A DNA stretch of 64,000 nt from Monocercomonoides exilis PA203 (taxonomy: Eukaryota > Protista > Preaxostyla): positions 744,001 to 808,000 of the forward strand of contig LSRY02000026.1 of NCBI GenBank assembly GCA_001643675.2, in the 5' to 3' direction. The first letter of the stretch is position 1. Each line of letters opens with the position of its first letter. A program made the position numbers and the translations under genes. The notes under the pieces are model-generated. The model was not told the origin of the DNA. It did not search any database and saw nothing but the letters and a program-made list of their open reading frames with translations. Below are positions 1 through 64,000 of the stretch, one piece after another.

Positions 1-416
1 ACAATAAATAAAAGGGTAACCTTTTCTTCATGTTCCTCTTTGAGAGTAGAAATAGCACTTTCGTGAGACTCATTTGCCTTTGAGGCCTGAGAAGATGATA
101 AACCAGATTTTGAGATTTTAGCCTTTTCTTTTTCTTGGTGTAAGTCTTTATCCAAACGCTCAATACGTTGGTTAAGCCTGTCAATGTCTGATAATGTTAT
201 AAAAATATAGTTGGTGCACATTACAAAAAAATTGTGTGAATTGTTAAATCAGTATCCAAAAGTCAAATGAAAAAAACCTTTTGTCAGTTTTTTCTCATTT
301 TCCTTGGATATTGCCAATTCACTTTTCAATTTATCAATCTGTTCGTGTGGCGTCAGCTCGGCACTCTCGTCAATTTCTTTCTTCTTGCCTTTTTTCATAA
401 AATCAAGAAAAGACAT
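1..416 (-). CDS. 5' part of a spliced coiled-coil protein gene that runs off the left edge; absent from the ORF track
   Basis: ATG at 416. Exon 278-416 (MSFLDFMKKGKKKEIDESAELTPHEQIDKLKSEL...), GT-AG intron 188-277, exon 21-187 (DIDRLNQRIERLDKDLHQEKEK...EEHEEK), then GT donor at 20. Phases join without stops. Confidence 0.7.
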
Positions 417-1058
417 TTTTGCTGTTCCGAGTTATGGTTCTGGAAATTTTCAATGCTTTTTTGACAGAAAAATATAAAACATATAGATTTATTGATTCTT
501 ATGTTGCATTTGATGAGAGTGCATTAAAAAAAAATTCTGACACGATATGAGTGTTTGATGTCAATCATCCTTTTAAATCATTTTTTCATTCTTTTATCCT
601 TCCTTTTATTATTATGATAAATATTGTTTGAAACATGATTTATTATTTATTTTTCTTTCTTTCTTTCTCTCTCACTCTTATCAAATATTTGGAAAATTGG
701 AAACGGATGTGATGAACTTACTTGTTCAAGTTACCCAGAGTTCAAAATAATAATGAGGAAAATTAATGAAAAGTTTTTATGAATTTAAATTTCGAACAAA
801 AAAAAATTTAACTAAATTTCAATTATTCATTATGTTGGTTCGATCAAAAAGAAACAAAAGGTTTGCTTGTCTTCTCAAATACAAAAACGATCATTGGTTT
901 TGTTGTTGTGACATATTGTACACTTATTTTTTTGAAATTGGAAAGAAGTTAGTATTTAGACAATAACATTTTCAAAAAGTCTGAAAAGAAGAAAGTTTGC
1001 TTTCACCGATTGTTTCCAATTTAAATCGCGATTGAATCTTTTTCATCTTGAATTAATT

Positions 1059-2503
1059 ATGAACAGAATGAATTTTTTTTATATCATTCAAAGAACATCC
1101 GAAATTGATAAGTTTAGGAGTTTGTTCTTTTCTAACGGTTTATACAAAAAGGCACTGTTTTTTTTATTCTTAATATGTGCTTTGAAGGATTGCTTGACGA
1201 ACTTGGAGGTTGCAATGAGAATGAGCAGAAACAGAAAATCGTTGAAATGATCGAAATTGTTGATGAAATGAGTAAAAATGAATTCATGGAAATTTGTACA
1301 ATTGAAATGTTCAATAAAATTCACAAAATGATTGAAGAAAAGAAATTGAATTTAATAAATGCGTTACCTATGTTGAAGCATATGGGATATTGCAATGTGT
1401 GGAAAGAATTTTGGAATTGCTGTTGCGATAGCTCTTCATTGAAGATAATATTTGAGAAGATCATTCTTGAAGAAAATAGAAAAACAGAAGGAAAGAAAGA
1501 GAAGTTGCAAGTTGATCTTTGTGAATGTCATCTTTTGCTAAACAATGATTCCTCATCTGAATTATTGTCAGTTTGTGTGAAGTGCCTTCTTAAAGCTGCA
1601 AAGCAAATTGATCAAAACGAGGAAACGCAAAAGGAAGTTGAAATGGCTTTGCTGACCTTGAGACGCATTGAAATGCTCACAGTTTGAAATAGAATCATCA
1701 TTTTAAAATTGTTGCTTTTTTCATATGTATTTTTAAAGAGAGAGGATCGTGAACCAAATCTGAATGAAATCAAAGAGATCATCAGATATCATCGGGATCA
1801 TCATAATTTGACGCATCTTGCGTGCCTATCTGCTTGGGAGATTGTGATAAGCCGATTTCATTCAGAAAAAAGTTTAGAAGATGTTGTTGTGAATCGGATG
1901 CATTTTGCTGAAGAAGCTGCAAAAGAAGTGGAAGATCTGTCGAAATGCATTGATTGGAACAAAAAAGAAGAAAAGACTGAGAAGAGAAAAAAGAAAGAAA
2001 GAAAGATCATAATGAAATGGGTTTTTTTGATAGAAGTGTTTTTTCTGAGTTTGAGATTGTGGAAAGAAGAATTTGTTGGATTGATCCAAAGTCTTGTCAA
2101 GATGTGTTTTGACACAAAAGAGAATGAAAGAGCCATAACTGAATGGTGCATTTCCATGTTTCATACAATAGGATACCTTGAAAGTGTGAGTGTTAACAGC
2201 TTTGTGGACGGAGGAGCGGTGAATCTTATGATGGAAGGGATACTGCAACCCACGTTGAACAAAAATATTGCAAGAAGTTGCTTGGAATTCTTCTTGGAGT
2301 TTTCAAGAAGATTGAAAGAGAAGAGAGATAATAAAGAAGAGGAAGCGAAAATAATGGCAACAAAAAAGAAAATGATTAAAAATATGGAAGAAAAAGGATA
2401 CGAAGACGTTATCACAAGCTTTCAAAAAATTCTACCAACATTAACACCCAATAATGTTATTGGACTATCTGTCTGTTTCACGAATTATTTTGTGTATGCA
2501 TAA
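1059..2503 (+). CDS. Lineage-specific alpha-helical protein family ('EQKQKIEEM...EEGYED'), copy 1, 3 exons
   Basis: Exons 1059-1137, 1188-1681, 1739-2503. GT-AG introns in phases 1 and 0 join ORFs 1175 and 1709; clear homology to the three other copies. Confidence 0.8.
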
Positions 2504-3690
2504 ATCGATCATCATTTTTCAATTTTTGTAATTTTTCAGAGGAAATCATGAAAGGCGGCTTATAGAGGCTTCGTTTTATCTCTAATCTTTATTTCAAAAA
2601 ATGTAAGTTAAAAAATATTTTGAAGAAAACATTCTTTTGTTAATTTTTGTATTTCAAATGATTCGCATCTGAGAAAAGGGTGTTCAATAAAAGTTTTGAA
2701 GAATTATTTTTATGTTAAATAAGAAAAAATTAGGAATATAAATTCTGCAAAGTTTGACTGAAAGAAATTAACGATAATGAAAATTTTTTCCATTCAAAAC
2801 TCATCATTCACATATTTCCAGAAGCTAACATAAAAAAAAAAAAAAAGAAAAAAAAAAAAAAGAAAAAGAAAAAAAAGAATCAATTTCACAATAGATTATT
2901 CATCAAAGATTTGTTGGAAATGCAGTTGTATTGCGAAGTTCCGCAAACAGCAACTATTTCATTGTTGCATCAGGTTCAAAAAAACTTGGATTTATGTATT
3001 TCCCAAGAATTAAAACTGATATATCCATCTTATGCTTTCATTTTTTTCAAATATGAAACAAAATAATCTGCACCCAATAAAACATTTGCTTCTTTCTTCA
3101 ATTGAAATGCTATTTCTTAACCTCGCTTCCCTTTGGCTCTTCCGCCACTCTTTGAAGGCTCATCGAATTGTTTAAATCTTTGAAAATCATCACTTCAATC
3201 ATCCATCATTTGTCAACTTTCCTGATTTGAAATTCTACCTTTTTTTTCAATCTCTCCTTTTGCTTCCAAATAAAAAGATCTTCAGGTTGTCTTTCAGAAA
3301 TGCATCAAATACTTTTTCTCCTCCCTTTTCATTGGACATTTTATCGACTTCATCTTTCATTCATTGAATATTCAACACTTCATCCATCAATAGATTTTGT
3401 TGTTGACAAGAAATTCTTCACTTACATCTCTCTGAAAAAACATTATCACTATCTTTTATAATTAAAAAGGTTTCTTTGTGGCTTGTATTGTCATTCCTTT
3501 CTTTCTTTTTCCGATATAAATATTCCTCGTTTTATATTGTCAATCCATTTCCTTATTCAAAATATCCCGGACTGCCCCCCCTGCCTTATGTTCTCTTATA
3601 CAATATAATTTTGATTTATCCTTCTTTTTCATTGAACCACATCATCTTTTGTCTTTATTCTATAAATAATAAGTCAAACTTGTTTTCATC

Positions 3691-4515
3691 CCTTGCACCT
3701 TATAAAATTTATGAAAATCATGTATCTTCCGTATCTTCGTATATTTCTCAATGGCTATATAATAATCTGCTCCATTCACATTGTTATGCTCTCCAAAGTG
3801 GAGATTGGCCATTTCAATAAAAAGTCAGATTCCTGCACTTTGGAAAGGATACAGATGGAAATATTTTCACAATCAACAGAACAATAAAAATTACATTCGT
3901 TACGTCTTTTTGTGTAATTGATGAAATTGTTGTATTCCCCTTGGACATCCAATCTCCAAAAACCATCAGATTGAATTTCAAAAATATAGCATCTCCATCA
4001 TTGTCTGCTGTGACCATGCAAAACAATTTATCTTATTCTGCAGAAAATGTTCATTCACTGTTCTCTCATTTTGTCAATGTTTATTCTTGACTTTGAAAAT
4101 GTCTTTCGATCATTGAATCCATAACTACAAACAGAAAAAACAAATCCTTTTTTTATCTTTGTCATCCTTTGTCAAAAATGTTTACACAAGAAAAAACAGT
4201 GTGAAAGCAGATTTTTTAAAACTATTTTGAGTTTTTATTTTTCATCTTATTCTTATATCCAATGAAATGTGGATTCAATACGAATGATGAATTTTCATTG
4301 TTTTCTTGGTGCAATGCATTTTTGAAAATGCAGGAAACGGGTGTCACTGAAAGACTTAATGGTGTGCAAACATTATTGCACTTTAATTTTTGTTGATTTC
4401 ATTAATTTTTTTCAACATAATTAAAGAATTATTTTATAAACTTGAACATTGTGATGAGGATGAGCAAAAACAGAAAATCGAAGAAATGAATGAAATGATA
4501 AATGAAATGGATGGA
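3691..4515 (+). repeat. ~820-bp dispersed duplication (copy at ~39104-39920): upstream region, exon 1, intron 1 and start of exon 2 of a family gene
   Basis: Long near-identical stretches, e.g. atgaaaatcatgtatcttccgtatcttcgt... and gaatttcaaaaatatagcatctcc...gtgtgaaagc, present in both places. Confidence 0.9.
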
Positions 4516-5746
4516 AAAGAATTCAGATCTGTTTTCACAACCGAACTGTTCAACAGAATAGACAAAATGATAGAAGTTAAAAAATTGCCTTTAGAGATTG
4601 CAATTTTGTTGCTGAAGCGCGTTGGATTTTTCAAAGTGCTGAAAGGAATTTGGATTAACAGGTTTAACGAATCTTCATTGGAGGAGAAATTTAAGGAGAT
4701 TATTTATGATGAAAATGAGAAGAAAGATGAAGATAAAGACGAAATAATTTTTGTTGACATTTGCGAATGCTATTTTATGCTTGACAATCAGTTTTCTTCG
4801 GACATGTATCCATTGTGTGTGTCATGCCTTTTGAATGTTGCATCGAGCAAGGAGAAAAAGGAAGAAGCGCAAAAGAAAGTGGTAATTGCCTTGCTGGCTT
4901 TGAATTGCATTGAAGAAAATGATGTTTGAGCATTTCTTTTTCATTTTTATTATATTTGCTTTTTGTTCCTTTATTTCAAATTAGTTTTTCGGACGAGAAC
5001 TATATTTGAAGGAAATTACAGAAATCATCAAATATCATCAGGAACACAGAAATCTGGCACGACTCGGTTATCAATCAGTTTGGCATTTTATGATAAAAAG
5101 ATTTCTCAACGACAAAAGTTTGGAAGGTGTAATTGAAAATGAACTGCATTTTGGAAGAGAGGCAAAAAGAGAACTGAAAGAGCTGATGAAATGTGTGAAT
5201 TGGAAGAAAAAGGAAGAGGAAAGGGGAAAAGGAAGGGGAGAAGAGACAATTTTGATGAGATGGCTCAAAACATTGAATATGTATATTTGTTTTTTCAAAT
5301 TGAAGAATGAAGAATTAGATGTGCTTATCAACAGTATTATTCAGGTTTTTCGAATGGCAAAGGATAATCACGGGGAAATTTGCAACTGGTGCATTTTTTC
5401 CTTGAGAAATGCAGCAGAAAATAGAAATGTGGAAATTGAAGACTTGTTGAAAGGCGGAGCTGCTGATGCTGTTTTAGAGGAGATCCAGAGACAAACATTG
5501 AATAACATAATTGTATATAAATGCTTGCAATTCTTTGCAATTGCTTCAAATCGATTGAAAGAAGAGGAGTGTGATGAAATGAAAGAAGCGAAAAGAAAGG
5601 CAGCAAAAAGGAAGGCGCTTGAAAAAATGGAAGAAGAAGGATGCGAAGATACCATCACCAGCTTTCATAAAAAGTTTTATTATCTCAATAGAAAATATCA
5701 TTATTATTTATCTTCAAGAATTTCAGATTATTTTGTGAATGTTTGA
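4262..5746 (+). CDS. Helical protein family, copy 2, 3 exons
   Basis: Exons 4262-4361, 4427-4923, 4985-5746; same intron positions and phases as the other copies. Confidence 0.85.
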
Positions 5747-5826
5747 GGAAAATTGATGTTATTTATTCTGAAACAAAAAAATGATATTTTTCTGTTTTCA
5801 ACATTTCGCAAAAGAGAAAGAAAGAA

Positions 5827-6172
5827 GGGTCAGTAAATTTTAGGTAACAAAAAAATTAATCGGGAACTAAATTTTCTGGCTCTCCAGAGCACTTTTCGAA
5901 AAAAATAAATAATAGAAATTTTTGAATATATAATAAAAAGCTATTTCTGAAAATATTTTTTTATTTTTCAATTTTAGAAAAAAGATCTGGTATTTTTTGT
6001 TTTTTTTTAAGATCAAAGATTTGCTCATATTTTCGCAAGCACTTGTTTTGAGTATTTTGAGTGATATCATCGTTTATTAACTTTTCATTTTTATGATTTT
6101 GGTTATTTTTCTTTATTTAACACTTCATTTTTTTGTTATTTTTTCCGTTTCACAAAATTTCGAAAAATTGAA
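5827..6172 (+). mobile_element. Solo, diverged copy of the long TIR of the MITE at 28966-29931
   Basis: Begins gggtcagtaaattttagg..aaaaaattaatcgggaactaaatttt and is colinear with 28966-29315. No partner arm found. Confidence 0.75.
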
Positions 6173-7952
6173 GATAATATTGTGATATTTGAGTTCATAT
6201 GTTTTAATGAGTTGAAACATATTTGAAAAACTGATTGAAATGTGTATCAATATATTTTTGAAATAAAACAATGTTGTTTGAAGCAAAAAAAAAAAAGACT
6301 CAAAAACAAGTTTTTTTGAATAATATTCACGATCATATTATATTACAGATGGGTCTAAATTTTTGCAGTTATGAAAAAAACTGTGATTTGTTCCAAACTT
6401 TTTCTCCAACCTTATCATTATGTTTCAACTGTAACAATGCATATAATAACAGAAAAATTCAAAAATTGAAAAAAAAATTATTAGAGAAGAATGGAACGAA
6501 ATTCATAATGCAAAAAATTTTGTCCCAGATTTTCTTTTTCTGATAACCATTATTTGTTTATTATTTTCATATTTTTGCTTTAACAACAACGAAAATTTTC
6601 TTCTTTATAATGAAATCTTAAATTTATCGAAATTTTGAAAAATGCATAAACGAAAATAAAAAACGAAGTGTCAAACGAAGCAAAATAACCAATAACATAA
6701 TAAAGAAAAGTTCAATAAAGTCATATTATAATTCGATCCTATTTTTTTCTTGAAATCAATTATTTAGCCACCCGTATTTCGAACAATTAATAGTTTTTTG
6801 TTATAAAAGAAGAATATAAGCAACTGAATACATTCATTTGAATGCAAAACCTGTTTGCAATGGGGGGAGAAATGTATTTGGATGAAAAGCCTCCAGTTGA
6901 AATTCTAACAGTCATAGATTGGTTCTAATGAATTCAATTCAAAAAAATAAGCATTTGGGTCATTATTTTTCATATCGTAACTTTGTTCGAAGAAAGATCT
7001 TTTTTTAAGTAATTGTGGTATGAAATGAAAAAAGCTTAAAACATATGTTAAAAACACATAGAAAAAGAATCGGAATTGAATTACAAAAAAATAAGTGAGT
7101 TTGAGAACAATTTGAAAATTCCATTATAACATTTATTTATTCAGAAATTTTTAATGTTAAAATTATTTAGCATCACAATACCTTTCAATTCCAGTCATTG
7201 AAAATTATTGATTATTTTTTGAGTTTAATTGAATGATATTGCTTTTTTATATGCTTCGAATCACTTATCATTTGTTTTCAAATGAATTATTGTTTTATTA
7301 AATTTTGATTCGAAATTGAAAGGTTTTTATTTTGGAAGCTGTGTTTTTTTTTAGACTTTATTTATATCATACACGATATATATCATATTTTCACCAATTC
7401 GGGAGGTGACAAGCGAATTAAAATTTGAGGAATTTTGTTGAGGTTGAAATGGAAATAATTTCAAAAAGGAAAAGAGAAATTTTGTGAAAGATAAATGTTA
7501 TTGATAAAATTTTGAGAAGATATGAAAAAAGAAGAGCACAGAAACTGCATAATTTTATTCAATTGTCTTGTTGCTTTTCATCGTTTTTAATTTGTTATTC
7601 GTTTCAAACATTGACATAATTTTATTTATTGAAAAGATAATTATTTTTGAAATATGCAATTCATATATCTTGATGCGAAAAAACATTTGTTTGTGTTTTT
7701 TTTTTGAGATCTTTTTGTTTTTGATAGATTCGATAGATGAACTTGTCAAAAAACAAAAAACATTAAATAAACTTTTGCAATTTCAATTTTTCAATTCCTA
7801 TTTACCAGCGTGCAAGTGAAAATGAAGAAAAAAGATAAAACCTAAAAAAGAAAGTGAGGTAATTTTTGTTAAATCAATGGATGCCAAAAAGAATTTGTCT
7901 TTTTGTGAAGCTTAGTTTTATTCACAAGCACCAGGCCATTTATTGTTCCTAT

Positions 7953-8712
7953 TCAGTCAGATTTATAAACGTATAAAAAATTAAGGAAAAGTCCTCCTCC
8001 ACATTCTTTTGCTGTGCATTTCTGGAATTCACAACCACTGATCCTGACACATGACGAAATTGATTCAGCAAATATTCCTCCTCCAGAACCGTTTTTTACT
8101 GTGCATACATTGAATGAATTGTTCTCAATCTTGATTGAATTAATTGTATGACACATAATTCCTCCCCCAACATAGTTTGCATAGCAGTCGTTGAACCAAC
8201 AAAATTTCACTGAAAGCGTCACCGATGCCTTGTTATACATGTAAATTGCTCCACCATTTGAAGTTCCATCTGAATAAGAAGTTCCTGACCCAGTGGTTTT
8301 TGACCCATTCCACACACACCAAGTGAACGAATTCGCCCCATTGTCTGCTATCTGCTGTCTCGCTGGTTTCGAAGGATTCCCTTCACTCCCGCTGACTGCA
8401 ACATTCTGTGATCGATAGCATCCGACAAACGAGGTGTTCGAGGCAGCCAATGAAGATGAAGGGCTGTTCAGTGAGGGGACAATGCCCCCATCATTCACAT
8501 CCCACACCGATGAAAATGTGCACCCACTCATCAGAAACGAGGTTTGACCCAGCCCTTCAGCCAGATGTGATAATTTTGGTGGATTTGTTGAGATGTTGAA
8601 GAAGGTCAGCTGGGTGAGTGTCACAAGGGGTATCAAAGGCGGTGCCAGAAACGGGGCTGAAGATACACAAAAAGATGAGAAATGAGTCTCACTCACCAAT
8701 ACACTCCCTCCT
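7953..8712 (-). pseudogene. Fragment of a right-handed beta-helix (GGA-motif) family gene; cargo of the TIR element
   Basis: Motifs NGGAI, GGGI, GGGLF and FxxC. Homologous to the 26003 ORF (IVPSLNSPSSSLAASNTSF vs ILPSINTSSTSLSAFNTSF; FTWCVWN vs FEWCEWN). Truncated at both ends. Confidence 0.75.
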
Positions 8713-8730
8713 CTTTCGCTTTCTTCTTCT

Positions 8731-8828
8731 CTTCCTTCTCCATCTCTTCCTTCTCCATCTCTTCCTTCTCCATCTCTTCCTTCTCCATCTCTTCCTTCTC
8801 CATCTCTTCCTTCTCCATCTCTTCCTTC
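8731..8828. repeat. 15-bp tandem repeat (cttccttctccatct) x6.5; reads EKEEM on the minus strand
   Basis: Read directly from the sequence. Confidence 0.95.
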
Positions 8829-10099
8829 ACCTCCTCGCTGTCCTCCTCTCTCTCTTCCTTCATCTCTTCAATGTGATATTCCTTGGTAACCAAAAATATG
8901 CCCAAATCCCTTTTCTTGTCTCTTTCTGCTGCATATGTAATGAATCTCATAAAAAAAATATAACAGATTTTCGCTGTCAGTGCATTTTTATAATTAATAA
9001 TCCTATAAAGCTCTTTCCCATGCTAATTCCGCCATTGACCTTAACTTTCTATCGTTTGATGTCATTTCACTCCCTTGAAGTTTAACGAAAACGCCAGCAA
9101 AAACAATTTTGTTCAAATAAGTGAAAAGTTAAAACAATAAATCACATAAAAAATTGGTCAAATAATATAATTAGTGAAAATATCATACATTTGTTCCTTC
9201 AATCTCACCTTCTTTTGTCAAAGCATCGCTGCATTCTTTGTCTCCTCATCCCTTCCGTCATTTTCAACAAAAACAAAACACACTGCAATCTTCATCCATA
9301 AAGATGTTCTTTTTGATAGTGTTCTTGAGGATATTCCCATCTCCTTTTTTGAATAATTCTTAGTTGAAGTGACTTTCCTCTATTTTTTCACCAAAATCCC
9401 TTTTCTCTTTTTTATTCTTCATGTACTCCCACAATTCGTTTCACCATCTCATTCCCTTCTTTCAGCTCTTCTTCTAATGCTCCAAAAAAAATTCATTCTT
9501 CTTATTCTTCTTGTTTTCCTTCTTCATCTCATTTTCTTTTCCCTATCTTCTGCTTCAACTTCAACTTCTTTTTTTCTTCTCGAATTTTAATCAATTTTCT
9601 TCTTCTGCTGTATCATCAATTTTTCTGCTCTCTCTATCTCTTTTAGCTTTTAAAAAGATTCATCGTAAATGCCTTCCACAGGCATTCATGAAAATTTTCT
9701 TTATTTCATTTTATTTACTCTGTCTCATTCCATTTATCATCCTGCAATTGTCATATCCTGACTTCTTTAATGAATTCAATATCCCCATCTTCTCATATTC
9801 CATGTTCATTCATTGTTGTTGAACATTCTTGCAAATATCCTAATTTCATAAAATATTAATATATGAAAAATTGTAATAAAAAAAATAGAAATACATGCCG
9901 TTATAATGATCGTTCTTCTCAAACTTTTTTCTCCTCCTCTGAATATTGTTCCGTTTTGCCAACAAAACCCATCTGTCTCGTCTTCGTTTCTTTTCTGCCT
10001 CCTCAAAAAAAATCAGCCAAAACCCAATCCTGTATTCTGCTTTCGCTCAAATAACCTTCACAAATTCCATTCTTTTAAAAAAACTGGTAAAGAAGAATA

Positions 10100-11100
10100 T
10101 TCCATCTAATAAACACGTCTCACCCCTTTTCTCTGCATCGCCTTCTTCTTCTCTCCATTTCCCCTCAAAGCAACAACATCACACCACCTCACCCACATCC
10201 CAATCTATCCATTCTCCCTCTCCACAAAAACCAAACAACTCTGCCCACAATCCACCTTCTCCAACTTTCATAACAAACGATTGCAAAATCCCTTCTCCTT
10301 CACTTCCAACATCCCCTTCTCCAATTATCCTTTTCCCAATCAAAAATATAAATGCCTCCAATATTTTGCCTCTCTTTGGTGCAAGACACCCTTTCGTGGT
10401 CAGCCCCTCATCTCGCTCCATCTCATCATCCTCAACACAAAGTGTTGCGTTCGATGTTCCTTCTTCCTGCCTTCCTCCATCTCAGCTTCCATCCCTTGCC
10501 CTGCAAATGAGAAGCGCGACCAAACTGTTTATTCAATAAAAAATTTGAAATATTAAAAAAAAGAAATCTCTCTCATTTTTTTTCTTCTTCAACCCCACTT
10601 TTCTCTCTTATCATGCACACTCTCGCAAAATCTTTTCCCCTTGCCCTGCCTCATATGCCTCCTCCCTCTCTCGGTACATAAAAAAAAAGCATCTTCTCCC
10701 CATTTCTTCTCCATTTCCTTTCCAACTCTCATCCTCCCCTCCAATAAGCATATTCCATTCACTCCACCCTTCTTATCTTCCCTCTCATCCCACCTCCTCC
10801 ACAACAAATTCCATTTCTCCAGCAATAAACACGACATCCACGCCTTCTCAATGACAAAAATCGAAAAAACAATCTCTCAGCGCTTCATCCCAATCTATCC
10901 CCCACACATCCATTTTGCCTCTTAAACCTCACAAAAATACCTCTTTCTCCCCCAAAAAAACATCCTTTTGTCGTTCCATTCCCCTTCAAGACATCCTGCT
11001 TTCCCCTTCAAGACATCCTGCTTCTCTCCAAACTCCATATACCCATCCTCCCTCTCTTCTGACTTGTCCATATGCCCATTCAGCCACAATAAATCGACTT
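10100..11100 (-). pseudogene. Degenerate gene fragment(s), probably from an expanded large-protein family; cargo
   Basis: Purine-rich minus-strand coding-like composition with short broken frames (e.g. GEGGLWAELFGFCGEGEWIDWDVGEVV) and many stops. Confidence 0.4.
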
Positions 11101-11849
11101 GGGCTTTCTTTTCTTTTATCATCCCAAATCTGTCGTGAGCACAATCAAATTGAATCTTATGACAGAAGATTTGACTTGGCCACACGAAGAATGAAAGGCT
11201 TGCATTCGAAAAAGGTGGCAGATGGAGCAGACGAGTTGAATACAGCCCTGAAGCAGAATGAAGACAAAAGCAATATCATTTTTGAAGGAAGAGAGAGTCT
11301 TTCATTTTTGATTGTTGGAAATGATGATGATGAATGGTTTTGTCAAAATAACAGGAAATGGGGTGAATGAAATGAGCTTTATTGTTTGTGTGTGTTCGTT
11401 GAAGAATTTCAATATTAATGTTATTTTCCTCTTTTGCTGCCTGTCTGGGTGTGATGATGTTGTTTGAAATGGACAAAAGAGGTGTTTGTTTGCTGAGAGG
11501 AGGAAGAATGAAAGTGAGGAGAGAGCTCAACGAATCAGAGTTTCGAGGGAAATGGCACAGGAGAAGGGCAGGACAATCGCCTGTTTGTGAAAAAAGACTG
11601 AACAAAAAGGAGTTTATATGGAGAAGAAGAAGTGGAAGGAGGAGTAGAAGAAGAAGAAGAAGATGATGATGATGAAAAAGGTGAAGGTGAAGGTGAATGT
11701 CTGTGTGGATGAGCAGCAGTTGAGATGAGGGCAGGGAAAGGAGGAGAAGAAGAAGGAGAAGAGGAAGAAGGAGCGAAAGAGGAAGGAATGGCAGAGGAGA
11801 AGGTGAACGCAGAAGGAGCAGAAGAAGGAGAAAGAGAAGGAGAAGAGGA

Positions 11850-11930
11850 AGAAGAAGAAGAAGAAGAAGAAGAAGAGAAGAAGAAGAAGAAGAAGAAGAA
11901 GAAGAAGAAGAAGAAGAAGAAGAAGAAGAA
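11850..11930 (+). repeat. (GAA)n microsatellite
   Basis: Read directly from the sequence. Confidence 0.95.
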
Positions 11931-13570
11931 AGAGAAGAGGAAGACGAAGAATAGCAGATTCTGGATGTTCAATTGCTATTTGAAGTGCAGTCGCATTTGG
12001 AATGTCAAACTTTGTTCGGCAGATGAACATTATGGAGCAATGCATGAATATTTAGAAGTGATGAAGAGAAGTTGTTTCTGAAGGTGCTGAGTGTGGAGAG
12101 TGAGAGAGAGAGAGAGAGAATGAAAAGGAAGAGAAGAAAGAGAAGAAGAAGAAGAATATTGTCCAGTATGAATCTAATGGATATGTTTGATTGATAGAAG
12201 TAATTAGAACGAACCAAAGGAATTCAAATATTGTTTCTTTTTCTTCTTCTTCTCTTTCTTCATCAAATTCTTCTTCTTCTCTTCAAATATGTCCAGTATT
12301 GAGTGTGAAAAAATTATGGACTTTTAATTATAATCGTTCTTTTTTTCCTCCTCCTCCTTCTTCTATTAATTCCTCTTCTAATTCTTCTCTTTTTTCTTCT
12401 TCTTCTTCGTCGTCGTCATCATCAACATTATATCCTTTTTCTCCAATTTTTTCTATTAATTCCAATAACAATACTTATTCTAATTATATTTCTTTTCCAT
12501 CTCTTTCTTCTTCTTCATTTTTTTCATATTTTATCAATTGCTTTGAAAAAAACATCTCATTTTCAATATTTTCTCACACGAAATAAATCAAATAAGGATC
12601 GTTCTTAACATTCAAAAAGTCTATTCGCAATAGAGCGAATATCCGAACGCAAGGAGCAGGTTTGCTCCTCAATAATGAGTATTGTTCAAGATTTATGGGC
12701 GGTTTAAGATCTAACTTCGCCAATACTCAAATTCAAAGTTGATCCAGATTGTCCGCAATGAAAATGAAGCAACAACCTGTTACAATAGAACACAGAGACG
12801 GCGATGGAAGTGAATTAGATCAAAATTTAACACTGGTCAAAGTGGAATATTTTAGTGAAAAATTTACCAGGATTTAAGCAAGAAATTTATCATCCGGAAT
12901 GGAAGAGAGTGCACAGCCGAAGATGTCGAACGGCAAGCTGCACATTGTGAAGAGATTTTATCAAGAACAGAAGCTATAAAAATCTGTGAGTTAATTATTG
13001 GAATTAGAGCCACATTGTGCAGCGAGACAATTGTCCAAACAGAAACTATAAAAAATCGAGAGATGTTTAAACAAAATGAAGATATGATATTCTATAGGCT
13101 TTAAAAAAGAATACAACTACACATTATTTTGTTTATTTATTTGGAATAAGAACAACGTATTGAAGCAAGATATCGATATATTAAGAAAGTGCTTGATATC
13201 GCAAGAATTTAAAGAGATAGATCCACAAATTGCAGAGAGATTATTTTGGAGAAAGAATTTCCTATCTAATGAAATTTCGAAACAATATAATAAATATATA
13301 CAATATAGAAGAGATATATTCATATAATGCTGTGGAATTCAAATTTAAACAAAACCAACGAGAAACAACAGAATATTGATAGAATTTGTAAGGAAGAAGA
13401 TCCGCGCATAGCCGCGAGATGTGAATTAATTCAGAAGTGATTATATAGCAATAATAATTTGATTACAATTTGAATATATATAATTAAAATGAGACAAGGC
13501 ATTGTATCGAAATAATTACAATGAACATAATCGTGTTTAATCGTTAGACTAAGATAAACAGAGAGAAAAG

Positions 13571-13701
13571 AGAGAGCCGCGCTTTGCCGCGAGACAGAGA
13601 GAGAAGAGAGAGCCGCGCTTTGCCGCGAGACAGAGAGAGAAGAGAGAGCCGCGCTTTGCCGCGAGACAGAGAGAGAAGAGAGAGCCGGACTTGACCGCGA
13701 G
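13571..13701 (+). repeat. 36-bp tandem repeat x3.5 (agagagccgcgctttgccgcgagacagagagagaag)
   Basis: ccgcgctttg recurs at 13577, 13613 and 13649. Confidence 0.95.
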
Positions 13702-15399
13702 ATTATGATTTGATTAAATAAAAGATGTGCAGAGAATTGAAGCGAGAGAGGGATAAATAGAGAATCTGCTTGATATGAAAAGAAGATTTATTGTGAAAAG
13801 AGCTGCGCAGTTACGCGAGATACCGATAAATACCGTGACGAAATATTTATATTTATATAATGCAAGGATATTTGTAATAATCGATACATATATTACAGCA
13901 ATGTTTTAATAAAAGGATAATTTCATTACAGTTACAAGATAATTATTTGAAATGAAGCTGTGCATATTCGGGAGAGAGTTACAAAGAATCAAACCGAGTT
14001 GGATCTTGAGATAATGAGAAAAGAGAGAGAATAGAAAGTCGTGCTTTACCACGAGATTAAGAGAGGAGAGAGAGACCGCGTTCAATACCAAGACTATGAG
14101 AGGAGAGATAGCAGAGAACCGCGCTTCGCAGCGAGATGATAATAGAGATAGAAATCTCTGAAAATCGATTGGCTTTGCAAAGGAAATACTGACAAGCTGT
14201 ATTACGAAACAATATTAAAACTGAATAAGTGAAATATCATTAATTTATAATTCTAAATGATACGTTTCATTATAAGAGAAATTATCACATAAGGGAAACC
14301 GCTAAATATTACTGGACTGAGAGAAAAAAGAAATTTGTAGATTGTCGCGAGATAATAGTGGAGCAACAAAAAACTGATGATCGAAAGAGTTAATATGAAG
14401 AGAGAACCGAGTTTGCTTTGAGAAAAGGAGAGAAAGAAACTGAGAGAAATGGCGATTTGATAATACTATAAGAAACAGTGCATAATTACGAGATATGGGC
14501 AGATATAGAAACAGCGAAACTTTTCCAGAAGATTGAAGAAGTGAAATCCGCGAAGAATCGCGAGGAGATGATAGAGCAGGTGACTGCGGAAGACCGCGAG
14601 AGGCGGATACAGAAAAAAAAAAGCTGAATAGTGCAGCTGAAATATATCAAAGAAGTCTTCGCATATCTCAGCAAAAATGCCGATAGACGCACTCAGCCAG
14701 ACTTAGAAGAAGCGGGACTATGCACTGAGAGTGTAAAAAGTCGCAGAGACATGTCAAACATTAGCACCGAGAAGACTAGATATTATTGAAGACACCATTG
14801 CTCCGGTGCCCAGCGGAATTATTTGTAAACTATCCTCTTTAAAAAGGAAGAGAAAGATAGAATTGTTTATTTACGAGATTGAACTAGTCCATTATTGAGG
14901 AACATCGGATTGATCTCTAAAGAGGTGAGAAATGATGACTAGAATTTTCCCCCATGAAAAATAATTAGTGTTAGACTGGAGAGGAAAATATATAAGAAGG
15001 AAATCTTTTCAAGCATGGAGAGAATACGTTGGAGCGAAGGACATATCAGCAGTAATATTGAGTAACCCAAATAGTGAAAGTGATTCAGGGAGAGCTCTGC
15101 GAAGATTTTCAATTCTTGAACAAGCAAAGTTCTGGTGATACTGACCCCCTCATTGAAAAAGATGCCAAGTGAATTATGGCAGAATTTATTGGGAACCAAT
15201 CGAATACGTATTTTTCAAGTGGAGAGATCAATAAAGCTGAACGAAAAGTATTCGAGTCTATTAACATTTTCAGAGAATTTGAGACGAATGAGAAGATATT
15301 GATTCTTCTCCTAAACTCACGTTAGAGATATGCCGAGAAGTGGAAAACAATATTGATCAATGCAGGAATTAACAATTTTAACAAAATGTGGAAGACACC

Positions 15400-15900
15400 A
15401 CATTTAGCTCAATAGACACGCAAGCATCACAGAGGAGAGCCCCTATCCTCACAGAAATTTTGTAGCGTTTGAGCCAGCTGAGCTGGAGAGATTGAGAAGG
15501 TAGTGTTCTATATTGAAAGAGAATGCAGCATTAATAGAAGTGCAGATAAAGATAACATTAAGGAAGACAATAAAATCGATATTAACAAACATTCAAACTC
15601 ACTCATCGATACAGAAGAAACGCTCCAACGTGAGTTGGATTTTTCCAGGATTATTTAAAAAGATGAACACGTGCGGTTGAAATTAAGGAAGGTGAGCCTG
15701 CAAATATGCAGAGAATAAAAGAAGAGTTAGAAGCTATTCAAAAAGAGTATGAAATACACGATCATTTGACCGCGCTCTCGATTATACATAAAGTTATAAT
15801 ACACATATCAAAAAGAAAATGTTGAGATTGGAAAGCGAGAAAGATACACGCAAGAGGGGAGCAAGGATCAAGAGTGGACAGAAAATTTAAAACATTTTTC
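15400..15900 (+). pseudogene. Tyrosine recombinase remnant
   Basis: Broken frames QRRAPILT..FVAFEPAELERL, ALIEVQIK and HLTALSIIH align with LTMLFTACRFTELERV, IYLDTRLK and HFTPYSIK of the YR at 30874. Confidence 0.55.
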
Positions 15901-16519
15901 TTGTTCAAGATATGAAATGGATCCTGTTGACGATCGACTTTCAAGAACCCCCTCGTGGAGAAAGAGAAAAGTGGGATATAAATAGAGGAAGGAAGGATAT
16001 GAGAATCGAGAAAGCAAATTCAGAGATAAAAGATAGCATTGAAAAGACATCAGAAGCTGGGGGAGAAGAAGATATGAGAAAAGGAAAGAAGTTAAAGAGA
16101 CTGGACTTATTGAGTTGGGAAGAGAGAAAACAAAGAGAAAGAACTCAATCACAACACAACTTATTCCGATCACTCGAGTGTCGGAGAACATCCATCATAA
16201 TTCCCAGCAGCGGAAGCGAACTGACTGGAAGCAGACACACTGCCTCACAGAGAAAGAAGGGCACAGACCGGAGGAAGAATGGAGAAAGAAGTCAAGGTTA
16301 TATTATAAAGAACTCAAGAGGAACGAATTCCCGGTCGAGAACACCTCGGAAACACCTCAAGATATAAAGGGAGTAGAGACAATGGCCGCACCTTCATCCG
16401 CAGGCTCTCAACACATCTGCCGCACGATGACGTGCTAGGCAGGAGGGTTTAAGATCATTATATATAAATAAATAAATATAAAATTAAGTAAGAATAAATA
16501 TTTAAAAAGGGATTTCAAA

Positions 16520-16608
16520 ACTCATTATTGAGGAGCAAACCTGCTCCTTGCGTTCGGATATTCGCTTTATTGCGAATTGATAGAACGCAGTGAGACTGAA
16601 TTTGCTCC
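16520..16608 (+). other. Internal complementary region (ICR) of the DIRS element at 12623-17272
   Basis: actcattattgaggagc...ttattgcgaat|tgatagaacgcagtgagac is complementary to both termini. Confidence 0.9.
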
Positions 16609-17814
16609 GAAATAATACGAACGTGGATGGAGAGACTCAGAGCGGCTGGGTGCGTAAGAGAGAGAAACAGATTAGGAAGATGAAGAGAAAAAGGGAGAGA
16701 TATAGAAGGATAGAGGAAAAGATCAACCGCCCGAAGATATTAATGTGCACCTAGAACCTTTTTTGAGAAACATGGAAACAAATAAAAAGTTCAAGCATGA
16801 TCCTACTCCTTTATAAGATTATTATTGTTTTTACAGAGAAGAATTGAATATTTAATATGCAGTGTGTGATGATTGGGGTTGCTCTGCTGATGCAGCAGAA
16901 GAGCAGGAGGCAGAGCGCATAACATGCAGTTTTCTTTTCCACGCCTCGCGGAAGCGAGAGTGGTTTTTCTTTCTGCTCCGACCAGAATACTCGCCTCACC
17001 GGATCCCTGCACTGACTGCAGGAGAAAGCTCCGAGGGGCAATGTCCCCTGCCCTCTGGTCTTCGTGACCAAGGCAAAAAGGCGAAAAAGGTGGTGAAGTG
17101 AAGCGGACAATTCAAAATACACTTATTTTTGTCTAAATGTTTTTGTCTATATTTTCATCTCGCCCTTTTTCCCACGTCATTTTGGGAGGGCGAAGTTTTC
17201 ACTTAAACCGCCCATAAATCGTGATCAATACTCATTATTGAGGAGCAAATCCTGTCTCACTGCGTTCTATCAAAAAAAAAAACACAGCTTCCAAAATAAA
17301 AACCTTTCAATTTCGAATCAAAATTTAATAAAACAATAATTCATTTGAAAACAAATGATAAGTGATTCGAAGCATATAAAAAAGCAATATCATTCAATTA
17401 AACTCAAAAAATAATCAATAATTTTCAATGACTGGAATTGAAAGGTATTGTGATGCTAAATAATTTTAACATTAAAAATTTCTGAATAAATAAATGTTAT
17501 AATGGAATTTTCAAATTGTTCTCAAACTCACTTATTTTTTTGTAATTCAATTCCGATTCTTTTTCTATGTGTTTTTAACATATGTTTTAAGCTTTTTTCA
17601 TTTCATACCACAATTACTTAAAAAAAGATCTTTCTTCGAACAAAGTTACGATATGAAAAATAATGACCCATTTAATGAACTTAGAAATTATATTTCAATG
17701 AAAAATTAAATGTTTAAAAATGAAGTCAATTAATTGGCTTAATGATTATAATTATTAAAATAAAAAATGAAAAAGGAAATTGCAAGGGAATCTTCTGCGG
17801 GTAGACATAAACAT

Positions 17815-18071
17815 GGGTGATTCTTTTTGAAGTCATAATTTTTCTTTCAAAATTTTCGAATCGAAAATTTTCATTGAACATTCACAAATGAACACTGAAA
17901 AATGAAATGACTTATTGAAGACGTCATCATCTTTATTTCTGCAAAGACATTGGTTTATGAAACAATTGGGATGTATTTAGCATCTGAATTCAAAAATTTT
18001 TTCTAATGACAAAAAAATTTTTGAAAAATATTACACCCCGAAAAAAGTTATGATTTCAAGAATAATCACCC
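17815..18071. mobile_element. 257-bp MITE with GGGTGA termini, ~29-bp imperfect TIRs and 4-bp TSD ACAT
   Basis: gggtgattctttttgaagtcataa ... ttatgatttcaagaataatcaccc; acat at 17811-17814 and 18072-18075. Confidence 0.85.
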
Positions 18072-18120
18072 ACATGGAAAAAATTTATCTATCATCCCAA
18101 CATGGACAATTTCAGAATTT

Positions 18121-18374
18121 GGTGATTATTTTTGAGATCATAACTTTTTTCGGAGTGCTTTATTTCCAAATGTTGTGAGTCTTTGGAAAGATATTTTGCA
18201 TTCAAATGCAAAACACTTTCCAATTGTCTTTTCAACTATTGTCTTTGCAAAAATAAAGATGGAGATGTCTTCGATAAGTCATTTCTTTTTTCAGTGTTCC
18301 TTTTTTAATGGTTATTGGAATTTTTCGGTTCGAAAATATTGAAAGAAAAAATATGATTCAAAAATTATAAATCT
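18121..18374. mobile_element. Diverged inverted second copy of the 257-bp MITE
   Basis: Colinear reverse-complement similarity to 17815-18071 (e.g. gtctttgcaaaaataaagatg; aagtcatttc..tttcagtgttc). Confidence 0.7.
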
Positions 18375-18552
18375 ATTTTACAGAACAGCAGGCTGATTCC
18401 GTGGCCTAAAAGTGGTTTAAAATTGCATTCATGCATTAAATCCAACTTTCAATTAATATTATTGTTGATTATTCAATTATTTTTTATTCAGCTTAATGAT
18501 CACATTACAAAAAATTAACAATGAAAACAAAAGTTGCGAGAAATCAACAGAA

Positions 18553-20187
18553 TGTCAGCAGAATCTCCATAAGGCAATGTTATCATATTTATTCAAACAA
18601 TCAATGAATTTGCTGCAGCGAATTGTGCATATTGTTAATGATGGAGATGTGCTAATGGCTGATGCAAACAACAGCAAAAAATTCAGCATAATTCGAATCA
18701 TGCGTGTGGTGAATGTAGTTTTGCAAAGCAGATTAGTTTTTAAAATTGGAAGCCAGCTGCTATCATTGTAGAAAAAGAGCAAACAGTGCTGGACGAAATT
18801 AAAACAGAATCACTGTCTGGAGCAAGCTTAACCATCTATAAAACGCGTGAACTGGTTTGCCAAAATATTCTTTGAAATGAATTAATAAATATTTCTAAGA
18901 TTGAAAATATTGTTAATGATTTAAAACCAGAAAGCACGCCAGATGTTAATGTTTCTGCTTCCATTTCCTACTATTTCATCAAAAGATATCCCGAGCTGAA
19001 GACTTCAAAGCCAAAAATTGTTGAAGCAAGCATGCTTTCCGTATCACGCCAACAAGTTCTAAAGCCCTTGTATGATATGTTCTATGGATTTCATCAAACA
19101 AATAATTTCAACAATGCCCTTATCTACAATGTGGACGAGTCAACACTCAGGGTTTCCAACAGCTCCAATCGGAATGTTGTTCATCCTGATTATACAAAAC
19201 AAAATTTTGAAAAATCCGCTGGGCGAATGGCGAATTCCATGTTGATTGTAGAGGTTGCAGTTGATGGTCAATCACTTCCTTTTGTGATTCTGTGGTCGAG
19301 TCTCAAACTTTTTGATGACTTGAAACTTCTTCAGTCTTCAAATCTTGAGATTTGGCCGAACAAATGCGGATGGATGGAATCTTCGACGTTCAGAAAATAT
19401 GCGCTAACAATTCTCCTCTCTTCTGTCAAAGAAAGAAGGCAACGCATATCACTCGACGAATCCCACTGCTTGCTTCTAATCAACTCCAACGTTTCTCGAG
19501 CAGACCAAACAATCTGGCGAGAGTTCAGAAAAGAAAATGTGGATGTTGTGACATTCGTCCCTCGCAGCACACACGCCTGCCGTCCACTGGACCGAGGCGT
19601 ATTTGCTGTTCTGAAGTCTGAGATAAGTTCACAGTATGAAGCACTTTCATTTTCGTCTTCAGAAGCGAAGAGTTCATCTCTGGTGGAAGCTCTCCAGCAT
19701 TCAATTCATTAATCGCTATCACCTTCAGTCATCAAAAGAGCTTTCAAATGTGGAGGAATGTTGAAAGACTCGTCTGGGCCAGTTCTGATGAAGCTTCCTC
19801 TATCATCGACTTATCCTCTTCATTCACATAAAATACGATTTGACTTCTACGGTAAAGAAATAACAGGAAAAAACGTGCCAAATGAGTGGAATGACTGTTT
19901 GAAAAAGAAAAGTGAAATGGAAAATGAAAAAGAGAACATTTTGGATTAAGAAAATGATGAAACAACGAATTTCACAAAAAAAGTCGAAAAGAAAGTTTAA
20001 AATACTTCAAGATGAGAACGATATTGCTACAGAATCATCTGATGAAACTGAGAAATGATAAGGTGAAAGAAAAAACATTCGCAGATAAGATTAAAGTTTT
20101 GTATTTTTTTGAATTTTTTATGGAATTTTTCATTTCGAAATATTTGGGAACTAATAAAAAAAAGGGTACTTATTAAAATATGACCCC
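18553..20187 (+). mobile_element. pogo/Fot1-like (DDE_1) transposon pseudogene with a spliceosomal intron at 18855-18899
   Basis: Motifs IYNVDES, GWM, FVPRSTHACRPLDRGVF. Frameshift near 18750, in-frame TAA at 19710-19712, second catalytic D changed to N. The 3' end ...tatgacccc is homologous to the terminus of the 60370 element. Left end not located. Confidence 0.85.
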
Positions 20188-20834
20188 ATCAAAAAAAATA
20201 AAACATGTTGTGTTTATCAAAATGCTGAAAGAATAAATATTTTGGATCTTTTAATGAAGCAGGCACAAATAAAAACTTGTGGCTAACAATTTTTTTTCTG
20301 AATAAGTTGTTACATATCTATGCTTATTATCTTTCAAAATTTGTGTTTCAAAAATTATTCTTTATTGAAAGAAATAAATCCATTAATGTTGACGTTCTTC
20401 TAATAAAAACAATCACGAATAATTGGATATAAAAGGACTACTTTTTTTCCAAGGAGCAAAAGTGAATGACAGATGAGTGATGATAATAATATTATTTTGA
20501 AAAAAAAAAAAAACAACAATAACAAAAACTAATATATTCATCATGGCTCGATAACTGCTTCAACGATGAAAATAGTGCATGGCGTTGAGCCAGAAACAAT
20601 AATAAATAATTAAACTTAAAAATAAAAAAGCTAAAGAAAAGATAACTTAAAAAGGAAAAATTCAAAATATCGCTTTTTTTGTTGCAACAAACAAGCATGT
20701 AAATAAAAAATACATAACATCAGCTTAACTGGTTTAACTTATGAATAAAATCAAAAAAGAAAAATAATAAGCATGTAACTTTTCTTTGTCAATATGCATC
20801 AACAACAAAAACTGACTGCATTCTTCCATTTTTT

Positions 20835-23800
20835 TCAGTTATTCCGAGATCTTCTCTTCCTGACTACTACAATTGCAAAAATCACAACAACCACCACAAT
20901 CACCACAACCACAATTGGAACAACAATAGCAACCACAGTTCCTGCACTTGACTTCTTCTTCTTTTCTGGTTCAGGCTCATCTTTCGGTTCTTTGTGCTTT
21001 AGGTATTTCTCATACACATCTTCAAGATTGTCACCTTCTTTTTTTGCTCCCACAATCCATCCTTTATTACCATCGTTGTAATCCTTCGCAAACTCAAAGG
21101 AGTCTTTCTGTTGGCTGAACTTATCAAAGTCTTCCGCAATGATGCACAAAGATGCCACAGATGAATCTTTCCCTTTGTTGTCACCTAACTCAAGTTTGCC
21201 TTCACCTGGAAGTTTCAAATTATCAACAGCATCTTTCACTTCAATGAGAATAGCTCCTGCCTTTCCACTTGCTGCTTCGCACGATTTGAATGAACATTTC
21301 TTTTCTCGTCCCATTTCCACTTTTGAATTATCATCTTCCATCTTGATCAATACACCTGCGCATAATCCGTTCGCTGATTTCACTTCTTTCATGGTCAGCC
21401 CTTCTATTTGAACACTCGAAGCTTTTTCAACTTCATCTTCAATGCTAATAGCTGCTCCATCTGTCACACTCACTTTATTGATCTCAACTGTATCAAGTTT
21501 GACTGAAGAAGCACCATCAATCACAAACAATGATTCCAGGAATTTCACTTCATTATCTCCCTTGCATTCGATATCTTTCATTGAAAGTACTCCTTCAGTC
21601 ACTTTCACAAGATGGATTTTAGCCATTTCTTCATCATTTCTTGGTGCATCTGGCTCTGGTCTCACAAATTTGCAGTTCACGAAACTCAGCTTAGCATCTG
21701 CACCGCCTGCAACAATCAGTGAGGATGTGTCAGTATTTGATTTCTCAGGTGCATCCAATGACAATGGGAACAAGAAGGAAATTCCTCTGAACTCAACTTC
21801 ACTCTTGCATGTGAACAAATGACTTTCTGATTCAACATTGCAATCAAGAGTAACTTCTGTCTCAATTTCTTTTTCTGTTTCTTCTCCATTTGTTTTGGTT
21901 ACACCAACAATCGTTATCAATGAAAATTTGTCAAATGAAACAGCTTCAGCTTTGATTGGTTCATTCGTTTTGATGATGTTGATCTTGAAGTTTTCTCCTC
22001 CAACACCAACTCCAAACAATTTGTATGCTGAATCCAGTTTTTTCTTTGGCGTTTCATAGCTCAATCCATCTTGGCTATCATCTGTTGCTCCTTCACTGAC
22101 ATATACATTTGTGTTCGGATCAAAATACACAACTGTGAAATCAACTTCATTTTCATTATCTGCTCCTTTTGCAATAACAAAGCATTTATTTGTTCCTTTC
22201 TTGTAGTTGGCTGCAAAGCTTTGCTTCATCGCTTTTGCAATGTCTCTATGAATGTTTGCTGACACATCCAAATATAATGCTGTGTTCTTTTCAGCATTCG
22301 ATTTTTGATCTGCCTCTCCTGTCTTGCACTCTGAAAATACTAAATTATCTCCTGTTTCTGGCCATGTCAGTTTATCTGCTTTTGTTATTCCTGTCATTTC
22401 CAGACATATTGCTCCTGCTTTCCCTTTTGAACATGTGCATTTTTCAAATGTTGTTTTCCCAGTGTTTCCAATGGAGAATGTGCTTTCTGCATGTTCGCTC
22501 TTCACATAAAGTGCTCCACATGTTTCTGTTGATATATCTTCCGATTTGCATTCTGTGAATGTGCAATTATCTAATGTGACCTCGACTTTATTTGTACTTG
22601 TGATTTTCATTACAGCACTTCCCTTAGATGTGATCTTCTTCAGATTCAATGATGTCAATGAAACAGCCGTGACTGCTGTTGTTGTTCCATCAACCAAAAA
22701 TGGTGCTTCTGAAAATTTCACTTCGTTCTCCGAAGTGCATTCGATCTTATTCATTGTCAATGTTCCTGCACTCACTTTCACAAGATGAGATTTCACTTCT
22801 TCCTCTTCATTTGAAAGCATCCCACCTGAATGAGCAGCTGCAGTTGGTCTCTTAAAATCACAATTGTCAATTGTTAGAGATGTTGATTCTGTATCAGCAT
22901 GAATCAAGGCATATGTGCTTGAACTATCTTTCTGTTCATTTGCGACTAGTTCAGATGTTGATTTGAAATCAAACACCAAATTCTTAAATGTTACAATATT
23001 CTTACATGTGAACAGATCGCTTTCAGAAATATTGCTGCAATCAATCTCTACTTTTGTGTCAGCTTCGTCAGCAGTTTCCTCTGCTTCTTCCACTCCTTCT
23101 ATTGTAATTCCTGTCTCTTTTGATAATGTGACAGCGTCCGCTGTAACTTCTTGGCCAGATTCTTCTCCTTTTTTTAATATTTTGATGGAAAATTCTCCTG
23201 GACCTTTTGATTTATCTAATAATTCATAAGCTTTTTCAATTTTTCCAAATGGTTTTTCTTTTGTTCCATCAGCTGTGCTATCATCTCCTCCACTTTTAAC
23301 ATATGCCTCATGTGGATCAAAATATATTGCAGTGAAATCAATATCTTCACCACTTGTTCCCTTTGCTGCAACAAACCGGTCATTTGTTCCTTCCACATAA
23401 TATTTGGCAAATTTCTCTTTCATTGAATTAGCAATTTCCTTGAACTTATCGTCAGACACTTCCAAATACAAAAACGTCTGTTTATCTGATCCAGCTTTGC
23501 ACCCATTAACTGTCAAGTTTTCTTCCGCAGGCCATGTCAGTTTTTCTGCACTATCAATTTTCGGCATCTTCAGATATATCCCACCTGATTTCCCATTGGC
23601 ACATTCACACGAAGAAAATGTTGTTTTTGCACCTGAGAATCGTGAATTCTCTGAAATATCAAATTTACTATCTGTTCCATCACTTTCAACATACAACGCT
23701 CCACTTGTGGCATTAGTCTCTACTGTTGATTTGCAATTGATAAATGTGCATCCATGGACATTGACTTCTATCTTCTCACTTGTTTTTCCCACAACCTTCA

Positions 23801-24563
23801 CAACTGCACTTGCACTCGACTCGATGTTCTTAAATGTTGATGCTATAAATGTCACATTTGTTGCATTGTCAAACAAAAACGGAGTTGTTGAAAACTTTGC
23901 TGTGTTGCTATCATCACTGAAAAAGACTGCTTCCATGTTAAATTCACCTGCATCTACTTTCACCAGATGAATATTGGCTGTTTCTGTTCCTGTTGGACGA
24001 ACAAATTGGCAAGTGCTAATTGTTAGATTGGGTGACAGTTTGTTTGTATCTGTTGTCATGGAAGAAAGATCAGACAACACTGGAGTTGATACCTCTGAGT
24101 TTGCAACCAAACGAATAATAGCCAATGTGCTTTCATCACTCGATGCATTACCAAGTGATAACGGATAAATAAACTTCAGATACTTGAAAGTCACATTTTG
24201 CTTGCAAGTGAACAGATCCTTGCTTGTATCACTGTCATCAGTAAGATATGTGCAGGATATATCCACTAACTCAGGAGTCCCATTTCCACCATTTTGTTTT
24301 CCATGGATCATTAATGGTTTGTCTTTATCAAATGTATTCACTCCTGCAACTAATGCAGGTTGACCATCTTCTTGCTTTAGAATTGTAATGCTCCATTGTT
24401 CTGCACTTTGATCATTAAGCTTTGTCAATGCATCACTTATCTTTCCAACAGTTTGAGTTTCAGTTCCTTCAGTGTTATTTGCTCCACTTTTAACGAACAC
24501 TTCTTTGACATCTTCTGAATATATTGAAAGCACAACCTGCAAAAATACAAATTTCAGAAACAT
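20835..24563 (-). CDS. Type I membrane surface protein with three ~400-aa parallel beta-helix-like repeats (adhesin-like)
   Basis: Hydrophobic N-terminus. Three units begin VFVKSG / AYVKSGGDD..DG...P / VYVSEG..DG...P and contain LFTCK, HLVKV, GALYV and GKxGxI. C-terminal TM (VVAIVVPIVVVVIV...) followed by RKRR. The start may instead be spliced at ttgcag near 24537. Confidence 0.85.
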   Translation of the reverse strand: MFLKFVFLQVVLSIYSEDVKEVFVKSGANNTEGTETQTVGKISDALTKLNDQSAEQWSITILKQEDGQPALVAGVNTFDKDKPLMIHGKQNGGNGTPELVDISCTYLTDDSDTSKDLFTCKQNVTFKYLKFIYPLSLGNASSDESTLAIIRLVANSEVSTPVLSDLSSMTTDTNKLSPNLTISTCQFVRPTGTETANIHLVKVDAGEFNMEAVFFSDDSNTAKFSTTPFLFDNATNVTFIASTFKNIESSASAVVKVVGKTSEKIEVNVHGCTFINCKSTVETNATSGALYVESDGTDSKFDISENSRFSGAKTTFSSCECANGKSGGIYLKMPKIDSAEKLTWPAEENLTVNGCKAGSDKQTFLYLEVSDDKFKEIANSMKEKFAKYYVEGTNDRFVAAKGTSGEDIDFTAIYFDPHEAYVKSGGDDSTADGTKEKPFGKIEKAYELLDKSKGPGEFSIKILKKGEESGQEVTADAVTLSKETGITIEGVEEAEETADEADTKVEIDCSNISESDLFTCKNIVTFKNLVFDFKSTSELVANEQKDSSSTYALIHADTESTSLTIDNCDFKRPTAAAHSGGMLSNEEEEVKSHLVKVSAGTLTMNKIECTSENEVKFSEAPFLVDGTTTAVTAVSLTSLNLKKITSKGSAVMKITSTNKVEVTLDNCTFTECKSEDISTETCGALYVKSEHAESTFSIGNTGKTTFEKCTCSKGKAGAICLEMTGITKADKLTWPETGDNLVFSECKTGEADQKSNAEKNTALYLDVSANIHRDIAKAMKQSFAANYKKGTNKCFVIAKGADNENEVDFTVVYFDPNTNVYVSEGATDDSQDGLSYETPKKKLDSAYKLFGVGVGGENFKINIIKTNEPIKAEAVSFDKFSLITIVGVTKTNGEETEKEIETEVTLDCNVESESHLFTCKSEVEFRGISFLFPLSLDAPEKSNTDTSSLIVAGGADAKLSFVNCKFVRPEPDAPRNDEEMAKIHLVKVTEGVLSMKDIECKGDNEVKFLESLFVIDGASSVKLDTVEINKVSVTDGAAISIEDEVEKASSVQIEGLTMKEVKSANGLCAGVLIKMEDDNSKVEMGREKKCSFKSCEAASGKAGAILIEVKDAVDNLKLPGEGKLELGDNKGKDSSVASLCIIAEDFDKFSQQKDSFEFAKDYNDGNKGWIVGAKKEGDNLEDVYEKYLKHKEPKDEPEPEKKKKSSAGTVVAIVVPIVVVVIVVVVVIFAIVVVRKRRSRNN

Positions 24564-26002
24564 TTTCAATTGATGTTCTTTTCTCAATTCAATCAAAGAT
24601 CTACAGACACATTAATTGCACTTTCATTATTGTTGTTTATGGTTTGTAACATATTTTGTATTTTTTGTTATTTTTCGAATTTTCATTATTTTTAATTCCA
24701 TATACAGTTTCAATGAGTGTGTTCATATTTATTCCTCATTGTGATGTTTTTTTTAAAATTATTAATAATCACCGAAAGTCATTGTTTCATTTTTTGTCCG
24801 ATTATTATTTGCACAGATTTGTTCGTGTTCAAAACACTGTGCTTGACATGTAAAATTATATGCGGCATTCTTGAAATAAAATATTCCTCAGAAAGTGTTT
24901 TTGATTCAAATGAGTTCTGCATTTAACTGTATTTTTTGATACGAAATGAATAAATTCAAATTATGAAAATAAATGAAACAAATATTGAGTTTGAAGTGTT
25001 GATTTTAATGAATTGATTTCATTTTTGGAAAATTAAGTTTTCACGAAAATCGAGAAAGCAATAAAAAAATAAAAGAATGGATATTATTTTTCTTTGTTGA
25101 GTCAAAATTTTTATTGTTGAAGTGTTTGTTTTAAGTATTGTTTGAAATATTGTGTGTGACCATTTATTCCTTGTTCAAATGTTAAAGTTTTGCATGTATC
25201 ACATAATTCATTCATTGATTTTCTTAAAAGAATCCATTTGATGCAATGCAGATTGAATCAAATTATTCAAATTGAAAAAATAATTCAAAATTTTGGGGGT
25301 TATTCAAAATAACCCCTGTTAATTTGAATTGACTTGCTTATTTTTAAAATCTTCATCCTATTTTGAATTGAATGTTCAAAACATGAAAATTGATAACATT
25401 AAATAATTTGCATAAAAGATTGATACAAAATACTAAAGTATATTTTTATTTTCTTTTTGAAAAAACTTTGATCTTTCAATTATCTTCTTCGAAAAAATCG
25501 AATAATTTGATCATTCGTTTTAAATGCTATTCCAACTTATGTTATCGAAAACGTGAGTTATATAATGCGAGTTTGAATGATTGTTGCTTTTGAAAATTCA
25601 TTTTTCCCAATATACAAATCATAAAAGCTTCATCAAATTCTTTGTTTATTTCTTCGAATTGCAAACTGTTTCTTTAATACTATAGCACCAACGATAACTT
25701 CTGTGCCATTTTGTTCAGCACTCATAAGGTAATTACTGCTTTTCCCGTTTCAAGCAATAGCTATTTTCAAACAATATTGTTTTTCATTTTTCGCTTTGTA
25801 GAAAAATAATGTTAAAAATCATTAACAAGAAATATTTAAAACACTGAATGTTTAAAAGTATGTACGTTTCTTTTTCAAGATTTCGTTTTAAATATAGATC
25901 ATTTAATATTTTTTTCGAAAATTTCTTTTTCGATATTTTTCTTCTAATTTATCCTATTTCACAATTTTCTTTCGTGCCAAAAGCACAGAAAGCCTTTCAT
26001 AT

Positions 26003-28009
26003 GTGGATGATCAAAAATTTGAAGTATTTTTATCCTCAGAATTACTTGCAAACACATATAAAATTATTTTGTTAACACAATTTATTCTCTCTCGTCCTTT
26101 TCTTCAGTTATCTCTCCAACTCACTCAAAACACCATCGACTGTTCAATCCTCCCTTCCATCAACACCTCTTCCACTTCTCTCTCTGCCTTCAACACATCT
26201 TTCCTCCATCAAACACGCTCTTTATCAAATGATGCTGTGGATCATGTGGGAACGGAATCTCAAAGAGCGAAACCTGGAAGACTGACTTTTCCTGAATTGA
26301 ATAGCTATCTTTTTGAATGGTGTGAGTGGAATAATTCAATCAGCGGAGGAAATAATAATGGTGGTGCTCTTGATGTTTATTGCACAAATGCCAACCTCAC
26401 AATTACATCTTGTTCATTTCACAATTGTTCTTCAAGTAATGCTGCTGGTGGAGCGTTATATTGTGGAAATTTGTTAAAAATTGATATCACAAAATACAAT
26501 TTCACAAGTTGTTCTGCTTTACATGGAGGAGCAGCTGCAATATGGCATCCACAATCAAATGCTTTTTGGACATTCTCTGAAAACAGAGTTGAAAGTTGCT
26601 CAATAACTGACTGGTGTGGAACTGGTTGGTATTTTGGTCTCGATAACATGCCATCAGACGCAAAATTCATGTTCAAAAATTGTACCTGTATTGCAAATAC
26701 TGGCAGAGATTCTGCAGGCTCTTCAACATTCAATTGGCCTCCACAAGAAAAACCAAGCCAATTTTTGGTTAATGATTGCCAATTCATAAATAACAAATTA
26801 ATATCTTCTTCCACTTATGGTGGAGCAGGAATGTGTTGTACAAGAACATATGATTGGATGAACGGAGTTAAATTCATCACATTTTGTTTCTTCGATGGCA
26901 ACTCAGCAACAAATGGAAGAGGGAATGATGTGTTCTTCGGTGGTAATGCAATCACTCAATCTCCATTTGAGAATTGTGGCTCAACAACCCCAGCTAAAAG
27001 AGTGTGGAATAATGGACAAGCAGATAATGAAACTTTCAATGGATGGCTCCCTCTCATAACAACTTGCAAAATCGTGTCAAATAATGGAACAAACACCGAT
27101 CTCTGCGGAATCACACAACTCAGTCCATGTAAAACAATTGAATTCGCTCTTGTTCGCACGACAGATGAACTTGATGCCTCCCTCACCCTCCTCAGTTCAA
27201 CATTTATTCCAAATCTGACACTCACCTTCAGCGCAGTTGACACCAAAATCACAGGAAATGGCACAACTGCCACCACCATCGCCTCTAGTGGAATTCCTCA
27301 GCCAGCTTCTTCTTCCTCTCCATCATTTTCATCTGCATCTTCTTCGCCAGATCCATCTGCCTCGTCTGCCCTCTTCCAACTAACACAGAGCTCCCTCACA
27401 GTCTCTGCCCTCGCCATCGCCCATAACTCCACAAACCAAATCACCACCATCCTCTTCCACCTCTCCGGTAACTCCCCTTCCCTCAACCTCAACACAACCA
27501 CCATCACCGGAACAACCTCCATAACAATAAAAACTCCCCTCTTCTTCATCACTGCTGGCTCCCTCGCCCTCAACCACACAGCAATCACCAGTCTCACCCT
27601 CAACAGCCAAAGCATCTTCCACCTCACCTCCCTCACAGCTCCCCTCACCCTCAACTCCTCCAACATCACCGATATCAACTCCACTGCCACCCCCGCCAGC
27701 TGTTTCCTCTCCTCTCCCACCTCCCCTGCCCTCTCCATCTCCCTCACCAACTGCACCATCACCAACATCAACTCAGCTCCACAACACCAACACACTGCCA
27801 CAGATGGCGGGTGCATCTCATTCGCCTCTTCTGCCTCTGCCAACTCCTTTTTAGCGAGTGACAACAATTTCTTCAGTAGCTGTATGAGCCAAAGTCAAAC
27901 AGAGATTGAGAAAAAGGAGGAAAAAATTACAGAGAATGTGTATTCTGATGGAAATAGAGGCAAAGGCGAAAAGAAGAAAAAGTTCTGCTTTGAAAAGAAG
28001 TTTGCATAA
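26003..28009 (+). CDS. Beta-helix (GGA-motif) family gene, apparently truncated at both ends; possibly a pseudogene
   Basis: Motifs NGGAL, GGALY, HGGA, YGGAG, GRGNDVF, CG....PCKTI and DGGCI. Homology ends abruptly near 27885, where composition switches from C-rich to GA-rich. Probable acceptor at 26107. Confidence 0.7.
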   Translation: MDDQKFEVFLSSELLANTYKIILLTQFILSRPFLQLSLQLTQNTIDCSILPSINTSSTSLSAFNTSFLHQTRSLSNDAVDHVGTESQRAKPGRLTFPELNSYLFEWCEWNNSISGGNNNGGALDVYCTNANLTITSCSFHNCSSSNAAGGALYCGNLLKIDITKYNFTSCSALHGGAAAIWHPQSNAFWTFSENRVESCSITDWCGTGWYFGLDNMPSDAKFMFKNCTCIANTGRDSAGSSTFNWPPQEKPSQFLVNDCQFINNKLISSSTYGGAGMCCTRTYDWMNGVKFITFCFFDGNSATNGRGNDVFFGGNAITQSPFENCGSTTPAKRVWNNGQADNETFNGWLPLITTCKIVSNNGTNTDLCGITQLSPCKTIEFALVRTTDELDASLTLLSSTFIPNLTLTFSAVDTKITGNGTTATTIASSGIPQPASSSSPSFSSASSSPDPSASSALFQLTQSSLTVSALAIAHNSTNQITTILFHLSGNSPSLNLNTTTITGTTSITIKTPLFFITAGSLALNHTAITSLTLNSQSIFHLTSLTAPLTLNSSNITDINSTATPASCFLSSPTSPALSISLTNCTITNINSAPQHQHTATDGGCISFASSASANSFLASDNNFFSSCMSQSQTEIEKKEEKITENVYSDGNRGKGEKKKKFCFEKKFA

Positions 28010-28965
28010 GAGATTTTACGGGGATGTGGTATGAAAAGAAAGAAAGAAATGATGATATAAATAAAGATGATGTGATAGGTGAAAAGAACGAGAAAATTCA
28101 GAGAAAGAACAATTCTAAATTATGAGATAACGACAAAAGAGAGAATGCAACTGAAAAAATGAAAGGAAATAAGGAAAATGAAAAAGGAAAAGGATATAGA
28201 CATACGATTCTGCTGCATTAATATCACTATTCCATGAAAATGGTGATAATGCATTCTGTATAACAAAACACGCGTACGAAACAAATTAATTTTTCAGAAT
28301 TTACAGAATGTCATCGTTTTCTTTTTATTATTTATGTAAAAACTATAAAAATTATCTTCAAAGTTAATCATTCTTCACAAAAAATTCAAAACAAATAACA
28401 TTTTCACTTTGTTAACTAATTATTTATTAAACATTTATTTTATTAAAGCTTATTTTCACGCTTCCTTCGAATTATCAAGATTTCATTTATGAAATAGTCA
28501 AAAAAGGTTTGATTTTTCTTTTATTTCCACTTTATTTTTGTCAGAGTTTTTTGTTTGCTAAATTTTCCTTTTACAATAATTATTAATTTGAATGTTCTTT
28601 TCTAATTTGAATTAGGATGGTGATTTCAAATTTTTTCCCTTTTATTTGAATCAAGTGGCCTTCATTCAAATTGACATAGGTTTATTTAATAAACCTCCAT
28701 TAATTCAAATTTCCCAACTTAATCTGCATTGTGTCTATTGAATTCATAAATCAACATGTTATTATTTATCACATCGATTGATTATTATTCTCTCAATAAA
28801 CGTGATAATAAGTTGAAGCATAACAATCAACAGTGGAAAGTTAAATTTTTTGATAATAATAACATTTTTCATGTTTTTTGTTCAATTGTTTGCAATTCTA
28901 TATACAAATTGGAAAATGCACAGAAAAAATTGAATGTTCAAAATCATTTATGAAAATCAGACATA

Positions 28966-29931
28966 GGGTCAGTTATTTATCGGTGTCCAAAAAATTAATC
29001 GGGACCTAAATTTTTTGGCTCACAGGAGCACTTTCAGAAAAAAATAAATAATAGGAAACCTTTTTTATACCTTTATATACTATTCCAGAAAATATTTTTT
29101 ATTTTTTTTATTTCTGTAAATAGATCTGGAATTTTTTGTTTTATTTTTTTAGATCAAAGACTTGCTCATATTTTCACGAGCTTTTTGTTTTGAGTGTTTT
29201 GAGTTATATCATTATTTATAAGCTTAACTTCTTTATAAATTTGGTTATTTTTCATTGTTTAACACTTCGGTTTTTTATTACTTTTTTTAATTCACTAAAT
29301 TTCAACAAATTGAAGAATGCATTTGAATGAATAAGTTATTTCGTTTATTAAAAAGGAAATATATTTGGATTATCAACAAATAAAGATTTGTATTAGGAAG
29401 AAAATCTTTTAATTTTTATGATCGTGATTATAACACTCAAAAACTTGTTTTTGCGTTTTTTTACTTCCTTTGCTTCATATCATATTGTTTTATTTCAAAA
29501 ATTTTGTGACGTTCATTTCGATAATTTTTACAACTATTTTTCAACATTAAAAAACTAAGCAACTCGAATATCACTGCAAAATATTCAATTTGTTGAAATT
29601 TAGTGAATTAAAAAAAGTAATAAAAAACCGAAGTGTTAAACAATGAAAAATAACCAAATTTATAAAGAAGTTAAGCTTATAAATAATGATATAACTCAAA
29701 ACACTCAAAACAAAAAGCTCGTGAAAATATGAGCAAGTCTTTGATCTAAAAAATAAAACAAAAAATTCCAGATCTATTTACAGAAATAAAAAAAATAAAA
29801 AATATTTTCTGGAATAGTATATAAAGGTATAAAAAAGGTTTCCTATTATTTATTTTTTTCTGAAAGTGCTCCTGTGAGCCAAAAAATTTAGGTCCCGATT
29901 AATTTTTTGGACACCGATAAATAACTGACCC
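28966..29931. mobile_element. 966-bp foldback MITE with ~350-bp apparently identical TIRs and a TA TSD
   Basis: 28966-~29314 is the reverse complement of ~29584-29931; ta at 28964-28965 and 29932-29933. Confidence 0.95.
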
Positions 29932-30767
29932 TATCAACGTTTATGTGTTGCATAATAGAAAACTGCAAAGGCAAAAAAAAGTTCTCAGTCAATGTTTATT
30001 TATTGTTTCCTTTGTTGACATATTATTTTTCAGAATTCCAAGTTTTTTGATTGGATTGAATCTTCAAAATGTGTGCAATCTGAAAGTTACCAGAAAAGGA
30101 TTGAGCTGCAACGAGCTTGAATAGCTTCCAGACATAAGTGATGCACAACATATAAAGTGTGAAGAATAACTGCAGGTGAACCGCAACACTTATTAATTCA
30201 CAAGAAATGCCTCAAAAGACAAAGAAATGAATGAGAGTTGAAATTGTATTATTGCAATCTTCACTTCACCCTCCCTCCACTTCAATAAAAATGAACAGCT
30301 TGCGAATATTCGAATATGTTTGTGAAAATCGATCAAACATTTGTTGATGAAAATCTGTTCGGGTTCCATGTTCCATTCCATTCCACATGCTAAATAGAAG
30401 AGAGAAGCTTCGAACGGATGCAGATGGAATGATTGCACATCAGGAAATGGACAATCATCATTGGTCTTTGTCGTTTCATTATTTTGAATTCGATAGAGAA
30501 CAATAAACATCATTTTGCTCACTCTTGTAATAAAAAGTTTGATGAAGATAAGATATTGCTTAAAAAAGAAAGTGGAGAATCAATTCCTTCTCTTTTTGAG
30601 AGACGCCACAATCTATGGGTCAGTCGCCCATTTGTGTGTTTTGGTGAATTGGATTAAAAACCGCTTTGCGCTTACAAAACCAAAAAGCGCAAAAAGAAGG
30701 AACAACAAGAACATCAACAGTTTTGAAAACAGAACTTCAAAGAGTGGGAGTGAAAACGGTGGTGGGC

Positions 30768-30868
30768 AAAGAGAAGGAATTGATTCTCCACTTTCTTTTT
30801 TAATCAAAGTGCATAAGCACCTTAATTATCAGGAAAGTGTTTCATCAATTCCTTCTCTTTTTGAGAGA
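30768..30868 (-). other. ICR of the DIRS element at 30560-35146
   Basis: gagaaggaattgattctccactttcttttttaa (complement of the left end) joined to aaagtgcataagcacc...tttttgagaga (complement of the right end). Confidence 0.95.
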
Positions 30869-30873
30869 ATCAA

Positions 30874-33800
30874 TTAGTTGGATGATGAAGCCATCATTAC
30901 TACCACAGTGTGCGTCTTCTTTGCGTTGTTGCTCTCTTCCTCTTTTTTTGCTTGTGATCTTGTTCGAATAATGAATTGTTCTCCAAGTGACTTCTGTTCC
31001 TCCATCTCCTCATCAGGCTCGTCTACTCTGGAAGGGAATTCAACAGAATTTTTAGCTTTTTCCTCACTCAAACCTGGCTTCATCAGGCGCTTCTTATCCC
31101 TCAGTACCATCCCAGATTCCATTTCTCGTCTCTTCTTCTTGTTCTTCTGGTCTCTGTCTGGTCTGATGCACATCTTGACACCATTTTCTGCACACGGATT
31201 GTTTGCTAACTCTTCTCTGGGAACATTCATAGTTGAGGCAATCACTTTCCCCAAAACTGAAGCAAGATTGGCATTCACATAATGCTTCACCAAAGTGTCT
31301 GTTCTAGGGGAAAGACGGGCAAACTTCGCAATCTGAGTTGGTGGAATTCCAGACATCGTTAGCGTTGAAAGCGTTGCAGCCTTTATTGAATAAGGAGTGA
31401 AATGGCCTGGAATTCCTGCTTCCTTCAACGTCTCCTTTGCCAATCGTCTAATTCCTTCCACTGTAAGAGGATGAAAAGTTTCGGTATTTAAAAACAATTT
31501 ATTTCCATCTGGTTTTCTTTTCTTTATCTCTTCCCACAAAACTTGAATGGTCGAAGCTGGGCAAATTGAAGGGTTTTCATATAAAAAAGGAACTGCAATC
31601 TCTGTTCGATTAAGCGATGTTTTTAGCCTTGTGTCTAGATATATTCCTTCCTGCTCGAATCTGGATCGTTCCATATCTACTCTTTCCAACTCTGTAAACC
31701 TGCACGCAGTGAATAACATGGTGAGCACAATGGCTTTCATTGTCAGATGTTTGAAACTCAAGCTTTGATTTTCTCCAAGATTAGAAAAGAATGTCAGAAT
31801 GGTCTTCGGATTCCAAATTTCTTGGACCTTCTTTTTTCTTGTCCTCTCTGTTCTTCTAAACCCTCTTTACAATATTTTTATAATCGGAATATCCCCTAAA
31901 TTTGTGTTGAAAACCAAGCTTGTGAAAAATGAAACTGCTGAGCGGATGAGCTGCAAACATGACAGCTTCATTCCATTGTCTCGAAGGGTAATAAATATAC
32001 TGGAACATCGAGCTGCCCACTCGTGAATATCCTCTGGAATTATGCCCATATCACTCTTTTCCCACTGTTCTCCAAAGTGTGCGAAGCCGAATAAATATCC
32101 ATCCCACGTTGACTGAGCAATTCCCGATATGCACTCCTCTGCCAATGAAACTGGGAAAGATCTTTCTTCCAACGCCCTTCTCCACCAGCTCTCGCCTTTA
32201 ACTCTGGTGGATTGATCAATATGACTCTTAACCGGCCTGGATGAAGACATGCACCTGTGCTTGCCATTGATGGACCCTTTCTCAGTACTGTTCTCAGACT
32301 CCTCCATTCGAATGTCCGATGAGGCGTCTTCTCCAATAGCACATCCCAGTTTTGCCCCTTCCAGTTCGGCAGGAGTAATACTACTGGTACTCTCTCCTTC
32401 TGTGCCTTCCGAATCGTCATTGGTATCAGGGGAACTGGGGGGTGTGCCAGAACGCACTCGTTCTTCCATGGATATGCCAGACCGTCTTCTCCCAATGGGC
32501 TTCCTATTCCGCACCAACGATCGACCTTGTGGTTGTGTTGAGCTGCAAAGGCGTCCAGCGTTGGAGTAACTTGAAGAACAGACAAGATTTCTTTGAGCTC
32601 GCTGTCTGCAATGCTGTAGTCTCCTGCTCTTTCCAGGCGGGACAAAGCATCGGCTCTTGTGTTTCGCAATCCGGGGAGATGAACTGCTCTCAGGACTATT
32701 TTCAGTTTCTCCTTCAATGTCCATATCCTTTTGAGTGTTTGACGGAGATTCCTTCCTGCATTCCATCTGTTCACGTTGAAAACAACTGCTGAGTTGTCTG
32801 AACGAAGTTGCAACTGTGAAATCCGATTCTCTGCTAGGATTGGTGCAAAATGTGTTAGGGCAAGTTCCACAGCTTTTAGTTCTCTGAAGTTGGATGATTG
32901 GTTTTTCACCGCGAATGGAAAACGACTGTGACAATCTAGTGACATTCTGTTTTGTCTGAGGATTGCTCCCCAGGAGCTTTCTGATGCATCTGTGGTTAGC
33001 ACTGCTTCTGGAATAAACACTGGAGTTAGTCTGCGTCTGGGGTTCTTCATCAACATCCATCTCCATTTTCTTATCTGCAGGAGGATTGACGCATTCAGCT
33101 TCATCATTCCATCCCATCCGCCTGTCGTAACTTTTTTCTGCAACAATTTGTAGATGGATTGGAGGTGTAAAGATGCGTCTGAAAGAACGAAGCGCGTTGC
33201 ACTGAGCTTTCCCACGAATGATGCTATATCCTTCACTCTGACGGTCTTGGCTCTTATGCACCTTCTCTCCCCCTTGTGACACAGCTCTCGCACTGCCTTT
33301 CTTCTTTCCTTCGTTAGACACACATCGAAGCTGGTTGTATTCCATTCGAATCCAAGGAAGCTGAACTGCGAACTCGGTATGAGGTTGCATTTCTTTTTGT
33401 TTATCAGAAGGCCAAGGCTTTCTAGAAACGAGATGATTTCCTGAATTATTTTCTTCAAGACTTCTTGATCTTGATGCAGAAAAAGAAGATCGTCCAAATA
33501 GGCAACGACTCTGACATCCCATCTTCTTCTTATCTCCGCTGTCACCTTCCTCATTATATGTGTGAACAGGCGCGGTGCATCTACAAAGCCGAAAGGCATG
33601 CCTTTGAAGGAGTAGTCTTTTCCCATGAATCTGAAAGCAAGATAGGGAATTAGTTTTCTTGAAACTGGAAATAAATAATAAGCTTGTTCCAAGTCTAGGG
33701 ATACTGCGTAATCTTTCCGTCTTATTAGTCGTTCTACTGTTTTTTCTCCGTCGCACTTGAAATGTGTTCTTTTCACTGCTGCGTTTAGTTTCCGACAATC

Positions 33801-34374
33801 GAGAATCTGTCTCCAGCTGCCTGACTTCTTTTGAATGAGAAATACATTGTTTCTGTGTTTGACCTCCCTCTGCTCCATTGGGATAACAACTCCTGTTCGT
33901 ATCTGTTCTTCTAATATTTCCTTGAATTCCTTGATCTTTTGTTGGTTGAGAAGCAACGCTCAGTCTCTGAATTGAGTTTTGCTGAGAGCTTTTCTGGCTT
34001 GCTTGCTCTTCCACATGGCATGCACTCCTTTGCATATCAATTTCTCTCCTCCGATTCGCTTCCATGCTTAGAGAAACAAAGCTGTTCTCCCTCCAATGTG
34101 CCTCCTCTGCTCTGTTTCCTTGTGAACTGGACCTAAAATTGTTGACGCACCCCTGGTCTCCTGCTCCAACTGCTCTGGTTCCTCCTTCTTCCGAATTGAT
34201 GTCTTCTTGTGGGAGCTGAGGACCGGGGGTATCTCCGAAAAAACCGTGTATTTGTGTGAGAAATGGGATAACAAAATCTTCTTTGAAGTGTTCCTGGTTG
34301 TTCTCTAACAGGAGCCTGAACACGTGTAATAGGAAGTGCTGGTCTCTGGAAGCCTCTCTATAGCTTGGCTTCAT
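30874..34374 (-). pseudogene. DIRS tyrosine recombinase ORF with a long N-terminal overlap of pol; one in-frame TAA at 31867-31869
   Basis: ORFs 31867-34374 and 30874-31761 are in the same frame. Motifs: SAM-like N-domain (STWDGY), ACRFTEL, CPAS, YSIK, KHY. Confidence 0.9.
32040..34274 (-). pseudogene. DIRS pol: reverse transcriptase + RNase H + adenine-methyltransferase-like domain; stops at 34068-34070 and 33960-33962 upstream of the intact core (32040-33956)
   Basis: Motifs IGGRT..F..W, LDCRKLN, LDLEQAY, MPFG, YLDD, FLG, TDAS, NFRELKAV, SDN, NTRADALSR, LDAFA...AHPP...LLPNW. Confidence 0.95.
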
Positions 34375-35047
34375 GCCTTGTTTCTTTGAGAATCAGTTCC
34401 TGTCTCTCTGTGAGAATTCCTGTAGAAGCGTCTGTGCTCATCGCTGTGGCAGCCCTGAAACCAAACCTGCCTTGAATTCGAACTGTTCGTGCCTCTTGAA
34501 GAGCCCTGGTAATCATTATCAAGATGTCAGCTAGCCTTTGTTTTGCACCTTCACTTGAAGTCGGTATCTCGGCTGAACCTATGAGCGCAGCTTTAATCGC
34601 CTGGAAAAGAAAAATCTCCACCTTGTTCCCCGCCTGATCTAATGCGTCGTTAATCCAGTTTTCAGTTCTCTTAACAGTGGGCGGTTCAAGCGATAACAAC
34701 GGGCTAAAATCCTGTGTCTTGTACTCCTCAACAACATCTTGAACGGATCTTGGGGAAATCCTTAGATCAAAAATTGAAATATTAGGCGTTTGTCCGAAAA
34801 TGTCCTCAAACTCCTGACAAATAAGTTGTGATATGTCTAAGAAATCATCATTCTCCTTTCTGTCAGCTGAAGGGGTCAACTCCTGTGCTAAACCTTCCGA
34901 TGAAGAAGGTGAAAAAATTGAAGAGGAAGAAAAGATGTCAGGTTGTGACAAGGTCCCTAGTTGGCTTTGCGCCCCACTGTGCTGCATTGCAGAATCAGCC
35001 GACGGCGTAAGTCCAACAATCGGAGGGAATTGCGAAGCAGACATCAT
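34358..35047 (-). CDS. DIRS gag-like ORF1; may originally have continued past the TAG at 34358-34360
   Basis: First ORF inside the 5' ITR. The frame stays open for about 75 codons beyond the TAG with Arg/Gln-rich sequence. Confidence 0.7.
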   Translation of the reverse strand: MMSASQFPPIVGLTPSADSAMQHSGAQSQLGTLSQPDIFSSSSIFSPSSSEGLAQELTPSADRKENDDFLDISQLICQEFEDIFGQTPNISIFDLRISPRSVQDVVEEYKTQDFSPLLSLEPPTVKRTENWINDALDQAGNKVEIFLFQAIKAALIGSAEIPTSSEGAKQRLADILIMITRALQEARTVRIQGRFGFRAATAMSTDASTGILTERQELILKETRHEAKL

Positions 35048-37513
35048 TGATCAAGTGTGGCGACTGACCCATAGATTGTGGCGTCTCTCAAAAAGAGAAG
35101 GAATTGATGAAACACTTTCTTGATAATTAAGGTGCTTATGCACTTTAATAATGGAAAGAAAACAAAGAAAATGCACGTTTGAGTTTATTCCTCAAAAAAT
35201 ATTATTTCAATTTTAATTCAAATATTTCTTTTTTAAACATATTTTCTGTTTTCAATCAAAATTTTCAAACAATAGAGAGACACAGCAAAGCAAGAATTGG
35301 CAGAAGGATCGAAGAAAGACAATAAAAAATGAGATAAATGAAAAGCATAAAGAAGAAGAACACGATAATATCGCAGCGATCCTTAATGGAAAAGTATCTC
35401 TTGTAAGTGGATAATTCAATGATTTTATTTTATCGATTGTTTCTAATTATTTTGCAAATATTGAAGTTAATTGATCTTGTAATTTTGAAACTCGTAATTG
35501 TTTTTGTCTTTTTAATTCTATTCATAAAATATTAAAAAATAAATTAATGGAATATTTATTCATGTTTTTATTTCCTTTTATTTAAAATAAAAGCAAAAGC
35601 GAAAATTCCATTCTTATCTTTTCAATTATTTTCTACAAGAATCTTCATTGAACGAATATTCACATTCCATATTCTTCAAATAGATTCATTTTTGATCGAA
35701 CATTCATTTCTTTAGTCATTTCCTCTTGAAATTTCTGGTAAACTTTTTAATTTCTCTTTCTCACTGCTTTCTCGATGAATTTGAGAAGGAGAAGGCGAAA
35801 TATGAAATGAAAATTCGCGAGTAAGAATTCAATGGTATCAATGAAGAAGTTTTCGTTGAAAGATTTCAGATAACAACTTTGTGAGTACCAAATACAACAG
35901 CAAACATGGCTGAAAATGAAGCTAATCCAATGCTCCAATTCAGAATGAGAATGACAGAACAAGTCAATCAAAATTAATTGCTTTTGCATTCTTCTCATTT
36001 TTGCTCATCTTTTACCTCTTATTTCCTTTATTCTTTTTCTTTCTTTTCAATTTGTCTTCCTTCGCTTTTCTCTTCATTCCTTTTCTCTCTTCTTCTCGCA
36101 TTAGGTTACTCATTTCATCCATTTCTTCTTCAAATACAATTCTTCAAAAAGATATTCATTCCATTTCTTTCTCTTCCTTTTTCTTTCATAATTCTGTTTT
36201 CACCTGCATTTGCCAATTGATGGAGAAGAAGAAGAAACCTCACTTTCATTCTTTTCTCACTTCATTATCCAAAAGTTCAGCTCCAATAGCATTTCCTCTT
36301 CAGCAGCTTTGCTTTCGCATGAATGAATATTTTTTCATTCATCAATCATTTTTCATCTTTATTCTGTTTCCTTGACTAATCTCTCTCAATCTCTGCTCAA
36401 AATTGTTCTTTTCCTCTCCGTTTTTCTTCAATTCATGAAATGTTCCAAAAATCTATTCTTCCAAACCCACTTTTTTCTCAAGCCCAATGCAAAAGCAATG
36501 CATTTATGAAAATATAAAACCTTTCATTTTGGCTTGCCGAGAATGAAATTGAGAATGAGAGGTCAATGAATCAACAGCTTTGATGCAAACAGTTGATATG
36601 TTCAATAGAAAAGTCTTTCTTCACTTTTTCACTTTCATTCAAAATATTTCTGTTTTTATTGACGAACAAAAAACAATTGAAGATTAAGAAGATGAAGAAG
36701 AAGGCGAAGAAGATGAAGAAATCTGATGAACGAGGCGATCAAAAATATCCACAAACAGCTCTATGATGATGCAGATTGAATGAAATAATAGTTGAAAAAA
36801 AAGAAGATGTTAATGGACAGGTTATAGAAAGACAAATTGAGTTGAGTCATGAATTCGCAGGCAAAGGTAACCTTTCATTACAAAGCGATGCTGAAAACAG
36901 AAAGATTCTCTTTGGATACTCATTTGAAATCGTGTCTGGCCGAAGGCCTTGAAGATCAATGGAAAACATCCGAACTTTCCAATGGCTGTTCACAACAACA
37001 CAAAAGATTCCCCTGAGCACAATTCGAAATATTTGTTGCTCTCTTCATTCTGATGCAACTGAAGTTGGATTCGAGAAAAATCACTTTCCTTCCAAATCAT
37101 ATGTCCACAATTGTATGCAGAGGAATAACCTTGTTAATTTATTTCTCGGACGCATCTCGCGGGAAAGTTGTCTTCGCTATATTTCCCTCTTCCAATATCA
37201 TTTTTGCAGAAAGAAAATGGCTTCTGTCTTCAAATGTTCAGCAGCACCAAAAGAAATATTAAATGTGTTTCTTTTGACTTTTCTGTCACATCTCACTTTT
37301 GGGATTACCTCCTTTTCTGCAGGCGTCGGCCTTCATTGCTTTTCTCCAAACAATGCTTTTCTGAATAATGCAAGATTAATTAGTTATTCAAGCACAGGTT
37401 CTCTGTCTTCAATCACTCATTTGACATTTTCTCCTGCTATCATTTCGTATTTAGTCAAGTTCTTCAGTCCAGTCAATCCACGCATGTTTTCGGTAATTCA
37501 TCATTTTATCTTC

Positions 37514-39065
37514 CACTGCTCATCAGAATCATGTGATCCTGATGATGCTTCTTTATTTTTTTGTAATAAAATCAAAAGTAGAAAGCTAAAATTTGTGGAT
37601 CACTTAATTACTAAATGATATAAAAGATTTATCTGTTTTTGTGTTAAAAAAAAGATTTGATCAATATTAAAAAATGATTGTTTTATTATTTGACAGGAAT
37701 TTTTTTTCAAAAAAATGTGATCCGGAAAAAAAGGTTAATTTGCGAATGATAAAAGCATTAATATAAAAAAAGAAATAATACACAAACAAAATAAAATGAC
37801 AAGAATTACAAAGGGCTCGATTCAAAAGAAAATACATATACTGCGCGATCAAGGGAAAGGAAGAAACGAAATTGCTCGTTTATTAAATATTTCAGTCAAT
37901 ACTGCAAAAAAGTACTTAAAAACAAACCATATTCAAACAAAACGGCTGGTTAGATGCAAACTCGGAAGGCCACTTATTCTTACGCCTGCGCTGTTGAGGA
38001 AAGCAAAAAAAGAATCAAAATGCAAGCAAATTCGAAGAGCCAGAGATCTAACCGATTATCTTGGTGTGAATTGCAGCAATTCCACTGCTCATCGACTATT
38101 GCGCTTGATAAATAGAAAATACACAAAGAGAAAAATCAAACCTTTCCTATCAAAGAATGCTTGTGAGAAAAGAAACGAATTTTCTGAAAAACATTTAAGG
38201 GATGATGAATTATGGGAACTTACGATCTTCGCTGATGAAAAAAAATTCAATTTATTTGGACCAGATAATACAAGAATGGAATGGATTGAAAAAGATAATG
38301 AGGAAATTTTCGACCATCAAAGTCAGAATAAACATGAAAAAATAAATATATGGGCTGCAGTGGGTTATAATTTCAAATCACCAATCGTTTTTGTCAGTGA
38401 AACAATGAATTCTGAGGAATATTGTCGTATTTTGAAATTTTCATTGATTCCTTATGCACGCAAGCGGTTCAATAATAATTGGAGATTTATCCACGATAAT
38501 TCACCAATTCATCGTTCCATTAAGGTGCAAAATGTTATCAGAGATTTTTCAATAATTAGCGTAGAATGGCCACCTTATTCTCCAGATTTAAATATCATCG
38601 AAAATGTGTGGAGCATTTTATCTAGGATGGTTTTCAAAGATGGAAAACCAAAGAAAGATGTGAATGAGCTGAAACAATCAATTTTGGATGCCTGGAATGA
38701 AATTGAAATGGATATTATTAATAAACTTGTTCATTCGATGTACAAACGACTAAAAACGGTTATATTGAATGAAGGAGGATCAATCAACTATTAATATATT
38801 TTGATTATGTTATTGGAATTAATTTTTGAAATTTTTCTTTTTTTTTAAAATTCAGATCACATATTTTTGACAAATTATTTTTTCTATTTTCAAAAAAATC
38901 GTTCTTTTTTTTATTGTTTTCGAAAAGAGAAAAGAAAATTAACTCTATTGCAAAGCATTAATTTGTTTGATAATAATAATAATTGCATGCAATTTTTTTC
39001 TTTCACAACTGTTGGTTCATTTCTTCAATTTTTGTCAGCGGATCAGTTATTTTTGATGGTCAGTG
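37514..39065 (+). mobile_element. Tc1-family transposon with degenerate ~26-bp TIRs
   Basis: cactgctcatcagaatcatgtgatcc vs reverse complement cactgaccatcaaaaataactgatcc (19/26 match). Inner tgtgatc copies near 37716 and 38856. No TA TSD. Confidence 0.5.
37796..38794 (+). CDS. Tc1-like DD34E transposase, intact ORF
   Basis: N-terminal HTH, GRP, FADEKKF, HDNSPIH and WPPYSPDLNIIENVW; 34 residues between D and E. Confidence 0.95.
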   Translation: MTRITKGSIQKKIHILRDQGKGRNEIARLLNISVNTAKKYLKTNHIQTKRLVRCKLGRPLILTPALLRKAKKESKCKQIRRARDLTDYLGVNCSNSTAHRLLRLINRKYTKRKIKPFLSKNACEKRNEFSEKHLRDDELWELTIFADEKKFNLFGPDNTRMEWIEKDNEEIFDHQSQNKHEKINIWAAVGYNFKSPIVFVSETMNSEEYCRILKFSLIPYARKRFNNNWRFIHDNSPIHRSIKVQNVIRDFSIISVEWPPYSPDLNIIENVWSILSRMVFKDGKPKKDVNELKQSILDAWNEIEMDIINKLVHSMYKRLKTVILNEGGSINY

Positions 39066-39669
39066 TTCATTCAATGAAATATAATCTGAATTTGTTTTAA
39101 CATCTTGCACCAAATAAAATTTATGAAAATCATGTATCTTCCGTATCTTCGTATATTTCTCAATGGCTATATAATAATCTGCTCCATTCACATTGTTATG
39201 CTCTCCAAAGTGGAGATTGGCCATTTCAATAAAAAGTCAGATTCCTGCACTTTGGAAAGGATACAGATGGAAATATTTTCACAACATATAGAACAATACA
39301 AAATACATACACTATGTCTTTTGCGTTAATGAAATTGTTGTGTTCCACTTGACCATCCAATTTCGAAAAATCATCAGATTGAATTTCAAAAATATAGCAT
39401 CTCCATCATTGTCTGCTGTGACCATGCAAAACAATTTATCTTATTCTGCAGAAAATGTTCATTCACTGTTCTCTCATTTTGTCAATGTTTATTCTTGACT
39501 TTGAAAATGTCTTTCGATCATTGAATCCATAACTACAAACAGAAAAAACAAATCCTTTTTTTATCTTTGTCATCCTTTGTCAAAAATGTTTACACAAGAA
39601 AAAACAGTGTGAAAGCTAATTTTTTAAGACATATTTGAGATTTTATTCTCCTTCATTTTCTAATATGAA

Positions 39670-41268
39670 ATGAAATGTGGATTCAATACGAATGATGAAT
39701 TTTCATTGTTTTCTTGGTGCAATGCATTTTTGAAAATGCAGGAAACGAGTGTCACTAAAAGATTTAATGGTTTGCAAACATTGTTGCACTTTAATTTTTG
39801 TTGATTTCATTAATTTTTTTCAACATAATTAAAGAATTATTTGATAAACTTGAACATTGTGATGAGGATGAGCAAAAACAGAAAATCGAAGAAATGAATG
39901 AAATGATTAATGAAATGAATAAAGAAGAATTTAAAACTGTTTTCACAAAAGAAATGTTCGACAAAGTTGATGAAATGATTGAAGAAAAAAAATTGCCTTT
40001 GGAGAACGCCATTTTGTTGCTAAAGCGCATTGGATATTGCAATGTAATGAAACATTTTTCATCATATTCTTTTGATAAATCATTATTGGGCAAATGGTTG
40101 AGAGAGATAATTTTTGAAGAATTGAAGAAAAAAGAAGAAAAGAACGAAATGCTTTTTGTTGATCTTTGCGAATGCTATCTTCTGCTGAGCTTAGGGAATT
40201 CGCAGGATTTGCGTTTAATTTGTATTCTCTGCCTTCTGAAAGAAGCCTCGAAAAAAGAGGAAAACGAGGAAGTTCAAAAAGATGTGGAAATGGCTTTATT
40301 TGCATTGAGTTGCATCGGAAAATATTATGTATGAGCATTTCTATTTCCTTTCTGGAGTTATTATATTGAATTTTTTATATTTTAATAAGATTTTTGATGG
40401 AGAATTGCATTTGAATGAAATCAAAGAAATTATTGAATATCACCAGGAACATCGCAACCTCTCTCAGCTTGCATATCAATCTGCTTGGGCGTTTTTGATT
40501 AACCTAACATATTTTGATAGAAGTTTTGGTAGCGTTATTGTGAATGAGCTGCATTTTATGAAAGAAGAAACAAAAGCATTGGAGGAGATAAGAAATGATA
40601 TGGTTTGGAAGAAAAACGAAAAAGAAAAAGAAATGAAAAAAGGAATTGTTTTGGAGAGATGTCTCGATGCTTTGAATGCCTTTGGTAGATTGGGGCTAAT
40701 ACGGAATAAGGAATTCATTAAACTGACAACGCTTCTCATGGGTCTGTGCAGAACAACTCGGGGCAACTACAGATACGCATGTGAGAAATGCTTTTTAATT
40801 TATGTGAAGATCATTTTGCGAAAAGCAGAATCTTCTGATTGTTTGCCAAGTGTCGAAGCTGTTGGCTTCGTTTTGGAGGAAATGTGTCAACCAACGATTA
40901 ACAGCGAAGAAATAGTTTATAGTATGCGAGTATTTCATAATATTTCGAGAATAATGCACTCAAATGAGGAAAAGAAAAACATCTTCATTTCGATTTTTTG
41001 GTTTGTATGGAACCGGCCGAATGGAAAGGTCAAAGAAGAAAGTGAAAAAGCAAAGCAGAAAATGATGCTATACAGGAAGCTACGCGAAAAGATGGAAGAA
41101 GAAGGATACGAAGATATTATTGTCAGTTTCAAGAATGCAGTGTTGGAGCCTAATCTTACACAGAGAATAACCGGAAGGGAATTCGGATTCGATAAGTCAG
41201 CCAGTGCCAGTGATCATTTTTCAAATATTTTTCATTTTTTTCAACAAAAGATCACTTTCAAAAAATGA
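39670..41268 (+). CDS. Helical protein family, copy 3, 3 exons
   Basis: Exons 39670-39769, 39835-40328, 40390-41268; conserved intron positions. Confidence 0.85.
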
Positions 41269-42507
41269 AATCAAATCACACAATAATATTGTGAACGCGC
41301 GTGTATTCATGAAGTTTTCGTGATTCTTTATTGAATGACCCTTGAAAATGATTTTTTGATCAAAAGGGATGGGCCATTTCAAAATAGTATCTTGTCATTA
41401 TAGTAACATTTCTTTGATTTTCACTAACATCTTTTCAAAAATTTGTGGGAATTGTGATACTCCTTCTTGCCAGTCGTATCTTTAACAAGATTAACAATTT
41501 GAAAAAGTTTCAAAAAGAAAAAGAAATAAGAAATTCTTATTCAACATTGCAAAAAGACAGAGAAATAAAAGCCTCGTCATTTCAAAAATGTGATTGTTTT
41601 TTGTTAAATTTTTTGACTGAAGAGTTTTTGCTAAAAAGGTAATAATATAGCTGAATATCAGAATGAAGATGGATTTGGAATGAAAAATAAGAGCGAAAGA
41701 GAAAAGAGGAGGAAGAGGAAGAAAGAATTCTTTTCGAATATAATGTCAAATTTTTGGATTAATCAAACAACAACGATTTGTTTCAAAATTTTCTTATATT
41801 TTTTCGATCAAAACCTTCCACTATGAAGCTAAAATAATACAGAAAAATTCAAAGATAAAGATAAATATTTTTCAATAACGTGCAGAAAAAAATTCTTTAA
41901 CAAAATATTTTGCCCCATATTCGCTTTCTGAAAAATCGAAGAAAATGTTTCTATCAATTTATTCTGGTGAAATGCAAAAAAGTACTCGAAATGGAGAACG
42001 GCAATGAGATAAATGAATAAAGTGGAGAAGAAGAAAAAGAAGCAGAAGATAAAGCGAAAACGTTAACAATCAAACGAAGAAGGATGTTTCTCCAGCATTT
42101 AAAATTCTCCGGATATGGTTCTCGGATATTTTTGATGAGAAATTTTTAAGACATAAGTTGAAGAAGCGAAGGAGAAGGAAAAGGAGAAAGTAGAATTTAC
42201 CCATCAGATTATTAGAGAAAAGATAGGTTGAAATTCAGTAGAAAAGAGATATGGAGAAATAATTATCCTTTCAAAGAGGAAAAAAGAAGAGGAAAAAATG
42301 GATGGAAATGAGGAAAAAGAATATAGAAACGAAAAGTGAATTAAAAAAGATAAAGATGCGCAAAATGTATTCGCAAATTTCAATTTTCAAAGAAATTACA
42401 ATTAACTCATAAAATTGCATTGCTTTAAACATTTCTTTGTAGCCATAATCGTCCTATTCGTTTTATTCTTCTTCTTATTTTTTTTTTCTAATTTTACTTA
42501 TTCTTCC

Positions 42508-42732
42508 ACTTCTTCTTCTTCTTCTTCTTCTTCTGCTTCTTCTCAGCAAAATACCAACCAGAACTCTTCTTCTTCTTCTTCTTCTTCTTCTTCTTCTTCT
42601 TCTTCTTCTTCTTCTTCTTCTTCTTCTTCTTCTTCTTCTTCTTCTTCTCCTCCTCCTCCTTCTTCTTCTTCTTCTTCTTCTCCTCCTTCTCCTTCTCCTT
42701 CTCCTTCTCCTTCTCCTTCTCCTTCTCCTTCT
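42508..42732. repeat. Compound microsatellite (TCT)n/(CCT)n/(CCTTCT)n
   Basis: Read directly from the sequence. Confidence 0.95.
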
Positions 42733-43528
42733 TATTATTCAGAATTTTTAACTTTATTTCCATCATCTTTGTTTTCTTCTTTTTCTTCCTCCAATTCAAG
42801 AAGCATTTCTAATTTCAAATTCTTCGCAAAAAGCCCATCAACTCAAATGAACAATTCGATTTTGATTTTTATTTTAATTCTTCTCTCTTTCTCTTTCTCT
42901 CTCAATCTTCGAGGGAGGTATCAAAACTCCCATCAGAATTTCTTTCTCTTCTCTAATATTTGAACAAAGCATTTTAGCAACCTTCAGGTGCTGCAAACGG
43001 ATTATTTTAACTTTTGGAAATGGAAATGAAGAAGAATGAATAAACAGGCAGAGGAAAGCGTTTGGGTTGAATGTTTCTCTTAACTTGAATCAGCATCAAC
43101 ATCGTTGTTTGCTGTTTTTGTTGTCTTTTCAACGTTCTCTGAGGTTTTTTGGTATTCCTTGAAAGCAAAGGAAGAATTGAAAAAACATATTTTTTTTTTT
43201 TGCCAATGAGCTGAAAAGAGGTTGTTTTGAGAAAATCAATCAAAAGAATGAATGAAGGCTTAGAAATAAAAAAGATTTGTTAACTCATTTTTGGAAGAAC
43301 TTTGGTGAAAGAAAGAAGAAAATGGAGAAATTCATGATTTTTTATATTTAAATTTGGAAAAAAAAATTCAATTATTTTTGTTCTTGATTCACTTCATTTT
43401 GATGAATCTGGATAATAAATCACTTTTAAAACAAACATATGAAAATAAATTTTTGTACCGTTTTGTGAAATGAATAAAAAAAGAGAAAGTGAAATTGTGA
43501 ATCATGAAACTCCAAGCATCTCATTTCC

Positions 43529-44998
43529 TCAAACATTTACAAAATAATCATAAATATTCAACAACAATTCTGGATTATATATGAAGCGAATTGAAATTAC
43601 TTCATAAAAGCTGGTGATAGTATCTTCATATCCTTCTTCTTCCAGCTTTTCGAATATCTCCATTTTTGTTGCCTTTCTTTTAACTTCTTCCATTTCATTA
43701 TCCTTCTTTTCTTTCAATCGATTTGAAACATTCGTAAAGAATTGTAAGCATTCATATACCATACCTTCATTCAATGTTCGTCGATGCATTTCCTCTAAAA
43801 AAGCATCAATTGCTCCACTTTTCAGCAAGTCATCAATTTCCACATTTCTATTTTCTGCTGCACTTCTCAAGGAAAAAATGCACCAGTAGCAAATTTCCCT
43901 GTGATTATCCTTCGCTGCTCGAAATACTCTAACTATGCTTCTGAAAAGCTCAACAAGTTCTTCATTCCACAATTGACAACTGCTAAAAAAAATCTCAAGT
44001 GTTTGGATCCATCTCCGAATTACTAGCACTTCATTCGCTTCTTCTTTGCTCATTTCCTCAAATTTATTCTTCCAATTCAAGCACTTTGTTAGCTCTTCCA
44101 GTTCTCTTGCTGCTTCTCTAGCAAAGTGTAATTCGTTCACAATAACTCTTTCCAAGCTTTTATCGCTGTAAAATCTGTCTATAAAAAATTGCCAAGCAGA
44201 TTGATAGGCAAGTCGAATATGATTGTTATGTTTCTGATGATATTGGATAATCTCTTTGATTTCTTTTAAGTACTGTTTTTGTTCAATTTCCTTTTTAATA
44301 AAAGATAAGAAAAATTCAAATAATAAAACAAATTAATTTTGCAAAGCAATCAAGCCAGCTCAACACACTTTAAATTGTCCAATATTTGACAAAGCCAACA
44401 AAGCCATTTCCACTTCTTTCTGAGTCTCCTCGCTTTCCTCTTTCTTCAATGCAGCTTTCAGAAGGCAAGGCACACATATCAAAATCAACTCCGAATTAAC
44501 CAGGATGCTAAGCAAAATATAACATTCACAAAAATCAATAAGAAGCTTTTCGTTTCTTTTTTCTTTTTCCTTCTTCTCCTCTTCTTCTGCCATATTTTTT
44601 AATTTTTTACCCAGCGAAGACAAATGAAAGCATGAATTCCACATGTTTTTCAGCACATTGCTATATCCAATATGCTTCAGCAGCAAAATTGCATTTTCCA
44701 TTGACATTTTCTTTTCTTCAATCATTTTGTTCATTTTGTCATACAGTTCTGTCTTGAAAACAGAATCGAACATTTCTTTATTCATTCCTTCTATTATTTC
44801 ATTCAATTCTTCAATTTTCTGTTTCTGTTCTTCATCTTTGTATATATCAAGCTCAGAAAACAAATCTTCAATAAATTTATTAATTACCGAAACGCTGAAC
44901 ATTCAAAAAATTGAAAAAATTCACAAACTTGAAATTTTATCTTCAAGAGACGGCTCCTGAATATCATCATTGGATTTATATTTGTTGTGCATTTCCAT
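43529..44998 (-). CDS. Helical protein family, copy 4, 3 exons
   Basis: ATG at 44998 (MEMHNKYKSNDD...). Two GT-AG introns at the family positions join ORFs 44360-44902 and 43529-44155. Confidence 0.85.
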
Positions 44999-46424
44999 TC
45001 TGTCTATTTTTATCAAAGATCAATTTACAGCTAAATTTCTAACAAAAAACAGAAAAGCAATAACAATATTGTCGAAAATTGACAAAATTAAAATATAATT
45101 GTCAAACTCAATTCTTTTGCTCAGTAAAAAAAAAATCTGTGTTAAAAAAGAAATCGCAAAGAAGCTGCAATATTGGTCGTATTTAGCCAAATACAAAAGA
45201 GTTTAATTTCTGTCTGATCGAACCAACAATAATTCATTTCATCGAAATGGATAGAATTTCGAATGAAAACTTGAACATGTCGGAAAGTATCCCACATGTC
45301 TGAAATTGATTATTAAAAAAAATATCTATTTAAACATTCTGAGTGGAACAAAGAAGGGGAAATTTGGTGCTTTTTTGAACTTTTCAAAAAAAGTGACAAA
45401 AAAGCAACAATTTGCGCATTAAACTGTGCATTTAAACATTGTTGCAGATTAAAATTCAAACATAAGTATTTAAATTTTAGCACTCACATTTTGTTTCATC
45501 TGGAAGCTTTCCTTGTCAGAAATGATTTTTCCTGTAATTTCAGAGTGTTTGCTGATTTCAGTGAATGTTTCAAATATTATGTGTTGAGTTAAGTTTTGAA
45601 ATATTTGGATACTTTTATTATTTGTTGCTTTCTTGAGTGGGTTGTTCAGGCTGAAGGAAGATTGATGAAGATGATCATTATTTCGTTGTCACGAATTTTT
45701 GAAGCTCTAACGGATGATAATTGACGCATAAGGGACCTAATCAAGGCAACGATGGACAGCATTGTTAATCGATCAATGAAAAAGATTCTATTTCAAAAGA
45801 TTTTGAAACTGAGCAAAGTTGAAAAAATTCGAGATGGTAAAGGGAGATTATTACAATATTGCAATCAAATAGCAACCGAGTTTTTGAAATCATTTCAAAA
45901 TTTTTATCGTTCAGTGGTGTTAACGCTTTAAGTGTATTTTTCTGAAGACACTTGTTATGTTTTTCGGAAAATTCATCACCTTGGATCGTTTTGATGGTTA
46001 TCGTCTATTCACCGATTTCGGGGCGGATTTTAAACGCAAACTCTGAAACAGTAGGAGCGATGCCGAAGCAAGTCCGACAGGATAGAACAGATTGCGATTG
46101 AAGTGTTTGATTAATTTGAGGTGTGTTATCCAATTCATGAAACATTTAAACAATTTTTATTTAAATAAGAAAGAAAGATATCATGAAAAATAAAAATTGT
46201 TTTAATTTTTTCGGCAATGATGATTTCATCTTTTCTCCTTTACTTTTTTTCTTTTTCTTTTTCTTTTTCTTTTTCTTTTGGTGTTACACAGATGTTCTTT
46301 TGACTTTAGTTTAATAAAATTAATTGGATGGGAAGAAATGACAAAAGACAAGCAGCTTCAATTTGAGAGGCAAGAAGATGAGCTTATTTAAAAAAAGGTG
46401 TCATCTCATTCAGATTGAAAATTT

Positions 46425-46455
<31 letters not shown>

Positions 46456-46812
46456 GTGAGGAAAAGATAAATATTAGGATTTCGAAAACCATCCGATGTC
46501 TTGTGCCTTTTTTCCAAAAGTCAATTTTTAAATAATTGTGATAAAAGCATGAAAATATGAAGGATTTACATGAGTATTTTTATTTTTTTGAATTTTGGTT
46601 TTTTTTTTCTTTGAAAATAAAAAATGGTTTCCCCAGAAGAATCTTTCCGCAAATTGAAGGAATTAATTTCAACCGCTGAGGCCAAAAAACAAATTATTAC
46701 TTCGAATTAATTTTTTAGTATCAAACCGAAGAAAGAGGTTCATAACTTTGAGAATAAGAACAAAACATTCATTACTATCAACATTTAAATGCTGAGCGAA
46801 AAAATTGTTTGA

Positions 46813-47412
46813 TCAAGATTGTATGCTGGTGAATGGAATGTCATCTCCCATTCTTTCCAGCTTATCGTAACGATCAGAGCCAAAAAATACCTTTAATATT
46901 TCTTGCGTCTTTTTTCGGTTTCTTTCCTCTATGTATTTTCTTTCTTCATCGTCAAGTTCATTGAAAGAAGCTTCCTGTTCGCTATCCATTTTCGCACTTT
47001 CCGCTTGTTTCAGTTCAAAATCTGAATTCTGAATGGGCAGCGAAGAAGAAGAAAACGGAGTGAAAGGCGAAACAATCTGGCTCTTTTCAGTTTCAGACTG
47101 CTCATTTCCTGCCTCTCTTTTCCTGGACAATGAATTCCTGTTAAAAGACAGATTGGATACCGCCGAAGGGTGCAGGAAATCAAATGGTGCACAAACAATC
47201 GGTGCGCTACTACCAACATTCAGCCTCCGAAGCAGCTGATTCAACGACGAGTCAAGTGACTCCATCTCTCCTGAATTCTTGTGGCTAAATTTTCCTCTTC
47301 TGCTGCAGGCTCCTCTTTCTTCGTCAATGCCTTCGTCTTCTTCAATTTCAGAGATCTGCTCATCGTTGTACAGTCGTCTGGAATTTGAAGATGTTCCTTT
47401 TGCATTGAAAGC

Positions 47413-47448
<36 letters not shown>

Positions 47449-49576
47449 GAGAAATAGTCCTCCATTCATCATCAAATCGTTTTCCTCATCTTCACGAATG
47501 CTTTCAAACGAATGCCATATCGCCCTATTCTGCTGAATGTCTCTGGTTGAGCATTGCTTTCCCAAGCTTCCCTGTGCAGAATAATGAATCGCATCTCTCT
47601 GAACTGGCTGCCCCTTCAAACGCGGTGCCTCTTCAGTTGCTCTGGAGAGTGCAGGCATTTGTGTGTTAAGCTCCTTTTGCATCCTGAAATCTTTCAGCTT
47701 CATAAAAGAATCTTCATCGTTTTCCTCGTTTTCGTTGATGGGATTGTCTTCTTCCATATCGCCTTCTTCTTTTGTTTTTTTTTTCCTTTCATCTCCAAAA
47801 CGATCTGTTTTTCTTCCTTTTAGTTCTTTTGCAAGTTGGCTCCTATTTTTGGAATAGGCAGGAAATTGTGAATTGAAAGAAGTGAAGTGAGATACTCCAC
47901 CTATTCCATCAGATTGGTAGTTGACTTCCTCATCTTCTGAATCATCAAAATATGCACATTCAATCAGTCGCTCCTGATTGAATTTCGATGCATCGCCAGT
48001 ATCTTCATATGCATAGTCAGATTCATAATCTCCTTTACACCCCAGTTCATCATCATCTTCTCCTTCATCACCATCCTCATCATCGCTTTCATCCTTGACA
48101 TCATCTTCATCCGGATAATCATTCGCAAAATACCCTTCTGAATTGCTATCTTCATCGTCCCCATCTCCACACAGCATTCTTTCGTCTTCTTCTTCCATCT
48201 GTCTTGCATAGTCTTCTTCCACATCGTATTCATCGTCCACAAGCATATCAGGCACTTCCCTCTCTCTCTCTCCAATCCTCTGGAATTTCTTCCCTCTTCT
48301 TCCTCCCACCCACCTTCTTCCAACTTGCTCATTCTCCACAACCAGCATTCGCTTCGCATTCGCCACAGCAGGATCATCAGCCCCGCTGTCGTAATCGTCT
48401 CCGTCGTGCACAAACTGCTCCTCCCATTCCGTCAGTATGCGATGCATGTCCTCCGGAGAACGGGCCGATGAATTGAGTGAAGGTGTAAATGGGAACGATG
48501 AAGGAGAAGGAAGCGAAGAGATTCCTCCGGTCGCTCCAGATTTAACCTCGTGATTGAAAATGAGATATGGATCGTGCAGATAATAGGATTCTACAGACAT
48601 AGATGGAGCGGTTGCAACCAGAACAGATTGTGACGGAAAATTCAGTGTAGTTTTTTCAGATGAATGAGAAGAAGACGACTGTAATGGAGAAGAGATAAAT
48701 TCAGCACTTTGATCAACACCTTTACCATGCTGATGCAATGTAGAAAGATGTGACAAAAAATCAAATGCTGTTGGGCCTTGATTGAGTAAGGAATCATCCA
48801 TCTTTTCATTTGCAATTGATTTCACAGAAATTAATTCGTAATATTCAAATTGTTCATGATTTTGTAAGGGCCTTTTTCTTTTGATGACTTCATCTGCACT
48901 TTCTTCATTTCTTTTTAAATCATCGGTTTCACTGACCCATCTTTTTAGATTTCTTTGCTTTGGATCTTCAATTAACGCAGGAATTGTGACATCAGTAAAT
49001 TTATATTGTTTTCTTCCTTTTTTCCTATTTGGCATTTCAGATCTCGATTTAAGTAATTTAGCAAGATCTCCTTCAGCTGGTTTTCGGTTACTAATTGAAA
49101 AATTAAAATCTTTCCTCAGAGCTTTAAGTTTTTCTTTTCTTCGTTTTTGTGCTTTTTCTAATGACTCGTTTTGTCTTTTCGCCTTTTGCTCTTCTTTAAA
49201 AATTTGCGGAGCTTTTAAGAAATTAACTTGAACATGATTTTTCCCGGTCTTCGCATCAGGCTCAAATGATATTTGAAAATCAACAAATTTTCGATTCTTT
49301 GGAGAAGAATGAAGTTTGCTCAATTTCTTTTCATTTTCAATGTTTCCTCCATAAACGCGACGTAAAATTGCATGAGGCTTTTCCTCTTTTGAAAGTCAAA
49401 ATTTCATAAAATATTAGATCACTATGAAAAGGCAAACCATGCTCAAGATCAATAACACTAGAAAGTGGAGAAGGTGGAGTCAACTCGTTTTCATTAGATG
49501 TTAAAACAAGATATTCTGCTGGTGTGCTTTTCGGTGTTTGTTTACAACGAAAAAATAATTGTGAAGAATCAGACAT
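46813..49576 (-). CDS. IWR1: Iwr1/SLC7A6OS-like RNA polymerase II nuclear import factor, greatly extended (~903 aa)
   Basis: Signature DSNSEGYFANDYPDED and N-terminal FFRCKQ..TPAEYLVL. A 52-bp intron at 49386-49437 (GTTTG..ctaat..AAG) joins the 49337-49576 and 46813-49323 ORFs in frame. Confidence 0.65.
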
Positions 49577-49711
49577 TTATTATGGAAATTTTCAACAAAT
49601 TCCATTCAACGAAAAAAGAAAAAAGTGTTTAAACGAATTACAATAATAAGAAAATGTATGCTAAATAAAAAGAGGAAAAAAAAAATGTTGCTGTCAAAAA
49701 ACACTATATGT

Positions 49712-51716
49712 TTATTTCAGCTGTTCTAATATTTGAAGTTCTTTATCCATTTTTTCCTGTCTCTTCTCTTCTCTAAGCATCCTCAGATATTCCTCGTGAA
49801 GTGGCTGGAATTCCCTCGTTTTAAGCTCGTACCATTTTACATATTCCTCAGGTCCGTCATCAGGCGGCTCGATCTGAGGTTGTTTTGTTGGCTGATTCAT
49901 TCTCCATTCCAAATATTCATTCTTTTTGATGAAAGAAATTATATTCAAAAAAAGAAAAGAGAGAAAAGAAAAGAGAGAAAAGAGAGAAAAGAAAAGAGAG
50001 AAAAGAGAAGAAGAGAAGAGAAGAGAAGAGAAGAGAAGAGAAGAGAAGAGAAGAGAAGAGAAGAGAAGAGAAGAGAAGAGAAGAGAAGAGAAGAGAAGAG
50101 AAGAGAAGAGAAGAGAAGAGAAGAGAAGAGAAGAGAAGAGAAGAGAAGAGAAGAGAAGAGAAGAGAAGAGAAGAGAAGAGAAGAGAAGAGAAGAGAAGAG
50201 AAGAGAAGAGAAGAGAAGAGAAGAGAAGAGAAGAGAAGAGAAGAGAAGAAAAGAGATGAGAAAAGAGAGAGAGAGATAGATAAAAGATATCAATTAATTT
50301 CATTCCAATACATCACAATCAAAACAATAAACAAAAAAATAAAAAATAAAAATAAAAATAAAAATTATTTATATTATTTTTTATTTATAATTTTTCAAAC
50401 CATTTTTCTTTTTTCTTCGATCAATCTTTGCAAGGCAAAGAACTGAATCTCCTTCTTTTTCAGCTTTTTGCCGGCACTTTTGCCGACTTCTTCGATTTCC
50501 CTCTCCATTTCTTCGATTTCTGCTTCGATTTGAGACGAAGGAAGAAAACCAGCAGTGATCGCAAAGGGAGAAGAAGAAGAAGAAGAAGAAGAAGAGAGAG
50601 GAGAAAGAGAAGAGGAAGAGGAAGAAAAGGAAGAAGAAGGAAAAGCTGAAGTTTTGTTCTTTTTCCCAGTTTTGCTTGGGGAAAAGACCGAATTGTATGG
50701 AATGGTTGATTGGAGAGGGATGTAAAAGGGTTCTTGTTGAAGATTGATTAAATTAGAAGAAGAAGAAGAAGAAGAGGAGGAGGAGGAGGAGGAGGAGGAA
50801 GAAGGTTCATTTATTAATTCAGATACACCAAATGAAAGATCTTTGGAAGAAGAAGAAGAAGAGGAAGAGGAAGAAGAAGAGGGAAAAGAGGAAGAGGAAG
50901 AAGAAGAAGAAGAAGAAGGCAAAGAAAGTGTCTGTGATATCATCTTCATTGTGGATATTCCTTCTCTCTGTGTTGCTGTCCAGTTCTTCAGACGCGTTGA
51001 AGGAGGTGGGGCAACAAGGGAATATATTCCTATTGTTAATGAGGGAGAGAGAGAGAGAGAGAGAGAAAACGAAAAAAAAAGAGAGAGAATGAAAAAAAGA
51101 AAAAAAAGAAAGAAAAGAAAAAAAGAAAAGAAAAGAACAGAATAATATTTTATAGAATATTTATATATATATAATTTTTTTTTTATAGCAACATTCATCC
51201 AAACCTCTTATATTGCTCTCCTTCTGCACAGCATCATTCTTTTCTGCCACAGCAGGTGGAGGAGATGTGAATTCACCATATGGATCAAAAACTTTCGTCT
51301 TCTGCAAATCTGAAGAAACATAATTATTCCCTTTCTTCTTCTTATTCTTCTTCTTTTCTTCTTCTTTTTTGAATGAATCAAGCGAATAAGCCGATGGCAC
51401 ATTCTTCATATTTCTCCGTTTCTCCGCCTCCCTTTCTTTCTCCATCTTCTCTCTTTCTCTCTCTTTCCTTTTTGCTTCCAATTCTTTTTGCTCTTCTTTC
51501 AGCCTCATCATTTCATAAGCTGACCCTTTCATTTCGTATATCATTTCATCAATAGAATTCACCAGCTGCTCTGTTTCCTTTCGGTTTATTTCATCTTCCA
51601 GCAGTTCTTGTTCTCTTTCTCTGTCTTTCGCCGTCTTCTTCTTCTTCTTGTAGGAAGAATGGGATATCAGAGAAGTGCCTGGAAAATATATTGGTTTGAG
51701 TAATATTTAAATGAAT

Positions 51717-51749
<33 letters not shown>

Positions 51750-54503
51750 ATAATAATAATAATAATAAATATAAATATAAATACAAATTGTTCGAATAAG
51801 TATGAATAAAAGAGAAGAACGGAAAATAAGAAATATATCAAAATAAATTAATATTTATTGGAGAAAAAAAAATGGAACAAAAAATTCTTTTTCTCAATTC
51901 GAAATATCTTCCTCTTTTTAATCAAAAAACAGGAAATAAAAATTCTTTTCCCCTTTTCCAAAAAGAAAAGAAAAGAAAAGAAAAGAAAAGAAATAAAACA
52001 AACCATCATAACCAGAATACAAAATCGATGCTTCTTTCTCTTCTTTCTCCTTCTGTTTCTTCTCTTTCTCCTTCGCTTTCATCAGCTGAACCATCTCTTT
52101 CTTCACAGGAATGCGAAAATCAGCATGCGAAGAAGGAGGAAGAAGAATATCAGCCACATCCACACGCTCTGCTGTGGTGTATGGATTGAAGGGGACAAGA
52201 TGAGAAGAAGAGGAAGAAGAAGAAGAAGAGGGAAAAGAAGAAGAATTTCTATTTGATGAAGAAGAAGAAGCATTAGAACTTCCATAGCTAAAAGCAGAAG
52301 GTCTTTCCCCTGGTGGAAGCAAAGAATCGTACCATCCTGTTCGCAAATGAGGGAGACGAGCAAGAATTGGATTCTCAACAGCTTCTGCTGCTTCTGCCAG
52401 GCTTTCACGAAGAATATTGGTGGAAGAGGAAGAGAAAGAAGAAGAAGAGAAAGGCCGAAGCGAAGGAACAGCAGCAGGAGAGGAAGAAGGCTGGTTTCTT
52501 TCTCCTTTCTGTTCTTTTTGAAGCTTCGGAGAAATTCCATTCGGAGAATTAGCAGACATCCCAATCCTTTCTGAATGAGGTGTGGAAGGAGGTGTCAAAA
52601 GCTCATCTGCTTCTTCTTCTCTTTCCCTTCCTTCTTCTCCTTCTTCCCTTTCTTCTCTATCATATTCCTCTCCATCTTCTTCCTGAGTAGCCAAATTAGT
52701 CCCCACAGAACGCACAGCTTGCTGTCTCCCGGAGAAACTCGATTTCGGAGAAATAGAAGAAGAAGAAGAAGAAGAAGAAGAAGAAGAAGGCTGAAGAAGC
52801 GATGAATGAGAAGGATAATCCAATCCAGTTGATGGAATGATCAGCATGTGCTGCCCTTTCTCGTCGCTGTTGATTGTCATCAGAGGCTTTCTGTCAGAGA
52901 AGTCGTATTGTGAGGCTGATGGTTGACATGATGGAGTTGTTGAGGGAAATATAAGGAAAATAAAAATTTTAACAAAAAAATAAATAAAATAAAATAAATA
53001 AATAAATTGAATGAAAAATAATGTAAAAAAAGTTCAAATTTTATTCAAAAAATTAAACAAAAAAACAAAATCACCTAAATTCCCTTCCAAACCATTCGAA
53101 GATCCCAAACACTGCTGCTGCTGTGTCGCATTCATTCCAATTCCTATTCCCTTCACCACCCTCTTCACCGGCTTCTCCTTCCTCCACCCAGCATCATACT
53201 CCTTCATCTCCCTCTCAAACTGCTTTTCCGCCTCTTTCTCCTCCAAAATGTGCTGCATCGTCCTCTGTGAGCCTATCAAAAACGATGGAACAGGCGGAAT
53301 TTCGTCTTGTGCGCTTATACTTCGGCTTGCTCTGCTGCTTCCCAGCAGACTCGGAATGTTTCTCGAATATCTTTCTTCGCTTTCTCCTTCTCTTTCTCCT
53401 TCTCCTCTTCCTCTTCCTCTCTCTTCTTCATTACCTCCTTCTCCCTCTGCTTCAAATTCTCTCTCATAAAATTCTGGTGGATCTGAAGAACTTCTGCCAA
53501 ACATGCTATTTTTCGGACTTTCTTCTTGTCGAGAGCTGAAACTGCCTTCAAACCTGCTCTGATTCCTTCCCGAATTCAAACTCTGTTCTCCTTTTCCTTC
53601 ATTCCTCTCATTCTTTTCTCTTCTCTCATTCTTCTCGTTTCTTTCCCTTTCTTCCCTCGCTGCTTCGTAATACCCTCCTCTCTTGCCTCCATCCTGCGCG
53701 TCGGCTTCATTCGCCGAAATCGGCGTGATTTGCCTCCCCATCGGCGTCACTTTTATTGTGGCTCTGCCATTCGACGGCGAAAAGCTGCTTGACGAAGACA
53801 GAAAATCTGACCCTCCGCTCTCGCTGAAAATCGTGCTCATCGACGATTCTCCGTTAGCAGACTTTCTTTTCCTTTGTGCGGAGGTCGGAGAGATGGAAAG
53901 CGTGGCTGGCTTAATTTGGCGTTTGATCTGATTTGTGCCTGCAAATTGTGAAAGAGGCGTAGAAAGAGATGGAGGACATTGGGTGGAAGTGAAGGGCGCA
54001 TGCGGAGAAGGCACAAAAGTCGAGGAACGAGGAATATCGTCAGGAGATGAAGCTTTGTGAGTAAGTGCCAATGACTCATGTTCAGATCCAACCTTTGTTC
54101 CTTTTTCGTGAACAAATCGGGGCGATGACGGCCTTCTATAAAACTGTGGAGTTCTTGGTTGAGTTGCAGCAAAATCAGATAAACCATAGTCTACTCCTTC
54201 TTCAGGATATCTTGCTCTAGTTGTTCGGGAAAGTGGAGCTGGAATGGAGGAAACAGGATGAACTGCAGACACAAAACGCGTATCTGCTGGAACTCTATAT
54301 GCAGGAAAACCACAATTAGTTCCATAAGCAATGTTATGTGGTTGTAATTTTTTTTTATCCACAAGAACTGTTCTTCCAGGACGGCTGGATGTTGAAGCAA
54401 GAGCCATGCTTGCTTCTTTATTTTCTTCATATCTTATTTTTACAGTATTAACTCCAGGAGGAGCTCTTGTCGAAGTCAGAAGAGAAGGCTCATCAAGAAT
54501 CAT
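49712..54503 (-). CDS. Multi-exon low-complexity Ser/Glu-rich protein of unknown function (~5 exons)
   Basis: Successive minus-strand ORFs (53034-54503, 51918-52880, 51161-51562, 50395-51198, 3' part of 49712-50293) are separated by AT-rich GT-AG introns, e.g. donor at 53074 and intron 49922-50400. Confidence 0.7.
50011..50245 (+). repeat. Perfect (AAGAG)x47 pentanucleotide microsatellite, intronic
   Basis: Read directly; lies within intron 49922-50400. Confidence 0.97.
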
Positions 54504-54751
54504 TTATTCTGAAATGTAAGTGTATTTAGAAATTGAAAATTGTTAAAACAAAAGAAGTCATTAAAAAAATAAAAATTTGTGCAATACATTACAAATAGCT
54601 TTTGTATTTTTCAAAAGATTTTTGAGAAATTTCTTTTATTTAAAATTTAACTGAAATATGTTATATTAAGGGATCAACAAAAGATCAAGGACATGGGGGA
54701 TTTTTGATCGGAATTAATTGTTGTATTATTTCGTGTAACACAAACCGAAAG
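54504..54751. promoter_or_regulatory. Short divergent intergenic region, putative bidirectional promoter
   Basis: Only 248 bp separate head-to-head ATGs at 54503 (-) and 54752 (+). Confidence 0.45.
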
Positions 54752-57127
54752 ATGGCAGCAGAAGTTTGTTGCTTCGGCCTTTAAATGTATTTTTATTATT
54801 AACAAAAATTTGCTTTGATCAGGCATTGGAACTGAAAACCAAGGGAAATAATGCTTTTTCTTCAGGTGATTACGATATGGCTGTAGATTTTTTTACACAA
54901 GCCATTCGTCTCGATCCAAATAATCATGTTTTGTATTCCAACCGTTCTGCAGCATATGCTCAACTCAGCAAATATAATGAGGCTCTTGAAGATGCTGAAA
55001 AATGTGTCGAAATAAATCCAGCGTTTGTGAAAGGATATTCGCGAAAAGGTGCTGCTCTATATGGACTTCATCGCCTGGAAGATGCGAAAAAGGCATATGA
55101 AGCTGGACTTGAAAAAGATCCAAACAACGCTGCTTGCAAAGAAGGAATTGAATCAATCAATGAAATTGAGAATCCACCTGAATCTGCTGCTGATAAAACG
55201 ATTGAAAACTTATTTGCAAATGTTAAACAAGTTGCTATGAATCATCCAAAATTGAAAAGCAAATGCTCTGATCCTGCATTTATGCAGAAGTTAGAAAATT
55301 TGCAATCAAACCCAAAAGAAGCTTTCACAACAGCTCTTATGGATCCTGAACTTCAACCATTGATCGCTGCGCTGTTGAATATTCCAGATGAAACATTTGA
55401 AGCAGCACAACGTCGTGCAGAAGAACAATCAAGAATGGGAGATCCATTCCCACATGACACTGGATACGGTTCATCTTCCACACCATATTCATCTTCCACT
55501 TCATCAAGTTCATATGCTTCCACGAGTTCTCAGCCTCCAAAGCCAGCAGCACCGACTATTGATCCAAATTCCCCAATAGCTCGCGCAATTAAGGAGAAGG
55601 AGATTGGAAATGATTTTTATAAGAAGAAGAAGTTTGATGAGGCTATTGTGCACTATGAAAGGGCTATCCAGCTGGATCCTCATCAAATGAGTTTCCATTT
55701 GAACAGAGCAGCATGCTTTGTTGAGATGGCAAATGCTAAGGACAAAATGGCCGAGGCTGCTTCAAAGTCATCAGAGGAACAGCCATTTGATGTTGAAGGA
55801 AGCATCAAGAAGCTTCAAACAGAAAGAGATACAAGAAAGCAAAGAATTGAAGAAGAGAAAGAGTTGCGCAGAAAGGCAAAGCAAGAAGCTAAAGAAAGCA
55901 AAAATTTGAGAATGAAATTGGGAAAGAAGAGGAAGGTTGATGAGGATGAAGAGGAAGTTAAGAAAGATACCATTTCTGCTGATGATGAAGATGAAGAGGA
56001 AGGAAAACAGAAGGAGATTGAAGCAGAAGAGAGCGAGGAAGAGATTGAGAAGGAGAAGATGGAAGAAGACGAAGAGGAAAAAGAATCAGAGATTGAAGAA
56101 ATGGAAGTGAAAGAAGAAGCACCTCTTCCAACAGACATAGGTTCATTGATTGAATACTGCACCAAAGAAAAGAATGAACTGTATGAAATGGCGATGAAAT
56201 CATGCGAAGTTGCTATTGACATTTCAGAAACACACAGAGAAAGAAAGGAGAACAGCGATGAGATGAGAGCAAAAGCGTTTTTGAGAATGTGCAACATCGA
56301 AATTAAGAGGAAGAGATACCCAGAAGCTGAACGTTTCGTCGAAAAATCGCTTCTAGAGCACAGAACCGACGATGCAGTGAAGAAGCAGAAGGAATTGAAA
56401 GAGCTGATCAAAAAGAAGGAAGAAGAAGACTATCTGGACGATGCGAAGGGAGAAGAAGCCAGACTGCGTGGAAACGACTTGTTTGCTTCAGGCCAGTTTG
56501 CCGAGGCCATTAAGGAATACACAGACGCCATCAAGAGGAACCCGAAGGATGTGCGTACGTGGTCTAACCGTGCTGCCTGCCACACGAAGCTGATGAACTG
56601 GTCGGGTGCTCTTGACGACTGCGACAGAGCACTTAAGCTTGACCCCAAGTTTATTAAGGCCTATGTGAGAAAGGCCAAAGTGCAGATATTCCTGAAGCAG
56701 TTCCCGCAGGCGATGAAGACAATTGAAGCTGGTATGGCTGTTGATTCATCAAACCAGGATCTTATTCAGGTGAACTACGAGTTGATGAAGAGAATCCAGG
56801 AATCTCAGCAAGATGGAAAAGCAGATGAGCAACAGATACAGCAAGCAATGCAAGATCCAGAAATCAGAGCTATTTTGCAGGATCCAGTGATGCAGAATGT
56901 GTTGAATGAAATGCAAACAGTTTGGATCACCTTTGTTTATTTAATGTTAAATATTAATAAATTTTTTTTTTAATTTATCTAATTATTATCAATTTTTTAA
57001 AAAAATAAATTTAAATTTATTTTACAAAATTTAGAATCCAATGAAAGTTCAGGAACATATGCGTAATCCAAAGATTGCAAATGCACTTGGCAAGCTTGTT
57101 GCAGCTGGTATTATAAAAACAAGATAA
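54752..57127 (+). CDS. STI1: Hsp70/Hsp90 organizing protein STI1/HOP (TPR1-DP1-TPR2A-TPR2B-DP2)
   Basis: Exons 54752-54763, 54823-56919, 57035-57127. Motifs KGNNAF..HVLYSNRSAAY, KEIGNDFYKKK, GNDLF..SNRAAC, AMQDPEIRAILQDPVM, LVAAGII. Confidence 0.95.
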
Positions 57128-60100
57128 GGCTTTGTTTTAAAAGGGGATTGAATTGTGGTTGATGGGCTTTTGTTTTTATTTAAACTTTTTTTATTCTTTG
57201 GTTTTATTAATTTAATAATTCTCTTTTTTCTTTCAAATCACTACCATTCGAACATTCGTATAATTCAATTAATTGAGAAAAAGAAGAATCTTTTAATTTG
57301 TTTTGAAAAAATATTTGAAAAGACATCGTAAAGGAAAAAATAATAACTATCTATTTGTTGACATTCTTTGAATGTCTGATATTACACTCGAAAAATGATT
57401 TTCACATGAAGTGTTTTTTAATACTGACTTTTTTATCCAGATTTACACATTTTTTCCCCCCTGATTAATACAGCTCACATTTCTTGTATTTTCACACATA
57501 TAGAACACAAAATGAGAAGATATTGATATGACTTTTTTGATGTTGAAATGCGAATTCGTAATCGATGAAGAGTGTATAAGGAGAGGTTTGACCCTCCATT
57601 TCTGATTTGTGCCTCTGCAGAGGAGTTTGTGTTTTTGCGCTGGGGATTGTTGAGCTCAATTTTAAACTAGAATTTTTTTTTATATCAAAAAAACATGGTA
57701 CAAAATATGACATTTCATGCATTTCCATTGAAAAATTATGCACATTTGATTCGCTTTTTGTGGACAACAGGTTTCAACAAAATGGGTTATGTTATTTTAA
57801 AATATACGTGTGAGACCACAAAACATTTTTTATTGATATCAGTGATGTTTGTTTACGCACTTGAAATTCAATATTATTTTGTATCTGAGAAAGTTAAATG
57901 AATTTGATAGAGAGACAAAGATTTTTTGTAATGAACATAAAAAGCTTGATAGTCCTTATCCACCCCTGCTCTTACGCCTTCCCCTTATTATTTTAGAAAA
58001 AGAATAATCAACACCAACATTTCATGAGTAGGAGCGTGGTGAAACAACATACTGATATTGCGTAAAAGAATATGAGAAAATTTTTGAAATCATTTCACTA
58101 TTTTTGAATAAGAAAATAAACTTGAACTTTTGGCAACAATAAAAACAAACAGATAATACAGTGCTGCTGACAAGGGAAATCTGTTCGATTTCTCTTATTC
58201 TTCAATTCATAGAGCTGAAACTGCTTGACCTCTCTGTTATGACAAAAGAAAAATGCAAAAATGATATCATGACTGAAAAATTTTTTTTCTATTTGTCAAA
58301 AAGCGTTATTGAAACGATTTCTGAATTTTTGTTCATACTAAAACATTATCAAAGAATCAAAATTAAACAATTCAAAATTTTTCCAAAACACAAAATTTTC
58401 AATTTTGATGATCAAGCACCTAACATTTTTTTTATTGACTGGAAATATCAGTTGATGAAATTTTCTGTCACACTTTGTCAGTAACTGTCAGTGCCGGTCA
58501 ATGACAAAAGTGTTAAGGACATATATTTCAGATGTTTTTGATTGATTTTCCAAAGCACAAATCAACATGTTAAACTCTACTCCTGTCGTTGATGTTACTG
58601 AAGTCTATTCGTTTCCAAATAAGATTCCTTGAATACAAAAAAATTTTTTCAACAAAAATGAAGGTGTAACAAAGCCAGCAGCTTCATGCTTGGGGAAAAA
58701 GAAATGTATATTTAACAGATATGGGGGAAAATACGGACTTTCAAGCTTTTTATGCACAAAGCATGAAAAAAATGTTTTTCTAATAACATTACCAAACTTT
58801 CTCAGATTTCAAAATAAATTTGATTTTTATAAATTTTATCATGCTTCATTGAAATCAAAACATCAAGTTTTCCAACATTTCACGAATGTCAAAAAATGGA
58901 CCCATTTTTATTGTGTTTTTTGTTCTCAAAAAGTCAATGAAAAGTGCATAATTTTTCAATGAAAATGCTTGGAGTGAAATATTTTACCGCATATAATATT
59001 GAAAAAAATATCAGGTTGATTATGTTGGAAGGATTTGTCCAAAGGAAAGAAAAGTCTTTGTGAAATAAAAGATATTGTTCAGAAAAAGGAGCATTTTCTG
59101 TATTTTTGCTAAATTTGATCGTTCGAAAAAACACTTTGGAAAAGCGAAAGAAAGATTAAGATTTCAAAACGTTTGTGCGTACAAGAATTTGGAACAATTG
59201 TTTGTTCAATGAGAAAAAGGAGTTTTTGTTGTATAATTTAAATATCTGAGTTATTTGTCATATGGAAATATAAAAATATTAAAAGATAAAAAGAAAATTG
59301 CGAGGGTAAATATCATTTCACCCTTTGATATTTTTTTATTTTTATGGAGTTAAAAAAAAAACCCAAAAAGATATTTTTTTTATAATCGAAAAAGTTACAA
59401 ACATAATCAAAAATTCGAAAAACAACGTAATTTTTCAAAAGGTTAACAAAAATCAATAAAAGTCAAAAAATATTCTCGTTGTTAAATGATCAATGATATT
59501 TGTTGTTTAAATGATTTTTCATTTCTTTTCCGATGTTTTTCTTTGCCTTCTTTTGTCCAATTACAAAAATAAGAAATGTGAGAGAAATTCTGACATATTT
59601 TTATCTAATTTCAATTGAAAGAACACAGCTTTTCAAAAGATTTGCAAAATATTATAACAACATTTTTTCACAATCAATGAAGAATGATACACGCAACATT
59701 GGCTCTCTTATTTCGCGTTTTTCATATCAAAAAACTCATTTCTTATGGATGGAAACAAATGTTTAATGTTTCGTTCAGAGTTTATGATTGAGTTTATTTT
59801 AATTCGAAATCTTCAAAATATGCAGAAAACAACAACACAAACATTGCTGATAACACTCACAAAAACAAAAGAATAAAATTTTTATCAATCGAATACTCTT
59901 TATAAAAGATTTTTTATATAGCAAATTATTCTATTTCGATTTTAAGCTTTTCGATTTCGTTTGCGTCTTTTTCGACTTCGAATGATATATTTCGACTTTG
60001 AATGAAAGTTTTAGGACTTTCAATAATTATTTGTGGTCTTTGTGAAAAAAGAACAAATTAAATGATACATAAAAATATTAACGATTGTGATTTAATAAAT

Positions 60101-60369
60101 AAAACAATTTGTTTTTTCTTTCTTGAATGATTCATTGAATACATCGTTGCACTTGAATGTCAACGAAAGCGAAAAGATATTGTTATTTATTTATTGATTT
60201 ATTTTTTCAAATATTGCAAAACCGTTTATTAAAAATATATGTTTTTTCTAATCAAACAAACAAATAAATAAAAAAAAACATTTTTTCGCCTGAATAAAAA
60301 AATCACCGAACAAAAACACATGCAACATAAAAACATTCATTCAAACAACCTTCCATTCAAACAAACATA

Positions 60370-62384
60370 GGTTAGTGTTTTTATTGGCACCATTTTTTTA
60401 TTGGCACCAAATTTTTGAAGTGATAAAATTCAAAAAATACAGACTCAATTTGCAAAAATAAATAAAACTTGGGTCAAATAGTCTTCGAATTTTTCTTTTT
60501 CCTGAACTTTGATCTGCAGAATTGTCTTCTTCGATATTTTCCAAATCATCATGCAAAATTCTTCGATAAACTCTTTTCTTCTTTGACTTTAATGGAAGAG
60601 TATTTTCAATGTTTTCTGTTTCTTCTTCGGCTTCCGAACATTTCGCACTTGTTCGAATAAATATATCTTCTTCCCACTTTTCTAAGAAATCCTCATTTGT
60701 GAGCAGTTTTCCGTAAAAATCAAAACGATTTGAATAAGTGGGCAAAGGAAATGATGAGTGTTTGGGCAATTTACGTAAAACTGGTCCTGACGATTTAAAC
60801 AAAACACCACTTGCATCAAATGCATTCTTAATTACTGATGGTGCGAATGCAGAGTGAAGAGCTTGAGGAAGAATGTCTGCCAAAGCCTTTCTGTTGGAAG
60901 AAGTTGTTGAAGATTGAGGTATTTCTATTGATGAATTTAAAACAGATATCAGAACTGCAAAAACACCTCTATCGAGAGGTTGTGAAATATGTGTTGTGTG
61001 AGGAACAAATGTGATGACATCCACATTCGATTCCATAAGTTTTCTCCAAATAATAGGGTTTGCACGAGAGCTGTGCGAATCAACGAAAAGTAAACATCTC
61101 TCTTCAGTCAATTTCATCCTTTTCTTTCTTTCTAATATTTCTGGAAGAAGAACACGCAAAGAGTATCGTTCGAATAAAGAAAAGTTCATCCAACCGTTCG
61201 TATTGCACCACACATCAAGCGAAGGAGATAGTAAAGGAGTCAACTCTTCCGGAACATTTGAACTTGGCCAAAGAACAATTGAGGGCAAAGAAAATCCATC
61301 TGAGGCAACAGCAGCCACAAGCGTCGCATTTCGAACTCTCGAAGGTGCAGACAATAGGCTGAAGGAGATTCTGAGGATGTCGCAACAAGTTTTTGGCAAT
61401 TATCTGATAATCTCAGTGATGTTTCATCCACATTAAAGATTAGCTCCCTTCAATATTTGAACTTTGAATGTAAATCATCAAGCATTTCGTACCAAGGTTT
61501 CAAAACGTCTTGACAAGATGCTGCAAGACGTTTTGAATCCAAAATTTTTGGCTTTTGCAATTTCAATTCGTGTTGATTACACTAAAAGCAAAAAGTCTCA
61601 AATTTTGAAATTTCTTTTTTTGGTTAAGCATCTTCAATTATCTCTGAATCTTCATCTTCTATCACATTTTCAATCTAAATAGAAACAAATAAATAGATAA
61701 AAAAATATTTCGCAAACCAATTCTTTTGTTTTCTTCACTGTCAGGTTTGTTCCACACTTTGTTTCAATTTTAATTACGTCTGTAACAATATCCTTTTTTT
61801 CCTTGCGCAGCAATGACGGTCTTCCTACTTTGGCAATATCCCTATCACTTTTAACAGCCTTCACTGTATGGATGAGAGTTTTTTTTGAAAATTCACCGAA
61901 GTTGGTTGCATCCACAAGCCTGGCTTTTCCGTCAATTAAAATTCGCGCCATTCTCTCGAGTCTATTTTCATAAATGCGATAGTCAATCGACGCCATTTCT
62001 GCTTGCATTTTTCTTTTTCCTTCTTCAGCTTTTTTTTTGATCATAAAAAAACCAATCAATTTTTTGGGTAATGATCAAAAAAAAAGTCCATTTTAAGCAG
62101 CCAAAAGACATTTCAAGTTTTGATATAGGAAGTTTTTGTTTTAATAAAATTTTGTTTATTCAATTTGTTTTTAAAAAGAATTTGTCATGTTTTTTTCATA
62201 CGATAATTTCACTAACATATTTAACTGTTGCCCCGAAATAAAATAAGCACGTCTGTTCATCCGCTGATGATAAAAACAATTGTTTGTACAAATGATCTTT
62301 GTTTCTTATAGAAAATTATATCTTTCACAAAGAAATAGAAAAAAGGTGCCAATAAAAAAAAAGGTTCCAATAAAAACACTAACC
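60370..62384 (-). mobile_element. Full-length pogo/Fot1-like DD35D transposon with ~40-bp TIRs, TA TSD and an intron-containing disrupted transposase
   Basis: ta|ggttagtgtttttattggcacc ... ggttccaataaaaacactaacc|ta. Motifs GRP, NVDETS, FVDSH, PHTTHISQPLDRGVF. Intron at 61675-61717; frameshifts and stops between 61400 and 61630. Confidence 0.92.
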
Positions 62385-62792
62385 TACATATAAACGTGAA
62401 CAAATATTTTTTGTTCAAATATGAACTTTCTGAATACATGTATAAAAACAAAACAAACAGATTAACTTTTAAAGAAAAAATTTTTGAAAAAAAGATTTTT
62501 TTTTAATCCTTTTGAATACAAATACAAACACACAAATGGATTTCGAAATGAATATTAAATCAAAAAACTGAATTCAAATAAATGAAGATAAATCTAAATA
62601 TTCCATAAGAGAAATGTTTTCCCAAATATCTCAATATCATCATCATCTCTTCTCTTTCAAATGTGTCTCATTACCCCAAAAATGAAACAATCACATGTTG
62701 CACAAGAACTCCAAAACATTTGCCATCTTTTCTTTGAAAACGGTGAAAATGTTTCTTTCGCACCCAGAAATATCTTCTCAACCAAACCCTTT

Positions 62793-64000
62793 TCACACGA
62801 TTATTATCCCCTTCACCATTTCTTTTTCCATTTCATTTCTTGTTTTCTTCTCATCGATTCGCTTTCTTGTTTTTTTCTCTCTTTTCGGTGAATTTCCTGA
62901 AAGTTTCTCTTGTGATCCAGATATTAACCGTGTTTCATCTTCTGTTTTGCTCTTTTCCTCTTCTGTTCCATCCTCATCCTCAATCGCATCTGACATCGTC
63001 AGAATCATCGTTCCAGCTGGAAAGTGCTGAAACAGTTCTCTTTTCAGATCATCCAAAGAAATGCGAATCGAGCGTTGCGATTGCCAGCAGCTCTCCACAA
63101 GCTCTCCAAACCCACTTTCTTCAACAAGAGCTGTCATGTCTGGCCTCTCTCCATTCAAGATCTTATCTCCCGCCACCTCTGCTGGATACTCTCCAAACGG
63201 GATATCCAGTGTCAGACACTCCCACAGCATCATCCCAATCGAAAACACAACTGACTTCTTCGTTGCTCCCATCTTCTTGTTGACCAGCAGCTCTGGTGCC
63301 ATCCACCTCAGACACTCTTTTCTGTTGTATTCATCATCCTCAAACGCTGATGAAGGAAGGGAGTCATCATCATCATCGTCATTGTCACTGGCAGATGTCA
63401 CAACGGTCGATAACGAGATTGAGGATGAATCTGAACTATCATCAGATGAGAAGTCGGAGTGCATCACAATGCAGATCACCATATGCTCTGAAAACAACAC
63501 AATGTGAGGGCTCAGAGTGGAAAGAGAAGATAATCCATTTTCCATCTCATCAAAAGAGTGGAGTGCCCCATTCGCCACCCAGAACAAGATCTGTGCAGCT
63601 GTCTGCTCCCTCTCTTCGAGAGTTCCAATAGCCATCTCCTTTTTCTCATTCCTTCCATGCAACAACATGAATAGTGAATCCCTCAGATCCACAATGAGCT
63701 TCTCATGAGGAGAAGAGCAGGCCATTGCATTCACGAGATTTGACATCGATGAGGTTGTTGGGCACAAATCTTCCCTTCGAACAAATGTTGAATCTGAATC
63801 TGTTGTTGAAATGGTGGAAGTGGATGAAATGGATGGTGAAGGTGTTCTCTTCCTTATCTCTTCTTCTTCCTCTTCTTTCTCATCCACTTTCTCCAGCATC
63901 CACTCAGGGATCTTGTCTGAATCCCTTCCTAAAATATATTCAGTTGAGCCACTTTCAGAGAGAAGATGCTCAGATGACTCCGAATGCCCCAAGCTTTTCT
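62793..64000 (-). CDS. 3' end of a large gene with a degenerate (pseudo)kinase C-lobe
   Basis: Motifs RWMAPEL, SVVFSIGMMLWECLT..PF, GERP and CW....R; no HRD or DFG. The ORF runs off the right edge. Confidence 0.8.
   Translation of the reverse strand, partial: KSLGHSESSEHLLSESGSTEYILGRDSDKIPEWMLEKVDEKEEEEEEIRKRTPSPSISSTSTISTTDSDSTFVRREDLCPTTSSMSNLVNAMACSSPHEKLIVDLRDSLFMLLHGRNEKKEMAIGTLEEREQTAAQILFWVANGALHSFDEMENGLSSLSTLSPHIVLFSEHMVICIVMHSDFSSDDSSDSSSISLSTVVTSASDNDDDDDDSLPSSAFEDDEYNRKECLRWMAPELLVNKKMGATKKSVVFSIGMMLWECLTLDIPFGEYPAEVAGDKILNGERPDMTALVEESGFGELVESCWQSQRSIRISLDDLKRELFQHFPAGTMILTMSDAIEDEDGTEEEKSKTEDETRLISGSQEKLSGNSPKREKKTRKRIDEKKTRNEMEKEMVKGIIIV

Follow-up and report, generated by a model that had tools for sequence, protein, structure and literature searches.

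A Sola2-like transposon family of Monocercomonoides exilis that probably carries a single inherited segment of host gene DNA

Introduction

Pack-TYPE transposons (Pack-MULE, Pack-CACTA and others) are an element type of plants (PMC8903248, PMC6379663). They are non-autonomous class II elements with terminal inverted repeats (TIRs) and target duplications, and they copy coding-gene DNA to new loci (transduplication). DNA transposons that carry gene fragments have been described mainly from plants, and a search of the literature on such transposons returned none of Sola2 type and none of oxymonad origin.

Two other systems are close to the locus described here. Galileo of Drosophila is a long-TIR transposon of the P superfamily whose arms evolve in concert; it has 7-bp duplications and no host gene cargo. 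For Sola2 elements, Bao, Jurka and Kapitonov are said to have given 5'-GRG as a general end rule in 2009. In dictyostelids, Sola2 elements have 4-bp target duplications of the form AWWT (ATAT, AAAT, ATTT) and inverted repeats of 12-22 bp, and the Sola2 element or consensus of D. fasciculatum opens with GAGCATTTATTTTC (Bao and Jurka 2013, PMC3627910).

A structure of 10.7 kb was analysed in a stretch of 64,000 nucleotides of the Monocercomonoides exilis PA203 genome (the window). It is, with good probability, a copy of a non-autonomous cut-and-paste family with a single inherited capture of host DNA, mobilisation in trans, correction between the two arms and conversion of the cargo. The family is Sola2-like and Pack-type; it illustrates a kind of element already known well and is not a new gene-shuffling system. 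Like the Pack-TYPE transposons, its members have TIRs and target duplications, are non-autonomous and bring coding-gene DNA to new loci. The family differs from them in its host, an oxymonad outside the plant range, in its Sola2-like superfamily, in having one inherited cargo as against many different captures, and in a cargo that comes from a family of more than 2000 copies with which it appears to be still exchanging sequence.

Structure of the element in the window

The features of the locus are shown in Table 1. The two inverted arms named in the earlier note were borne out as perfect reverse complements of 397 nt each (6956-7352 and 17274-17670), 100% complementary and 9921 nt apart. The element proper opened at 6957 with GGGTCATTATTTTTC and ended at 17669 with ...GACCC, giving GGG...CCC termini. 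T6956 paired with A17670, so the inverted repeat reached one base into the duplication. The GGG ends and the flanking ATTT had likewise been read correctly, and the terminus and flank at 17644-17866 were bridged by contigs of two public runs from the same sample. Such short contigs were compared with 12001-18000, and no polymorphism for excision or insertion turned up among them.

As the earlier note had stated, no transposase domain was found in any interior ORF of the window copy. The beta-helix gene piece, EKEEM repeat and nested DIRS element that it listed were all located, the first as a beta-rich ORF and the second as an EKEEM/GRDGE repeat at about 8700-8950. The description of the interior as a patchwork was not upheld: homology to non-TIR loci began at 7935-7988, and 7940-11690 was a single segment collinear with the non-TIR host loci C42 and C71 (78-89% identity over 8700-11690), not a set of independent fragments. 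The stretch 10000-11840 had 565 candidate matches, which adjoined members of the beta-rich family. GAA simple repeats lay at about 11820-11950, in the right subterminal region, and other family copies had a different backbone block in the place of this region.

Table 1. Features of the element and its immediate neighbour (positions in the window)
Feature	Position	Strand	Remarks
Left target-site duplication ATTT	6953..6956	.	Identical 4 bases at 17670-17673
Left TIR, begins GGGTCATTATTTTTCATATCGTAACTTTGTTCGAAG	6957..7352	+	100% complementary to right arm
Subterminal backbone, family-specific, not host-derived	7353..7940	.	25 genomic matches only; 95% identity to C46 copy
Cargo: truncated open frame, 248 codons, N-terminal conserved block of beta-rich host family	7953..8699	-	
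Cargo continued: EKEEM/GRDGE low-complexity repeat and ~3 kb of gene-upstream sequence	8700..11690	-	Collinear with C42 and C71 loci
Right subterminal region, subfamily-specific	11835..12623	.	Full-length matches in C46 and C91 copies only
Nested DIRS-like non-coding mobile element, at inner edge of right arm	12624..17273	+	
Right TIR	17274..17669	-	Reverse complement of left arm
Right target-site duplication ATTT	17670..17673	.	Matches 6953-6956
Neighbouring MITE GGGTGATTCTTTTTGAAGTCATAA...CCC, 257 bp, same terminal type	17815..18071	+	ACAT on both flanks; outside the element

The family across the genome

The M. exilis PA203 genome searched (82.3 Mb in 101 contigs) was assembled from Nanopore reads and polished with short reads. 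It contained 59 occurrences of the 36-nt terminus, 32 of them free of mismatches; the reversed control contained none. At unrelated loci, at least 23 pairs of termini faced each other in inverted (+/-) orientation and enclosed 2.2-10.7 kb, and this family of non-autonomous TIR transposons has about 25 copies. Perfect 4-bp duplications were present in 11 of the 12 evaluable copies (ATAT 7, ATTT 3, AGTT 1). The terminal 60 nt were 92-99% conserved across elements, as against 72-86% for most of the remaining arm. A genome-wide TIR search with a tally of duplications had been proposed in the earlier note, and these paired termini support its claim of a true non-autonomous TIR family with GGG ends and 4-bp duplications. 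It had also proposed looking for a transposase-bearing copy, and none was found in the 16 family copies checked.

The sizes of the copies lie outside those of MITEs, which are non-coding and under about 800 bp, and the 4-bp duplications separate the family from Pack-MULEs, which have 9-11-bp duplications and Mutator-type ends. A composite transposon made of two MITEs bracketing host DNA was considered and rejected, the arms having a terminus at the outer end only. The helicase ORF of the C36 copy was rejected as a transposase; it sits in a separate nested element with ATATGG ends. On this layout, a member of the family would consist of two TIRs of 400-930 bp, each with about 0.5 kb of family-specific backbone, and one captured host segment between them.

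Cargo and its host gene family

Another claim of the earlier note, that part of an expanded gene family of the host is carried, was confirmed. The cargo protein had more than 2100 candidate genomic matches (150 scored at E<1e-82), with open frames of up to 4494 aa, and it matched the 5' portion of long open frames of the host at 71-83% protein identity. Across the family, the cargo comprised the 5' ~250-350 codons and up to 3 kb of upstream DNA. As in Pack-TYPE elements, this coding-gene DNA lay between the TIRs, flanked by element-specific backbone.

In 11 of 14 copies an uninterrupted reading frame spanned the cargo block, and dN/dS of the cargo was 0.33 compared with 0.30 between host copies. 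All cargo frames were truncated and none had a start codon, and the cargo of L031 contained one stop and one frameshift.

A Pfam search and a PDB sequence profile search with the beta-rich protein gave no match. AlphaFold on a 10-row alignment of the host protein produced a poor model (mean pLDDT 45.9), with which Foldseek returned nothing significant; its best rows, also non-significant, were right-handed beta-helices. A beta-helix fold for the beta-rich family is thereby weakly suggested and may be taken as a plausible guess from this model.

Arm homogenisation and gene conversion

Arms within one element were 96-100% identical, a range that short-read polishing may have slightly inflated, with the exception of the decayed C17 copy (80%). 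Whole arms of different elements were about 72-75% alike. This resembles Galileo, in which arms within a copy are also far more similar than arms between copies; the two differ in superfamily, in the length of the duplication and in the presence of host gene cargo. Derived changes were common to both arms in the window copy and likewise in L031, and in L040 the inverted repeat extended 300 bp past the termini. Copy correction within the element would keep its two arms nearly identical.

A different pattern was recorded in the cargo. The coding block of the siblings L039, L041 and L042 was only 74-88% identical. At 56-65% of the coding differences between siblings, a set of only 7 distinct host copies contained both alleles, a share expected to be 12% under random mutation (p about 1e-18). 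The window copy compared with L031 showed the same mosaic pattern. On this reading, the coding part of the cargo is overwritten again and again through ectopic gene conversion, with paralogs, of which the genome has more than 2000, as the source.

Affiliation and candidate mobiliser

The family resembles Sola2 at its ends, GGGTCATTATTTTTC, where 5'-GRG is followed by CATT..ATTTT in both, and in the AT-rich 4-bp AWWT duplications (ATAT and ATTT in both). The AWWT pattern was assigned to 11 of the 12 evaluable copies; the sequence also permits a reading with TGGG...CCCA ends and a 2-bp duplication. It is unlike Sola2 in its TIRs of 400-930 bp, compared with 12-22 bp in the published dictyostelid families, and in encoding no transposase. 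The Sola-type features named in the earlier note are supported, the 4-bp pattern matching AWWT in the published families (PMC3627910). Its wording of an undescribed Pack-type TIR family was half retained: the Pack-type gene cargo is present, and "undescribed" was too strong for what resembles a Sola2-type non-autonomous family.

Non-autonomous Sola2 derivatives and large (10-20 kb) autonomous elements have nothing but their ends in common, and a comparable partner can be proposed here. Open frames of ~1077-1184 aa with a UCH domain were found inside ~20-kb pairs of GGGTGATTTTTTTTGA[T/C]ATCATAA termini on C1 (twice, 1192419-1212177 and 1577371-1596864), C24 (891483-913456) and C8 (597790-619980), and the ends of these ~20-kb elements were identical to those of this family at 20 of 24 terminal bases. 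On the basis of the 24-nt terminal similarity and the duplication pattern, the ~20-kb family is the likely mobiliser, predicted to act in trans, and its transposase would move the enzyme-less copies.

Alternative explanations

The earlier note suggested a Pack-type family that shuffles pieces of host surface-protein genes; taken further, this reading has active and recurrent capture of different pieces, with several independent acquisitions in the window copy. The elements do contain host coding DNA and no transposase, their middles vary between copies, and host and element copies were mixed in the tree of the cargo block, which was star-like and did not reject a single clade of element copies (p-AU 0.09). 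The window copy also has 1.8 kb of host-like DNA (10011-11835) that is missing in its closest sister copy, and L035 has a longer gene piece than the other copies; either could reflect a second acquisition. The reading is nonetheless decidedly unlikely. The cargo of the window copy is one contiguous segment collinear with host loci. In most copies the cargo block was alike in position, truncation point and orientation relative to the asymmetric backbone, and the cargo/backbone junction was constant; the shared junction and truncation point indicate that the cargo was captured once and then inherited. The backbone beside the cargo had 25 genomic matches, and the placeable ones all lay inside or beside elements of the TIR family. 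The siblings L039, L041 and L042, found on three different contigs and flanked in each case by a separate ATAT duplication, were already loaded with cargo; their backbones were 96-100% identical in most 100-bp windows, and near-identical backbones at three loci indicate that the cargo travelled with the element. The interleaving of element and host copies in the tree is a consequence of conversion, and the other identifiable variable parts were nested elements (DIRS-like, Merlin-type and the helicase element). Differences between copies are due to gene conversion from paralogs, internal deletions and nested elements and not to new captures. With the single capture preferred here, host DNA would have been acquired in an ancestor of the family and then carried to new sites, each insertion duplicating 4 bp of an A-W-W-T target. 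The window copy would represent an older lineage in which the long upstream part of the cargo was kept or regained, and the DIRS-like element would have entered the inner edge of its right arm later. Selection on the cargo, for example with the transposon-borne gene start acting as a mobile cassette that seeds or diversifies members of the surface-protein family, is compatible with the open frames and the low dN/dS, with the exchange of sequence with host paralogs and with the inclusion of ~3 kb of upstream DNA, but appears markedly improbable. Conversion from selected host genes alone gives open frames and low dN/dS without selection on the cargo. In addition, the truncated, startless frames, the stop and frameshift in L031, the partly deleted copies and the absence of cargo from L034 all speak against it.

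Two further readings concern the element itself and not its cargo. Membership of a superfamily other than Sola2, either one with TGGG...CCCA ends and a 2-bp duplication or one with an unrelated transposase, is unlikely. In its favour, every duplication was A-N-W-T, which allows the outer A and T to be counted with the repeat, and the 400-bp arms exceed the published Sola2 inverted repeats. Against it stand 4-bp AWWT duplications exactly as published for dictyostelid Sola2 and the resemblance of the D. fasciculatum start to that of the present family (PMC3627910), together with the large open frame within the 20-kb elements that share the terminal motif. That the structure is not a transposon but a local inverted duplication (palindrome) or an artefact of the assembly is extremely improbable. 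The arms are 100% identical, the assembly is a polished Nanopore assembly, and the genome contains many large near-perfect inverted duplications, such as those of C42 and C71, whose arms are 3.7 kb or longer and 99.2-99.7% identical. However, at least 23 pairs with these termini were located at unrelated loci, and each pair has a separate direct duplication of 4 bp; ATTT and AGTT are non-palindromic and cannot belong to an inverted repeat; and the junction of terminus and flank was present in contigs from separate runs of the same sample.

Significance

The transposon-borne gene starts could be active components of a system that diversifies the beta-rich family of more than 2000 members, although this is very unlikely. 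If it were so, dispersed mobile cassettes would trade tracts with expressed genes by gene conversion and seed new gene starts on landing, with a logic comparable to that of the silent-cassette systems of antigenic variation. The siblings, nearly identical outside the captured coding block, offer a natural experiment on the speed of ectopic conversion between dispersed cargo and a very large gene family, and open frames with low dN/dS in such cargo need not imply function. About 46% of the M. exilis assembly is masked as repetitive and about 35% is unclassified repeat; families of this kind, with the gene family they carry, explain part of that fraction.

Nested insertion and neighbourhood

The nested copy is non-coding and DIRS-like. 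The insertion, 4.65 kb in length, was missing from the sister copy L031 at exactly the same point, and elsewhere it formed a discrete repeat with fixed boundaries, for example C35:114789-119457 at 97% (375 candidates). The stretch 12620-12721 paired with 17189-17249 and with the internal 16516-16580, which may fit the inverted terminal repeats and the end-complementary internal region of DIRS elements. The open pieces of 12624-17273 gave no Pfam domains, including the reverse transcriptase and tyrosine recombinase of DIRS elements. A contig that joins 12623 to 17279 through "AT", and so skips the insertion, was considered as an empty-site allele and rejected. It fitted the C46 sister copy better than an allele of this locus, because the C46 copy has AT at the equivalent point and the left arm of the window copy does not.

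The termini of the neighbouring MITE (Table 1) match a motif with 727 genomic occurrences and none in the control. A decayed second copy of this MITE starts at 18120.

Termini, copy number and target duplications

The 10.7-kb element of the window (6957-17669) starts with GGGTCATTATTTTTC, ends with ...CCC and is flanked on both sides by ATTT. The inverted arms, the ATTT flanks and the lack of a transposase described in the earlier note were all recovered: the arms (terminal inverted repeats) are perfectly complementary, and no transposase domain was found in any ORF of the interior. Being non-autonomous, with TIRs, a target duplication and captured coding DNA, the element fits the working definition used for Pack-TYPE transposons (PMC8903248). 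The coordinates of its features are shown in the table.

Features of the window element and its immediate surroundings
Feature	Position	Length or strand	Remark
Left arm	6956-7352	397 nt	100% complementary to right arm
First backbone block	7353-7940		25 genomic matches only; those placeable are inside or beside family elements
Cargo	7940-11690		78-89% identity to, and collinear with, C42 and C71 loci without such arms
Cargo coding part	7953-8699	minus strand	conserved N-terminal block of host family (>2100 candidate matches)
Extra host-like upstream region	10011-11835	1.8 kb	relative to the C46 copy
Stretch at second-block position	11835-12623		differs from second backbone block
Nested insertion	12624-17273	4650 bp	few bases within inner edge of original right arm
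Right arm	17274-17670	397 nt	100% complementary to left arm
MITE adjoining element	17815-18071	257 bp	ACAT duplication; among GGGTSATNNTTTTTNNNNTCRTAA matches
Second neighbouring MITE	18120-~18372		inverted, decayed; same terminal type

The search covered 82,301,135 bases in 101 contigs of the M. exilis Nanopore assembly, in which the window is C21:744001-808000; about 46% of the assembly is repeats, mostly unclassified, with DNA transposons at 4.5% (PMC8767320). With the arm as query, 41 scored matches (72 candidates) were obtained genome-wide, ordered as +/- pairs. The 36-nt terminus occurred 59 times at up to 3 mismatches (32 at none) and 0 times in the reversed control. At least 23 pairs of termini, spanning 2.2-10.7 kb, were found, and 15 were taken in full for comparison. 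Perfect 4-bp direct duplications were present in 11 of the 12 copies with both ends readable (ATAT 7, ATTT 3, AGTT 1), so that the genome-wide search and duplication tally proposed in the earlier note did yield paired copies with 4-bp duplications. Since ATTT and AGTT are non-palindromic, these are true duplications lying outside the inverted repeat. Every duplication had the form A-N-W-T, and the string can therefore also be taken as a 2-bp duplication flanking TGGG...CCCA ends; either interpretation yields an identical empty site.

Interior plan and origin of the cargo

The copies followed a common plan of arm, about 590 bp of backbone (family-specific DNA), cargo (the captured host segment), second backbone block and other arm. 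The second block was confined to family copies, including one 2.2-kb copy without cargo; at its position the window, C46 and C91 copies hold a different stretch. Matches to the host family, a very large beta-rich gene family, fall in open frames as long as 4494 aa. The window cargo is collinear with host loci, where the EKEEM repeat, together with the ~3 kb beyond it, also lies upstream of the conserved block, and it is thus one contiguous host segment, not the 'patchwork' of a beta-helix piece, an EKEEM piece and other decayed fragments that had been proposed.

The cargo ended at the same gene point in most copies (near residue 354 in the L055 frame), and the same backbone block always faced it, which points to a single capture of the cargo by an ancestral family member. 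A longer gene piece, to about residue 568, was retained in the C91 copy. The continued shuffling of host gene pieces envisaged earlier was not borne out; the family history is one old capture, then amplification, then conversion, deletion and nesting.

Host-family loci outside the elements (L047/L048, L050/L051, L052/L053 and L061/L062; C42 and C71) were large inverted duplications, with arms of at least 3.7-4.4 kb that were 99.2-99.7% identical and spaced 5-13 kb apart. C42 was densely filled with inverted duplications of beta-rich family loci.

Cargo transport and gene conversion

The most useful points to emerge are that conversion drives turnover of the cargo and that the arms evolve in concert. 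Three copies, L039 (C27), L041 (C15) and L042 (C7), had arms 95-99.5% alike, each with its own ATAT duplication, and 96-100% identity in most 100-bp windows along their length; such near-identical siblings with separate duplications are recent transposition products that already held cargo. Their coding block was only 74-88% identical, and synonymous differences amounted to 25-30%. Where two siblings differ, 56-65% of the sites had both alleles represented within a set of only 7 distinct host copies, against 12% expected from new random mutations (p about 1e-18). The same mosaic was seen between the window copy and its sister on C46, which were 95-99% alike over 7962-8210 and 77-93% over 8211-8760; in the latter interval other copies reach 88-98% and usually equal or exceed the sister's similarity.

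The cargo tree was star-like, with element and host copies interleaved, and a single element clade was not rejected (p-AU 0.09). The cargo dN/dS was 0.33, the value found between host copies, and 11 of 14 copies had an open frame. The star-like, interleaved tree, the dN/dS and the open frames are all accounted for by ectopic gene conversion from paralogs, with no selection on the cargo required. In L039 (C27:138720-148108), three arms (+, +, -) were observed and the unit 'arm plus interior' was tandemly duplicated, a pattern suggestive of either unequal exchange or an aberrant transposition event.

Concerted evolution of the arms

The first 60 nt were 92-99% conserved across elements, and whole arms of different elements were about 72% alike (74-82% by BLAST for most copies). 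Within an element the arms were 96-100% identical in 14 of the 15 copies with two readable arms, the exception being the decayed C17 copy (80%). Cut-and-paste movement leaves arm identity un-reset, and some form of copy correction must therefore be at work. Its direct traces were a derived stretch of ~90 nt shared by the two arms of the window copy; the same rearranged 16-mer replacing the normal terminus in both arms of the C46 copy (L031); an inverted repeat reaching 300 bp past the termini into the flanks of the C80 copy (L040), with the duplication erased; arms enlarged to 932 bp in the C47 copy; and arm differences of 1-4% against 6-7% for the interior in the young siblings. Because of this correction, perfect arms give no date for the insertion.

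At both ends of L031 (306-340 and 4316-4350), GCAAGAATTTTGACCC stands where GGGTCATTATTTTTC is expected. These ends resemble an inverted terminus, are identical in both arms and have a further 15 nt of flank in common; they may be a trace of hairpin-type end processing.

Comparison with the C46 sister and the nested insertion

The closest relative of the window copy was the 4.0-kb C46 copy (backbone 95%, arms about 92%). The extra 1.8 kb of the window copy possibly came by ectopic gene conversion from paralogs. The nested insertion is a discrete repeat with identical boundaries elsewhere (e.g. 97% identity on C35). It carries repeats at its ends, and a further repeat in its interior is complementary to the end of the insertion; no coding capacity was found within it.

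Short Logan contigs from one RNA run and three DNA runs, the latter of a single sample, were compared with the window. They span the right terminus and flank (17644-17866) and, being short, give no test of long-range structure. The nested element was present at many times single-copy depth. One contig links 12623 to 17279 via an intervening 'AT'; it is better accounted for by the C46 copy, with AT at the equivalent point, than by an empty allele of the window locus. The window copy's own left arm has no AT there.

Related termini and candidate mobilising enzyme

The ends and target duplications of the family resemble those of Sola2, and the family looks like a Sola2 derivative. Dictyostelid Sola2 elements have AWWT 4-bp duplications (ATAT, AAAT and ATTT) and one begins GAGCATTTATTTTC (PMC3627910), which fits this family. 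The looser terminal motif GGGTSATNNTTTTTNNNNTCRTAA had 727 genomic occurrences (control 0). The subtype GGGTGATTTTTTTTGATATCATAA, agreeing with the family terminus at 20 of 24 bases, occurred 211 times, and its pairs fell into two sizes, about 5-7 kb and ~20 kb. When the genome was searched with the UCH domain, four ~20-kb GGGTGATTTTTTTTGATATCATAA pairs (C1 twice, C24 and C8) proved to enclose open frames of ~1077-1184 aa, and this frame is a lead as the candidate mobilising enzyme. Other UCH-domain matches (C18:971861-973780, C69:1943494-1944951 and others) fell in open frames that run for 4,000-10,690 codons without interruption, which points to giant proteins in the M. exilis genome.

Neighbourhood and other nested elements

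Transposon-rich DNA was a frequent setting of family copies. Pogo-like (DDE_1) and Tc1-like (DDE_3) transposase fragments adjoin them (window 19032-19712; L015:2578-3213; L018:1844-2386), and the C7:1801970 copy lies beside or inside a pogo-like gene. For a 1253-aa open frame on the minus strand of the window (20835-24596), the sole match was Psg1-like, at the C-terminus, weak and below threshold. The 10.1-kb family copy on C36 held a nested element of another kind (L043:1741-6327). This one, ~4.6 kb long with ATATGGTATATC ends and inverted repeats of 669 bp (99.6%), encodes 635 aa in an open frame that includes a D5-type primase-helicase domain (DUF5906 3e-21, VapE-like 2e-9). The C80 copy (L040:1118-3117) contained a nested Merlin-type insertion with GGCATAGG ends, 524-bp identical arms and the 8-bp duplication GATGTTTA.
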